64,000 nt of DNA from Blastocladiella emersonii ATCC 22665 (taxonomy: Eukaryota; Fungi; Blastocladiomycota), in assembly GCA_025594325.1 (NCBI GenBank), contig JANHCV010000002.1:124001-188000 (forward strand), in the 5' to 3' direction. This document shows positions 1 to 64,000 of the stretch, one piece after another. A program made the translations under genes and the position numbers. The notes beneath the pieces were generated by a model. The model worked only from the letters and a program-made list of their open reading frames with translations, ran no database searches and was not told the DNA's origin. The stretch's first letter is position 1, and the number at the start of each line of letters is the position of its first letter.

Positions 1-10
1 CAACTACGCC

Positions 11-3000
11 ATGCCGACGCACCACCACCAGCCTCCCGCCGCGGCGCCCGCACCGGCATCGATGCCCGTCCCCGCTTCCGCGCGCCCGACGACGGGCGGT
101 GCTCGGCTCGCGGGCGCGCGCCCCGCACGTACCGCACCGCCGGCCGTCAACACGACGCGTGCGGCGGACGCGAGCGACCTCGAGATCGGCGCGCTCGACT
201 GGGACTGCGAGCAGACGCTGGCGCTCGGGTCGGCCGCGAGCACGATGCTGCGCCCGGGGATCCGCGTGTCGCACTCGCCGGTCCCGCGGAGCCCCGTCAT
301 CGTATCCCCGCCGAGCCCCGGCGGCATCGGCGCCGCCGCGGCCAACGGGTCGGCGGGCCAGTCGCTCAGCTCCCTGTACGACAACCTGGTCCACGAGGCG
401 GACGTGGTTTTGAGCCGGCGGCCGAGCCACACGGGCGCGGGCATCGGTGTTGGCGATCCGGGGAACGACGAGACGCCGCTGCCGTCGATGCCGGCGTCGC
501 GCAAAGGGAGCACGAGCGTCACGGCGCAGCTCGTGGTCGAGCTGCCGTCGCTCACCAATCTGTTCCGGCACCTCGACCTCGACCTCGACGACGACCCGAG
601 CCCGCCGCCGCCGCCGTCCGCCAGCAGCCCGGCGTCGGGCGGATCGCCGAACCCGGGCGGCGCCGCGGCGGGTGGGCGCAGGCAGTACGCGGGCCTGTCG
701 CGGTTCGCCGAACCATCGACATCCCCCAAACAGCTGTCGCCCGGCTCCTCGTCGCCCGGGTCGCCCGCCGGCAGGCAGCACCGCAGCGGCAGCTCGCCGA
801 GCGTGCACGGCCCGCGCCTCGCGATCGGTCCCTCGGCGATGGCGTCCGTCGGCCAGCAGCACCGCGCCGCGGCCCGGCTCCGCGGCATGTCGCTCCCGCA
901 GAACTCGCTCAACCCGACGGCGCAGATCCTCGAGGCCGCGGGACCTGCGGCGCGCGCGGCCGCGATGGGCGTCATCCACTCAGCGTCCAACCTCGAGAGC
1001 GTGCCCATGTCGCCCGAGGTCGAGGCGGACGAGCCCGAGCTCGTCGCGGCGGCTCCCGCCAAGCCGGCGGCAACGGTCGCGGCCGTCCCGGCGCCCCCGG
1101 TTGCTGCAAAACCTGTCGAGGCGGCGGCGGCCAAGAAGCAGCCCGCGCCCGCGCCGAAACCCGCACCGGCGCCCGTCATCCCTACCAAGGTCACCGTGAA
1201 CCCGACGCCGGCCCCGCGCGCGCCCGCGAGCGACACTTCATCCTCATACTCGCCCGCGTCCGCCACGTCCTCCTTCTCCCCAAGCGCCGCGTCCTCGTCG
1301 AGCCCGAGCACCTCGAGCCCGCAATCCACCGTCTCGCCCGCGACGGCGCAGGGGTTCACGGGGCGGCAGACGCTCGTGTTCGAGGACATGCGGCTCGACG
1401 ACCTGGTCGAGGTGCAGGCGCTCGCCGAGCAGCTCGACGCGCTGTGGAACAGCGACGACGCGACCTCGGCCAACGCGTTCCGCCTCTCGACGCTGTTCCG
1501 GCCCACGGTCGTCGCTGACGAGTCGTCGTCGTCGCCCGCGGGGACGCCGCCGCCGTCGATGCCGCTGTTGCCCGACCCGCTCGCGATCCCCGCGACGCCG
1601 CCGCAGAAGCCTGTCATCGAGGCCGCCGCGCCCGTGGCGGCAGTCAAGCAGCCGGACGCGTCCGCGGCGGCGGCCATGGCGCGCACGGGGTCCGTGAGCC
1701 TCGGCAAGTCGGCGGCCGAGAAAGCCGAGCTGATGCGCCGCGCCGAGGAGAAGCGGGCGGCGGAACGCGCGGCGGCGGCCGTGGCCGAGACGCCCGGGAT
1801 CGCGACGGACCCGCGCGTGACGCGGGCACTGGCCCGGCTCGCCGCCGCGCAGGTCCAAAAAGTCGCGGTGCGCGTTTACATCCACGACGCGGCCATGTTC
1901 AAGACGGTCGAGGTGACGTCGGTCATGTCAGCGGGCGTGGTGGCCGAGGCGGTAGTGGAGCGCGCGATGCTCGACAACCGGCACGGGCAGTGGACGCTGT
2001 TCGAGCTGTTCCACGACATTGGCGTGGAGCGGCCGCTGCGCGACTGGGAGCGCGTCACCGAGGTGCTGCGGACGTGGGAGCGCGACACGCGCAACGTGCT
2101 GCTGATCCGCCGGTACGGGTACCGCGACAGCTTGACGCTCGACGCCCTCAAGGTCTTCTACCCGGTGCTCCGCGACTGGATCCACTACGAGACCAAGCCG
2201 GGCACGTTCAAGAAGCGGCTGTTTGAGCTCCGCACGGGCGCGCCCAGCGAGCCCGGCGTCCGGACCAGCCGCGACGCCGCCGCGGCCGCCGGCCTGTACA
2301 TGGCCACGGGCGAGGATAAGCAGTTTGTCCTCTTGTGCAATCTCACGCACTACGATGTACGTTTTCGCGTCGCTGCTGCTCATCGTGACACCTGCTGACC
2401 CCCGTCCTCGCGATAGGTGTACACGCCGATCGGCAACCCGAAGAAAAAGGCGCCGACCAAGTTCAGCTTCTCGCTCAAGTCGCAGCAGCGCATGTCCACG
2501 TTCGAGGACGCGAACGACGGCTTCGTGTTCCACTTCTACGCGCCGACCATGGAGAAGATGAAGGAGTGGGTCCTTGCTTTGCGCAACGCCCGCGCCCACC
2601 TCGACCGTATCCTCCGCCCCGAGTGGCTGATCCCGCCCGAGCAGGCCCTCCTCGGCGCAGAGTTCCCCGTCGCGCCCGAGTCCGCCGCGGCCACGGCGGC
2701 CGCGGCCGCGGCAGCAGCAGCAGCAGGGCCGCAGAAACCGCTCCTCGACTTCAACCTCCCGACCCAGCCGCTGCTCGTGCCGTCGGCCAGCGGGACCGCG
2801 TCGACGTTCGCGTCGCTCGCGCGCAAGCTCTCGGAAAAGGATCTGCCGGCGACCCCGCCGCTCGCCGCGGCCGACGACACCGCGAAGCCCCGCAGCGGCG
2901 AGATGTCGCGGTCCGGCTCGATGCCGCTCGGGCCGGGCGAGACGCTCATGGACAAGATTGACCACGCGCGATCGATGCCGTCGCTCATGTCCATTCTGCA

Positions 3001-3103
3001 CCGCAGTAAGCACCACCATGGGACGAGCCAGCGGCAGCAGTCCGGGTCAACGCTCGTGTCTATGATCCCCGGCGGGACAACGGCTCGGCAAGCTGGACCA
3101 TGA
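11..3103 (+). CDS. Ras-association (RA) + PH domain adaptor (MRL/Grb7-like architecture) with long disordered N-terminus
   Basis: ORF 11..2398 joins 2417..3103 through a 60-nt GT-AG intron (2357-2416), giving ...HYD|VYTP.... RA-like segment KVAVRVYIHDAAMFKTVEV...WTLFELFHDIGVERPLRDWE; PH-like segment ending FHFYAPTMEKMKEWVLALRNAR. Confidence 0.7.
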
Positions 3104-3142
3104 CGTAGCGGGGGAAAATAGAGGCATATATGTAGTCATCAT

Positions 3143-4392
3143 CTAGGTGGGCACGCGCACCGTGGTCTCGGCCGTGTACTCGGCCGGCTTCCACTTGAGC
3201 AGGCCCATATACCGCAGCGTCTGCAGCGTCTGGTCGAGGTCGCTCGGCAGCCCCGTGAGCGTGCCGAAGAAGAGCAGCCGCGCGTCGGGTTCCGTGAACG
3301 ACTGCTTGAGGATGCGCGTGATGGTGGATCCGCGGTACGGGATCGGCCGCTTGCGCGCCTTGCCCTCGGAAAGGGAGGAGATGCAGTCCTTGAGCGTGGC
3401 CAGCGACGTGTTGATGGTGGCCGCTTCCTTGGTCTGCTCGGGCGTGTGGTTGAACTGGTCGTGCCGGTTTTCGTTGCCCGCGAGGTCGACGATCTGGATC
3501 GTCTGCAGCGGCGGCGCGTCGCGAGCGTCGGTGTCGCGGGAGTAGAGGCGGAACCGCAGCACGAGGTGCGACCGCGACGACGTCGTGTTGCGTTTCGTCG
3601 CCACGGTGCGGCGCGCGGCGAGGACCCGGGCGACGGCTGCCAGCGCGCCCTCGGGCGTGGTCAGCTCGGCCTCAACGGCGCCCAGGATCTGCACGACGCC
3701 GTGCGCGTCCTCGGTGAACTTGACCACGGCGCCGCCCTGCTGCAGGTCGAGGATCGCGTGGGTCGAGACGATGAACCCCTTGGTGCCCGTGACGACCTCG
3801 ACGGCGGTCAGCGTCACGCGGTGCGCGGAGTGCGCGGGCAGCAGCGACGTGCACACAAGCTCGCACAGGCCCGACGACGTGTGCGACTTGCCCGTGCCCG
3901 TCTTGCCGTACATGAGCACGGTCGTGTCGACGAATGGGCCGTGCTTGCTCGTCGGGAACATGTCCGGCCACCGCTCCATGACTGCGGCCTGCACGTCGCC
4001 GTTCGTCGCTGACTGAACGCGTCACACATGGTCAGTGCGAGTCAATGATGCTTCACACAGGCAATGCGTACCTGATCAAAAACGCGGTCGAAGCGGAACG
4101 CCGAGTGCGTCATGACGAGGTAGCCGAGCTTGAGCGCGCCGTTGTGCACGACCACGGACCCGTCGCCGGCGCACGTCACGCTGTCGTACTCTTCGTCGGG
4201 GTCCGTGTCGAGCCGCGGGCGCACGCGGGCGCAGACGAAGATGCGTCCGCCGGAGGGGTCACGCAGCGGTTTGCCGGCCCACGCGCGAGGGACCGGCGCA
4301 GCGGCGCGGAAGGCGGCGATGGCGCGCACGAACGGCAGGCTGTTGGCCTTACGCACGGTGCGCTTGTTGGCGGACGCGTGGATGTTTGTCAT
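3143..4392 (-). CDS. Kinesin motor-domain protein (motor only, about 400 aa)
   Basis: Exon 1 has RIFVCARVRP and FRFDRVF; 59-nt intron 4013-4071; exon 2 has P-loop YGKTGTGKSHT, switch I NTTSSRSH, switch II DLAGNE, INTSLATLKDCI and IPYRGSTITRILKQSF. Confidence 0.9.
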
Positions 4393-4776
4393 TGCAGGTA
4401 GTCGGTGGGACCAAAGAGGGAGTGTCGCTTCATGGTGGATGGCTTTATACGTCGGACGGGGCGAGGACCCGGCGGCGGCGGGGGCGACGCGTCATCCAAC
4501 TCCTATGGTTCATCCGTAGCCAGGTTCATCCGGCGGACGACCTGGATTTGATGACAAACTGCCTGGCGATCTCCGTGTGCCGACGGGTGCCGGCGAGGGT
4601 TCGGTGGGAGCGGCGCTGCGCCTGGCGCTGCGCCACCCGAAACGCGCCGCGTCGCGCTGCCTGGGCGTGGCGTCGTGTGCGGTGCGAGACCCAGTGCGAG
4701 ACAGATCTCTTCTCGCCGACTTCCACCTCTGCTCCGCTCGGATCATGAAGCAACTCCATGCAACACACATGCAGCC

Positions 4777-7178
4777 ATGACGCGATCCACTCCCGCCGCA
4801 GCAGGCGCGGCCGTCCCGCAGTCGTCGTTCCGCGTGTTTGACGCCAAGCCGCGGTCACCGTCCAAACCCGCCGCCAACGCGCCGCCTCCGCCACCGGCGG
4901 CTTCCGGGGCCGCATCGCCCGCGCGCGGGGCGTCGGTCGTCGCAGGGATGGCAGGCGCTGCAGTCGCCGTGCCGAGCGGGCCGCTGACCCTGCTGCAGCG
5001 CAACGCGCTTCGGACACTGAGTGCGGCCTTCCCTTCCCACCACCATCGCAGACCCAGAACTGACCGCTCAGCCGGGTAGGCCAGCCCCTGACACCGATAC
5101 CAGCGCTCCCCGACCCTGACCACCACCGCGCGCCCGCCGCCGCCGCCGACCCGAGCACCGCTGCGCAGCCCGCGCATCGGCGGGACAAGGTGTCGACGGC
5201 CGAGGCCGAGTACGTCCTCGATGCGCTCGACCGGTACCGCGGCACGCAGCGCGACGGCAAGATCCGCGTGCTCCGCGACCTCGTCGTCGCCCAGCGCAAG
5301 ATGCTCGACCTCCAGGCCGAGCGCGCCGACCGTAAGCGCCGCGAGCGCGAGATGGCCGAGGCCAGGCAACGTGCCGAGCGGATGCATCGGGTACGATATA
5401 TGGAGAAGCTGGATTGGTGAAGTGGGCTGACTTGTAAGTGTGGCGTGTAGGCGCTCAGCCGGCTGACTTACGTCCCCGTCCCGCCTGGCCACCACGCAGT
5501 CGCTCATGCCGCGGAAAAGGAGACGCCGAAGCGGACCGCCAAGCCGGCGCTCACGCCGTCGACGGCGCCGGTTGCGACGCCCGTATCTGACCCTACCGCG
5601 TCGCCTCGTCGGGACTCGACCGAGCGCGTCGAGCCCGCAGCACCGGCTCCGACGACCGCCGAACACTTGCCTGCGCGCCATCCTGCAGCACCGCCCAAAA
5701 CGCCGCCGAAACGGCGAAGCACCGCCGAGTCTCGCGCGGCCGCAAGCCATCCCACGACCCCGACCGCTTCCTCCTCCGACCAGCACCATCACCACAACCA
5801 TCACCCCCGCCATCCGCACCCACACCCGCACCACCGCACCAGCGTCGCGAGCAGCACCAGCACCTCGCCTCGCCGGACCAGTGGCGCCGCGACCCCGCTC
5901 ACCACCAACCGCCGCCGCAGCTCCATGACCGCGGGTGCCGCAGCTGCGCTCCTCGAGGAGGGCGTGTGGACGCACGACGCGATCCTGGCCGCGCTGCACG
6001 ACATTGGCGAAAAGTACCGGTCCGCGACCGACGCCGACGCCAACTCGTTCTACCGCGAGGTGCTCGACCTGCAGGCACGGTACGCCGCGTCGACGGCCGC
6101 GGTGGGGACCAAAGCCGCCAGCGCCTCGGGGATCGCGTGCCTCCTTGTCCCCGAGGGCGGGTTCCACGAGGCCGGGCTCGCGTCGGTCCCGCCCGCGGCG
6201 CGCGCGGCGGCCGCGGCTGCTGCGGGTGGGGGAGTGGCGGACGCGGACGGGCAGCCGTGGCGCGATAACCGGACGCGCCCGACGGCCGTCACGGCGGCGG
6301 TCGTGTCGACGGCGACCCTCGCGCGCCGGCGCACCGTCCACGCGAGTATGGTCGCGGCTGCACGCAACCACCGCGATACTACGGCACTCCTCGACGTCCC
6401 ACTCGCAGCGCTTCCACCGCACGCGCCGCCGGCGGTCGCGGAGTCGCCCGCGACACCCGCCGTTGTGACGCTCGCGGTCCCCACCCCACAACCACCACCG
6501 CGCACCCGCTCTCGCTCGCGCCGCGGCGCGAAACAAGTCCCCGCAGACCCGACCTCGCTCGACAGCTGGCTCGCTCTCCTCCCATCCTCCTCCTCCCCGC
6601 CCCCGCGCGCGCCCATCGCCGCCACCCCGCCCGCGTCGCCGCCGCCCGCGACACCCGACCCGTCGTCCGCGTGGAACCAGTGGACGCCGGACCGGCACCG
6701 CGCGCGGCGCCTGCACCTGCGGTACGCGCCGGACCCGAGTCTCGCGCTGCCGTCGAGCGTCGCGCTGCCGGGCCACGGGACCGCCCCGTGGGAGCCGCTC
6801 AGCTGGGCCGCCATGGCTGCGGGCGCTGCGGCCGGAGTGCCCGCGGTCGCCGCGAGCGGGGTTGTGCGGTACGCCAACGTCCCTGCGCGCATGCTCCAGA
6901 AGGCACTGCCGCAGCTCGAGGCGGCGCCCCTGGGCGACGGGGTTGATGCGGACAAGGAGGCCGCGGCGGCCGTCGCGCGGCGTGTCTGGGACGCGGGACT
7001 GCTGGCGAGCGGCGACGAGGAGGCGGCCGCGTCGACTCGGACGACGTCGGCCAGCCAGTCCGCCGCAGACTCGCTCGACGTGTCGCTCAATGTGTCGCAG
7101 GGCACCGACCGCGGCGCGAGCTCGGGGCCCGTCGGGTACGTCCAGTCGGGCGACGACAATGGCGAGGGATTGTGCTGA
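4777..7178 (+). CDS. Hypothetical protein with a coiled-coil segment and Pro/Ala/His-rich linkers
   Basis: Two GT-AG introns (about 5021-5078 and 5391-5450) join ORF pieces 4777.., 5190..5420 and 5667..7178 in frame. Coiled coil LDLQAERADRKRREREMAEARQRAERMHR. No family recognised. Confidence 0.6.
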
Positions 7179-7201
7179 TCTGTATACAATAAACCCATTC
7201 A

Positions 7202-9337
7202 TCACAAAAACGGGTACAGCCAGTCTTTGGGCAGCGGCGGGAACAGCCTCGGCGGCGGCGGGTACCACGTCTCGACCTCGATCTCCTCCCTTGTCGCGCG
7301 CGTCCACTTGACGGTCGTCGCGACGTGCACCACCTGCATGTCGGGCGGCAACTTCTGCACCGCGGCGGGCACGGTCGCCACGTTGCGGTACCGCCCGCGC
7401 GTGACGCGCGCGCCGACGATCACGCTCTGCGGCGCGCGCGCGCTGCCCGTGTCGGTCCACACAAAGTCGAGCTCGACGGCCGTCGGGATCATGCACGCGG
7501 TGCCCGCGACCGCGGCGGCGGCCGAGGACGCGGACGCGGGCGCGCCGATCGCCGCGGACGTGTCGTTGAACACGGGCACCCACTGCCCCGCGTCCGCCGC
7601 CGTCGGGTACCCCGCGACCGACGCGTTGCCGAACTCGGCGACGTGCGAGAGCGGCCAGATCCCGGCCCACTGCTGCAGTGCGAGGCACGCCGCGGGCGAG
7701 GGCGGGGAGGTGGGCCACGGGAGTGTGCATGAGACGGACGACTCGACGCCGAACCGGATCGGGACGAGGCCCGACGCGTCGGACGCGAGCAGGGCGAGGA
7801 ACAGGTCGTCGCTGCTGGCGACCGGGGCGAGGGCGTCGAACGCGCGGAAGGGGCTCGCCGAGTACCAGGCCGGAACGGCGGTCTGGCACTCGCCGGTCTG
7901 CGGGTGCGGCGACGCGAGGTACGCGGGGCCCGCGGCCGCGGAAGGGTTGGTGGTGTTGCGCAGGAATGTGACGGGCCGGCCGGGCTGGTACCCTGGGCTC
8001 CCCGAGCGGACGGCGAGCTTGGACTACACGTGCGGGGTGTCGGGTGAGCGTGAGGGCGGGAGGAGAGGTCGAGTCCAGGCGTACCGAGGCCGGCAGGGAG
8101 TCCTCGAGGTACCGCACGCCAAACTGCTGCTGGAACACCGGGCTCGACCCGGGCGTGTCAATGGGGTCGGCCGTCCACGTTGCGAACGACCAGTCGACCG
8201 TGACCTGGGTGATGCGGAACGTCGCGTCGGATCCAGCCGACGTGTTGGTGTACCCGACGGTCCAGAGCACACTCGTCACGACGTTGTTGCACGTCAGACC
8301 ATCGCTCGACAGCGCCGGCGTAACGAGCCCCGGCGAGCAGCTGGTCCCGCCGTTGCACAGCCACGGCTTGTTGACGGTGGCGGTGATGGCCGAGGCCGAG
8401 TCAGCGGGGACGCTGGCGACGATCTGGCCGAGGTAGTTTGCGATGTGCAGCGGCGAGTTGGCGCGACACAGCGACGCGAGCGAGGTCACGTCGCGCGTGC
8501 AGTTGGACGTGCTCGAGTGCAGGAACCGCGTTGGCGACGCGTCGGCGCACGACGTCGAGAATGTGTCGGCGTCGAGGGACGAGAGCGCGCCCGAGACGAG
8601 GAACTGGTCGCGCGAGGCGGGGTTGGTCGAGGTGACGAGTGACTGTAGCTCCATGCCGGGCTACGCGAGGCGATCGTGGTAAGTGCAGGAGTCAGGACCG
8701 TGGTCGAGATCGATTAGCGTACAGAGTAGCCCTTGGCAGCGGGAAGGTTCAAGTCGGGCGATCCACCGAGCAAAAGTTCCGGTCGCGGCGGACCCAGCAC
8801 GAGCGCGAGGTTGGCCGCGTCCTGGAGCACGGTCGGTGGGGTCGTGTAGTAGTCGCCGAGCGACGGATCTACGGCCAGCGCGTCGCGTGAGCTTCACGCC
8901 GAGAATGACACAGCGAAACCAGCCGTACTGTTGTCGTGCAACGTGCACACGGTCGTCCCGTTATCCTGTGTGAACACGGACGCGGCGACCGAGCCGTGGA
9001 CCGAGACGAGGTTGCCGACACACCGCTGTTCGGTGCCATCGAGCCACCGCGCCTCGGCGCGCGCGCGGTCGGCGAGGGCCATGGAGGCGCACCCACCCTT
9101 GAGGCGGGCGGCCGGATGGCAGTCCGGGTCGCAGCAGCATGACGGGTCGCACGCTGACGACAGGTCGCAGTCGCATGGCGTGAAGGCGGGCGACGAGAGG
9201 CGGGTCACGTCGACGGTGGACGTGTCGGCAGCTGCCGCGGGCGCGGCTCTCACGGCTAGAAAAGTCGCAAGGACGGCGAGCGCAAGGGGCCATCGCGCCC
9301 GCCACGGCCGTCGCGAGGGGCATTCGGATAGTTTCAT
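7202..9337 (-). CDS. TCTN: Tectonic-family ciliary transition-zone protein
   Basis: Signal peptide; Cys signature CDCDLSSACDPSCCCDPDC; internal RSGSPGYQPGRP (tectonic RSGNPGY-type motif); C-terminal PPPPRLFPPLPKDWLYPFL. Three GT-AG introns (near 8870-8927, 8660-8722, 8035-8095) restore one frame. Confidence 0.85.
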
Positions 9338-9646
9338 GGAGTAGGCACGGCTGTCAAGAGAGGCTACATAAGACGCTGAGGGACAACTGTCTCCGGCGAC
9401 CTGGGAAACACGAGGCAACGACGCGTCGCGAAAAGGCGTGAGGTGACGTCACCCGCAAGCGATCGGCGCCCCGCCGCCACCATCGCCAAACCCGCTCCGC
9501 GCTGCTCCTTCTCCCGTCGCTGAACAGCAAACGTAGACCCTGAGAGCCCGAACGCACCCGCCGGACCCGGTGCAACACGGCCTCGACGACGACGCGATCC
9601 CCTGCGAGGACCCTGCGGCCATCCATCACCGACCCATCAGCCCACC

Positions 9647-10102
9647 ATGAAGTCCGCTCTCAGCAACACGTCCGCGCTGGTCTCGGCCGCGCTGTGCCTC
9701 GCCATCTGGATTGCCACGGGGCTCGTCTTCGCCAACATCCTGTGGGTGACCACGTCCATCCCCAAGTTCGGCGCGGGCATGCTGACCGTCGTGTTCGGCC
9801 TGCTGTCGGCGCTCATGGCCTACGTGTGCGTCGCCACCGTCGCCAAGGCCAAGTCGGCCGCCCTGCTGTCGGGCTACCTCGGCGTCTTTGCGCTCTCGGC
9901 GCTCCCCGTGCCCGCCATCCGCTACGGCACCTCGCTGCTCAAGATGCAGGGCGCTGCCGCCGTGCCTGTCGTCCTGGTCTTCGACGTGATCTTCATCGCC
10001 GCCCTCGCCACCCTCGGCCGCTCCGCCATCGCCAAGGCCGAGGCCGAGCGCGCCATCGCCAACAACGACGTGCAGCTGAAGCCCATGTCGTCGGGCGTCT
10101 GA
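9647..10102 (+). CDS. Small membrane protein with about 4 TM helices (151 aa)
   Basis: CCACC-ATG start, strong C/G third-position bias, four hydrophobic stretches. Confidence 0.75.
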   Translation: MKSALSNTSALVSAALCLAIWIATGLVFANILWVTTSIPKFGAGMLTVVFGLLSALMAYVCVATVAKAKSAALLSGYLGVFALSALPVPAIRYGTSLLKMQGAAAVPVVLVFDVIFIAALATLGRSAIAKAEAERAIANNDVQLKPMSSGV

Positions 10103-10356
10103 GCCCTCCCGCTCTCCCGTTCATGTACTCTTCACATCCACAGTCACCCAGTTTCACGCATACATAGACCTCGTTCCTAGACGACGACCTCGCGACTCGG
10201 AGATCTTCTTCGTGGTGCTGCCGCCACGCGCCGCGGCTGATCCGGCCTTGGGAGGCGCGCCCGCGACCATCTCCCACTTCCTCCACGCGTGTACCGCTGA
10301 TTCGGGGCGGATACCGTCTTCCTGCTCCGGTTACCTATGTCTAGCTACCCCTCGCC

Positions 10357-13300
10357 ATGGATCACTGGAGCCAACGCAAGTCTATGCATCGCTTCGCGCT
10401 CCCGCGGCGGCGGCCACGAGGGGCTCGGCCACGGCCACCACCGCCGCTCGCCCAATTGGCCGCGGCCCTTCTCTGCCTGCTCGCTGTCCTCGTCATCCTG
10501 GCCCCGAACTGCGCGCACGCGCAGATCAAGCGTGGCCTGCCCGCATGTCTCGATCCGGCACGCGCGCGCGCGTACGGCTGGCTGCCCGGCGACCGCGAGG
10601 ACGCGTCGCGCGTGGTGCGCACGCAGTACGCGCCCGTGACGCTCGAGTACAGCGCGTGGTCGTCCATCAACCTGACCAACTACATTACGGCGTACCTGAT
10701 GCGCGACGTGGCCGGGATCCCCGTGCGCATCGTCGAGTACCCGGGCCAGGGCGACATGTACCCGCGCGTGGCGTCAGGCGCCTCGGACGTCTACACCGAG
10801 GTGTGGCCCAACACGCAGATCGCGCAGTTCAAGCAGTACGTCCTGCAGGAGCAGCGCATCGACTACATGGGATTGATCGGGTACGCCGGCCGCATCTCGC
10901 TCTACTTCCCGCGCTTCATCACCGAGGCGTACCCTGGACGCACCTTCACGTCGTGGCGCTCGCTCAAGCAGCGAGAGATCCTGGACCTGCTCCCGCCCAT
11001 GGGCACCACGCCGCCCGCGCGCTCGGCGTCGGGCGAGCTCCTGTGCACGGTCCCCTTCTGCACCGGCGGGCAGTACGTCCCGCCGCAGTGCATGCCGGGC
11101 GTCGGCGCGTTTGCTGCTCAGTGCCGCGAGCTGTGGCACGTCACGCCCTACTACTCGTTCGCCGTCAACGAGCAGCGCGTCTTCGACCTCAACCTGCCGC
11201 TCGTCGTTGTCTACCTCGGCGACGACTTCCTCCCCAAAGTCACTCGGTGCCTCGAGGCCCGAAACGCGTCGTCGACGTGCCTCTTCTTCTACTGGAAGCC
11301 CGAGTCGCTCGTCGGCACGTACGAGGTCGAGCGCGTCAACTTCGAGCCGCCGAAACCCGGTGCGTGGGCGTCGTGGAACACATCGCTCGCCGTCGGGCCC
11401 AACGTCAAGCTGACGTGGGACTGGGACACGGACCTGCTGCACAAGATCGCCGTCAGCACGCTGCGCACGCGCGTCCCGCCCGCGTGGTCGATTGTGCGGT
11501 CCATGACCTTCTCGGACCCGGACATCCTCGCCATGCTCGCTGCCACGCCGTCCGTCGACCGCATCGCCGACGTGGCGTGCACCTGGGTCCGCGACCACGA
11601 GGCCAAGTGGGCGGCCTGGATCCCGGCCCCGCCCGAGGGCTACCTGCGCACGCTCGCGGCGCTCGACCCGGCGTCCGGCGGCGGGCTCGCGGTAACGGTG
11701 CTCGCGGGGGCCGCGCTCGTCGCTATCGTCGTCACGACCGTCGGCGTCGTCCAGTTCCGCCACGACCCGCGCGTCCGCGTCCACTCGCCGCCGCTGCTCA
11801 TCGTCGCGCTTGTGGGAAGCGGGCTGTACGTCGTTGGCGCCGCGCTCCCGGTCCTCGTGGCGGGTGCCATGGTCGGCGCGGCCAGCGCGACCGCGGGCAC
11901 GGCCGTGTGTACCGTGTCGACGTGGCTCACGGGGCTCGGGTGGACCGCGGTGCAGGCGTCGATCCTCGCCATGACGTTCCGAATCTACTTCATCTACTTC
12001 AACCTGCGCATCTCCGCTATTGTGTTCGGCCGCCTCGTCACGGTACAGGTCACGTCCAAGCACCTGCTGATCCTGATCGCGCTCGTGTGCACCAACGCGG
12101 CCGTCAGCCTCGCGATCTGGACGGGTGTCGCGACCCCCGCGCCGTTCCGCGTCAACGTCGACGCGACTGCGTTCACGAGCGTGTGCGCGATGCCGGGCGC
12201 GTGGCCGCTATCCGCGGGCGCCCTCGCGACGTGGCTGCTGTGGATCGCCTTCCAGCTATCCCTCCTCGCCGCGACGCTGTGGCTCGCGTACAAGACGCGC
12301 CGCGTCGTGTCCGTGTACAACGAGAGCTCGCGGACCACGTCGACGACGGTCGCGCAGATTGCGCTGCTGTCGCTCGGCATCGTGCGCGAGGGCATCTCGG
12401 GCGCCCGCGGCAACGTGCTCGCGTGGACAGCGGCCGTCGCGGGGATCGGCGTCGCCGTCATGGCGGCCTCGATCCTCGCGTTCGCCGCCGACCCCGTCCT
12501 CCAGGCCGCCGCCGCGTCCAACTCGGGCGCCGCTATGATCGCCGCCGTGTTCGGCGCCGTCGACTCGTCGCAGGCACGGAGGCGGATCAAGGGCGGTGGC
12601 CGGCCTGGCGGCGCGCTGGGCGGTGGGGATGGCGGCAGCGCGCACGCGGCCGGCGCGATTACCATGATGATCGAGAACTCGTCCTTCGACGACGACGACG
12701 ACGATGACGACGGACAGAGCTACGGCGACGTGTCCGGGTCGCGCGGCGGGACCTCGTCGCGGCTCAACGCCGAGGGCGGCGTTGGAGGTGCGCCAGGGTC
12801 GCAACTCGGCCCGCTCGCCGAGGAGGGCAGCCGCGTCGCCCTCGCAGAAGCGGCGCTCCTGTGCTTCCGCATTGGCACGATCCTCGACCGCTCGCCCGCG
12901 CTCAAGATGGCGTACGGGATGGGGCAGCTCCAGGCGGCTATTGACGTGACGGTCCGGCAGACGAACGTGCCGATGTGGGCGACAGCCAGCGTCCGGCGAT
13001 GGTTCCGCGCGCGGCTCGTACTCCTACCCGAGGTGCCCATGGTCTTTATCCTGCCCGTCGCGACCAAGGTACGCACTCGTGCTGCTGCTGGTCACTCCGT
13101 CGCTGACGATACTCGCCCCGCGTAGCGCGCCTGGTTCGCAAACAGCCCGCGCGGCATCGTGATCCAGCCGCCAAGACCACAACCAGGCCTTGTGGTGCCC
13201 GCGGGCCCCATCTTCGCCGTCCCCGCCGCCGACTCGCGGCCGTCCATCTCGCCGCTCTGGTCCGCGTTCACGGCCATCGTCGGCCCGACCGCGGGCACCA

Positions 13301-13866
13301 GCGCGCTGCGGCTCATCGCGGCCCCGCTCGGCGTCGAGTACCTTCTGCAATTCCCCATCACGGACTCGGCCACCGCCGACCTCGCGAGCGTGTGGTGCAC
13401 GGCCATCAACTCCGCCTTCGCCAAGTCCAACGCGCGCGCCGCCGCAGCTGCCGCGGCCGCGGCCGCATCCATGATCCCGCGCAACCACGGGTCCTCGTCC
13501 ACGGTTCCGTCCGAGGTCGGGTCCGTCTCCGCCGCGCGCCCGCTGCTCCGGATGCCCGGGAGCCGCAGCGAGACCACGTCGTCGACGGCGCCGCCGTCGC
13601 CCAAGCAGGAGCCGACGCTGGCCGTCGTCGAGGGGAAGAAGCTCGCGCCGGGCGGCAGCGGGACGGCGCCCGTCGCGCGAGTCGTGCGGTCCGCTGTCGT
13701 CGACGCTGGGTCCTCGCTCGCGCTGGCGACGGCCGCGGCGACGGCGCTCGGTGGAGGTACAGGAGGGCAGCCGGGAAGCCGGAGGCAGAGCAAGGTGCTC
13801 GCGTTCCAGCCGACAACGCCGACAACGCCGACAACGCCGACAACGCCGCCAACAACGGATTCGTGA
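10357..13866 (+). CDS. Class C GPCR-like receptor: glycine-betaine/OpuAC-type periplasmic-binding ectodomain + 7TM + possible PH-like tail
   Basis: Signal peptide; WSSINLTNYITAYLMRDVAGIPV...VASGASDVYTEVWP resembles ProX/OpuAC solute-binding proteins; 7tm_3-like motifs FRHDPRVRVHSPPLL, C..STWLTGLG...ILAMTFRIYFIYFN, WLAYKTRRVVSVYNES. A 57-nt intron (13069-13125) joins ORF 13159..13866. Confidence 0.75.
13808..13855 (+). repeat. 9-bp tandem repeat (GCCGACAAC)n encoding PTT repeats
   Basis: gccgacaac x4 plus a degenerate copy near the receptor C-terminus. Confidence 0.85.
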
Positions 13867-14162
13867 CGCTGACGTGAATACATTGTGCTTCGTGCGGTGT
13901 GATGCGGTGCAGCAGTGGTTCTGGGTGCAAGGTGGTGGGGAGGGATGGTTGAAGTGGCGCAGCCCGGCTTGCGTGAGCGGCTCAGCGGCCCTTCCTTTCG
14001 CAAGGGACTCGCTTCCGGGCAGGTTCTCGCTCTCCCTTTCTTCGCGATCATCCTCGTTTGCGCTTTGCCAGTCACGGAAGTCGCGGCAACTTCACCGGGA
14101 TCATCGTCCTCTGAGTTGTGCTCGAACGCGCTGTCCCGCTCCTTCGTTGGTCACTCTCCAGG

Positions 14163-15257
14163 ATGCCGACCACCTGGCCCGCACGGGTCCTTATCTACCT
14201 CGCCATCCTCGTACGTTCTCCATAGTCTAGCGGTTTGCGTTTCAGCGGAGGAGGGCCAGCTCACGCGCGGATCAGCGTAGCGGCAGGGACGCAGGGACGA
14301 GCGGTGGCGCAGCCCTGCCTGCCGCTGCGTCGGCTGTTGTTCCTTCCCGAATCGGGCCTAGAGCTCACTCGCCTCCACCCGACGCTTCTAACACCCCGCG
14401 TGCACGCGTGTAGGGCATGTGTGTCGTGAACGGCGGGCTCAACAGGTACTACGTATACATGATCGCGCACAAGCGGCTCATCGACGGAAGCAGCCGGCCA
14501 GCGTGGTGGTGGGACCGCAGCTTGATGCGCACCTTCACAAGCGACCTCAACACGGACCTGACCATCACGGCCGCCGCAGCCGGCCTGTGGGCGTTCCTGT
14601 TCGGCGCTAACGGCCTCGTCACGCTCTGGGTCGCGTTTCTCGAGCTGGTCAAGGTACACATGCGTGGCGTGTTGGCGCATCTGATGGCGGCGTCCACTCA
14701 TACTCTCGCGGAACGTGTAGCACTCGACCCGCTCGGGGATCTGGTACCGCACGCTGCAGTTCACGCTCGGCGCGATCCTGATCTTGACAGAGACCTTTGT
14801 CCTCGTCGTCCTCCCGCCCAACTTCTTCCCTGACGCCAACGCGACAGCGCTCCTGTGGTTCGGCAAGGACGCGATCGTCGTCGGCCTCGGGTTCGCGTGG
14901 TATTTCACGCTCCCTTACCCGCTGATCGCCGCGAAAGCCGCATCAGCACCGGCACCAGTCAAGACCGTTGCTGACGAGGAGCGCGGGTCGGCAGACGTGC
15001 CGAGCTCAACCAGCACCGTCTTTGTCCCGGCTTCCGTCGTCGAGATCGACCCAACGACGCGCACCGTACGCGTGCCGCCGGAAAGCATCATGGACGACAG
15101 CAGCCCGCGCAACTCGGGCGCGTTCTCGGCGGCATCGCGCAAGAACCTCGCGCTGCTGCATGCGGGAACCGGCTCCCTGAGCCGCGCGGGGTCGGTCATC
15201 GAGGCGGCGCCGCTCATCGAGACGGATCTCGGCGATGGGATGTCTCGCCGGACATGA
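14163..15257 (+). CDS. Multi-pass membrane protein of unknown function
   Basis: Exon 1 MPTTWPARVLIYLAIL, intron about 14211-14413, exon 2 GMCVVNGG...FLELVK, intron about 14654-14759, exon 3 FTLGAILILTETF...; about 4-5 hydrophobic segments. Confidence 0.6.
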
Positions 15258-15525
15258 AAGAGCAGTTTTGTTCATACAATAGCAGTATACTAGTCACAGC
15301 GAGCTCCTCGCGGGCGATTTCTCGAGCAAGGGTCGTCGATCATCTCACGTTCGTCATCTGAGTGGCGCAGCGCGTCGCGTTCGAGCTTCGCAACCTCCCG
15401 AGTCCGCGAAGCGTGGCCACCTCGCATCGAGAACTCACCTCAAGCTGGTGTACGATTGAATTAACTGCATGCAATAATCTAAAAGCGCGCTAGTTCTCAC
15501 TTCGAAACCAGTGAGCGCAACGCGC

Positions 15526-16657
15526 CTAGCAGTACTCCTCGTCGCCCCACTGGTGCCACGCCTCGGGGTTGTACTCGGGCCACACGCTGCGCGCGCCGGA
15601 CGCGGCGACAGGGACGGGCACGGGGACGAACTGGACGGGCGGGGCGCCGCAGTGCCAGCACGGGGGGCGGGACGGGCACGAACTTGGGCAGCTGCGGCGA
15701 TGCCTCGTCGGTGCGGGTCTCGGTCTTGGTCTCGGCACCACTGGCCATGCTGCCAGCGGCGGCGGGCGAGGGCTGAGCAGCAGCGGCAGCGGGCTTGGCC
15801 TCAACGGCAGCGGCAGCAGGAGCCGGAGCCGCGGCACGGCTCCACGGGCGGCACGGACCCCGTTGACAATGATGTAGTCCCCCGGGGAGTAGACGGGCTT
15901 GTACGCGTCCTCGTACTCGTCCTCGTACTTGACCGCGTATTTGTCGTAGTAGCCGCGGGCACCCGCCGCCATGTGAACCGGCGGCGGACGAGGAGCGCCG
16001 GGGGCGACGCCGGCGGGCGCGCCGCGGGGACTGTACGACCGGTACGGCGGCATTCTGCACCCGCGGGCGCGCGGATCGGCGCCGTGGTAGACGGGTGCAC
16101 CGCGCGCGGCAAAACCGGACGGCCAGCAACCGCGCGACCCCATGCTGCTCGCGAGAAGCGGCGGGCGACCAGCGTAGCCGCGCATACCGGCCGCAGCGCT
16201 GCGGAAGTGCTTCACCTCGTCCGTGTCCCAGTACGTCACCGGGTAGTACCAGTCGATGACGCTCTCGTCGGCCGAGTCGGCCCAGCCGCGCGCACCCGGC
16301 ATGCCGCGCGGGTGGACACCGCGAGTGGCGCCGCTCGGGAAGTAGTACTCGGAGCCGAAGATGTAGTTGGGGTTGTAGCCGCGAGCGCCGCGCGCACCGC
16401 CGAAGAAGCAGTCGTTGGGGTCGTTCGAGAAGTTGGAGCAGCTGCGCGTGTCGACGCCGTGGTAGACGCCGCGGCGGCCGGGATCAGCGGCGGACGCGGT
16501 GGCAGCGGGAGTGGCAGCGGGCGCGTCCTGCGCCTGCCCCTGGGCTGGGCCGAGGCGGCCGGCTTGACGTCGGTGGCGGCCAGGGGCGGGAGTCCGGCCG
16601 GGGAGCCCGCTCGCCAGGCTCAGCGCGAGGCCCCTGGCGAACGCGTTGCGAAACCAT
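15526..16657 (-). CDS. Tyr/Trp/Pro-rich protein punctuated by xRG motifs; apparent internal frame switches; start uncertain
   Basis: ORF 15526..16773 core reads as protein (GARGYNPNYIFGSEYYFP..., GARGYYDKYAVKYEDEYEDAYKP), but the best-looking codon frame switches near 16540, 15836 and 15665. Confidence 0.55.
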
Positions 16658-16767
16658 GCGAGACAAAAGTGTCTCGCGCTGCACGTGATGTTGAGTGCGC
16701 CACAGAAACGCTGGGCGATCAGCGCGCCGCCGACGAGGTTCCGTCCTCGTAGACACCCAAAGATACC

Positions 16768-19318
16768 ATGCAATTTCTACGAAACTTGATGCATTTCGCC
16801 CCACGGGGCACCTTGTCGCTGTTTATGTCTCAGCGGACGCTTGTGTCGTCGGCTCATCGCTTCAGCAGCGCCGACACCGGCTCATCGTCGCTTTTTCCTC
16901 CGCGAATGGACGGCTTGTCCACCGCCGAACTCGAACAGGGGCCTCAAGGTCACCGCCAGAATGTTGTCGGTCAGCGTCAGCTTGATTTGGAGCCCCGCAC
17001 TGGCAGTGGCGGCCAAACGGACTACTCGCGACCCGATGCGCTTCAGCGGACCTGCAAAGTAGTTTTACCCAGCTTATCTTCTCAATCCAAACGTGGCGCT
17101 TCTGGCAAAAGCCGCAAAGTGCAGAAGCCAGAGCGATCGCGGTCGCTCCGGTATCCGCCCACCTACGTTCCGTCCATGCAAATGCTGCATCAGGCCATGG
17201 CCAAGAGTGTGTTCGCGATAGCTATTGCTCCCGCGCCCTGAACCAAACTGACTACCTTTACTCCGTCACCTAGAGGACCCGCGCACCGTCCATGACGCGC
17301 TGACGGCTGCATTTGCACTGCCCAACAACACCGAGAAGGTCATGCCCACCGTCTCGATCGCTGTCGCGCTCTGCCCCATGGTCACGGTCGACCAGCGCCC
17401 GCAGTGGGACGAATGCTTCGACCTGATCTTTGCCAAGGTCATCGAGCTCTCTCGCAACCCGTCTTTGTCGTGGTTCCCGTGCGACTTCACGCTATCCGCG
17501 CTCTCCCGCATCATTGCGCGCCGCCAGCTTGGAACCCGCATCGATGCTTTTGAGACCGAGCTCCTGTCGCGCCGCCCGCCGACGACCCCGCCGTTCAATC
17601 TCACAAAGCTCTCCATGTTCTACTCGGGTCTCGTCAACATGTACTCGCGCAACGGTCTGTTGCACCGCGCCCTGGACGTCTACCGCTCCCAGGTTCCTGA
17701 CGGCGCCATGTCCATCCAGATCATGACCACTGCCGCTACTGCCATGGCTACCGCAAAGGACGCGGCCGGCGTGCGTGAGCTCATGGAGTCCGCCGCAAAA
17801 CGCGGGTTCATCTCAACGCCGTTCGACTCGGCCCACCTCAACCTCGCCCTCGTCAACGCGAGCCCCGACGGCCCAGCCGCCGTCGCTGCCTTACGCGAGA
17901 TGCTCGACCGCGGTACCCCGCCACCCGCCGGTGGCGTCGCGCGCGTAGCGGGCGGCGAGGGCATTACTGCTTCCGCGCATGCGACGTACAACCCGCACCT
18001 TGTCTCCCGTGTTCTTGAGCAGTGCTCAATTGAGCGCAAAGCCGACCTCGCGCAGTTGGTCGTCAATATCGCGCGCTCTCGCGGCATCGCACTCGACGAC
18101 AACGCCACGCACGCGCTCATGGCGCTGCAGCTGCACTGCGAGGACCACGCGTCCGCGCTTGCCCAGTACACCGAATTCGTTGGCACGGGTGAAGTCGCAA
18201 GCCCGCGACTCACGTCCTTGGCGCTCGAGGCCGCCGCCGCGCTCGGCAAGGGCGACATCGTCCGCCAGCTGCACGCCGACACACTCGCGCACCACCGCGC
18301 CGGCCGCGTTGTCATTTCATCAATGTACGTCACGGCGGCCGTGAAGGCGGTTCTCGAGGCGATCGGGTACGACGCGGCGGTGGCCGTGTACCACGAGCTC
18401 GTCCGCGTCGGCGCGCCGACCCACGCCGCGGTCGGGCACATGCTTGAGCACCACCGGCCGCCTGGGCACGGGCCCATCGAGCTTGCGCAGCCCACGGCAG
18501 CGGGCAGGGTTGGTGCCGCTACTTTGGGCGCAGGTCACGCAGGTGCGCACCCAAACTCGCTCAACGCCACTGAGTACGAGGTCCACGCCCAGGTTGAGCG
18601 GTTGCTCGCGGCCGATCGCGTGAGCGATGCACTGCGCGTGTGGCGCACGTCGATCACGGAGTACGGCGTGGTGCCATCGACGAACACGCTCGCCTACTTT
18701 GTCAATCATTTCTCCAAGCAGGGCGACGTGCCACGCATGGAGCAGATGCTCGCGCTTGGCCAGTCGCTCGGCGTCGCAGTGAACCCGCGGCACCTGATCC
18801 GGTCGATGCTCGTCCTCGGCTACTCGCTCGGCAAGCGGTTCGACCGCGTGTTTGAGCTGTGGGACTCGATGATGGACCGCGGGATCGCCCCTGACTGCGC
18901 GACGCAGGCGCTGGTTCTCGACGCGTGCGGGTTCGCCGGTGACCGCGCGCGGCTCGACGCTACGGTAAACAAGATCCTCGGCGCGGCGTGGGGCGGCCGC
19001 GGGATCAACGTCTGGACGTCCGCCGTCGAGGCGTACCTGCGCCTGCACGACGTGCCCGCGGCGCTGCGCGTTGCGACTGAGATTGTCCCGTCGCGCGGGC
19101 TCAAGGCCGATGCCAAGTTCATCGGCACCCTCGTCACGGTCGAGATCGCCGAGAACCGCCAGCTCAATGACCCGCGCGTCCTCGAGTTCGTCCGCCCGCA
19201 CGCGCACCTGCTACAGCGCGCTGGACACGGCGCGTACCGGGCAGTGTCCAAGGCGATCCGGGAGCACGAGTTTGCGTCGGGGCCGACGCCCGTCGACGTG
19301 CGCAAGAACGCCGTGTAG
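16768..19318 (+). CDS. Pentatricopeptide-repeat (PPR) protein, probably mitochondrial
   Basis: Intron about 17206-17273 joins the 157-aa ORF (Ser/Arg-rich presequence-like start) to ORF 17342..19318. PPR-like helical repeats such as YSGLVNMYSRNGLLHRALDVY, NTLAYFVNHFSKQGDVPRMEQM, LVLGYSLGKRFDRVFELWDSMMDRGIAPD. Confidence 0.85.
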
Positions 19319-19621
19319 AGACGAGATCAATAATAGATGTATGGTGTGATCGCGAATACCGCTGCAGTAAAGTAGGAACCGCCGATCACAGCAAGTTCAT
19401 CATTTAGCGACGCGCGAGCGAGCTTCCGTTGCTTGCCCTCTCCCAAGTTGGTTGCGCGTCTGCCGCTCACTGCACCTCGATTCAAGCTTGTTGGCGGGCA
19501 TACACGCGTTGCATATGTCGATCGGTGTCACGCGATGTGCGCAATCGGCGAACCACCCTAGCCGAACGGCGGCCCGCTCTCGAGCTCTCCTTGTCACCCC
19601 GAATGAATCTTTGCATGAACC

Positions 19622-20407
19622 ATGGGCGCGCCTAACATCCCGCATCGCCCTCTGCGCCTCGCCACCGACACCTCGCGGCCGGCGCGCGACCTCGTCGTGG
19701 TGCTCGGGTCCTCGAGCAAGTTCCGCCGCGGGATCGTGGCGCACCTGCTGCCGACCGACGCGAGCGCCTCGCCCCGCGTGACGCTCGACTATGCGGTCCC
19801 CGACATTGACGAGAAAGCCGTCGGCCTCGCCGAGCGCGCCGCCAACGACGCCTCGGCGCTGACGGCCGCCGTCGCGCACGCGAAAACCGATGCGCTCGAG
19901 CCCGTGGTCCGCGCGCGGTACGCCGCCGACGACCGCGTCGTGCTCCTGATTACGAGTGACCAGGTCATCGTCAACAACGGCGAGATCCGCGAGAAGCCCG
20001 AGTCGCCCGAGCAGGCCAAGGCGTACCTGACGTCGTACGCGAAGCACCCGGCGGAAGCCGTCAACGGGATCGTGGTCACGGACGTCAAGACGGGCCGGCG
20101 CGTTGCGCGCGTCGAGATCGGTGTGCAGCACTGGCGCGCGATCCCCGAGCACGTCATGGACGCGGTCATTGCTAAGGGCGAGATCATGCACTGCGCGGGC
20201 GGGTTCATGATCGACGACGGTGCGTTGCTCGGTTTCTCGGCTTCCGAGTTCGCGGACTGACCTTTCGCCGCGGATGTAGAGCTCCTGCAGCCGTACCTCG
20301 CCGAGCGCATCGGCGACGAGGACACGATCATCGGGATGCCGCTGCAGTGTACGCGGGAGCTGCTCGAGGAGGCGTACGCGGCCGCCGTTGCGACAACGAG
20401 TCAATAG
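19622..20407 (+). CDS. Maf-like nucleoside triphosphate pyrophosphatase
   Basis: VVVLGSSSKFRRGIV, PDIDEKAV, LITSDQVIV..EIREKP, CAGGFMID; an intron about 20221-20279 gives a C-terminal exon ...GDEDTIIGMP. Confidence 0.9.
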
Positions 20408-20535
20408 ACGGACAGGAAACGGTTCATATTCGCAAACAAGGGAAACGAGAGGAGTGGGTAGGATTAGTGGGATTGGTTTGGAGGGGTCTAAGGAGGGCGC
20501 GGGCCGCGTCTAGTGCGCACGCCGCCGCCGCCGCG

Positions 20536-23497
20536 CTAGGCCGAGTTGCCCGACAGGTTGAGCTCGGAGCGCGACGCCGTCTTGGGCGTCGACGTGCCGT
20601 CGCCGGCGGGCTCGACCTGGAAGTCGACAAAGTGCGTGATCATGTCACCCTTGCCCTTGATCGGGATCGGCCCGCGCTCGATGAAGGCAAAGTCGGGCAC
20701 CTCGGCGACCGCGGCCCGGTAGCCGCTCGACACCTGGATCTTGCCCGGGGTCGACGTCGAGCACATGCGGCTCGCCACGTTGATCGTGTCGCCGAACAGG
20801 CAGTAGTGGATCATCTTGTTGCCCACGACCCCCGCAAAGCACGGCCCGCAGTTGAGCCCGACGCGCAGCGGGATCGTCGACCAGTCCACGTCCAGCTCGA
20901 GGTCGTGCACCGCCAGATCGTGCACCGCCGTCATGGCGTCCAGCGAGAAGTCGAGCAGCGTCTGCGCAAACTCGAGCCGCTCCGCGGGACTCGTCTGCTC
21001 GCGAATCTCCTGCACGCCCGTCGCGACCATGTCTACACGGCGCGGGAGGGTAAGTCGGTGGCCGTCATCGTGGGTGCGTGCGAGTGGGAGGCGTACAGGT
21101 GTCCAGTACCGTCTCGACCTTGTACAGCGTCGGGTACCGCTCGAGGATCGTGTCGAAGCTACAAGTTTGCGAGCATGTCAGCGGGAGGGCTTCGGAACAC
21201 GACGGCTCAGCGCAACGTACCACTTGTACAGGCGGTCGAGCAGCTTGACGAGCTTGCGGCCCTTGCCGGTGGCCTTGGTAGCGAGCTCCTTGAACCCGTA
21301 CACGTCCATGAACCCGACACACACAAAGTCGAACGAGACGGGCTCGGGGATCTTGCCCTCCTTGAGCTGGGCCGTGACGAACTTGGGCAGCATCTGCTCG
21401 AGGAGGCCGTTGGACGAGTCCGTGTCGAGTTGCTTGTCCATCTGCGACTCGATCACCTCGTTGCGCGACATGGTGGCGAGCAGCTCGGACATCTCGACGG
21501 CGTGGTCCGACTTAATCTGGCGCGTCTCCTCCTCCTGCTCCTTGATCAGGTCGCCCGTCACGCGCTTGTGCTCCTTCTGCAGCATGCGGAACTGGTCGCG
21601 GTGCTGCCGCAGCAGCGACTCGGTGTTCTCGCGCTGCTGCCGCTGCAGCATCTTGATGCGCTCGCGGCCCTTGCGCAGCTGCTCGAGAATGTCCTGCTCC
21701 TGCGCCTCGGCCAGGTTCTTGGACCGGTCCGCGCCCTGATCGAACCCGCCGCCGTGGCCGTGGCCACCGCCGTGCGCTGCGACGACCTGGCCCTCGCCGC
21801 CTTCGGCGCCGTTCGCCTCGTCGTGCTCGGTCTCGCTCGTGGCGCCCGACGTCATGGACTCGGAGTCGGACCCCGTGTCGCTGGACGTGTCCGAGTCGCC
21901 GTCACCGTTGGCGCCCGAGGACGCGGCGAGCAGCTCGTCGGCGGCCATGAAGGTGCGCTGGCGGAGCTTGGCCGTGTGGCGCTGCTGGCGCTCGAGGAAG
22001 CGGGCCTGGCGGCGCTGGCGCGACTCGAGCTGGCCGCGGATCTGCTTCTGGCGCTCGCGCAGGTGGTTGGCCTTGATGAGGGCCTGGTCCGTGTTGACCT
22101 GGTCCTGCGCGGCCTGCAGCTCCATCTCGTGCTTGGCCTCGAGCGTCAGCTCCTCCTCGCGGTGCACCTGCGCCATGTCCTCCAGCGCGTTCAGCTCGTC
22201 CACCTCGTGCTGCAGCGTCTCGGTCATGTGCTTGATCTTGATCAGCTGCAGCTCGCGCAGCTGCTCCGCCTCCTTCTGCTGCTGCATCCGCAGCTGGTGC
22301 GCCGCCACCTCGTTGGCCTTGACCTTGACCCGCCGGTCCGACTCGCTCAGCGAACGCATCTCGAGCTCCTGCACCAGCTTGAGGTTGTTGGCGATGCGCT
22401 CCTGGCCCTTCTTGAGGTCCTCGCTACAGCGGGATCGGCGCGATACGAGGTGTGTCAGTCGGAGACGAGCACATGAGCCGATCCGCGAGCACGTACCGCT
22501 CGGCGACCTGGCGCGCCTCGAGGTTGCTGATGAGCATCTGGAAGGCCTCGCGCTTCTGCTTCATGCGGCGGCGGTGCGCGACCTCGCGCTCGCGCGCCTC
22601 CTCGAGCTGAACGAAACGCAGCTTGAGGTACATCCACCGGTCGCTGATCTTGCCGAGGCGCAGCTTGTTGAGCTCGGACTGGAGCAGGGCCTCGGCCTGC
22701 GCGCGTCATGGAGCGGATACGTAGCCGCGAGAAGCGAGAGCGAGAAGAGAGCATGGAGGAGCCACGAGCGAGCAACGGGGTTAATGCGCCAAAGATCAGG
22801 AGGATCAATAACGGATCAAGCGGGGAAGGGAGGGAGGGAGGGGCGGCCGTGGCAGCTTGGCGAAAACGTGTCGCCGGTGGTGCTGCAGCTGCGTGTTGCG
22901 AGGTGTCGATGCATAAGCGCGAGGAGGGAAGAGAGCGAGCGAGGGTACGGGCGAAAGGGAGAAGCGAGTGGGGTCGGCGCACGAAGGCACCCGGCGTGTA
23001 AGCGTGGGTCGGTCAGAGCGACGCGGCCGCCGGGAGGGCGAGCCGGCGTCGTGCACTTTGGGAGGAGCCAGAAGAGGGAAAGTGCGGGAGGAAAGGACAC
23101 GGCGGTCGAGTAGGAGACTGCGACGAGGCGAGCAAAGCGAGAAACATACCAGTTCGCGCTGGCGCAGGTCCGTCTGGCGCCGCTCCGTGAGCTGCGACGT
23201 GTACAGGTTGCGGGCCTCGGTCAGCGACGCCTCGCGGATGTTGGCTACACGGAGGTGAGCGTGAGCGGTCCGGGCCACGAAACCGAGCGAGCGAGCGAGC
23301 GAGCGAAGCGTACCCTGCTCCTGCTCAAAGTGCTTGAGCTTGCGCTGCGACTGGACCTTGGCCTCGACGTCCTCGCGCAGGGCGCGCATCGAGCCCGAGA
23401 GCGCATAGTCGTACTCGATCTTGCGCTGCTCCGACTTGGTCGGGGCCTGCAGGTTCATGGACGAGCCCGCGGCCGACGGGGATACGGAGCGCGACAT
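20536..23497 (-). CDS. Soluble class III nucleotidyl cyclase (guanylyl-type) with long N-terminal coiled coil
   Basis: Spliced cyclase domain: FMDVYGF (Asp1), YKVETVLDTY (Glu specificity residue, Asp2), LRVGLNCGPCFAGVVG, HYCLFGDTINVASRM (Cys, Asn, Arg). The N-terminal exons encode E/Q/R/K-rich coiled coil; no TM segment seen. Confidence 0.85.
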
Positions 23498-24124
23498 GGT
23501 GTGGCTGTTCGGCGGGCGCGATGAGCCGGCGGATCGCGATCATACGAGCGAGCATGCGGGTGAGATGGAGGGGACGAGCGGGGCAAGCAAGGCCGGCGCC
23601 GGCGCACCTCTGATCGATGCGCAGAAATTCGGACTCGGCAGGCATGAATGGAGGGGATTGGGGGCGAGCGTGTTTCTAGTGTGGGCCGGTGTGCGAGACC
23701 AAGTATGGTGTGCAGTGATATGCGCCCCGCGGGCAGGCGAGAGAGAGAAGGGGCCGGGCCGCGGGGGAGGGCGAGGCGCAGCGGCACTGTCAATCGAGTG
23801 GGAGAGCGCGCGGGCCCGATGGCCGCCTCGCCGCCGTTCGGGGGCAGACACCCGCGCCAGCGCGGTCGGCGCGTCCGCCAGAGTCCCCGCACGCGTCTCC
23901 CGCCTTCCTTGCCGGTGGTGCGGTAGGTCGGTGGGGGACGCGACGCGACGCGCGCGCGTCTCACGCATGTGCGATTCGCGTGACGGCGGGCGTGACGCAC
24001 TGCCCCTGGCGCGGGCCGTCTCCCGTCTCCCCCCCGCTGTCTCCCTCCCCGCTTTCATTCATTCGCCAATATCAGATCCATGTAACTGCCCGCAACGGGC
24101 CGCGCCGATCCCCGCGAGCCCTCG

Positions 24125-27100
24125 ATGAAACCCCACCATGGACGCGGCCGACCCGCCCCCGGCCCGCCCGCGGTCCCCGCCAGCAACTACCCGCGCCCGC
24201 CAGACCTGCGCCAGCACCCACCGCCCGTGCCTCCAGAACCGGCGCGGGCTGCGGGCGTGGGCAACCCGTCGAACCTGACGCCACCCTCGCACACGCCGGC
24301 GCGCCAGTCGCAGCTGCATCGCCACTTTGACGTGACCCCGTCGCACGCCTCGGGCGTCCACCTCGGCGTCACGTCCGTCGTCCACTGGGGGAGCAGTCCG
24401 CTCGCCGACGACTCGCCGCGGGGAGGTCTTGCGCCCGCCGCGGGGGGTCCATTGGCGCGCGGCGCTTTCGACCAGCCGCCGACGGGCCGTATCCGCCAGT
24501 GGTCCGGCGCGGGGCCGGGAGCTGCGCCCGTGCGACATCATGGTCATTCCGCGGTACCGCGGACGCCAAGGCGCGCTGCGACGGCTCCGCGCGTCGACTG
24601 GGCCGATTCGCCCGCGTCGGTCGGGGTATGCACTCGCGCTTGACTTGACTCTTGTCCTTGATCTCACCCTGGCGCCCTTACCGCGCGTAGTCGAACGGAA
24701 AACGCACGGGCGAGACCGACTCGCCGTCGCACCGCTCCGCGAAGCGCGCCAAGAGCGAGGCCGCCGCGATCGCCGCCGGTCGTAACACGCTCGACCCGTC
24801 GCTCCTCACCGAGCTGCAGCGCGAGGTCGCCGCCGCGGCCGCCGCCGTGAAGCAGCCGTCGGTCCGACGACCTGTCGCGGACTGGCCGCAGCAGCAACAC
24901 CATCAACATCCGAACCTCGCCCGATCCACGTCGAACGGCAGCAACTCGAGCGGCTCCGGCATCCGACGACCGCACATCCAGCTCGAGCTCGAGGACCCCA
25001 TTGATCTCGCCCCGCCTCGCCCGCCACCGCCACTGCCGCTCCCGCGGTCCACGTCCGCGACGGTTGTGATTGACGGGCTCGCGTTTGATCTCGACGGCTT
25101 CGATGATGATGACGATGACGAGGAGGAAGAAGAAGAGGAGGACGATGATGACGACTTTTGGTCTCACGTCGCGTCCACCGCCATTCAGCCTGCCGCCGCT
25201 GCTGCTACCACCAACACGGTCCCGCGCGGCCCGGCGCGAGCGGCTGGCGAGCACTCGAACCCGGCGTACCACCCTACTCCCTCATCATCCTCCTCCGCCT
25301 CGACCAACGACTCGGCCGCCTTCCGCGCGCTCCCGTCCGACCCGCTGCCGTGCTGGCGGTTCCGCGTGCTGTTCGCCGAACCGCCGTCGCCCGGCTCGCG
25401 CGAGCTGCGCGTCCACGCGCTCCCCGAACACGTCCACGCGCCCGCCGCGACGCGCGCCGCGCTCCCGACCCCCGTAGTCCTGTCCCTGCGCGACGAGTGG
25501 GCCGCGACGCGCGTCGAGCCCGGCGACGTGCTGCACATCGTTGCGACGCCCGAGGGCGAAACGGCGCCACCCGCCGGCGAGGCGGAACGTCTGCTCGATC
25601 ACGCACGCGACCGCGACCAGGGCGACCCGCCGCGCACCGTCGACGCGTACACGCACCTCGTCGTTGTGCACCCGGACGTGCTCCTGTCCGGCAGCATGGC
25701 GTCCGAGGCCAACGGGTGTGTCCGCCGCGCCGTGCTCAAGGAGCGGTACCGGTTCGCGGGGACCAGTGTCGCTGCTATGCTCGGGACCCTGGGTCACGAC
25801 TGCGTGCAGCGCGTGCTGGGCAACCTCGATCTCGACTTTGACGCGGCCGCCGCCGCGGCGATCCGGAAGCATGCCGTCGGGCTCGCCGCGATCGGGTACT
25901 CGACGCCGCAGGCACTCGAGTACCTCCGCGACATGTACGAGAAGGTGTGGTCCGGGTTCCTGCGCCCGCTATTCGCCGGGTACAACCCGACGCCGCCCGC
26001 CATCAGCGGGAGCGCCGTCGAGACGGTGCGCGTCGACGCGGTGCTCGACATCGAGGAGAACGCGTGGTCGCCGACGTTCGGGCTCAAGGGTAAAATGGAC
26101 GCGACGCTGCTCACGCGCGTGCACGCCGCGTCGCACGCCGCCAGGGTGCAGCGGTACCGCCCCGGCACCACGGCGGCGCAGCAGCAGCAGCAGCGCAACC
26201 CGCGCGGCGGCGCGGCCGAACCCGCCGGCCCGGACCGCCGCGGGAACATGACGCTCGAGATGAAGACGGGCAAGACGCGCGACGCGCACCGCACGCAGGT
26301 CCTCATGTACCACCTGCTGCTGCTGGACGCGTACCGCGTTCCCGCGCTGACGCCCGTCGGCGGCATGCTGTACAACCTCAAGGACAACGACGTGGACGTG
26401 GTGATGCTGCACCACGGCGAGCTGCGCGACCTGCTCATCATGCGCAACGCGCTCGCCGCGGCGATCCGCCGCCCGCACGCGCTCCCGCCCGTCCTCGGCC
26501 CCGCCGCCGCCGCCGATGCGTGCGCACGGTGCTTCCAGTCCGCTGAGTGCATGGTCCTGCACCGCGTCCTCGAGCACGGGTCCGCGGCGACCATGGGGCT
26601 CGACGACTGGGACGCGCGCGTCGGCCACATCACGCCCGCCCACGCCCAGTTTCTCCGCCACTGGCTGCACCTCCTCGCACTCGAGGCCGAGGAGAATGAC
26701 GCCAAGATGGCCCGCATCTGGCTCGACGAACCGTGTACCGCCGCCGCCGAGTCGGCCGGCGCCGCGCCCGCAGCCGTCGGCGCGTTCCGCCAGGGCCAGT
26801 TCCGCGGGCTCACGTACGTCAGCACGGTCCCCGCCGCGGTCGCCAACGGCGCAGCGACGCGCGGGGCAGCTACGGCCGCGGCGCCGCGGTTCCTCGCGCG
26901 GTTTGCGGTCCCGAAACCCGTGCCGTCGCAGCACACCAGCAGCCAGGCGCACGCCGCCATCGACACGCTGAGCGTTGACCCACTCCCGTTCGCGCCGGGC
27001 GACGTGGTGGTCGTGAGCCGCGAGGGCGGGCCGTACGCGCTGGTGCAAGGGCTCGTGGACTCGGTCGACCGGCACGGCGCCGTGGTGTCGACGGACCGGC

Positions 27101-28773
27101 CGCTGCGGTTCGACGCGGCGGCGGTGCGCGGCGACCGGTTCCGCATCGACGTGTTCGAGGCGTGGGGCGCGTCGACGGCCACCATGCACCACAACCTCCT
27201 GTCGCTGTTCCTGCCCGTGCACTCGCGGCTGCGCGAGCTGATCGTCGACCTGGTCCCGCCGCGCGTCGCGGCCAACCCGCCCGACCCGGGCCTCCTGCCG
27301 GCCGCTGCCGCTGCCCTCAACGACCGCCAGCGCCGCGTCATTGCGCAGTGCGCGGTCCATGACCAGGACTACACGCTGGTCGTCGGGATGCCCGGTACCG
27401 GCAAGTCGCACACGCTCGCGCACCTGCTCGCCACGCTCGTCCGTATGGGACTCCGCGTGCTGCTCTCGTCGCACACGCACAGCGCCGTCGACACGGTCCT
27501 GCTCAAGGCGAAAGAGCTCGCGGTCCCGTTCGTCCGGCTCGGCGAGTCGTCGCGCATCCACCCGGAGATCCGCTCCGCCATGGTCACGGGCCACGCGACG
27601 CCCGAGGCCGTCCAGGCGGCCGTCGACAACGCGCGCGTCGTCGGCGTGACGTGTCTCGGCGTCACCCACCCGCTGCTGTCCCCGCCGCCGCCCACGCCGC
27701 AGGACGGCGGTGGAGGCGCACTGGAGGGTGGAGGCGGCGGTGGCGGTGGCGGTGGGAACCGGACCAACGCGTCGGCGACGGCCATCACGGCGCGCGCCGC
27801 CATGTTCGACGTGTGCATCGTCGACGAGGCGTCGCAGATCGCGCTGCCGACGATCCTCGGCCCGCTGTCGTTCGCGCGCCGGTTCATTCTCGTCGGCGAC
27901 CACCACCAGCTCTCGCCCGTCGTCCGGTCCTCGGCCGCCGCCGCGGGCGGGCTCGCCAACTCGCTGTTCGAGCGGCTCATCGAGGCGCACCCGCGCGCGA
28001 CCGTCGACCTCGACGTCCAGTACCGCATGAACAAGGACATCATGGCCCTCGCCAACGCCACCACGTACCAGAACCGCCTCACGTGCGGGTCCCCCGCCGT
28101 CGCTAACCGCGCCTTGCCCCTGCGCCGCCCGCTTGCGGGGGGTTTGCCGCCGTGGATCCGCGCCGTCCTCGACGGACCCGCCGTCGCGTTCGTGCACGTC
28201 CCGCGCGCCGTCGAGACGACAGTCTCGGGTCCCGCACCCGCCGTGGGAACCACCGGAGGCGCGGGCCGCGGCGGCGGTGGGAACGGCGGCGGCGTGATCA
28301 ACACGGAGCAGGTCGACATGGTCCGCGCGCTCGTCACGGCGCTCGTCGTGCACGGCGTCCGCGCGCGGGACATTGGCGTGATCACGCCGTACCGCGCGCA
28401 GCTGCGTCGGATCGCGGCCGCGCTGCACCACCACCACGCGCCGGCGCGCGCGGCGGCCCAGCTTTCGGGGACCGCGCTCGCAGCCGCGCTCGTGGACGCG
28501 TCGGCGGCCGCGGACCTCGCGCCCGTCGAGTGCCTGACCATCGACCAGTACCAGGGCCGCGACAAGGACGTGATCGTGGTGTCGCTGGTCCGGTGCAACG
28601 CGCACGGCCAGGTCGGCGACCTGCTCATGGACTGGAAGCGGATCAACGTCGCGCTCACGCGCGCGAGGGCGAAGCTCGTCTTGATCGGGTGCGCGACCAC
28701 GCTGCGCAACTCGCTGCTCTGGACCACGTTCCTCGACGTGATTGAGCAGAATGGGTGGATGATCAGTGTGTGA
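24125..28773 (+). CDS. DNA2: DNA replication helicase/nuclease Dna2
   Basis: 65-nt intron 24626-24690. Nuclease motifs WSPTFGLKGKMDAT, LEMKTGK, QVLMY; Fe-S Cys (GCVRRAVL, CARCFQSAEC); SF1 helicase GMPGTGKS, DEASQ, LVGDHHQL, QYRMN, TIDQYQGRDKD, RINVALTRAR. Confidence 0.97.
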
Positions 28774-28894
28774 TATTGGTTGGGATAATGCGAGTGTAGC
28801 ATAGCCATCTGTTCGTTGTTTTGGAGAGGGACCCTAAACCTAACCCTCAACGCAAACCTGGAGGGGCGGCGTGGGGCCGCGAATGGGAAAGAGG

Positions 28895-28899
28895 AAAAA
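28895..28899 (-). terminator. RNA polymerase III terminator (T5) of the tRNA gene
   Basis: Minus strand reads ...GACGCTA ATG TTTTT CC, a few nt after the discriminator base. Confidence 0.7.
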
Positions 28900-28902
28900 C
28901 AT

Positions 28903-28974
28903 TAGCGTCTGTAGGTTTCGATCCTACGACCTCAGGGTTGTGAGCCCTGCGCGCTTCCTCTGCGACAAGACGCT
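28903..28974 (-). tRNA. Initiator-type tRNA body carrying a CAC anticodon (tRNAi-CAC)
   Basis: Minus strand AGCGTCT TG TCGC AGAGGAA GCGC G CAGGG CTCACAA CCCTG AGGTC GTAGG ATCGAAA CCTAC AGACGCT A (72 nt). A1:U72, G29-31:C39-41, A54/A60 T-loop and 7-nt D-loop are initiator hallmarks; anticodon CAC; U10:C25 mismatch. Confidence 0.9.
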
Positions 28975-29253
28975 TTAGTCGACCAAACATAGGTTTTAAT
29001 ATGTTCCGCTCTGCGTCGCCTTATACCTTGCTGTGAAGAGTGCCGACATCAGGCCCTCAGCACAGACGCGACGACGAGGCGAGCGAGCGGGGAAAATAAA
29101 CGTGCTTTAGATTGGCTTCGTAACTCTGCTGCGCCGTTGCAGCCTTATGACGGGGGTTGGTGTGGGTGGTTGCTATAGACAAAAAGGGCTCAGCCGCCAG
29201 CGGCGATGGGCATCGGGGGTGGGTGATATAGACAGGGTGGCGATGGTGCCGCT

Positions 29254-32200
29254 CTACTGCGGCAGGCTCGGGCCGGCGGACGGCGCGGGCCGCGCAGCGG
29301 CCTGGGCGGCGCCCGTGAGGACCGGGCGGTCGTTGGGCATGTACGCCGGCTGCGGGAGCGCGGCGGCCTCGAGCGGCGACTCGACACGGTGGCCGAACAC
29401 GCCGACACGGGGCAGCGACAGCGCAGCGGAGGTAGGGGGGGCCGGCATGGTCGCGTCTGCGGTCGTCGCGCTGGTCACCGGGGCCGACGAGGGCGCGCCG
29501 CTGGCCGACGAAGCAGCTGCGGCAGCGGCAGCAGCGGCACCTGCGCCGGTCGCGGTGCTCGGCTTGCGCTTGCGCTTCGAGGTGGCCGACGTGGACCCGG
29601 ACGCTGCCGCTGCCGCTGCCGCTGCCGCCGCGGTACTCGACCCGGACGCGTCCGCATCCGTGGCCCCCGCCTCGCCGCCGCTGCCGCCGCCGTTCGACTG
29701 CTTGCGCTTGCGCCCGCGCTCCTTCTGTGCGCGGTAGTCGCACACCTTACAGATCTTGCGCGCCTCCATGCCGAGCCGGTGGAACTCGGTGACGACGAGC
29801 TTGGACTCCTTGCACGACGCGCACTCGGCGTACTTGCCACGGTACCGCTCGCGGTACGCCGCGGCCGCCGCGTCCATGGCGCGCTGCCGCTTCTGCACGC
29901 ACGCGGCGCAGTACAGCGGCGACGACCGCATCAGCGTGCCCTCGGGCAGCGCGCACGCGGGGCACTCGCCGGGTGGGCGCGTCGGGGCGTTGGACGTGTC
30001 GGTACCGGTGCCGTCGGCGGCGGCGGGGGCGGCGAGGTCCGCGGCGGCCGTGGCGGTCAGGCCAGAGGCGTCCACGCCGAGCGCGACCGCGGACACGGCG
30101 GCCGTCATCGACTGCGCGCGGCGGCGCTTGGCCGTAGCCGCGGGCGACATCGAATCGACTGCGAGAGAGCCACGCCGGAGCCCCGCGGCGGCAGCAGCTG
30201 CAGCTGCAGCTTCGGCGTCGGTCGCCGCAGCCTCGGACACGGCGCCGACCTCAGTGGTGGGCCCCGTCTGGCTGCGGCGGCGGCCCTGGGCGGGAGTGGC
30301 GCCGGAAGAACCGGCCGCGGCAGCAGCAGCGGCAGCAGCAGCACGCGCCGACTTGTTCTTGGACGAGATGGCGAGCCCCGACGCGAACACGAGCGGCGGG
30401 TCCTTTTTAGTATCCGACGCGCCGCCCGCCGCCGCCGCCGCCGTCGACGACGACGATTTGGCGTTCCGCGTCGTGGACCGCAGCTGACGCTGGCGCGTGA
30501 CGGGCCCGCTGCGCGCCGGTGCCGGCGGGGCGGTGGCAGCCGTAGCCGAAGCGGCAACATCCACGTCCATGCGCTCCGCGTCCGCCGCACCCGCTGCCGC
30601 CGCGGGCGCCGGGTACGTCGACGGGATCGACACCGTGGTCCTGGGCGACGCGACCGTGACGTTGTTCCCGCGGCGCACAGCCGCCGCCGCCGTCGCCGCC
30701 GCGTGGGCGAGGTGGTGCGCGGCCGACGGCATCGAGAGGCATCGCTGGCGCGTGGCGCCCGCCGCCGTCGCGCGTGAAGCAGCACCGCTGCCAGTCGGCT
30801 CGATGGGCTGCGTGAGGAAGTGCTGCTGCTGGTCGGGCGCGCCCGACGCAAAGATGGACGCCGTCGACGGGCCGGCATCGGCGGCGCCCGGGATCACGAG
30901 CGCGGATGCGCCAATGGACCCGAATCCGGTCGGGCCGGCGGCGGGGATGGGCGAGGCGAGGTGGCGGCGCGGGTCGGTGGCGAAGACGGGCGAGTGCACG
31001 AGCATCGACGTGGTCCCGCCGCCGATGAGCGCGGCCGCAGCCGGGCTGGGCGCGGCGGCGAGGGCGACGGCGGACGCGAGCGACGCCATGTAGTCCGTGT
31101 ACTGGTTGCTGGCGGCGGGCATCGAGGCGCGGCGCGCCGCGAGCGCGTGCTGGTGCTGCTGCTGCTGCGACAGGACCTGCTGCTGCTGCTGCTGCTGGTG
31201 GTGGTCCTCGAGCGAGGGCGGCCGGTTGAGCTCGTGCGCGGCGGTCGGGAAGTCGCCGCCCATGCCCGTCGGCGTCGAGGACGTCGAGTCGATGCGGGCC
31301 TCGTCGTCCGAAGCCGCGCGCGCGCCCTCCTGCTGCTGCTGTTCAGCGGCCGGAGGAGCCGCGGCGGCGAGCGCGTCGGTGTTACCTCCGACCACGTCCA
31401 TGGGCTCGGCCGGGGCGGCGTTGCTGTCCTGCTGCTGCGGCACAAACTGCTCCTGGATCGCGGGGAACATCATGGCAGACTGGATCGCGCCCCAGCTGTT
31501 GGTGATCCCACCGGCGAGCCCCGCCGCCGCCGCCGCCATGTACCCGCCAGCGGTCGACGACGACGACGTGGTCGCAAAGTTGCCCGGCGTCGAGAGCGTG
31601 CGCTGGCGCTTCCGCGCGGGCCCCGTAACCGCGGCATCCGCGCCGTCGTCGCCGCCGCTCGGCGCGGCCCACTGCATCGTCACGGGCATCGCCATCTGCT
31701 CGACGAGCGCGGCCATGTCGGCGGCGGCCGCGACCGAGTGGTTGGGCGTGATGGGCGGCGAGTACGGGCCGGGCGGGACCGCGGCGTACGCGGACGGCGG
31801 GATCGTGTTGAGCGGCGCGAGGTGTGAGTGCGACGATGACAGCGGCGCGAGCGTCATACTGCCAGAGGCGGCGTCCGTGAACCGGTGCGGCGCGTCGGCG
31901 CCGGGCGTCGGGAGCGCGAGCCCACCAAACGTGCCGGACGCGCCGGGGCCGATGCCCGCGCCGGTCAGGAGCGTGGCGCTGCCGAGGAGCTCGAGGGTGA
32001 TCGGGGCGGTCGTGGTGGCGGCGGGGGCGAGGTACGCCGAGACCGCGGGCTGCGCGGACCCAGCGACGGCGAGCGGCGACGCGGGCGACGACGACGTGGC
32101 CGAGTGGCCGTTCCCGCTTCCCGAGTCGGTGGTGTTGGTCGAGGACGCGAGAGCAAGCGCCTCGTGCTGCTCGAACAAGTGCTCGAAACTCATCTCGGCG

Positions 32201-34162
32201 TGCAGGTTGGGGCCCTGGAGGAGCGGGTCGGGCTCGAACAGGTTGGTCGCGGCGGACTCGGGCGCCTGCTGCTGCTGCTGCTGCGACGACTGCGCCGGCG
32301 GCGGCGGGAGCGCCTGGCCCACGTCGTCGTCGTCGAGGTCGGCGAGAATGTCGTACGGCGCGTCCTCGTCGGTCCCGGCGGTCCCGCCCGTGCTCGAGTT
32401 GCCGGTCCCCGTGCAGTCGCGGATGACGGCGGGCGGAATGGCGATGCGGTCGAGGACGAACGGCGACTCGTCGCTCTGCTGCTGCTCGGCCTGGCTGTTG
32501 TTGGCGGCGAGGTGGAAGGAGCCGGTGCCGATGCCGTGGACGTCGGGCGTGGCGGGGTTGGTCGAGTTGGGGGTCGGGTAGATGGGTTGCCGGTGCTGCT
32601 GCTTGGCCTGGTTCGCGGCGGCGGCCGAGATGAGGGCAGCAGCCTGCGACATGGTGTCGGTCGACGACGACATGGCCATGGGGTATACTTGCTGCTGCTG
32701 CTGCTGGCCGCTCGATGGCGAAAAGTCTGCTCGTGCGAGTCATGCTGAGGTCAATAAAGGTGTCCATTAGGGTAGAAAAGAGCGGGGGAGCAGGGTGTAA
32801 AGTAGCAACGTGTCGACGGGCAGACACCTTGGTGCGCGAACTCGGAGGCGAGACGCTCGCTACTGATGGAGGACGGCGGCGGGGGATGTTCGAAAGCGTA
32901 CCGTAGATGGACCCGCCCGTTCCGATCTCGACGCCGCGACTTTGGGTCATGGTCATGAACTGGTTGTGCCGTAGTAGCCTGGAAGGATGGTTAGCTTCAA
33001 CGATGGTCGCAGCGACGAGAAGTGAGCACAAGCGTACTCTTCCATGGGCGACGGCAGCGTGATGTTGGCGAACCCCGAACCGTCAGCAGACGCCTTGTCA
33101 GTGATCTGCTGTGGCAAGGGCAGCGGCGACGAGAGCGACGACAGCTGCGACGCGGGGCTCTGGCGGTCGGCGCCCTCGTGGAGCAGGGCCGCATCGGGGA
33201 GCTGGAAGTTGAGCCCGTGCTGCTGCTGCTGTTGCTGCTGCTGGAGAATGAGCGACCCGTCGGCCGAGTAGTCGTGCGGGCTAGCGAGAGGGGAAGCGAA
33301 GCGAGGAGCGCGTGAGCACTGCAGGTCACGCGGACATGAACCCCAAGGGGTGCCGATTGGTTCCTCCAGCCGCGCTGCGCTGCGCGAAAGAAAAGCGAAA
33401 CGCCACACGAAGCGGCACGAAACGAAAAGCGAAGACATACATGTTCCACGCAGCCGTTCCGAGACCCGTGCCCGGGCCAAAGACGGGTGACGCGTGCGAG
33501 GCCGCAGCGGCCGCCGCGGTGGCCATCCACGACTCGGCGGCGTTGGCGGCGTCGGTGGCCGAGGGCGACCCGAACATGCGGTGGTACGTGATGCCGGGCG
33601 CGAGGACGCCGGGGACGCCAAAAAGGGCGGCGGCGTTGGCGCTGGCGGCGCGCGCCTGCTGGTTGTGCGCCGCGTTCATGGACAGGGCGGCGAGGCTCGG
33701 GGTGAGGAGCGAGGACGCGGGCCCGGCGGCGAAGGCGAGCTGCGTGGAAAGCGTCGGGTCCACGTCCATGGCCGAGTGCTGCTGCTGCGGGTACTGCTCG
33801 GTCTGCTGCTGCTGCTGCTGCTGCTGCCGGCTCTGCGCGTCGTAGTTGTGGTACTGGTAGACGACGGGCGACCCGACAAAGCCCGGTGCGCCGGCGGTGG
33901 CGAGGAAGTTGGGCGACGCGTAATCGGCGAGCGACACGGCGGCAAAGTCGTGCTGCTGGAGGTGCGGGTGCGAGTAGGTCGGGAGGAAGAGCGGGTCGGC
34001 GGCTGATGGCGGGGCGCCGTCGTTACCGCTGCCGGGCAAGGGCGCGAACGAGGCCGACGAGGCGGTTGGTGGCGGCGGGGGCAGCGGTGGTGGCGGGAGC
34101 GGCGGGGGCAGCGAGGGCGACATGGACGCGTGTTGCTGCTGCGGGTGCTCGTGTTGATGCAT
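29254..34162 (-). CDS. Large Gln/Ala/Ser-rich low-complexity protein with C-terminal CxxC clusters and basic NLS-like motifs (putative transcription regulator)
   Basis: Three in-phase GT-AG introns join MHQHEHPQQQ... (34162), PHDYSADG...SPMEE, LLRHNQF...SIY and ORF 29254..32679. The C-terminus has CPAC..CAAC..CASC..CKVC followed by RGRKRK and KRKRK. Confidence 0.7.
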
Positions 34163-36128
34163 GGTGTCGCAGCGGCGATGGGGTGGTGGTGAGGCGGGGA
34201 GAGAGAGGGCGGATGAGACGCGTCGAGTCGCGCGGGCACGCGCTGGGTGGAGAGGCGGTGATGGATGGATGAAAGGCGCGTGCAGCGGGCGCGCGCGAGC
34301 GAGTTGCTGGCGAGCCACCGGATGGGGAGGGCGAGATGAGCGGCGCGCGAGAAGAAGGAGCGCGACCACGGCGAGCACAAGGGTCGAGGTCAGTGGTAGT
34401 GGCGGAGTGGGAAGGGCGGAAGCGGAGCGAGGATCGGCGCGGCGCGCGGAAGGATGCTGAGCGCGCTTGGCGGAAGCAGGTGCAGGTGAAATAGCCGGCC
34501 GAGGGCGACGGGCGGGAATAAATAGACGAGCGGGTGGTCGGTCGCGCGGTCTGCTGCGGGCGACCAAGGGTGGGTGTGGCCTAGCAGAGCGTCGAGGGTC
34601 GGAGGTCGCGGAGGGGCAGATGAAGCGGGGAGGGAGGGAGGGGACGCGCGGCAGCGGGGAAGCGAGGCGTGAGTCGTTCGGCGCGGACAGGGGTTCTGGC
34701 GCGGAGGAAACACGGGTGGCACAACACGGTCACCTGCACACTGCAGGGCGCTGCAGCAGGCGGCAGGAGGGGGGCAAGCGTACCGCGAAACGTGTTGAGG
34801 CGCGTCGCGAGGACCAGCGAGCCAAAGTGAAGCGGGGGGAGGGAGGGAGGGAGGGCGGGCGAGCCGGGTTCAAAAAGGGTGGGGAAGAGGAGGGAGGGCG
34901 GAGGGCAGTTCTACAAGCACGGCCGACCAGAGCAGAGGAGGGAAGGAGACAAGCGAGCGTGAGCACACGGGCGCACGAGCGAGCAAGAGACACGTCGGGC
35001 GCGCGGGAGGAGGGCAATAACGCCGAGATTTGGAGAATGGGACGGCCATGAACGGCACCGCGAGGCGGCCGGGGCCCACATGGCGCCGCGCGCCGCGCGA
35101 AGAGGCTCATGGCCGACACCGACGACGGCAAGCGGGCGCGGGCTCGCAAGCGCGTGAGTGGGAACGCAGCGGATCACCACCAACCCCGGTCGGCGCCGTG
35201 CGGGCGCGAGACCAGGTGCGAGACGAGCGGGCGCGGGTCACCGGTCGGGACCTCGAGCTGGGGCCAGCGAGGGCCGCGAGCGCGGTCCCGGAACGGCACC
35301 CGGCCGGCGCCAACGGCGGTCGAGACTGGCACTGCGAGACACGGCGCGGCGGCGCGACTGAGCCACCCGCGGAGTTGGGGGAGGAGTTCAGGAGGCGATC
35401 GGTGTCTCGTCGTGTGCGCATCTCGGCGACCATGCATCCGCTCATCCATCCAAGCATGGGCTCGAGGGTGGAGGGAACACGCGGAAGAGGGAAGGGCGGC
35501 GCCGCGAACACACGAGGGAGCGCTCGGCACACACGCTTACGTACACGGAGCGCAGGGAGCGGGGCCGGCGGGGCCGGGGCGCGTCAGCATGCGGGGCGGG
35601 GGAGCGGTCCGGGTCACGGCGCGCGATCGATGCGCGCGGTGGGGTATCCTGGGGACGATGAGACACTGCACCGGGGCGGCGTGCGGAGAGAGAGGACCGC
35701 GCGCGGCGGGCCGGGCACGCCCCCCGTGCGGTCTCACCGCCGTCTTTGCGGGCCCCGCCTGCCGCAAGCAGCCCGTGGTTGTCGCGGTTGGTGGCCCGGC
35801 GTGACGCGCGCCCGCATCATCGTGAGTCGGTGCCGCCGCTTTTCATGCGCCCGTGCCGCGCCGTGCGCAGCAGCCGCCGACCGCGGGGGCGAGACCGCGA
35901 CACGTCAATCGACGCGTCGCGCCGCGGCCCAATGAGCGGCGCCGGCCCACGTGATGCGTTCCGCGAGGTTTTGGGCTGCTCTCGCGGTCGTTGCGCTTTG
36001 AGGCCCCCGCTCTCCGTTGGTCCGCACGCCGCGCTACCGCTCACTCGCTGCAATGGAAACACTGATGCATCTATTCCGCCGCCGCCCTGTCGTTGTGCCG
36101 TAGCGACCCGCCGACCAATCGCACAACC

Positions 36129-36737
36129 ATGCCCGTGTCCTTCCACGAGTACGAGGGCGAGCACCTGCTCCCCGAGATCGCCGCCATGATCGAGGCCGAG
36201 CTCAGCGAGCCCTACTCGGTCTACACGTACCGCTACTTTTTGCAGGCCTGGCCGCAGCTGACGCTTCTGGTGCGTGCTTCCGCGAGCGCGCGCCCTCCCC
36301 ACCCTCGTCCCCTCGCTCACCACCCGCCAACTAGTGCCGTGACGACGACACCAACGAGTGCATCGGCGTCATCGTGTGCAAAATGGACCCGCGCAAGGGC
36401 GGCGGCCGCCGCGGCTACATTGGCATGCTCGCCGTCGCGCGCTCGCACCGCAAGCACGGCCTCGGCACCCAGCTCGTCCAGCGCGCCATTTCCCGCATGA
36501 AGGACCTCGGCGCCGACGAGATCGCCCTCGAGGCCGAGTCCACCAACCACGGCGCGCTCCGCCTCTACGAGAACCTCGGCTTCCTCCGCGACAAGCGCCT
36601 CACCCGCTACTACCTCTCGGGCAACGACGCTTTCCGCCTCAAGGTACGCTCGCTCGCTTTCTGTCGCATCGACACAGGGACTGACTCGCTACGTCGGCGT
36701 GCAGCTCTGGCTCCACCCACAAGACCAGCAGCTCTAG
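36129..36737 (+). CDS. NAA30: N-terminal acetyltransferase C catalytic subunit
   Basis: ELSEPYSVYTYRYF, GVIVCKMD, RGYIGMLAV...RKHGLGTQLV, EIALEAESTNHGALRLYENLGFLRDKRLTRYYLSGNDAFRLK; two introns; last exon LWLHPQDQQL*. Confidence 0.95.
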
Positions 36738-36824
36738 ATCAAACTGTGTGTGCATGAAGCATATATGAAGCGTGCAAGTGGTTCGTGTGTCATGTGGGAG
36801 TGGTGAGTGTGAGGCGAGGAAGAG

Positions 36825-36878
36825 GAGGACGAGGACGAGGACGAGGACGGGGACGAGGACGAGGACGAGGACGAGGAC
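36825..36878. repeat. (GAGGAC)n hexanucleotide microsatellite, about 9 units
   Basis: Directly visible between the convergent 3' ends of NAA30 and the next gene. Confidence 0.95.
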
Positions 36879-36905
36879 GGGAAACGACAACAGCATCGCC
36901 ACAAC

Positions 36906-37428
36906 TCAGATCCGACGCCAGTTCTGCGCGCCCTGCGGCACGGGGAACTCCTTGCCGCGCTTGCCCGCGTACCGGACCAGCGCCGCCTTGACCGCCGTGA
37001 CGCTGGTCGGCGCGTTGGCCGCGTACTCGCGCCCGCGCACCTGCCACGCCTGCCCGACGTGCCACTCGGGCTTGCCGCCCGCCGCCGCCGCCACCGTCGC
37101 CTTGAGCTCGACCACGTCGTTGGGCTGCTGCCACGACCACTTGCCGCGCGTCCCGGCCTCGGGGCACGGCGCCGCCACGCACACCGTCTTGGTGGTCGTC
37201 GCGAACGTGCCGTTGGCGAAGAAGGTGATGGTCTGCGACAACGACACGGCGTACGTCGCGGGGACCGGGAAGTCGGTGGCTACAACACGGTGTGATCGTT
37301 GTGTCAGTCAGGCTCATGCGGTTGAGCGATGGCTGAGGGGGAGCGTGCGGACCAGGGCGGATCGCCGCGGCAGCGGCCAACGACACGAGCGCGACGAGGA
37401 CGAGAAGGAGAGCGGCGGTCGAGTGCAT
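36906..37428 (-). CDS. Small secreted protein of unknown function
   Basis: Signal peptide MHSTAALLLVLVALVSLAAAAAI; one intron (about 37280-37325); beta-rich mature region with CVAAPC; TATAAA about 90 nt upstream (near 37515). Confidence 0.7.
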
Positions 37429-38743
37429 GGCGATGAGTGGGTGCTTGAGGTCTTGAGTTGAGCGAGTGTTCAGGTTGGGTAGCAACGGATGGCGTGGGGA
37501 GGACGCGTCGAGCTTTATACACGGTTCGGGCAGGTGCGCGTGAAACAAGCAAGCGGCGGAGTTGACGCGTCGCGCCACCTGCCCCGCGCAACGCGACGCG
37601 TGGAAACCAGTTGAACAAGGGCATCGTCTCCCTCATGCCGCGGTAAACAAGAATATGACCGCAGCTGCTCGCCAACAACGGCTCCCGCCTGGACGCGCGG
37701 CCCGTGCGCATGGGCCTCCGCGCGAACTCGCGCTTCGGACAAGAACGACGTCTCTCATCACTCTCACTGTCGGCGGAGAGCACAGCGACCGATTGCCATC
37801 ATCGCCGCGGACAAGAACGATCCATGTAGCGAGTGGACACGTTGCGCAATCCTGGCCTCCCCCCGAATCCTGAATGGCTGGCGCGTCCACGCGACCTGCG
37901 CCGCCGCCAGCCTGCGGGCGCCGCCGGGACCTGCCACCCATTTCGCCTCGCCGCTCGTGGAACGCGGCAGGCGCGCGGAAGCGAGGCCTGAAATTTCGGC
38001 CCTCGCTTTGCGGGGAGTCGCGAGTTCGGCTCTTGTCGAGAGGCGTGGCAGGTCGCTTGCGTTGCGGTCCTGCGCGTCGCGTGACGCGCCCAGCCTTCCA
38101 GAATTCGGGGGGAGGCCCAAATTTCGCAACGTGTCAAGTTGCAACCGGTCGCGCGCGGCCCAGTGGTGGATTCGCTGACAGGAGCGGGGCGGGAGGTTGA
38201 TCGCGTCGCGAGAGTCAAGCCACAACCGTCACGTGCGGATGAGCGTCGCGTCTCCCACCGCGGCCTTCGCAGTGTCGAGCGTCACCGGTCCTCTGCACGT
38301 CTCTAGCCCGTGAACACCCAAATCAAGTACGATTTGCGCATTGAACACGCAGTACTGGTACAATGGCTCGAAATGGTGCGACCGACCCCAAGCCATGTGT
38401 ACGAAGTGTTCGATCGGATTACGATCACGCCGGAGGCTTCCCCGGGCAAACCAGGTGGTGCAAGTGGGCGCGCGAGAGGCAATGACGAGCGGCCAATGGG
38501 AGATTTGCGCGACCTGCTTCTCACAGCGGGGCCCGATTCCCACGGTCCGTCGGCTCGCAGTTCGCGTTCCCTGACCTCCGATGGTCCGAGAGGGGCCTCC
38601 GTTTTAAGTCACCTTCTCCCCCGCGCTGTTCGGTAGTCTCGCCCGTTGGACAAGCAGATCCACGGCGTACACATCCAACGTACGCAATCCAACCACGTCA
38701 AAAACAAACGATGCAAGGCTCATGCTAGATCACGGTCATGTAG

Positions 38744-40279
38744 ATGCGCGTGTCGCTCCTTCCTGTCGTTATCGTCGCACTGTGGCTCGTCGTGCTTCCG
38801 TTTGTCGCGTCAGCGGCTGCCAAGGGCCCCCAGTACAAGTCGCTCCACGACGCGCCGTCCAGGCAGTGCAACAATGACATTGGGCTTCCGCTTCGCTGGT
38901 TCCTCGAGTTCTCGGGTCCGGACACCCAGGTCGGGTACACGGTGACGTGGGCCAGCGACGAGCTGGCATACAACTTCATTCCGCAGCAGTTTATCGAGCG
39001 CCGCAACGTCCGCGCGGACTTGGGCCGCGGCACGCTTCTCGGCCGTGGCTGGGGCATCCACCCGACCGCGTTCAGCCAGTGGCTCGGGCAGGTATCGGTC
39101 GAGCTGTCGGTGCGCGCGGCGGTGAGTCCGCCGACCAAGGCGACCAGCGCGGCGCAGACGCTCATCGACGCGCTCGCGCAGCTCTTCTCGCGCGCCACGT
39201 ACGCGTCGGTCCGCGACGAGCTGCCCAGCTACGCGAACAGCACCGACGATGCCGTCACGCCCATCGCGCAGCTCGCGAACAAGGTGGTCGCCAACTTCCC
39301 GCTCGACTACGCGTACACGTCCAAGTACTGGCCGTGGGACCCGGCGCGCAACTCGACGCTCGAGGCCATGGTACTCGTCCGCACCGAGACGGCCAAGGCC
39401 GCGGCCAAGCTCACGGGGCTCGGCGCCACGTCCGCGGCCTACGCCAAGATCTCGCCCGAGCTCGACACGTTCCTGCGCAGCAGCACCAGCACGTCGGTCC
39501 CGATCGTCAAGTTCGCGGCCAATACGGCTGCCTTCATCAAGTCGGTCGTCAACCGCACGCTGCTCACCAACGACCGCTTCATTCGCTTCACCATGACCAC
39601 GTCCAAGCAGGTCGACCGGATCCAGACTGGGGCGGGCGTCGTGCGGTGGCTTGAGGGGCCGTATACGAGCTTCTTCGCGTACGTGTCCAACGAGACGCCC
39701 AAGTTCTCGGCCGCGCAGAACTGCAGCGTCACGGGCCCCTCGGCCAAGTTCTACGTGTCAGCCAACAAGGCCGCGCCCACCACGCTGTTCCACACGGCCA
39801 ACTCGACCGACCTTGCGCCCCTCTTCTCGGACGGCGGCGTCTGCGAGATCAAGAAGCCGTTCCCGACCACCAAGGCGCAGGTCGTCGCCAACAACAAGTT
39901 CCTCGCCGGAGTTCGCGACTCGTTTGGGAGCCCGAGCACGGACACGATCGTTAACGGCAAGGTCGAGTTCGAGGCCCGCGCGAGCGCCAAATGCTCGCTG
40001 CCGCTGATGCCGTTCTACGTCGCCGAGCCCGTGACTTGCATGCAGTACTCGGGCCAGGACCTCGACAACTATTACGGCCTCAAGGCGTCGCGCGGGGATG
40101 CGTTCGAGGCCCTGCTCGATGACGCCGCGGCCGCGTTCGCGACCCAGGACTCATTCGAGGACGGGCTCGCTGACTTCTCGATCGCGGCTGACGGATTCGA
40201 GGACGCGGCGTTCGCGCTCGGCGGCCAGGCGCTGGTCCAGGACACGCTCGACGCGGGGCTCGTTTACATTGACTACTAG
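38744..40279 (+). CDS. Secreted protein of unknown function (511 aa, intronless)
   Basis: Signal peptide MRVSLLPVVIVALWLVVLPFVASAAA; strong coding bias; several N-x-S/T sequons; acidic Asp/Phe/Ala-rich tail. Confidence 0.85.
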   Translation: MRVSLLPVVIVALWLVVLPFVASAAAKGPQYKSLHDAPSRQCNNDIGLPLRWFLEFSGPDTQVGYTVTWASDELAYNFIPQQFIERRNVRADLGRGTLLGRGWGIHPTAFSQWLGQVSVELSVRAAVSPPTKATSAAQTLIDALAQLFSRATYASVRDELPSYANSTDDAVTPIAQLANKVVANFPLDYAYTSKYWPWDPARNSTLEAMVLVRTETAKAAAKLTGLGATSAAYAKISPELDTFLRSSTSTSVPIVKFAANTAAFIKSVVNRTLLTNDRFIRFTMTTSKQVDRIQTGAGVVRWLEGPYTSFFAYVSNETPKFSAAQNCSVTGPSAKFYVSANKAAPTTLFHTANSTDLAPLFSDGGVCEIKKPFPTTKAQVVANNKFLAGVRDSFGSPSTDTIVNGKVEFEARASAKCSLPLMPFYVAEPVTCMQYSGQDLDNYYGLKASRGDAFEALLDDAAAAFATQDSFEDGLADFSIAADGFEDAAFALGGQALVQDTLDAGLVYIDY

Positions 40280-41951
40280 TTTCATTCTTCCCAACTGCCC
40301 GTCACTTCCTGTTGTCGTCACTCCTCTCGCGGAGCGCCCTGTCATTGCAATATAAGCCGATCGTTCCCATACCATACTCGCTGTGGATCAGAAAAGTTGT
40401 TCGTGACAGTCGCGAATCGAGAGATCAGACCATATTGCGCTGTATCTCGTAATCCTCATCCTCCTCCGTACTGGCTGAATGGTAGCAGTTTCCACCGCCA
40501 GAGTCAAGAACGGTACACGCGCGAGGCCAATCTTTGTCGTAGCAAACCGGTCACTGTACCGCTGTTCGTCCAGCTGGCCAAGCTCGCTCTCACTGGCGGT
40601 ACGCGTAACACGCTGCCGCTTCGACTGGGCGGCACCGGACTAGGCCGCAGGCCCTATATAGCAAGCAAGAAACCGTTACGACCGTGGGAGCAAGAATCGC
40701 CCGTCTCAAGCCGCGTGCGCTTGCTGCGGTCGCTCGTGCGGGGCGGCGAGTCGGACATCACGAAGCAGGACTACGCGACACGAAGAAAGCCCACATCAGA
40801 CATAAGTTGCATTGTAAAGCGCATTGCATCAGGTTACGTGTAGTCAAGCTTACATTCAGCGTTTCCTGGGAGAGAGAGGTGGGGACGCAGCAGAGCTTCG
40901 TTCACCCGTGCACCACTCGCGTGAATGCGTCACCTGTGCTGGAACGTGCTCCGTCATCACGACTGCCATCATGACGTTGTTTCGCAAAAAGGGGGCACGG
41001 CAAGCACCGCTCGGGACTCGTTGCCGCGCCAGCCTGCTTCGAGCTGTGCCGTGAGGTCATGTTGACCGCAGTCTCGTCACGTCGGCGTCGACACACGTTC
41101 CGCGGAACCCTCCGACAGTGATGCGCACCTCGTACGCCGTGTCGGTGGTGCGCGCGCCGCACGAGTGCGACGGGGCGTCAACGACGGGCATTACGGTTAA
41201 GGTCCCCGACGGCGCGTCGTCGATCAAGCCGCATGACGTGGAACAATGGGCCCGCCATCTTGACCAGCAGTACGCTGATATGGGCTTCAGTGGTTACGGC
41301 CGACACGGTCACCCGCGTCGTGAAAGATGCGTGCGGTAGCAAGACCAAGGGTAGAGGGTATGCGGTCAGCGAGAGCTAGGACACGATTGTCGGCTAGTAG
41401 AAGTATGAGGATCGAGCCAAAGTAGCAACGCAGCCGCCAATGTGAGCGACACAAAATATGAAGGCCAAAGTAGCAACATAGCGCTGTCAGAACGATTCGG
41501 CTCCACGGCGCGCCCAAGGAATGGGAGGGCGGCCAAGATCCTCGATGGCACGGCGAGCGCACGAAGGCGCCCGCAGCGTGCCCGCCTCCCTTTTCGGAGC
41601 CGAATCCATGCATCGTCTTCCAGCGTTCGTATGGTGTCTTGTGTGAGAAACACAAGGTAGATATCTCCTAGATACAAGATCCTAAGAGTAAAGTCGATGG
41701 TGAGCAAAAGAGGAGGGCGAGGGCGCGCGGGTTTATATACTCCCGCGGACCGGGAACGGCGCGCGGCGGCACGGCACGGCGGGCAGGGACAGGGCCAGCG
41801 GGGTGGCGCAGCACGGCGCGCGCGAGACGGATTTGCGTTCGAGGTCATCCGCGGTCAGGTGGCCCGTTGGTGGCGCCGCCGAGGACTCTGGCGTCGACGC
41901 GCCGCCGATCCAAGGACCCGCTCGTTCCCGCCCCCCTGCCCCATCACTTCA

Positions 41952-43734
41952 ATGCAACACATAACCATGGAGCACGAGTATTCGCAAGATGTGGATCCGA
42001 CCGAGCTGTCCATCTTCCCCTTCACGCCTAAACCATTGACGTTGACAGTGAGTGGGACCCTCTCGAATGCCGAGTCGCCCGCGGCGCGTGCTCACCACCG
42101 GCGTCATCTAGCTCAAGTACCGCGAGGTACCCGTGGAGGCGGGCTCCGATGCGCCCCCGCGCAAGCTGGCGTACTTTGACGAGTTCTCGCCCGACTTCGC
42201 GGCCGATGCGACGGGGCTCGAGGCCGACCTGGAGGCCATGGTCGCCTTCTACGCCAACCTGTCGGTCGCGCCCAAGCCCGCGGCTGAGCCGATGCCGCCA
42301 CCCGCTGCCCTCCCGCGCAAGGGTGTCCGCACCATGGCATCTTCATCGAGCAATAAGGGCAAGGGCAAGGGCCGGCCGGCGTCAACAGCGCTCCCACCCG
42401 CCACGACCGACCCGAAGCGCCAGAAGACGACGACCGAGGCGCCCGTCTTTGCCTCGCAGGGTGGGCGGTCGTCGCCCATGGACGTCGACCCAGAAGAGAG
42501 ACACAGTACGGTGTGCTTGCCCGTCGCTCAACCGGCGCCGAGTCTTACTTGGTTCCGTGTCATGTAGCGTACGAGTCCTTCCTCGCCGAGCTCAACAAGG
42601 ACCCGAGCGGACTCGTAAAACTGGACGCGCAGCCCACGGACCCGTTCCCGACGGCGCGGTACCAGTACGCGACCGAGCTCGTGTACTCGGACCAGGTGAC
42701 GCCGCCCGACCTGACGGCGGTGGTGTCGTGCGACTGCCGCAAGGGCGAGACGTGCGTCGCGCCGCCGCCGTACAAGCTGACCAAGGGAGGGCGCGGGAAC
42801 GGGCCGGGCAAGCGGCCGCCGATCGCGACGTGCAGCCACAGCGACAACGAGCCCGCGAGCTACACGGCCGACGGCCTGCTGCAGGAGTTGGTGCAGACGC
42901 GCGTCGACGCGCCCGACGCGGTCAAGTCGTTTGAGGTCATCGAGTGCAACAAGAACTGCCTGTGCGACATGCGGTGTCCGAACCGCGTGTCGCAGCGCGG
43001 CGTGCAGTTCGAGCTCATCGTGCGCCACGTCCCCGGAAAGGGCCTGGGCGTGTTCGCGGGGTCCGATATCCCCAAGGGCGCGTTCGTGGCCGAGTACCTC
43101 GGCGAGGTGCTCAACGAGGAGCAGGTCGAGGCGCGGTGCGAGGTCGGCATGACCTACTTCTTCGATATGGACTTTTACACGGCGTCGCTGCCGGACGAGG
43201 AGCGCGAGGAGATGGCCCAGTCCATGCCGCCGCTCGCCATCGATGCGCGGTACTGCGGCAGCGTCGCGCGCTTCTTCAACCACTCGTACGTTCACTTTCG
43301 CGCGAGCGTTCCTCGTGGTCTCACCCCCTTCCATCGCGCGCCCGTCGTCGTCGTCGTGTAGTTGCAGCCCGAACCTGTGCGTCGGCGTGATCCGGTACGA
43401 CACGCTAAACCCCAACTTCCACCGGATCGGGTTCTACGCGCGCAAGGACGTGCGCAAGGGCGACGAGCTGACCTTCGACTACCAGGGCGGCGGCGACGCG
43501 GCCGCGGCCAAGTCGGCGGCCCCACAGCGCCGCGGAAACCGGCGTCGGCGCGGCGGCGGCAAGTCGGCGGGGGCCAAGCGGCCCGGGTCGCGGTCGAGCT
43601 CGCGCAACGCGGCCACGCCGTCGCCGACCAACATGGGCGGCGCGTCCGAGGGCGACACGGCGTCGGGCGGCAGCTTCCAGTCGTTTGCGTGCGAGTGCCG
43701 GTCGACCAACTGCCGCGGGACCATCTTTCAGTAG
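41952..43734 (+). CDS. Suv39/Clr4/DIM-5-type SET-domain histone methyltransferase (pre-SET, SET, post-SET)
   Basis: Pre-SET CDC...ECNKNCLCDMRCPNRVSQ; SET GLGVFAGSDIPKGAFVAEYLGE, IDARYCGSVARFFNHS|C, ELTFDY; post-SET CECRSTNCRGTIF; three introns. Confidence 0.9.
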
Positions 43735-43850
43735 TCGCAGAATACACTCGTTTGCCTTGGTCGCTAGACCTGTGTGTCGTCGCTGTGGCGACCTGTGTGG
43801 CGACCCGTCCTCCCGCCCAACCTCCTCTCCCTCCTCCTTGCCTCGACACC

Positions 43851-46193
43851 ATGCTGCCGCGCGCAGGCAGCCCGGCACACCATGCAACTAATGTAACTGA
43901 ACCATCCGACGACGCGGGCGAGCATCGCGCCACGCTGCTCAATCTGCCCTCGGAACTCGCCGCCGCGATCCTCGGCCACGTCAGCGACCTCGAGGATCTC
44001 GTCGCCGTCGCCCACACATGCCGCGCCCTTCGCACACTCGCGCTGCAGACGCTGGCGGAGCGCGTCGACGCGGCACTCGTGCGAGACCGCGCGCCGTGGC
44101 ATGTCTCGACCGACGCTCGCCTGGCGAGTTCCGCGCATGGTGAGATCGAGTGTGTGCCGATCGAGCAGTTCGACGGGTTCACCGTGAGCGGACTCGTTGT
44201 GCCACGCCGCGACCAACGCGCCGTGCTCCGCCTCCCGCACGCCGTGTGCCGCCGCCTCGCCATCGAGCTGTGCCCGTCATCGTTGCCGAATCCGCCAGTA
44301 CGTGGCGACCAGGTTGAGCTGGCGGTCCTCGCGTCGCGCGACTTGTTCCCAGCCCTCGTCGCGCTCGACATCCAGTCCTCGGGTGACTCTGCCTCCACCA
44401 ACGGCGACGCGGAGGGCTCGGACAGCGACGATGCGGGCCGCGCGTTCAGCGAGCTCATGGCGAAACGCGCCGCCTCCATACCACCTCGGCAGCCGACCAT
44501 GGACTGGTCCGCGCTCGTCCGCCCGCACGCGGCGCACCTGACGAGCCTGGCGCTCGAGTTCCCGCTGCGCGCGTGCCCGGACCTCAGCGACCTGTCACTC
44601 CCGGTCCTGCGGTCGCTGACGCTCAAGTGCTCGGTGCCCACCTCCCTCCCCACCTCCCTCCCGCGGCTCGAGCAGCTCTCGCTCGTGTGCCGGCCGATCT
44701 CGGCGCGGTTCCTCGCGACCCTGTCGACGACCGCGCCACGGATCGCGCGGCTCGACGTCCTGGGCGGGTTCACGGGCTCGTCGCGCGCGCCCGCGTCCCT
44801 CACCCTCCCGCTTACGCTGCGCCGCGTGACGCTCGGCGGGCGCACCGCGGTGCTCGCCCCCGCGCTGTGGGTGACCTCCGTGACGCGGTTCCCGGCAGCG
44901 GCGTACGCGACGGCGCAGTCGTCGCCCGCGGCGCTCGACCAGGTGGCGGCGCAGTTTGCGGGGGTGCGCGACCTGACGCTCGCGGCGCCGTTGGTCATCA
45001 CGCGCGGCGTCGTGGGCGCGCTCGCGCGGATCGCCGGGAACCTGACGCGGCTCGCGCTCGCGAGCGATGTGGGGCTCGAGGACCTGAGCGAGCCGTCGGC
45101 GCCGACGGGGACGACACGGCGCCGGCCGCGCCCGCTCGGACTCGCGTTCCCGTCGCTCGTCGACCTGCGCGGTCCCGCGGTCGCCGTCGCGTTCCTGATG
45201 CACCACGCGGGGATGCCGATGCTCGCGTCGGTCGACGTGCTGGGGCAGCCGCCGAGCGTCACGGCGGCGTGGCCGCGCGCGTGGGTCCCGCCGCGGATGC
45301 AGGTTGTCGGGCGGCCGCACGATCTCGCCGCCGCGTTGCCGCGCGTGGACGGGCGGCGGCTGAGTATCGGGGCGCGGCTGACGGTCGATATCTCCGGGTT
45401 CCCGCACCTGACGCGCGCCGCGGTGCGCCCGGGATTGGCGGACGGGGAGGTCGAGAGCGTGACGTTGGTGGGCGACGCGGCGAGCATGGCGCGGCTCACG
45501 CGGGTCGAGGCGACCACGGCGTGCCGCGGGCTCGCGCAGATGCTCCCGCAGTGCACGCGCGTGGCGCACCTGGTCCTCGCCGCGCTCGGGACTTCGGATT
45601 CCGACAGTGGGGCCGAGTGGCCGTCGCTCGTCCCGCGCCTCCCGCCGCTCCCCGCTCTGACGTCACTGACGCTTGTCGCGCCACCCGCTGGCTACCTGAC
45701 GCTGCAGGCGCCGTCGTTCCTGTCATTCCTGACCTCCTGCCCGCGCCTCGCCTCCCTTTCCCTCCCACCGTCCCGAACGCGCCTGATCGCGGACCTCGCC
45801 AACGACGACCTGCTGCACCCGACGACGTGGGCGACGCAGCCTCCGGCGCCGCTGACGCTCGCGTGGCACGCGCGCAGCGCGCGGGTGTGGCGCGGCGCCG
45901 TGCGCGACGTGCTTGCGCATCACGGGTGGCAAGAGCTCGTGCGCGAGCACGGGCCGGCGGGTGGGCGGCCCGCGGTGCATGTGCATGTCAGTCACGCGGT
46001 CGGCGAGCCGGACCTGTTCGTGCGCACGGTCGCGGCGGTCGTGGGACCGGGCGCGGCGGAGGGGTCCCCCGTCGTGGTCCAGGTCAGCGCGCAGGTCCAG
46101 GAGGAGGAGGATGGCGTGGCCGAGGTCGCGGAACGGCTGCGCCGCGCGGGGTGCGCGGTCGCGGTCAAGCGGAAACGTGCGCGGGCGTGGTGA
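43851..46193 (+). CDS. F-box / leucine-rich-repeat protein
   Basis: F-box LLNLPSELAAAILGHVSDLEDLVAVAHTCRALR, then LxxLxL repeats (LTSLALEF, LRSLTLKC, LEQLSLVC, LTSLTLVA). ATG in CACC context at 43851. Confidence 0.8.
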   Translation: MLPRAGSPAHHATNVTEPSDDAGEHRATLLNLPSELAAAILGHVSDLEDLVAVAHTCRALRTLALQTLAERVDAALVRDRAPWHVSTDARLASSAHGEIECVPIEQFDGFTVSGLVVPRRDQRAVLRLPHAVCRRLAIELCPSSLPNPPVRGDQVELAVLASRDLFPALVALDIQSSGDSASTNGDAEGSDSDDAGRAFSELMAKRAASIPPRQPTMDWSALVRPHAAHLTSLALEFPLRACPDLSDLSLPVLRSLTLKCSVPTSLPTSLPRLEQLSLVCRPISARFLATLSTTAPRIARLDVLGGFTGSSRAPASLTLPLTLRRVTLGGRTAVLAPALWVTSVTRFPAAAYATAQSSPAALDQVAAQFAGVRDLTLAAPLVITRGVVGALARIAGNLTRLALASDVGLEDLSEPSAPTGTTRRRPRPLGLAFPSLVDLRGPAVAVAFLMHHAGMPMLASVDVLGQPPSVTAAWPRAWVPPRMQVVGRPHDLAAALPRVDGRRLSIGARLTVDISGFPHLTRAAVRPGLADGEVESVTLVGDAASMARLTRVEATTACRGLAQMLPQCTRVAHLVLAALGTSDSDSGAEWPSLVPRLPPLPALTSLTLVAPPAGYLTLQAPSFLSFLTSCPRLASLSLPPSRTRLIADLANDDLLHPTTWATQPPAPLTLAWHARSARVWRGAVRDVLAHHGWQELVREHGPAGGRPAVHVHVSHAVGEPDLFVRTVAAVVGPGAAEGSPVVVQVSAQVQEEEDGVAEVAERLRRAGCAVAVKRKRARAW

Positions 46194-46222
46194 TGGATGT
46201 GCAAAGTGTATATACAGAGTGA

Positions 46223-47651
46223 TCAACGTTTGAGACACACGACGACCTGCGCCTTGGCCTTATCCACGACCACCGACCCCGCGGCCGCCGCCTTGGTCGT
46301 CGTGCTGACCTTGCGCCCGGGTACGAGCTTGATCCCGCGCCGGCCCAGCGGGCGCGTGGCCTCCTTCCCCTCGCTAGGCCCCGCAAGGACGGGCCGCACC
46401 GGCGCCTTGAACTCGGCCTCGAGCGTGTGAACGAGCGTCTGCGTCTCGCGCTGGATGTGCGGCGGAACAGCGGAGACCGCGACGCCGCCGCGCGCGCGGC
46501 ACAGGTTGTCGGCCTCGGCGTGCGACGCGACGGGGCGGGCGACGCCGATGACCAGGGCGCGCGGCGACTCGAGCGTCCGGATCGACGGGCGGTACCGCGT
46601 GCATAGCGGGGCGGCGGGGGTGCCGTTCGGGAGGGTCCAGCCGACCTAAAGCGAGGTGTGAGTGGCAGGACGGTGGGTGTGAAGGGGGAGTAGTACCTTG
46701 GCCGTCGCGCCCGAGCCCGTCAGCTGCGCGGCGAGCCCGTCGAGCCCGTGCGCCGACCCGTCCCACGACGCGACGTGCACGCGGCGCTCGGCCGCGGGCA
46801 GGTTGCCGAGGCACTGCACGAGGACTACACCAGGGACCGCGCGTCAGTTCATCCAAGACCCCACCCACTCATCCCATCCCAGAAAACGTACACGGCGCGA
46901 GCTCCGCCGCATCCCGCTGCCCGACGACATGCGCGAGCTCGAGCCCATGCTCCTCGCACAGGCCGTGCGCGTCAAACACGCGGTTCCTTGCGCGGCCCGC
47001 CCACCACGACCCGCCGCGCGGCCAGAGCGCGGCTTCGCGGGGCACGATCCAGTCGCCTCCCCCATTACTCGCGGTCGCGACACACTCAGTCGGGACCGAC
47101 GCGTGGCGCACGCGCACCGTGTTGCCGCCGCCGACGGGCGACGTGGCGTCGGTCGGGATCCACGACCCGCGCCGCCCGTGGTGCAGGCCTGGCGCGGCGG
47201 CGCCCGGGCTCGTGTACCCGGCGACGAACCGCTCGAGGTGCCACTGGTGCGGGTTGAGCGCGCGCGGGATGGCCGCGGCCGCGGCGCGCTCACCGGCGGC
47301 GGGCGAGGCGTCCGGGTACGTGTCGGGCAGCGCGGCCGCGTGCTTGCTGTGCGCGCGGAGCGTCGGGAAGTGGTACGTGGTGCAGTCGGGCGACGTGGTG
47401 AAGGCCGAGAAGAGCGCGGGGAGCGTGCACTTTTGCGCGTGCGGCGACAGCGCGGGCGGCGGGGGCGCGGGTGGTGCAGACGGTGGTGCTGGACATGTTT
47501 CGGCGGGAGATGTCTGGGCGGGTGTGCGGTCGAGGTGCGAGAAGATGTTGGCGTGCAGGAAGAACTCGATGAAGGTGGCCCACGTCAGCACGAACGCCAC
47601 GTATTTTACCAGGAACAGCGTCTTGCGCTTGAGCGAGCGGACGAGTCCCAT
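46223..47651 (-). CDS. Type II membrane protein with Cys/Trp-containing ectodomain (possibly C-type-lectin-like)
   Basis: N-terminal basic residues and one TM helix (LFLVKYVAFVLTWATFIEFFL); at least two GT-AG introns near 46840-46895 and 46650-46695; ectodomain FDAHGLCEEHGLELA...HVASWDG...PLCTRY. Confidence 0.55.
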
Positions 47652-47882
47652 TGCAGTTCAGTAGTCTGTTCTTAGTTGCAGAGCCGGTTGGGGTCGGGGG
47701 AGGAGAGCGAGGAGGTCGATCGACGAAGGCGAGGCGCGCGTGGGACGGATGTGTAACAAGTCGCGCCGCGCCACATCACGCGTCGCTCACTTACTCAAAA
47801 CATGATGTTGACCGAATGATAGTAAATGTATGTACACGCAATAGAGGGTAATAAATGAACACTGTCAAGGTATCCTCGAAGC

Positions 47883-49196
47883 CTACGCCGACGCGCGCCG
47901 CCGTCCGCCCGCGGCCCGCGCGCTCGCCTTGCCTGCGACGACGGACGTGCGGCGCTGCTTGCGCGCTCCGCCTCCAGACACGACCTCGCCACGCGCCGCC
48001 GCCGCCGCTGCCGCCGCCGCTGCCGCCGCCGCATCCGCGGCCATGACGGCCGCGCGGTGAGCCGCTGCGCGCGCCGCGGCCTCGTGCTCGTCGACCACCT
48101 CCTCGCCCCCCTCCTCATCATCTTCACTATTCCCCCGCGAACCCCCACGCCGCTTGGTGTTGAAGTGGGTGCGGTGGTGCTGCCACCGGTTGTCGTTGCG
48201 CGCAAACTGGGCGCGGCACCCGGGGAACGGGCACGCGAACGGTTTCGCGTCGGCGTGCACGCACTTCTCGTGCCGGTGCAGGTGGCCCGACGACGTGAAC
48301 ACGCGGCCGCAGCCGGGCACGGTGCACGGGTACACACGCGACGCGCGGCGAGGGGGTGCGGCAGAGGCGGTAGGAGGGGCGGAGACGGGGGCGGGAGCTG
48401 GCGGGGACGGGAGCGGCGACGGGAGCTGCTGCTGGAACTGCTGGTGGTGGTAGGCTGGCATCGGCGGGAGGACCATGGGCGGGACCGGGGGCAGCGGTGG
48501 GAGCGGCGGGAGCGCCTGCTGCGCCACGAACGACGACGGCACGGGCATGGGCGGCGGCGTCGCGACAGCGAGCGACGGGCCGAGGAGCGGCGACAGCGTC
48601 GGGTGCCGGTCGCTCGCAGGCGCGAGGGCCGACTGAGTATCGGCGTCCGCGTCCATGTCCATGGCGTCGGCGTCGCCGTCAGCGTCGAGGTCGGTGCCCC
48701 ACGACGGCGGCGTCAGCAGCATCGCCGACAGCGGGAACGCGAACGCGGGCGACTGCGGCGGGCTCGGCGCCGACCACATGTTGCCGACGGCGGCGGCGTT
48801 GCCCCAGCCGCCGGCGGTCGTCGAGCACGCCGACGAGGTCGATGACCGGCGCGACGACGCGGCGGACGCGTACGCGTACGCGTCGTCGCACAGGGACATG
48901 GCGGGGGTCGGCGGCGCCGTGGGCAGGCTGCTGCCGCCGCAGTGGAACGGGATGGACAGGATCGAGTTGCGGCGGGATGGCTCCGTCGCGTCGGCCGAGG
49001 GCGGGGGAGGGGAGGAAGGCGACCACGGCCCGTGCTCGGCCAGCACCGAGCGGACGGTCGGGAGCGACAGCGGCAGGCCCGTGCGCGGGAGCGACAGCGG
49101 CAGGCCCGTGCGCGGGACCGAGTCGCGGCGCCGGCACCACTTGAGGTACAGGTCGGCCTCGCGCGGTCGCGGGACGTGGGTGACGGTCGGCTCCAT
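47883..49196 (-). CDS. C2H2 zinc-finger transcription factor (two fingers)
   Basis: YPCTVPGCGRVFTSSGHLHRHEKCVH and FACPFPGCRAQFARNDNRWQHHRTH, preceded by a Pro/Ser-rich region. Confidence 0.9.
   Translation of the reverse strand: MEPTVTHVPRPREADLYLKWCRRRDSVPRTGLPLSLPRTGLPLSLPTVRSVLAEHGPWSPSSPPPPSADATEPSRRNSILSIPFHCGGSSLPTAPPTPAMSLCDDAYAYASAASSRRSSTSSACSTTAGGWGNAAAVGNMWSAPSPPQSPAFAFPLSAMLLTPPSWGTDLDADGDADAMDMDADADTQSALAPASDRHPTLSPLLGPSLAVATPPPMPVPSSFVAQQALPPLPPLPPVPPMVLPPMPAYHHQQFQQQLPSPLPSPPAPAPVSAPPTASAAPPRRASRVYPCTVPGCGRVFTSSGHLHRHEKCVHADAKPFACPFPGCRAQFARNDNRWQHHRTHFNTKRRGGSRGNSEDDEEGGEEVVDEHEAAARAAAHRAAVMAADAAAAAAAAAAAAARGEVVSGGGARKQRRTSVVAGKASARAAGGRRRASA
49060..49117. repeat. 27-bp exact tandem duplication (PRTGLPLSL x2 in the C2H2 protein)
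   Basis: gggagcgacagcggcaggcccgtgcgc occurs twice plus a partial third copy. Confidence 0.9.
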
Positions 49197-50178
49197 GGTC
49201 GGACGGGTTTGGGTTGGTGGGGATGATGAAGAGGAGCACGACGCGCGCGATGGGGACGATGATCAGGGACGGGACGGAGCGCGGGCCCCGCGCCGCTTTA
49301 TCTCCGCGACCCGGGTCGCGGCCGGGGCCGAGGGCGCAGCGGCAGCCGCGGCGGCGACAAGGTTGCACGTCCTGCAAGGGACAGAAGCCGCAGCCGCAGC
49401 GCAGGAACGAATCCTGCAGGGCCTGCATGGCCTCCGGGCGGGCGTGACGCCAGCATGAACGGACGGGCGCCCGAACCGCCGCTGCGGTCGCGGTGCGCCG
49501 CCCCACGAATCCTGCAGCGCGAGCCCTGCCTGCCCGCTCAGGGATCAGGATCAGCGCCGCGTCATCGAGCGTCTTCGGACGTGGCCGGCATGAACTTTGC
49601 GCGCGTGTGTGGCTGGTGCGCCGCGTCCCTCCCCCGCGTCCCGCCGCGCTCGACGATCCCTGCGATCGTCCTCATGCACGCTCGTGCGACGCGTCGGACA
49701 CTGCGCGCATCGGTGGGCGCCCTCTGCCGTCGTCGTTGCGTGGAGTTGCATGGCAGATCACGGCGGGATCACGGCGTCGAGGGGGACGCGACGCGACGCG
49801 TGGTCGGCGCCGACTCGCGCACGGACGACGACGATGCGCCGCTGGCCAGCAGAGTTCCTCTCAGGCTCCAGCCGCAGCGCAGCAGAGGCCCTGCGCGCGT
49901 TAGAGCTCCTCCACCCTCCGCTGGCTCTTGCATGACCGTTCATGCTTGGGCGCCACCATCATGCATCCCGCGTCGGGCGCCGCCGCCCCTGGCCGACCGC
50001 AGCGGCAGGCATCGCGGGACGTGTCGAATTCGCAGGACCGAGTCATGCGCTGCGGTTCTCACGACGCTCACAGCGAGGATCAGGGCCGGCGGGTCATGCA
50101 AAACGGTGTAGATGATGGTGATGAGTGTACAGGGGAGGGGAATGTGCTAGGGTGCGCGTCGCTCAGCGCGTCGCTCGA

Positions 50179-53100
50179 TCATTTGGCCGACGACGAGGAC
50201 GACGATCGCTTGGACGCGGACGACGAGGACCGCGCAGCCGCCTCAGCCGCCTTGGCCGCGGCCGCCCAGCTGCGGCGCACGCGTTCCTGGCCGACGAGGT
50301 TCTCGGGCATGACGAACGGGTGCTCGAGCAACGTCGCGGTATCCGCCCGCGCATCGAGCCCGCGGTGGAGGCACCGGTGGATGCAGTCGACGAGGAACGC
50401 GGTATCCTCGAACTCGCCGCGCCCGTTGTAGCTGCTGCCGCCGTCGTCGTGGTGGAGCGGGGCCGGGTTGACGCCGTCGAACCCGAGCGGGCCGGCGACG
50501 AGCGCGCCCGGTGCACTCGGCGCCATGCCGCGGCGGATCCGCGGGTACGCGATCGGGTACCGCGGGTCCGGGATCCGGTTGAACTTCTCGCCCATGGTCA
50601 GCCGCGCGAACGGCGCGCGACCGTACAGCAGCTGGTACAGGATGCACCCGAGCGACCACACGTCCGCCTTGCGGTTGAGCTGCATGGCCGCGTCGGCCGT
50701 CGCTGGTGCGGCCGCGGACGAGGAGGCGAACGGGTCGTCGGACGCCGACTGCTGGTGCTGCTGGTACCGCGGCGGGTCCTTGTTCACCGTGCCGCGGATC
50801 CCCTCGGGCGACATGTAGTTCATGGTACCGACCTGCGAGTCAAAGTGGGCCTTGGTGGTGTCGTGGGCCATGGTCTTGGCGATCCCAAAGTCGATGAGCT
50901 TGAGCTCCGACTTGACGAGGACAAAGTTGGCGGGCTTGAGGTCGGCGTGGATCGTCTTGTGCTGGTGCAGCGCGTGGACGCACTCGACCATGTTGCGCCA
51001 GTAGTAGCGGATGAAGTTGAGGTCAATGGGCTTGTCGGTGCGCATCGCGATGGCCTTGGCCATGTCCATTTCGCCGAGCTCCATGACCAGGTACAGGCGC
51101 TTCCCCTTGAGGTCCACCTCGTGCGTGAACAGCTTGATCACGCTCTTGCACCCCTCGTCGTTGAGCTGCTTGAGCTTGGCCGCCTCGTCCAGCCACATCT
51201 TGGTGCTCGACTCGTCCGAGCCCTCGGCGTCGAGCTTGACGCGCTTGCTACAAACGTGCAGGGTGAGTGAGCGAGTGCCGCGAGCACATCCTTCAAAAAA
51301 AAAACGTACATGGCGACCACCGTTTTGGTCCCTTCGGGCACCGCCTGGTACACGGTGGAGCTGCCGCCGTGCCCAATCGTGTCGCCGTACTTGTACTTGC
51401 GCCCGCGGATGTACACGACGTGCCGCTTCTTCTCGGGCGACACCTCGACCGAGTCGAACTTGGCGCCCGGCGGCTGCTGCGGCTGCTCGGCCGACCTGCG
51501 CTGCGCCGGCGCGACGCGCGCGGGACCCGCGGCGCCCGAGGATGGCGGCGGCATCGAGCTGCTGCTGCCGCTCCTACTCGCGGTCGTGCGCGGTGGGCCC
51601 GACGCTGCCGAGTTGGGCCGCGACGGCGCAGCCTTGGACGACAAAGCGTCCGGGCGGCGGTTCTCGGCGACGCGTTTCCGCTCACCCGCGGGGGTCGCAG
51701 CGGCGGGCGGCGGCGGAGGCAGTGGGTCCTGCGGCTCGGTCTTGCCCTCGTCGACATTGACATCGACGTCCATGGCGGACCCCTGCGACGACGACGACGC
51801 GCGACTGCTGGCGCGCTCCTCGACGGCATCGAGGACGCGGGGCAACGGCGCGGTCGCTCCCGCAGCCGGGATCGCGACCCGCGACACGCTGGGCGTCGAG
51901 TCGACCCCCGCCGCCGCGTACCGATGATGTCCAGCGGCACGGTGCGACCCGGGGGCGCCTGACGGCGTCGACTCGACACCACCACCATTCCGCCCGGCGC
52001 GCGCGCCCGCGGTCAGCGATACATGCGGAGTGCCGCCACTCGAGGCCGACGAGATGGACGACAGCGACGCCGAGTCGCCGCTGCGCAGCGCGTTCAGCGC
52101 CGCGGCGCCGCCCCAGATGGCCGAGTACCCGGACGACGTGCGCGTGACCGAGTCGTTGGGCCGCGCCACGGTGCCGGTCGTCGGCGTCTGCAGCACCACG
52201 GCGCGGCGGGGCGCGGGGGCGGACGGGCCGGAACCGGGCGCGGACCCGGCGTGCACGTGCGAGCTCCACGCGGTCCGCGGCGTCAGGGCGTCCGGGTCGC
52301 TCGGGCGGTGCGCCAGCACGGGCTTGACGTGGTCCATGGACCGGGACGCGCCCGCTGATGGGGCGGGGGTTGGTGCCGCCGGGGCAGCGGCCGCGTGTTG
52401 CGGGGTCGGCGTCGGGTCCGCCGCGCGGCGAGCACCATCGCCGGCGGCGGCGCGCGCAATCGAGACGGTCAGCGGCTCGGTCGACGTGACGTCGTCCTCG
52501 TCGAGCGTGGTCGCCGCGTACGCGGGCGCGCTACCGCTGCGCGCGCCGAACGAGCCCGCGGGGTACTTTGGGCGAAACGCGGCGGCGGCGGCGGCGGCGG
52601 AGGACGCAGGCGGTGCGCGGTGCGGCTGCTGCTGCTGCGGGGTCGAGATCGAGACCGACGCGGCGCGGTTGGGCCGCGATGCCGTGGCGAGGTCGATGGT
52701 GGCGGTCACGTCAATGTCAAAGGGGTTGTGATTGCTCGCTGCGGCGGCGTAGGAGGCGGGCGCGGGCGCAGGCTGGCTGGCTCTGGCGGCGGCCTCGGCG
52801 ATGAGCCGTTCCGAGAGGTCGAGGACCGGGTCGAAGCTGCCGGTGCCGGGGCGCCACGCGCTGCCGCCGGCCGTGGACCGCGGCGCGAACGCCGACGACG
52901 ATGACGACGGCGCGCCGAACAGCGAGCCGGTGAAGGTGCTGTCGTTCCCGTCGGCAGCGGGGTCGGGGAGGCCGATCTCCTCCTTGTGCTTGCGCAGGAA
53001 GCTCTGGTACTAGAAACCGGGTGCGGATCGGGTCAGTCGTCGTGTGTGCTGCGACACGCGGCCGAGGCCGAGGAGAGCGTACCGTGGCCCACGGGTCGTG

Positions 53101-53289
53101 CACCTCGTCCTGCGCCGCCGCCGCAGTCGTTGCCGTCGCCCGCGAGCCGCCGGCTGCGTCGGTCCGTGCGCGCTTCACGGCGAGGCGGGTCTCGGCGGAC
53201 AGGTTCGCGGTCGAGGCCGGGCCCGCGGCGGAGGAGGAAGCAGGGACCTCGCTGCCCGTGACAAAGCGGCCCTTGGATGCGCTCCACAT
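50179..53289 (-). CDS. MPS1: Mps1/TTK spindle-checkpoint kinase
   Basis: IGHGGSSTVY, spliced VAIK, LYLVMELGEMD, IRYYWRNMVECVHALH, IHADLKPANFVLV, LIDFGIAK, SQVGTMNYMSPE, DVWSLGCILYQLLYG; introns near 53010-53082 and 51250-51308. Confidence 0.92.
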
Positions 53290-53577
53290 GGGGGTCTAGT
53301 GCGTGTGTTGATGCGTTGCAGGGAGAGCGGGGTGCCCGATCGTGTGTACGGTGGAGAGCAAGAGCAGCGAGCGGGGAGAGGGGCGAGGAGCGACGGCGCG
53401 GCAGTGGGAAGGCCGACCCGCCGAGCCAGCCGAGTCGAGCAGCGAAGCCACGCAACGTGACTAGTGTGCCGATGAGCAACGCGCCTTTACGCGAACGAAC
53501 GAGAGAGATGAGGAAGAGGGGGGAGTATATTCGTTGGTACACAGCCATCACGCCATCCACACAACACCACACGTCGC

Positions 53578-53988
53578 TTAGGCCGGGATGAACCGGGCCG
53601 ACTTGGGGACCGCGACCGACCCGTCGTCGGCCTTGAGCGTGTCGCCGTTGTTGTAGAAGAAGTCGGTAGCGACGAGCGGGGCGCCGCGGCACGCCTCGGT
53701 GCCAAAGAACTGCACCTTGTACGCGCGGCGGCCGTCCGATGGGTACGTCGTGAACACGTTGACGTAAGTGATCGGGAACCCGCCGGCCAGGCCCGTGCAC
53801 TGCGTCAGCGCGTCGAGGTACGTCCCGTACGCGGCCAGCGACGCGCTGCCGTTGCCCTTGTAGGCGATGGTCGCCGTCGGGTTGTTGGGTGGCAGCCCGC
53901 TCGGCCCGCCGTTCGGGAGCGGGGTCGCGGTCGAGGCCGTGGCCGACACGAGCGCGATGGCGACGAGGGCGAGCAGGGTCGAGTACAT
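53578..53988 (-). CDS. Small secreted protein, paralogue A (136 aa)
   Basis: Signal peptide, two Cys; upstream TATAAA near 54066-54072; clear paralogue of 54560..55003. Confidence 0.85.
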   Translation of the reverse strand: MYSTLLALVAIALVSATASTATPLPNGGPSGLPPNNPTATIAYKGNGSASLAAYGTYLDALTQCTGLAGGFPITYVNVFTTYPSDGRRAYKVQFFGTEACRGAPLVATDFFYNNGDTLKADDGSVAVPKSARFIPA

Positions 53989-54559
53989 GTTGTTGATGAT
54001 GGTCGCTTGGTTGCTTGGTGTTGCAGTCGTTGGAGGAGCGAGGACACGGGCGGGCGGCCGCCGCTCTTTATACCCCCCACACCCGGGCGCCCTACCTCGG
54101 CACTACAGCACGTTCCCTCGTCAAGGTTCAGGACCGCGTCGGCCGCCGCCGTCGCCGCAGCGAGAGTTTGTGCTGCGGCCGACTTGATCTCTGATCGTCG
54201 AGTGATGGCGGTCGCTGCGGCATCAACGCGTGCGCGTTTGTGGTCGGCTCTCCGATGCAGAAATGAAGCCGAAGACCCGACGCGAGAAGCGCACGCGCAA
54301 GCGCAACTGCTCGTTCGGGGGTTGCCTGTTCCGTGCTCCGAGAGGGTGATCGGCGCGGGTGCCAACATGACGCTCGGTTGCACGATCACTGCTCATCCAT
54401 CACTCAGAGGCGCAACGGGTCGTCATCAATACAGCTGATATTTGCGGATCATCGCGTTTGGGAGGGAGAAGATACAGGATATGGCACAAACAAGGTGGGA
54501 TATGTACAGGGTGCCGGCGACCGGGCCGACCGACCGACTTGGACGCGCACGCGAGCGCC

Positions 54560-55003
54560 TTAGGCGGGCACGAAGCGAGCCGACAGCGGCGTGATGGGCT
54601 TGCCGTCGCTGCCGAGCAGCGGCTGGCCGTTGTTGGAGAAGAAGGCCGTCTCGGCGATCGGGTTGCCCTGGCACGCCCACTGCCCGTAGAACCGCAGCTT
54701 GTACGCCTTGCGCCCGTCCGGGTACGCCGTGAACACGTTCACGTACACCAGGTTCTTGGTCCCGTCGAGCCCGCGGCACTGCGTCTGCACGTCCTGGAAC
54801 GTGCCCTGCCCGTCCAGGAACGCCGACCCGCCGCCGTTCGAGTACTCGACCGTCGCCGTCGGGTTGTTGGGCGGCAGACCGCTCGGCGCGCCCGAGGAAC
54901 CCGGACCGCCCGTGGCGGGGCCGCCAGCGGGGACCGGCGTCGCGACCGCGGTCGTCGCGAGCAGCGCGAGCACGAGCGTGGCGAGGAACATGAGGCCGTT
55001 CAT
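54560..55003 (-). CDS. Small secreted protein, paralogue B (147 aa)
   Basis: Signal peptide; shares PSGLPPNNPTAT, TQCxGL, YVNVFTxYP-DGRxAYK, ACxGxP, FFxNNG, SARFxPA with paralogue A; upstream TATAAA near 55105-55112. Confidence 0.85.
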   Translation of the reverse strand: MNGLMFLATLVLALLATTAVATPVPAGGPATGGPGSSGAPSGLPPNNPTATVEYSNGGGSAFLDGQGTFQDVQTQCRGLDGTKNLVYVNVFTAYPDGRKAYKLRFYGQWACQGNPIAETAFFSNNGQPLLGSDGKPITPLSARFVPA

Positions 55004-56021
55004 CTTGGTGGGTGGTGGTGTGATGGTCGGTGGTGGTGGGAGTTTGGGTGGAGCTTGGTGAAGCGTGAGGGCAAACGAGAAGGGAGTCAAGGGTGCCCAG
55101 CCCCCATTTATACTCGGCCGGCCAGCAGCGCAGGGCGACGGCTACGGCCGCCCACCGCCTTCCGCCAAGAAGCAGCAGCGGCGGGCAGCGGTGGGAACGG
55201 CGTCGCCGCGGGAACCGCTTCGTCTGCTTCGTCGTCGACCGCGACGAAGGTTCCACTCGCCTCGACCGCGGCCACCGTCGCTCGCCGCAAAGAACAGGCG
55301 GAGCGCCATGCATCGAACGCTGAGCCGCGCGCACGGCGCGCCGTGGACGTCGGGTCTCGCCCGCGGTCGACGAGGAAGAGAACGCGTCGACGCGAGAGAG
55401 CGGCGGCGCCCCTCATCACCGGCCCAGTGCGGTTCGGGCGCCGCTTCTTCGAAACGGTTGACCGCTTCGCGCCGCCCGTGCATGGGAAGCCGAAGCAGCG
55501 GCGCGCCGCCGCCGGTGCCGACCGCTGCGGCCCACCGGGTGGCAGCAGTTGCTTCTTTGCGTTGCTGCGGCGCCGCAGCAGCGCTTCACACGTTCATCAG
55601 CTTGCATCGAGTGAGCGGTTCCGTGAGAACACGCGCGTGGGGGAACGCGATTTCGGCGTCGAAAGGGATGGGAAGCGTGGGACTTTCGGCTGCGCCGCGG
55701 CGCGAGACACTTTTCGAAGAATCAGGTGGGCGGCGTGACCGTGGCGCGACGCGTCGCGTTTCGGAGACACGCGCGGCTGTCTCCACTCGCGCGCGTGAGC
55801 GCCCCGATCTGTCCCTCGTGGTCAACATTCTTGCCGCGCGTTCACATGAATCCAGTTCCGAGTCGGCGCACTGTGCTCGCTCCCGGGCACTCATACCCCT
55901 AGACTACGCTAGACTAGACGACCGAGACTCGCTGCAACGTTGAGCTCTGCCCCATGGCTAGCACACTTTGCCTTCCGCCCCTGCTATTCCAACCCTGACC
56001 GACCGACACCCGCAAGTCAAC

Positions 56022-59000
56022 ATGATGCTGCGCAAGATATGGACCGGTAACGGTAAGAAGGGCCCGCCACCCATAGCGCGGTCGGGCTCGACCCTGCAGT
56101 CCTACACGCCGTCGCCCATCCACTCGACCCCGACTATCCCCGAGACGCCGACCGTGCCTGCTGTTTGCCCGGGCCCGCTCGCCGAGGTGTCCAAGGGTAC
56201 GCGATGACGGGACCCGGCCAGCATCGCCGTGACTGACTGACGCACCGCACTCGAGTGTAGAGATTGTGCAGTACTGGATCCTGCCCATGACCTCGTGCAT
56301 CGAGTCCATTGGCGGCTCGGGCAACCGCCACGCGAGCCAGAACCTCCCGATGTTGATCCTGATCCAGTCCATGGACGACGTGTTCAAGGGCACCATCGTC
56401 TCGTACAAGGTACGCTCTGATCGCTCACGGCCGCTCCACTTTCGCGACTGACGCTTCACACCGACGCGTAGTCCCGCAGCGAGTTCCACCTGCGGTACAG
56501 CGAAGTCGGCGTGCAGCTGCGCACGCACGCGTCGCAGCTCGGTCCCGAAGACCTCGCGCACTTCGTCGCGCGGCACCTCGACCGGCACAGCCACACCAGC
56601 TACGACGTGGCGGGGATCCAGGCCGAGCTCCGCCGCCTGCACGACGCCGGCCACGTGCGCACCAAGATCTTCACGCCGTCGTCGAGCGACGCCTTCACCG
56701 CGGCAAACGGGCTCACGCGGTCGCCGTCGACCATGTCCATTTTGTCGATCATGACCGCCGCGGCATCCGACAAGCCCGTCGTCACGTCGCTCGAGGTCCA
56801 GCTCGGCGTCCTGCTCCGTGAGACCGAGTTTCCGACGGTCCGCATCGCGCTGCTGCACTCGTCGACCTCTGGTACGCTCGCTCGTTCCCGCTCCACACGT
56901 ACGATCACTGACCTCCCTCACCTGCAGACCCGATAGTCGACGAGATCCTCGCGCATTTCGCCCAAAAGTCGAAGACCAACGGCACTCTGCCGCGCACCGA
57001 CTCAACACCGCAACCGAAAAAGGAGGACCCGGACAAGATCAAGGGTCTGATCGGCGAGATCAAGCGCACCGACATCGAGCGTCTGCCGCCCAAGCTGCTA
57101 GGCCTGGCCGACCTGGCCGACGCCGTCGACGGCATGAAGTTGCGTGACGGCAACTTGTGGTTGGCGTTCGCCAGCCTGCTGCACTCGCTCGACCTGCGCT
57201 CGCTGTGCGCGGACTGGAAGGTCTACACGGCGCAGCTGCAGACGGCAACGACGCTGGGCGAGCTCATGGACGCGCTCGAGTCACCCTCGCGCGCGCGCGT
57301 CCTGGCCGTCCTGATGCCGCTCGCGCTGCACGTGTTCACGCTGCGCCCGTTCCTCGACGACCGCGGAAACGACCAGGTCATCGACAAGCTCAAGGCCAAG
57401 CGCGCGATCCCGGCGGACATGTACCTGCGCGAGGACCTCAACTTCTGCGCCGTGTACGCGAGCGACACCACGACCAAGCTCAAGCACCTCATCGAGTTTG
57501 TCAGCCCGGCCGACCCCGCCGTGACCCGACTGCAGGCGTACTGGGCCGCGCAGCACGCCGCGTGCATCAAGACGGACAAGGACGCGGACCGCGACAAGAC
57601 CCGCATGCTCCTCGCGCAGGCCGTGTCGGCGACTGGCGACCAGGCCGTCGTCACCGAGGGCCTGTGCCAGGCGTCGATCCTCGGCGCACTCATCGTCCGC
57701 AAGCAGAAGGTCGCGAAGCTGTCACGCCGCCACCGCACCCTGCTCCTGCTCTCGGACCGCGTGCTCCTCCTCGACAACGAGCTGTGGGACGCCGGCAACA
57801 AGCGCGTTTCGCACGACGCGTCATGGATCCTCCAGGGGTTCGTCGCCAAGCAGTTTGCCGGGATGAGCGGCGCCGGCGGCCTGTTTGGCAGCATGGCGCG
57901 CGACGGCGGCGGCAGGGGTGGCCAGGACGACCGGCTCCGGATCGTACGGACCTGGTCGATCGAGATGTCGGTCGTCTCGGTCGTCGCTGCGGCTTCGAGC
58001 TCAGCAGCGGCCGACCCGGAGGACATGCCGCTGCTCGAGCTCCTCGACGGCTCGGGGTTCTACGACTGCCGCATCGTCGCGGGCGACCTGCGCGGGTTCA
58101 TGGCCAAGCTTGACCGCGCCAAGACCGAGATCCTGCTCGCCAAGTGCTGCGGGCCCGCGGCCGCCGCGCAGGCCGCGTCGCGGATCATCGAGATCCCGCT
58201 GACCCTGGTCGACGAGACGGGAACGTCGTCGGCCGCGAAACGCCCGGCGCAGCTCAACAACATCGTGCACATTGTCCCGATCCTCGGCGGCACGACGAAA
58301 GACCTCGACGACTACGACCACATTGTCGCGCTCGACGAGGCCAGCGTCGCGTCGACCGAGCAGTGGACGCCCGCGTTCTCGACCAGTGTGTCGACCGTCG
58401 CCATCGCCACGGCGCCCAGCGTGGCACCCTCGCTCAAGGTCCCCTCGATCAAGCCGCCGTCGAAACCGACCACGCCCGCCGCGTCGTTTCGCAGCTCGTT
58501 CCGCAGCTCGCTTGGCGGGAACGGCACGGCGCGCGGCTCGGCGCGGTCGTCCCGCGCGTCGTCGACCGTCGCCCTCGCCGCCACGGCCTCGACGAGTACC
58601 GAGAGTCTCGAGTCCGCCAAGTCGGCGGCAAGCGGGTCCGCTGTATCGGCAGCGAGCGGCCCGGCAGCGAACGGATCGGTCGCTTCGGTAGCGCCGAGCG
58701 TGGTGGGCGACCGGTACGACGTCAAGACGACGTACACGGACATCAAGACGCAGGGCAAGCCGGTGGGCGGTACAAAACGCGTCGCGTCGCTCGCGGGCGT
58801 AGCGGACGCGCTCCTCGACACGGCGGCGCGCGTCGACCCGGGCTACTTCCAGCGCGTGGGCTCGTCGCACGCGCGGCGCCGGTGGGGGTTCCTGCGCGCC
58901 GGGCTGGTCGGCCACGGCATGGCGATGCAGATCCACCAGAACTCGTTTGTGCCGTACGCGGAGCCCGCGCGGAGTACGGGGATCGCGACGCCCGAGAGCT

Positions 59001-61018
59001 CGCTGCGGTCGCGCACGCCGTCGCTCGCCGCGGGCGGCAGCGCGCAGCCGATGACGGGCCGGCGCGGCGACTTCGATACCGTGTCGATCAAGTCGACGGC
59101 GGGCGTCGTCGTATCCCCCGTCAAGTCGGCGGCGGCCGCCGCCATGTTCAACGACCGGTACTCGGTGCGCGGCGGGTTCGGCCGGCCCATGTCGATCGCG
59201 AGCATGTCGATCCGCAGCAACCTCGGCGCGGCGAAGCAGAAGCTCGCGCACATGCTCCCGCCGACCGCCGCGGCCAAGCTGATGCGGCAGGGCTCGACGC
59301 ACACGGCGCAGGACAACGGCAGCGGCGGCGACGGGTTCAAGGTCGACATGCGCGGCGGCATCTCGCAGGCGACGCTCAACACGATCCTCATCGAGGCGTG
59401 CACGTACTTCCTGCAGCTCGTCGCCGAGGGCATCGACCTCACGTCCGACGCGCTGCCGTCGGTGCAGGCCAAGGCGATCCGCGGCGAGGACCTGCCCGCG
59501 GGCGCGAGCGAGAGCGAGATGACGACGCGCCGCCGCCGCCTGCTCGAGTCGATGAAGAGCAAGGGGTTCCTCAAGCCCGACCACGTCAAGCTCGTCACGG
59601 CGCGGCACCTCGTCGGCGCTATTGGCGAGTACACGATGCTGCTCGGCAGCCTGCTGTCGGCGATCTCGGTGCGCCAGCTCGTCGAGCTCGTCGTCGACCC
59701 GCGCGTCCCCGCCGAGTTTGCACCGTCTACGACGAGCGCGCGCAGCGACTCGCCGTGGTCGCGCGCAGACATCACGCCGCGCGTCATGGCCGCGCTCAAC
59801 CGCGAGGAGGACGCGGTCAAGAGCGAGAACCTGTGGCTGTTCCTGACCATGCTGTACATTGTGGCGATCAGCCCGTTCCACGCCGCGGGCCCTGCTGCCG
59901 CGAAGCGCGCGGCCGCGGCGACCGCCGACGCCGGGTGCACGCTCAACATTGGGTACAGCTGGCCCGCCGTCCGCGACGTCCTGTTCGCCAGCTGGCTCAA
60001 CAGCCCGCAGGCCACGGCCGAGTCGCCTCATGATATCGCCGACTGGTCGGCCGCTGTCGCGCGCATGGTCGCGGATATCGGGTCCGCGGCGCTCGTCGAC
60101 GCGATCCAGACGCGCACCGCCGCGGCCGCCGCAACGGGGACGAGCACGGCGCGGTTCTCGCGCACCAACGTCGACAAGCTGTGCGAGCAGCTGCACCGCA
60201 TGAACACGGCGATCCAGCAGCGCCGCCCGCAGGCCGCGCCCCGCAGCGTGTCGCCCGTGCTCTGGCCGTTCGACTCGGAGCGCGTCACGGCCGCGTTCGC
60301 CACCGTCGTTGCGAGTCTGCCCGGCTCGCCGCGACGCAAGTCGCTGGCTGGTCCGACTGCGGCCGGCGCACAGCAGCAGCATCCCGGCCACCGCCGCAAC
60401 CAGACGTCGGTGTCGTACCAGAACCCGCTGACCCGCCTCGAGTCCGCGACCGAAGTGGGGCCGGCGGCCGCGATGCCGCCCCGCGTGCACAGCGGATCCG
60501 CGTCCCTCGTGGCCCGCGTCCCGAGTGCCGCGGACGCGGCATCGGTCCTCCTGAGCCCGCCCTCGCGGGTGATCGGAGACGTGATCGACAACGACGGCGG
60601 CGAGGCTGGAGCGTCAGCAGCAGCCGCGATGGGTGTCGAGGCCGATCGCAAGGGCGGCGAGTCCGCCGACTCGGACGCGCGCGGTGTCGTCGCCTCGGGA
60701 TCACTCACGCTGGCCCGCGGCGCATCCACGTCCCCCTCGGCGGAAATCGAGATGGAACTCGACATGCAGCTCGCGGCGGGCACGGCGCTCCCGCGCGCGT
60801 CGACGAGCGAGGACACGATCGATGCCGGCGTGGACGAGGAGGAGGAGGTCAAGCTCGCGGCGGCGTCGAGCTCGGGGCTCGGCACGGTCGCGGCCGACAG
60901 CGGCAGCACGCTCGAGGACGGCGGCGACTCACTGCCGGTCGGCGGTGTGATCAAGGTGCTCGACGCGGTCCTGCCCGTGGTCACGTCGCACGCCGTGGTC
61001 GGTGGCGGCGACGGGTGA
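56022..61018 (+). CDS. Large multi-exon protein with degenerate DH-PH-like and RhoGAP-like domains
   Basis: Several short GT-AG introns between 56200 and 56930 lead into ORF 57134..61018. DH/PH-like: VLMPLALHVFTLRPFL...PADPAVTRLQ...RHRTLLLLSDRVLLLD. RhoGAP-like: ILIEACTYFLQLVAEGI...HLVGAIGEYTMLLGSLL...ENLWLFLTMLYIVA. Confidence 0.6.
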
Positions 61019-62010
61019 TCGCTGAGGTGATCCCCACTCCCAAATCGTAATAAATCTGCGCGTCCCGCGACCAACTCTAACTCCAACGAGAGAAGAAACG
61101 TTATACCACTTGGTGCACACGAAGGGATAAGCTTCGAGGCTACCGATCCAGTGGATCCGCGGCGCGTCGCACGCGCTGAGCGACGAGCGACCTTCGCTGC
61201 CGACTCGCGCGGGGCCCGCCCGCGCGGACCAAGTGTGGGAACGCCCCACCGGCGGCCACACGGGTGCGTGCCGAGGCGGCGCGGATCACCGCGGCGATGA
61301 ATATCGGCCGATTGCGACCGCCCAACGGGAACACGGCGCCGATTGCTCGGGCCGGCGTCGGCACAACATCGATTGCGGGCATGAACGTGGCCGATTACGA
61401 CCGACAGGACTATTCCCCAATGCACGGTGGCGAGAGGGGAACAACGAGAGCGCGCTCGGGCGGCCGGCCGGCCTGAGTGAGGGCGTGGGGCGAGAGCGAG
61501 GGCGGCCGGGCGAGTCTGCCGGCGGGAAGCGAGCAAGTGTGGGTCGCCGCCGCCTTGTTGCGCGGCTGTCCGCAAGCACAGTCGCCTCGCACTCCCCTGC
61601 ACTGCCCCCGCTGCCCTTCCACTCCTCTTCCACGGCACCCTCGACTCGCCTCCGTGTCTCCCAGCGGTCCATCTTCGGCTGCGCACATTGTTCCTGTCCG
61701 CGCGGGTCTGTCTGCCCCTGCGCCGCCGCGATCCGCCCTCGGCGCACACCGTCTCCCCCCTCTCCCTCTCCCTCTCCCTCCCTCGGCTCGCGTGTCAAAT
61801 TTACCCTGTTCACCGGCCGCTGGGCTCGGCTCCCCCTCTTCCTCCGACATCCGGCACCAGAGCTTCGTCTCCTGCCCAGCTACTTCCAACCCCTCGCGCC
61901 GCGACTGATTGTACGTTCTCATACTCTCGCTCGCCCGCACCCGCGCTCCAGCGTCTGATCCGGCCATGATCGCGTAGACTGGCCGACCATCTATCACCAC
62001 CGCCTCGACC

Positions 62011-63594
62011 ATGGCCACGATTTGGCCAACCCACTATTCATCCACGCCCACGCCCGCTTGGCTCGAGCAGCGCGCCGCGCCCGCCGACGCGTGGGCGGCC
62101 GCCGGCCGGCTTCCTGCTCCCGCGGCGCGTCCGACTCTCGGCGCGACGGTGCTCGAGCCGCACTCGGTCCCGTCGGCGGCGCTGCGCGCGATGCTGCAGG
62201 CCAAGGACCAGCTGTCGGGCGCGTTTGCCCCCGCGCACGTCAAGCAGCGCCCTCGATGCGCTGTGGCCGATCCCGCCTCGGACGATTGCCCTGTCGGTGC
62301 GTCTCGCTGCCTGGCCGCCACGACACCCGCACCCGCACCCGCTCTGGCGGGTGAGCACGGCGCGCGAGATCGTCGTCCCGCGGCGAGTGGGAGCGGTCCC
62401 GTTCCCGATCGTGGCCTCCACGGCGGCGACGCGGCGCGCCCGCCATCGATTGCGGGCGCGCGGCCAGGTGCGGACACGGTCCCTGGCGCGCCGCCGCCGC
62501 CGCCGCCGCCGTCGCGTCTCCGCGTTCGCGGCGCCGTCCGCACCCACGTCCCCGTCGCGCCACACGGCGCAGCGCGTCGCGCGCACCTCCCGCCCCAGCC
62601 ACCCCCTGAACTCGCCCGCTTCGGCACCTCGCGGGGTAAGGCACCTGCCACGCTGCCGAGTGTGGGACGGCGCCCCGCCCGATGCGCCCCGGACGGGGGC
62701 GCGCCGCCGCGCGCGGCCGGGTCCCACGGAGCGCGCGACATGGCCGGCGCCATGTCCCGATCCGACCCCCGCCTCCACCCCGTCCTCACCGCCGCCGCGG
62801 ACAGGGGCGTCACGCGCCCACCGGCGTTCCCCACGCTCACGGCGCCGCGGGCCGACGTGCTGCGCTCGCACGGCCGCGGGCGCGACGCATGCCACCCCGA
62901 TCGCCCCGCCCGGCCCCATCTGCCGCCCGCTGCGGACACGCGGCCCGCCCTCCGCGGACACTGGCCGCCCTGCGCGCCCGTCCCGATCGGCGCCGCGCCG
63001 CCACGTCCCTCGCTCCACTCCCACGCTCACGACTGCCGCCACGCGCCCGCCTTCGTCGCGTGCTGTCCGACCCCGCCCTCGAGCGACGACGGCGCGACGC
63101 CCGGCCCACGGCCCGATCTCCTCCGCTTCGCCTTCTTCCCGTCCTCCTCGCAGCAGCCGTCCAAGCTCGCAACACCGCCCGCACCTCCTCCTCCTCCTCC
63201 TCCCCCTCCCCCGCCCCCGCCGCCGCCGGCCGTGTCGCTCTGGGTCAAGCAGCAGCAGCAGCCCGGCGTGCACCGCCGCCCCCACGGCCCGCGCGCCGCG
63301 TTCGAGTTTGTGATCCCCGTCGACCTGCGGCCTCCACGGCGGCCATCCAAGCTCGCTGCGAGCAGCACCGGCGCGTTCGTCTTCTCGCTCCCGCCACCTG
63401 CACGGTCCAGCAGCGACGCGCGGCCGGGGTTCGACGCGGCGACGCGCCGCCGGCACGTACGCGCGCACCCGTACGCTGCTGCTGCGCGACCCATCGTCTT
63501 CACGCTGCCCGTCGTCCCCGCCGCGTCGCCCGGACCACGGTCGACGGCGGCTGGGTTCGAGTTCACCATGCTTGCGCCGCCGTTGCGGTGTTGA
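62011..63594 (+). CDS. Pro/Arg-rich hypothetical protein with repeated FxF-type motifs at the C-terminus
   Basis: ACC-ATG start, 527-codon open frame; the N- and C-terminal parts read as protein, while the middle frame is uncertain and may contain an intron. Confidence 0.5.
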   Translation: MATIWPTHYSSTPTPAWLEQRAAPADAWAAAGRLPAPAARPTLGATVLEPHSVPSAALRAMLQAKDQLSGAFAPAHVKQRPRCAVADPASDDCPVGASRCLAATTPAPAPALAGEHGARDRRPAASGSGPVPDRGLHGGDAARPPSIAGARPGADTVPGAPPPPPPPSRLRVRGAVRTHVPVAPHGAARRAHLPPQPPPELARFGTSRGKAPATLPSVGRRPARCAPDGGAPPRAAGSHGARDMAGAMSRSDPRLHPVLTAAADRGVTRPPAFPTLTAPRADVLRSHGRGRDACHPDRPARPHLPPAADTRPALRGHWPPCAPVPIGAAPPRPSLHSHAHDCRHAPAFVACCPTPPSSDDGATPGPRPDLLRFAFFPSSSQQPSKLATPPAPPPPPPPPPPPPPPPAVSLWVKQQQQPGVHRRPHGPRAAFEFVIPVDLRPPRRPSKLAASSTGAFVFSLPPPARSSSDARPGFDAATRRRHVRAHPYAAAARPIVFTLPVVPAASPGPRSTAAGFEFTMLAPPLRC

Positions 63595-64000
63595 GCTCTC
63601 ATACAAACCCTCAGTGACGTCTTCTCATACCTTGAGGCGCAGCGCGCGACGCGCCACGATGAGCGCAAGCCTCGAACAGCGAGCCTGAGTGGCTGCACCG
63701 CACAGCGAACCCAAGGACGCCGTGCGTCGGCGCCGACCACAAGTGAGTGACGATGGTGGCCACGGGTGCGTGAGTGGCGCTGGGGCTGAGCGCCGCCATC
63801 GCCTCGCGCCCCTGCCCACGCTGGCCACGGCACGGCCATGACCACCGTGGCGCCGACGCGCAGCGAACCATGGCCGGCGGAAATTTGGGTGACGTCGCCA
63901 GAAGTATGAGCACTTAGACGCGTCGTCGCCTGACCGACGCGGCGCGCGAGATGGTCGTCGACCGCGACGCGCCAAGTTTCAGGCACGGTGCAGCGTTCTG

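Follow-up and report, generated by a model that had tools for sequence, protein, structure and literature searches.

In the window analysed here, i.e., the whole 64-kb stretch of DNA from Blastocladiella emersonii ATCC 22665, a 72-nt tRNA gene at positions 28903-28974 (minus strand) combines a eukaryotic initiator-Met body with the anticodon CAC. We conclude that this gene is probably an incipient pseudogene, a young, unselected mutant copy of the B. emersonii initiator tRNA-Met gene. The decaying copy is supported by the identity to the canonical initiator gene of the same genome at 70 of 72 positions, by the approximately 55-fold depth of that canonical CAT gene, and by a mismatch at the 10:25 pair that is absent from the natural genes sampled.

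ARAGORN reported a single tRNA for the whole 64 kb, a minus-strand gene at 28903-28974, and labelled it tRNA-Val(CAC) after its anticodon. The Rfam tRNA model (RF00005) matched the same positions end to end with 54.9 bits (gathering score 29), and the single non-standard pair in the alignment was 10:25. The ARAGORN label is set by the anticodon alone and is wrong about the body. Both the sequence and the Rfam alignment contain the initiator hallmarks A1:U72 and C3:G70; the anticodon stem is CAGGG/CCCUG, in which G29-G31 are paired with C39-C41 to give three consecutive G:C pairs; the D loop (AGAGGAA) is 7 nt long and includes A20; and A73 is present. The B box, or T-arm signature, GGATCGAAACC (28914-28924, minus strand) is intact, with A54 and A60 both carried by the T-loop element GGAUCGAAACC, and the acceptor, anticodon and T stems are all perfect. 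An elongator-type body would have T54, a pyrimidine at position 60 and a 1:72 pair other than A:U, whereas A54, A60 and A1:U72 are found here. Compared with elongator tRNA-Val(CAC), the tRNA of the window is alike in its CAC anticodon, A73 and G45, but it differs in A1:U72, in A54 and A60 (rather than T54 and a pyrimidine at 60) and in the GGG:CCC anticodon stem. The features A1:U72, C3:G70, the three G:C pairs of the anticodon stem, A20, A54, A60 and A73 are shared with the canonical B. emersonii initiator copies and with the yeast IMT genes. The differences from the canonical initiator genes are the anticodon CAC instead of CAU, the unpaired U10:C25, and the position at a dispersed single locus with unrelated flanks.

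The anticodon (tRNA positions 34-36) occupies 28940-28942 on the minus strand, lies in the loop CU-CAC-AA and reads GTG on the plus strand, where a eukaryotic initiator tRNA-Met carries CAU. At 28940, i.e., tRNA position 36, the gene of the window has C and the multi-copy canonical gene has T. The D stem, which in initiator tRNAs has four base pairs including a paired 10:25, contains a U:C mismatch here, with U at position 10 (28965, minus strand) opposite C25 (28951); this position is given by the Rfam non-standard pair and by contig break-points. The same substitution falls in the A-box region TGTCGCAGAGG (28957-28967, minus strand), where the conserved G10 is replaced by T. G10 is a conserved A-box position, as well as a site of tertiary pairing and modification. 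A run of five T at 28895-28899 (minus strand), 4-8 nt past the 3' end, is a candidate RNA polymerase III terminator. On the other side of the gene, at -19 to -27, an AT-rich patch ATATTAAAA (28993-29001, minus strand) stands in a genome with a composition of about 70% G+C. This patch is private to the gene of the window: the 30-nt upstream flank of the canonical copies, taken from the loose-end consensus behind 28974, has no such patch. An earlier note on this DNA had described the 72-nt initiator-type cloverleaf, the CAC in the anticodon loop, the T5 run and the AT-rich patch, and this description proved accurate in every detail checked against the sequence, ARAGORN and Rfam; the U10:C25 mismatch in the D stem, to which the note had also drawn attention, is the pair that Rfam flags as non-standard.

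The gene is located in a gap of ~480 bp, across which Dna2 and a convergent long ORF (minus strand, 29254-32679) face each other with their 3' ends. The long ORF ending at 28773 is 100% identical to Dna2 of B. emersonii ATCC 22665, encoded on a 2.84-Mb contig. A permissive Rfam scan of 28300-29600 found no RNA remnant besides the tRNA at 28903-28974, and the possibility that the locus is a piece of a tRNA cassette was rejected for lack of such neighbouring remnants. A short telomere-like patch of the CCCTAA type was observed at 28832-28851, between the Dna2 stop and the tRNA terminator, with no link to the tRNA seen. Elsewhere in the window, there is a full-length U3 snoRNA gene at 41482-41697 on the minus strand (Rfam RF00012, 70.1 bits, E 3e-13).

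The earlier note had also proposed a search for the syntenic locus 3' of Dna2 in related genomes. In the three relatives compared, Allomyces macrogynus, A. javanicus and an uncultured organism, the 10 kb around Dna2 contained no tRNA. The Dna2 proteins of these three relatives are 42-44% identical to that of B. emersonii. Because the relatives are that distant, the absence of synteny says little and is weak evidence.

To compare the gene with the canonical initiator genes of B. emersonii, we aligned the contigs of three DNA runs (X1, X2 and X3), all from one sample of ATCC 22665, to 28789-29088 at 80% likeness, a threshold chosen so that paralogues align too. Every run has one short, very deep contig that spans the whole tRNA with just two other letters. 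In X1, this is record 4 (105 nt, covering 28903-28974), with a depth of 6540 compared to 119.5 for the single-copy flank (record 1); in X2, it is record 8, with 1682 compared to 146; and in X3, record 11, with 372 compared to 15. The match between the gene of the window and this canonical gene extends over all but two of the 72 positions, and X1, X2 and X3 agree on both differences. The first difference is at 28940, where the high-depth contigs of all three runs have A instead of G on the plus strand, which yields the anticodon CAT. The second is near the end of the aligned piece and was placed at 28965 (tRNA position 10) by the contig break-points: record 6 of X2 ends at 28964 and its records 7 and 8 start at 28935, i.e., they overlap by 30 nt, as contigs of a k=31 graph do. 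At position 10, the canonical letter is most simply G, because C25 is unchanged and no natural gene sampled is mismatched there. We infer that the gene of the window is the canonical initiator gene with two substitutions, G10-to-U and U36-to-C, where the site of the former and the canonical G are deduced as described.

The copy numbers of initiator genes were derived from contig depth, not from gene counting. In X1, the depths of record 1 (119.5) and record 2 (294.5, a second flank type) sum to approximately that of record 3, the joint node (445), and record 3 together with record 5 (5848, a third flank type) approximates the body contig, record 4 (6540). These depths correspond to about 1 + 2.5 + 49 copies, of which the ~49 have identical flanks on both sides, over at least 30-159 nt. 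Overall, the canonical CAT gene is at about 55x single-copy depth in the HiFi-type run, and at 11-25x in the two other runs. High depth and identical flanks are the pattern of tandem amplification, and the initiator supply of B. emersonii seems to come from a tandem array. The gene in the window shares nearly its whole body sequence with the other copies but has unrelated flanks. A mitochondrial origin of the high-depth contig was also considered; the mitochondrion is about 44-fold over-covered in the B. emersonii data (PMC9730499), and the mitochondrial genome of a related Blastocladiella is given as about 33% G+C (PMC7748703). This origin was rejected on account of the 70/72 match to a nuclear-type initiator (A1:U72, eukaryotic T loop) and of flanks with 47-57% G+C, which are not AT-rich.

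The earlier note had asked for the letter at 28940 to be confirmed. We checked it in assembled contigs, all from one sample, with a divided outcome: the HiFi assembly and one flank-linked Illumina contig of X3 read G, while the flank-linked contigs of X2 read A, and X1 has no aligned contig with G at 28940. Specifically, record 10 of X3 (28910-29088, 0 differences) has G28940, the locus-specific letter at 28965 and the unique flank on one contig. In X2, the flank-linked contigs are record 6 (28789-28964) and record 7 (28935-29088), both with A at 28940, and record 7 combines this A (CAT) with the locus-specific letter at 28965 (U10). CAC might accordingly not be the true or sole state of the locus, either through a mistake in assembly or consensus or because a second allele or cell lineage carries CAT; the X2 and X1 contigs speak for this, and so does the fact that the assembly authors had to purge duplicated contigs, making some heterozygosity possible (PMC9730499). 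We consider this improbable. Against it stand the G-bearing X3 contig, linked without any difference to the unique flank, and the published assembly itself, for which PacBio HiFi reads of 10 kb gave about 186-fold coverage (6.37 Gb for 34.27 Mb), with subsequent Pilon polishing by 65-nt Illumina reads (PMC9730499). Mis-polishing from the ~55 canonical copies would push 28940 toward CAT, so CAC is unlikely to have been made by polishing. A k-mer graph is also prone to lose rare branches next to a 10-55x deeper one. The A at 28940 in X2 is a probable assembly-graph artefact, since contig builders drop low-depth branches beside 10-55x deeper ones and error k-mers from the ~1700-fold canonical depth can bridge paths. 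Finally, the U10 defect stays even if CAT is true. It should be noted that if the combination of U10 and CAT in X2 were a real allele or an intermediate, the D-stem change would predate the anticodon change.

We then asked how the two substitutions compare with natural variation. Metagenome and viral collections were scanned for the signature of the initiator anticodon arm plus T loop, in CAC and CAT forms. The CAC form matched 0 metagenome contigs and 0 viral contigs, compared to at least 120 metagenome stretches for the CAT form. From the CAT loci among the metagenome matches listed, 128 natural initiator genes were extracted, all of which contain the 11-mer GGATCGAAACC by construction of the search pattern. 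Among these 128 listed genes, the 10:25 pair is G:C in 82, G:U in 30 and A:U in 14, and the remaining two are mis-registered and have 6-7 mismatches in their stems; a 10:25 mismatch was thus found in none of the 126 well-formed initiator genes among the matches listed. Zero stem mismatch was the rule (112 of the 128 listed). As far as can be judged from these sequences, U10:C25 is outside the natural range among the initiator genes sampled. The nearest intact initiator genes among the matches listed score 61-66 bits on the Rfam tRNA model versus 54.9 here, that is, the gene of the window is 6-11 bits lower. Folding with ViennaRNA points the same way: with U10, the best predicted fold is a mis-paired alternative and not the cloverleaf, whereas with G10 restored in silico the molecule is about 3.7 kcal/mol more stable and the cloverleaf has the lowest energy. 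The anticodon change had no effect on folding.

Two side observations concern the metagenome genes themselves. The closest natural relative of the B. emersonii initiator gene among the matches listed is a gene at positions 590-661 of contig L029, present also in contigs L072 and L116 with identical flanks (30 nt upstream, 25 nt downstream); it differs from the inferred canonical gene at 4 positions, which are both sides of the acceptor pairs 2:71 and 7:66, and is probably from an uncultured relative. In addition, six contigs (L049, L031, L044, L067, L070 and L075) have two or three initiator tRNA genes each, spaced 100-2500 bp, so clustered initiator genes are not peculiar to B. emersonii.

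We propose that a dispersed initiator copy recently acquired G10 to U and U36 to C and would now have escaped the selection under which the other copies stay identical. Given unrelated flanks around a body that differs at only 2/72 sites, this locus probably held a working initiator gene until recently. One change would have struck a universally paired, promoter-relevant position, and the other the anticodon; given about 55 good copies, the loss of one would be neutral. The G10 to U substitution is expected to weaken both the A box and the D arm, and may in this way reduce transcription and the stability of the product. Nuclear surveillance is known to target initiator tRNAs that are structurally weak. 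MetRS, which needs CAU, would presumably refuse any mature product, given that the anticodon alone separates methionine from valine identity (PMC9976931). Weak charging by ValRS would be possible, in view of A35, C36, A73 and G45, with G20 missing. As approximately one gene in 55, and a handicapped one, the locus would contribute negligible, unselected GUG initiation, at most a trace of Val-initiated GUG starts.

Among the three readings offered in the earlier note, the young pseudogene is the one favoured by the canonical sequence plus two substitutions, the broken 10:25 pair, the ~55 CAT copies and the absence of a CAC initiator body from the relatives and metagenome contigs searched. Near-identity to a multi-copy parent is combined here with a substitution at a structurally conserved site, as expected of a tRNA pseudogene or decaying paralogue. 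In natural nematode populations, anticodon mutations that switch the isotype segregate at low frequency (PMC13010820), which indicates that such variants arise readily. Several points weigh against a decaying copy. Judged by its intact B box, T5 terminator, perfect acceptor, anticodon and T stems and AT-rich upstream patch, the gene may still be transcribed; two substitutions are too few for statistical proof of relaxed constraint; and initiator tRNAs are absent from the 75 anticodon shifts surveyed in PMC3923123, such that a change of this kind is a rare event, which could mean that it is usually harmful or that it is special here.

A first alternative is a gene that is still active but has no selected role. 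The tRNA would be transcribed, matured, charged by ValRS and loaded on eIF2 through its initiator body, and would produce a low background of Val starts at GUG that is tolerated as the gene is outnumbered. The intact B box, the terminator and the three perfect stems are consistent with such activity. Engineered anticodon-mutant initiators speak in its favour as well: in work by Drabkin and RajBhandary in 1998, such tRNAs reportedly initiated with other amino acids when placed in mammalian cells. The eIF2 preference for the methionyl moiety counts against an active Val-charged initiator. With respect to charging, the valine identity set consists of A35, C36, A73, G45 and G20, with determinants mapped mainly in E. 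coli (PMC9976931), and the account of Val and Met identity in the earlier note agrees with this review. The tRNA of the window has the valine determinants A35, C36, A73 and G45, but A20 in place of the minor determinant G20. The U10:C25 mismatch, the change in the A box and a cloverleaf that is predicted to be no longer the best fold also argue against activity, and we regard this reading as unlikely.

The headline of the earlier note was a possible dedicated GUG-initiator tRNA. In this reading, the gene would be a natural initiator for GUG start codons, delivering Val or Met and kept by selection. Such a gene could be a second natural initiator, pairing perfectly with GUG, charged with valine and opening GUG-started frames in a very G+C-rich genome, an idea that, on the features of this sequence, has very little likelihood. 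The combination of a full initiator body and a valine anticodon is indeed very rare (0 metagenome or viral matches, none in the 75 surveyed shifts), the gene has its own terminator and AT-rich upstream patch, and GUG codons are plentiful in a genome of 70% G+C. A dedicated GUG initiator nevertheless has no positive support, and against it stand a single copy versus about 55 canonical CAT copies, a structural defect at 10:25 that is absent from the working initiator genes sampled, and no conserved counterpart in the relatives, nor a CAC body in relatives or metagenomes. Moreover, no change beyond the anticodon looks like an adjustment of the gene to another synthetase or codon. With a general GUG initiator, translation would start in many spurious frames. 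A dedicated function of this kind therefore appears highly improbable.

The remaining proposal of the note was editing of C36 to U in the transcript, which would restore a CAU initiator. C-to-U editing of tRNA anticodons is known in a few organellar systems, but to our knowledge it has not been described for fungal cytosolic tRNAs. Nothing was found in favour of this proposal: with about 55 CAT genes, editing would be superfluous, and it would leave the U10 defect unexplained, which makes it extremely improbable.

Evolution of tRNA genes through anticodon shifts is known, with 75 shifts in the survey of Rogers and Griffiths-Jones 2014, of which 0 involve an initiator tRNA (PMC3923123). The gene of the window resembles alloacceptor-shift or "isotype-mismatch" tRNA genes in that it is a paralogue in which one anticodon substitution gave the anticodon of another amino acid; unlike the surveyed genes, it has an initiator body. 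It also resembles the engineered anticodon-mutant initiators of the RajBhandary and Schulman laboratories and of recent orthogonal-initiation work (e.g., bioRxiv 10.1101/2021.05.25.445580), in which an initiator body is likewise combined with a non-Met anticodon. The engineered initiators, however, are over-expressed laboratory constructs with an intact D stem, whereas the gene described here is natural, single, defective in its D stem and known from sequence alone. Engineered initiators of this type are charged according to the new anticodon and start at the matching codon.

Anticodon-shifted decaying tRNA copies are already known, and the present case is notable only for the initiator body. 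For annotators, it is a warning that the label tRNA-Val(CAC) misreads the body of the gene. If the gene did work as a GUG initiator, it would be the first eukaryotic initiator tRNA found in nature for a non-AUG codon, and start codons in B. emersonii would have to be annotated differently. As a decaying copy, it would provide a clean natural example of a multi-copy tRNA family shedding a copy. Its changed anticodon is also a rarity for an initiator body, with no such case among the 75 surveyed shifts (PMC3923123). Read depth, in turn, suggests that the initiator tRNA of B. emersonii is supplied by a highly amplified gene set.
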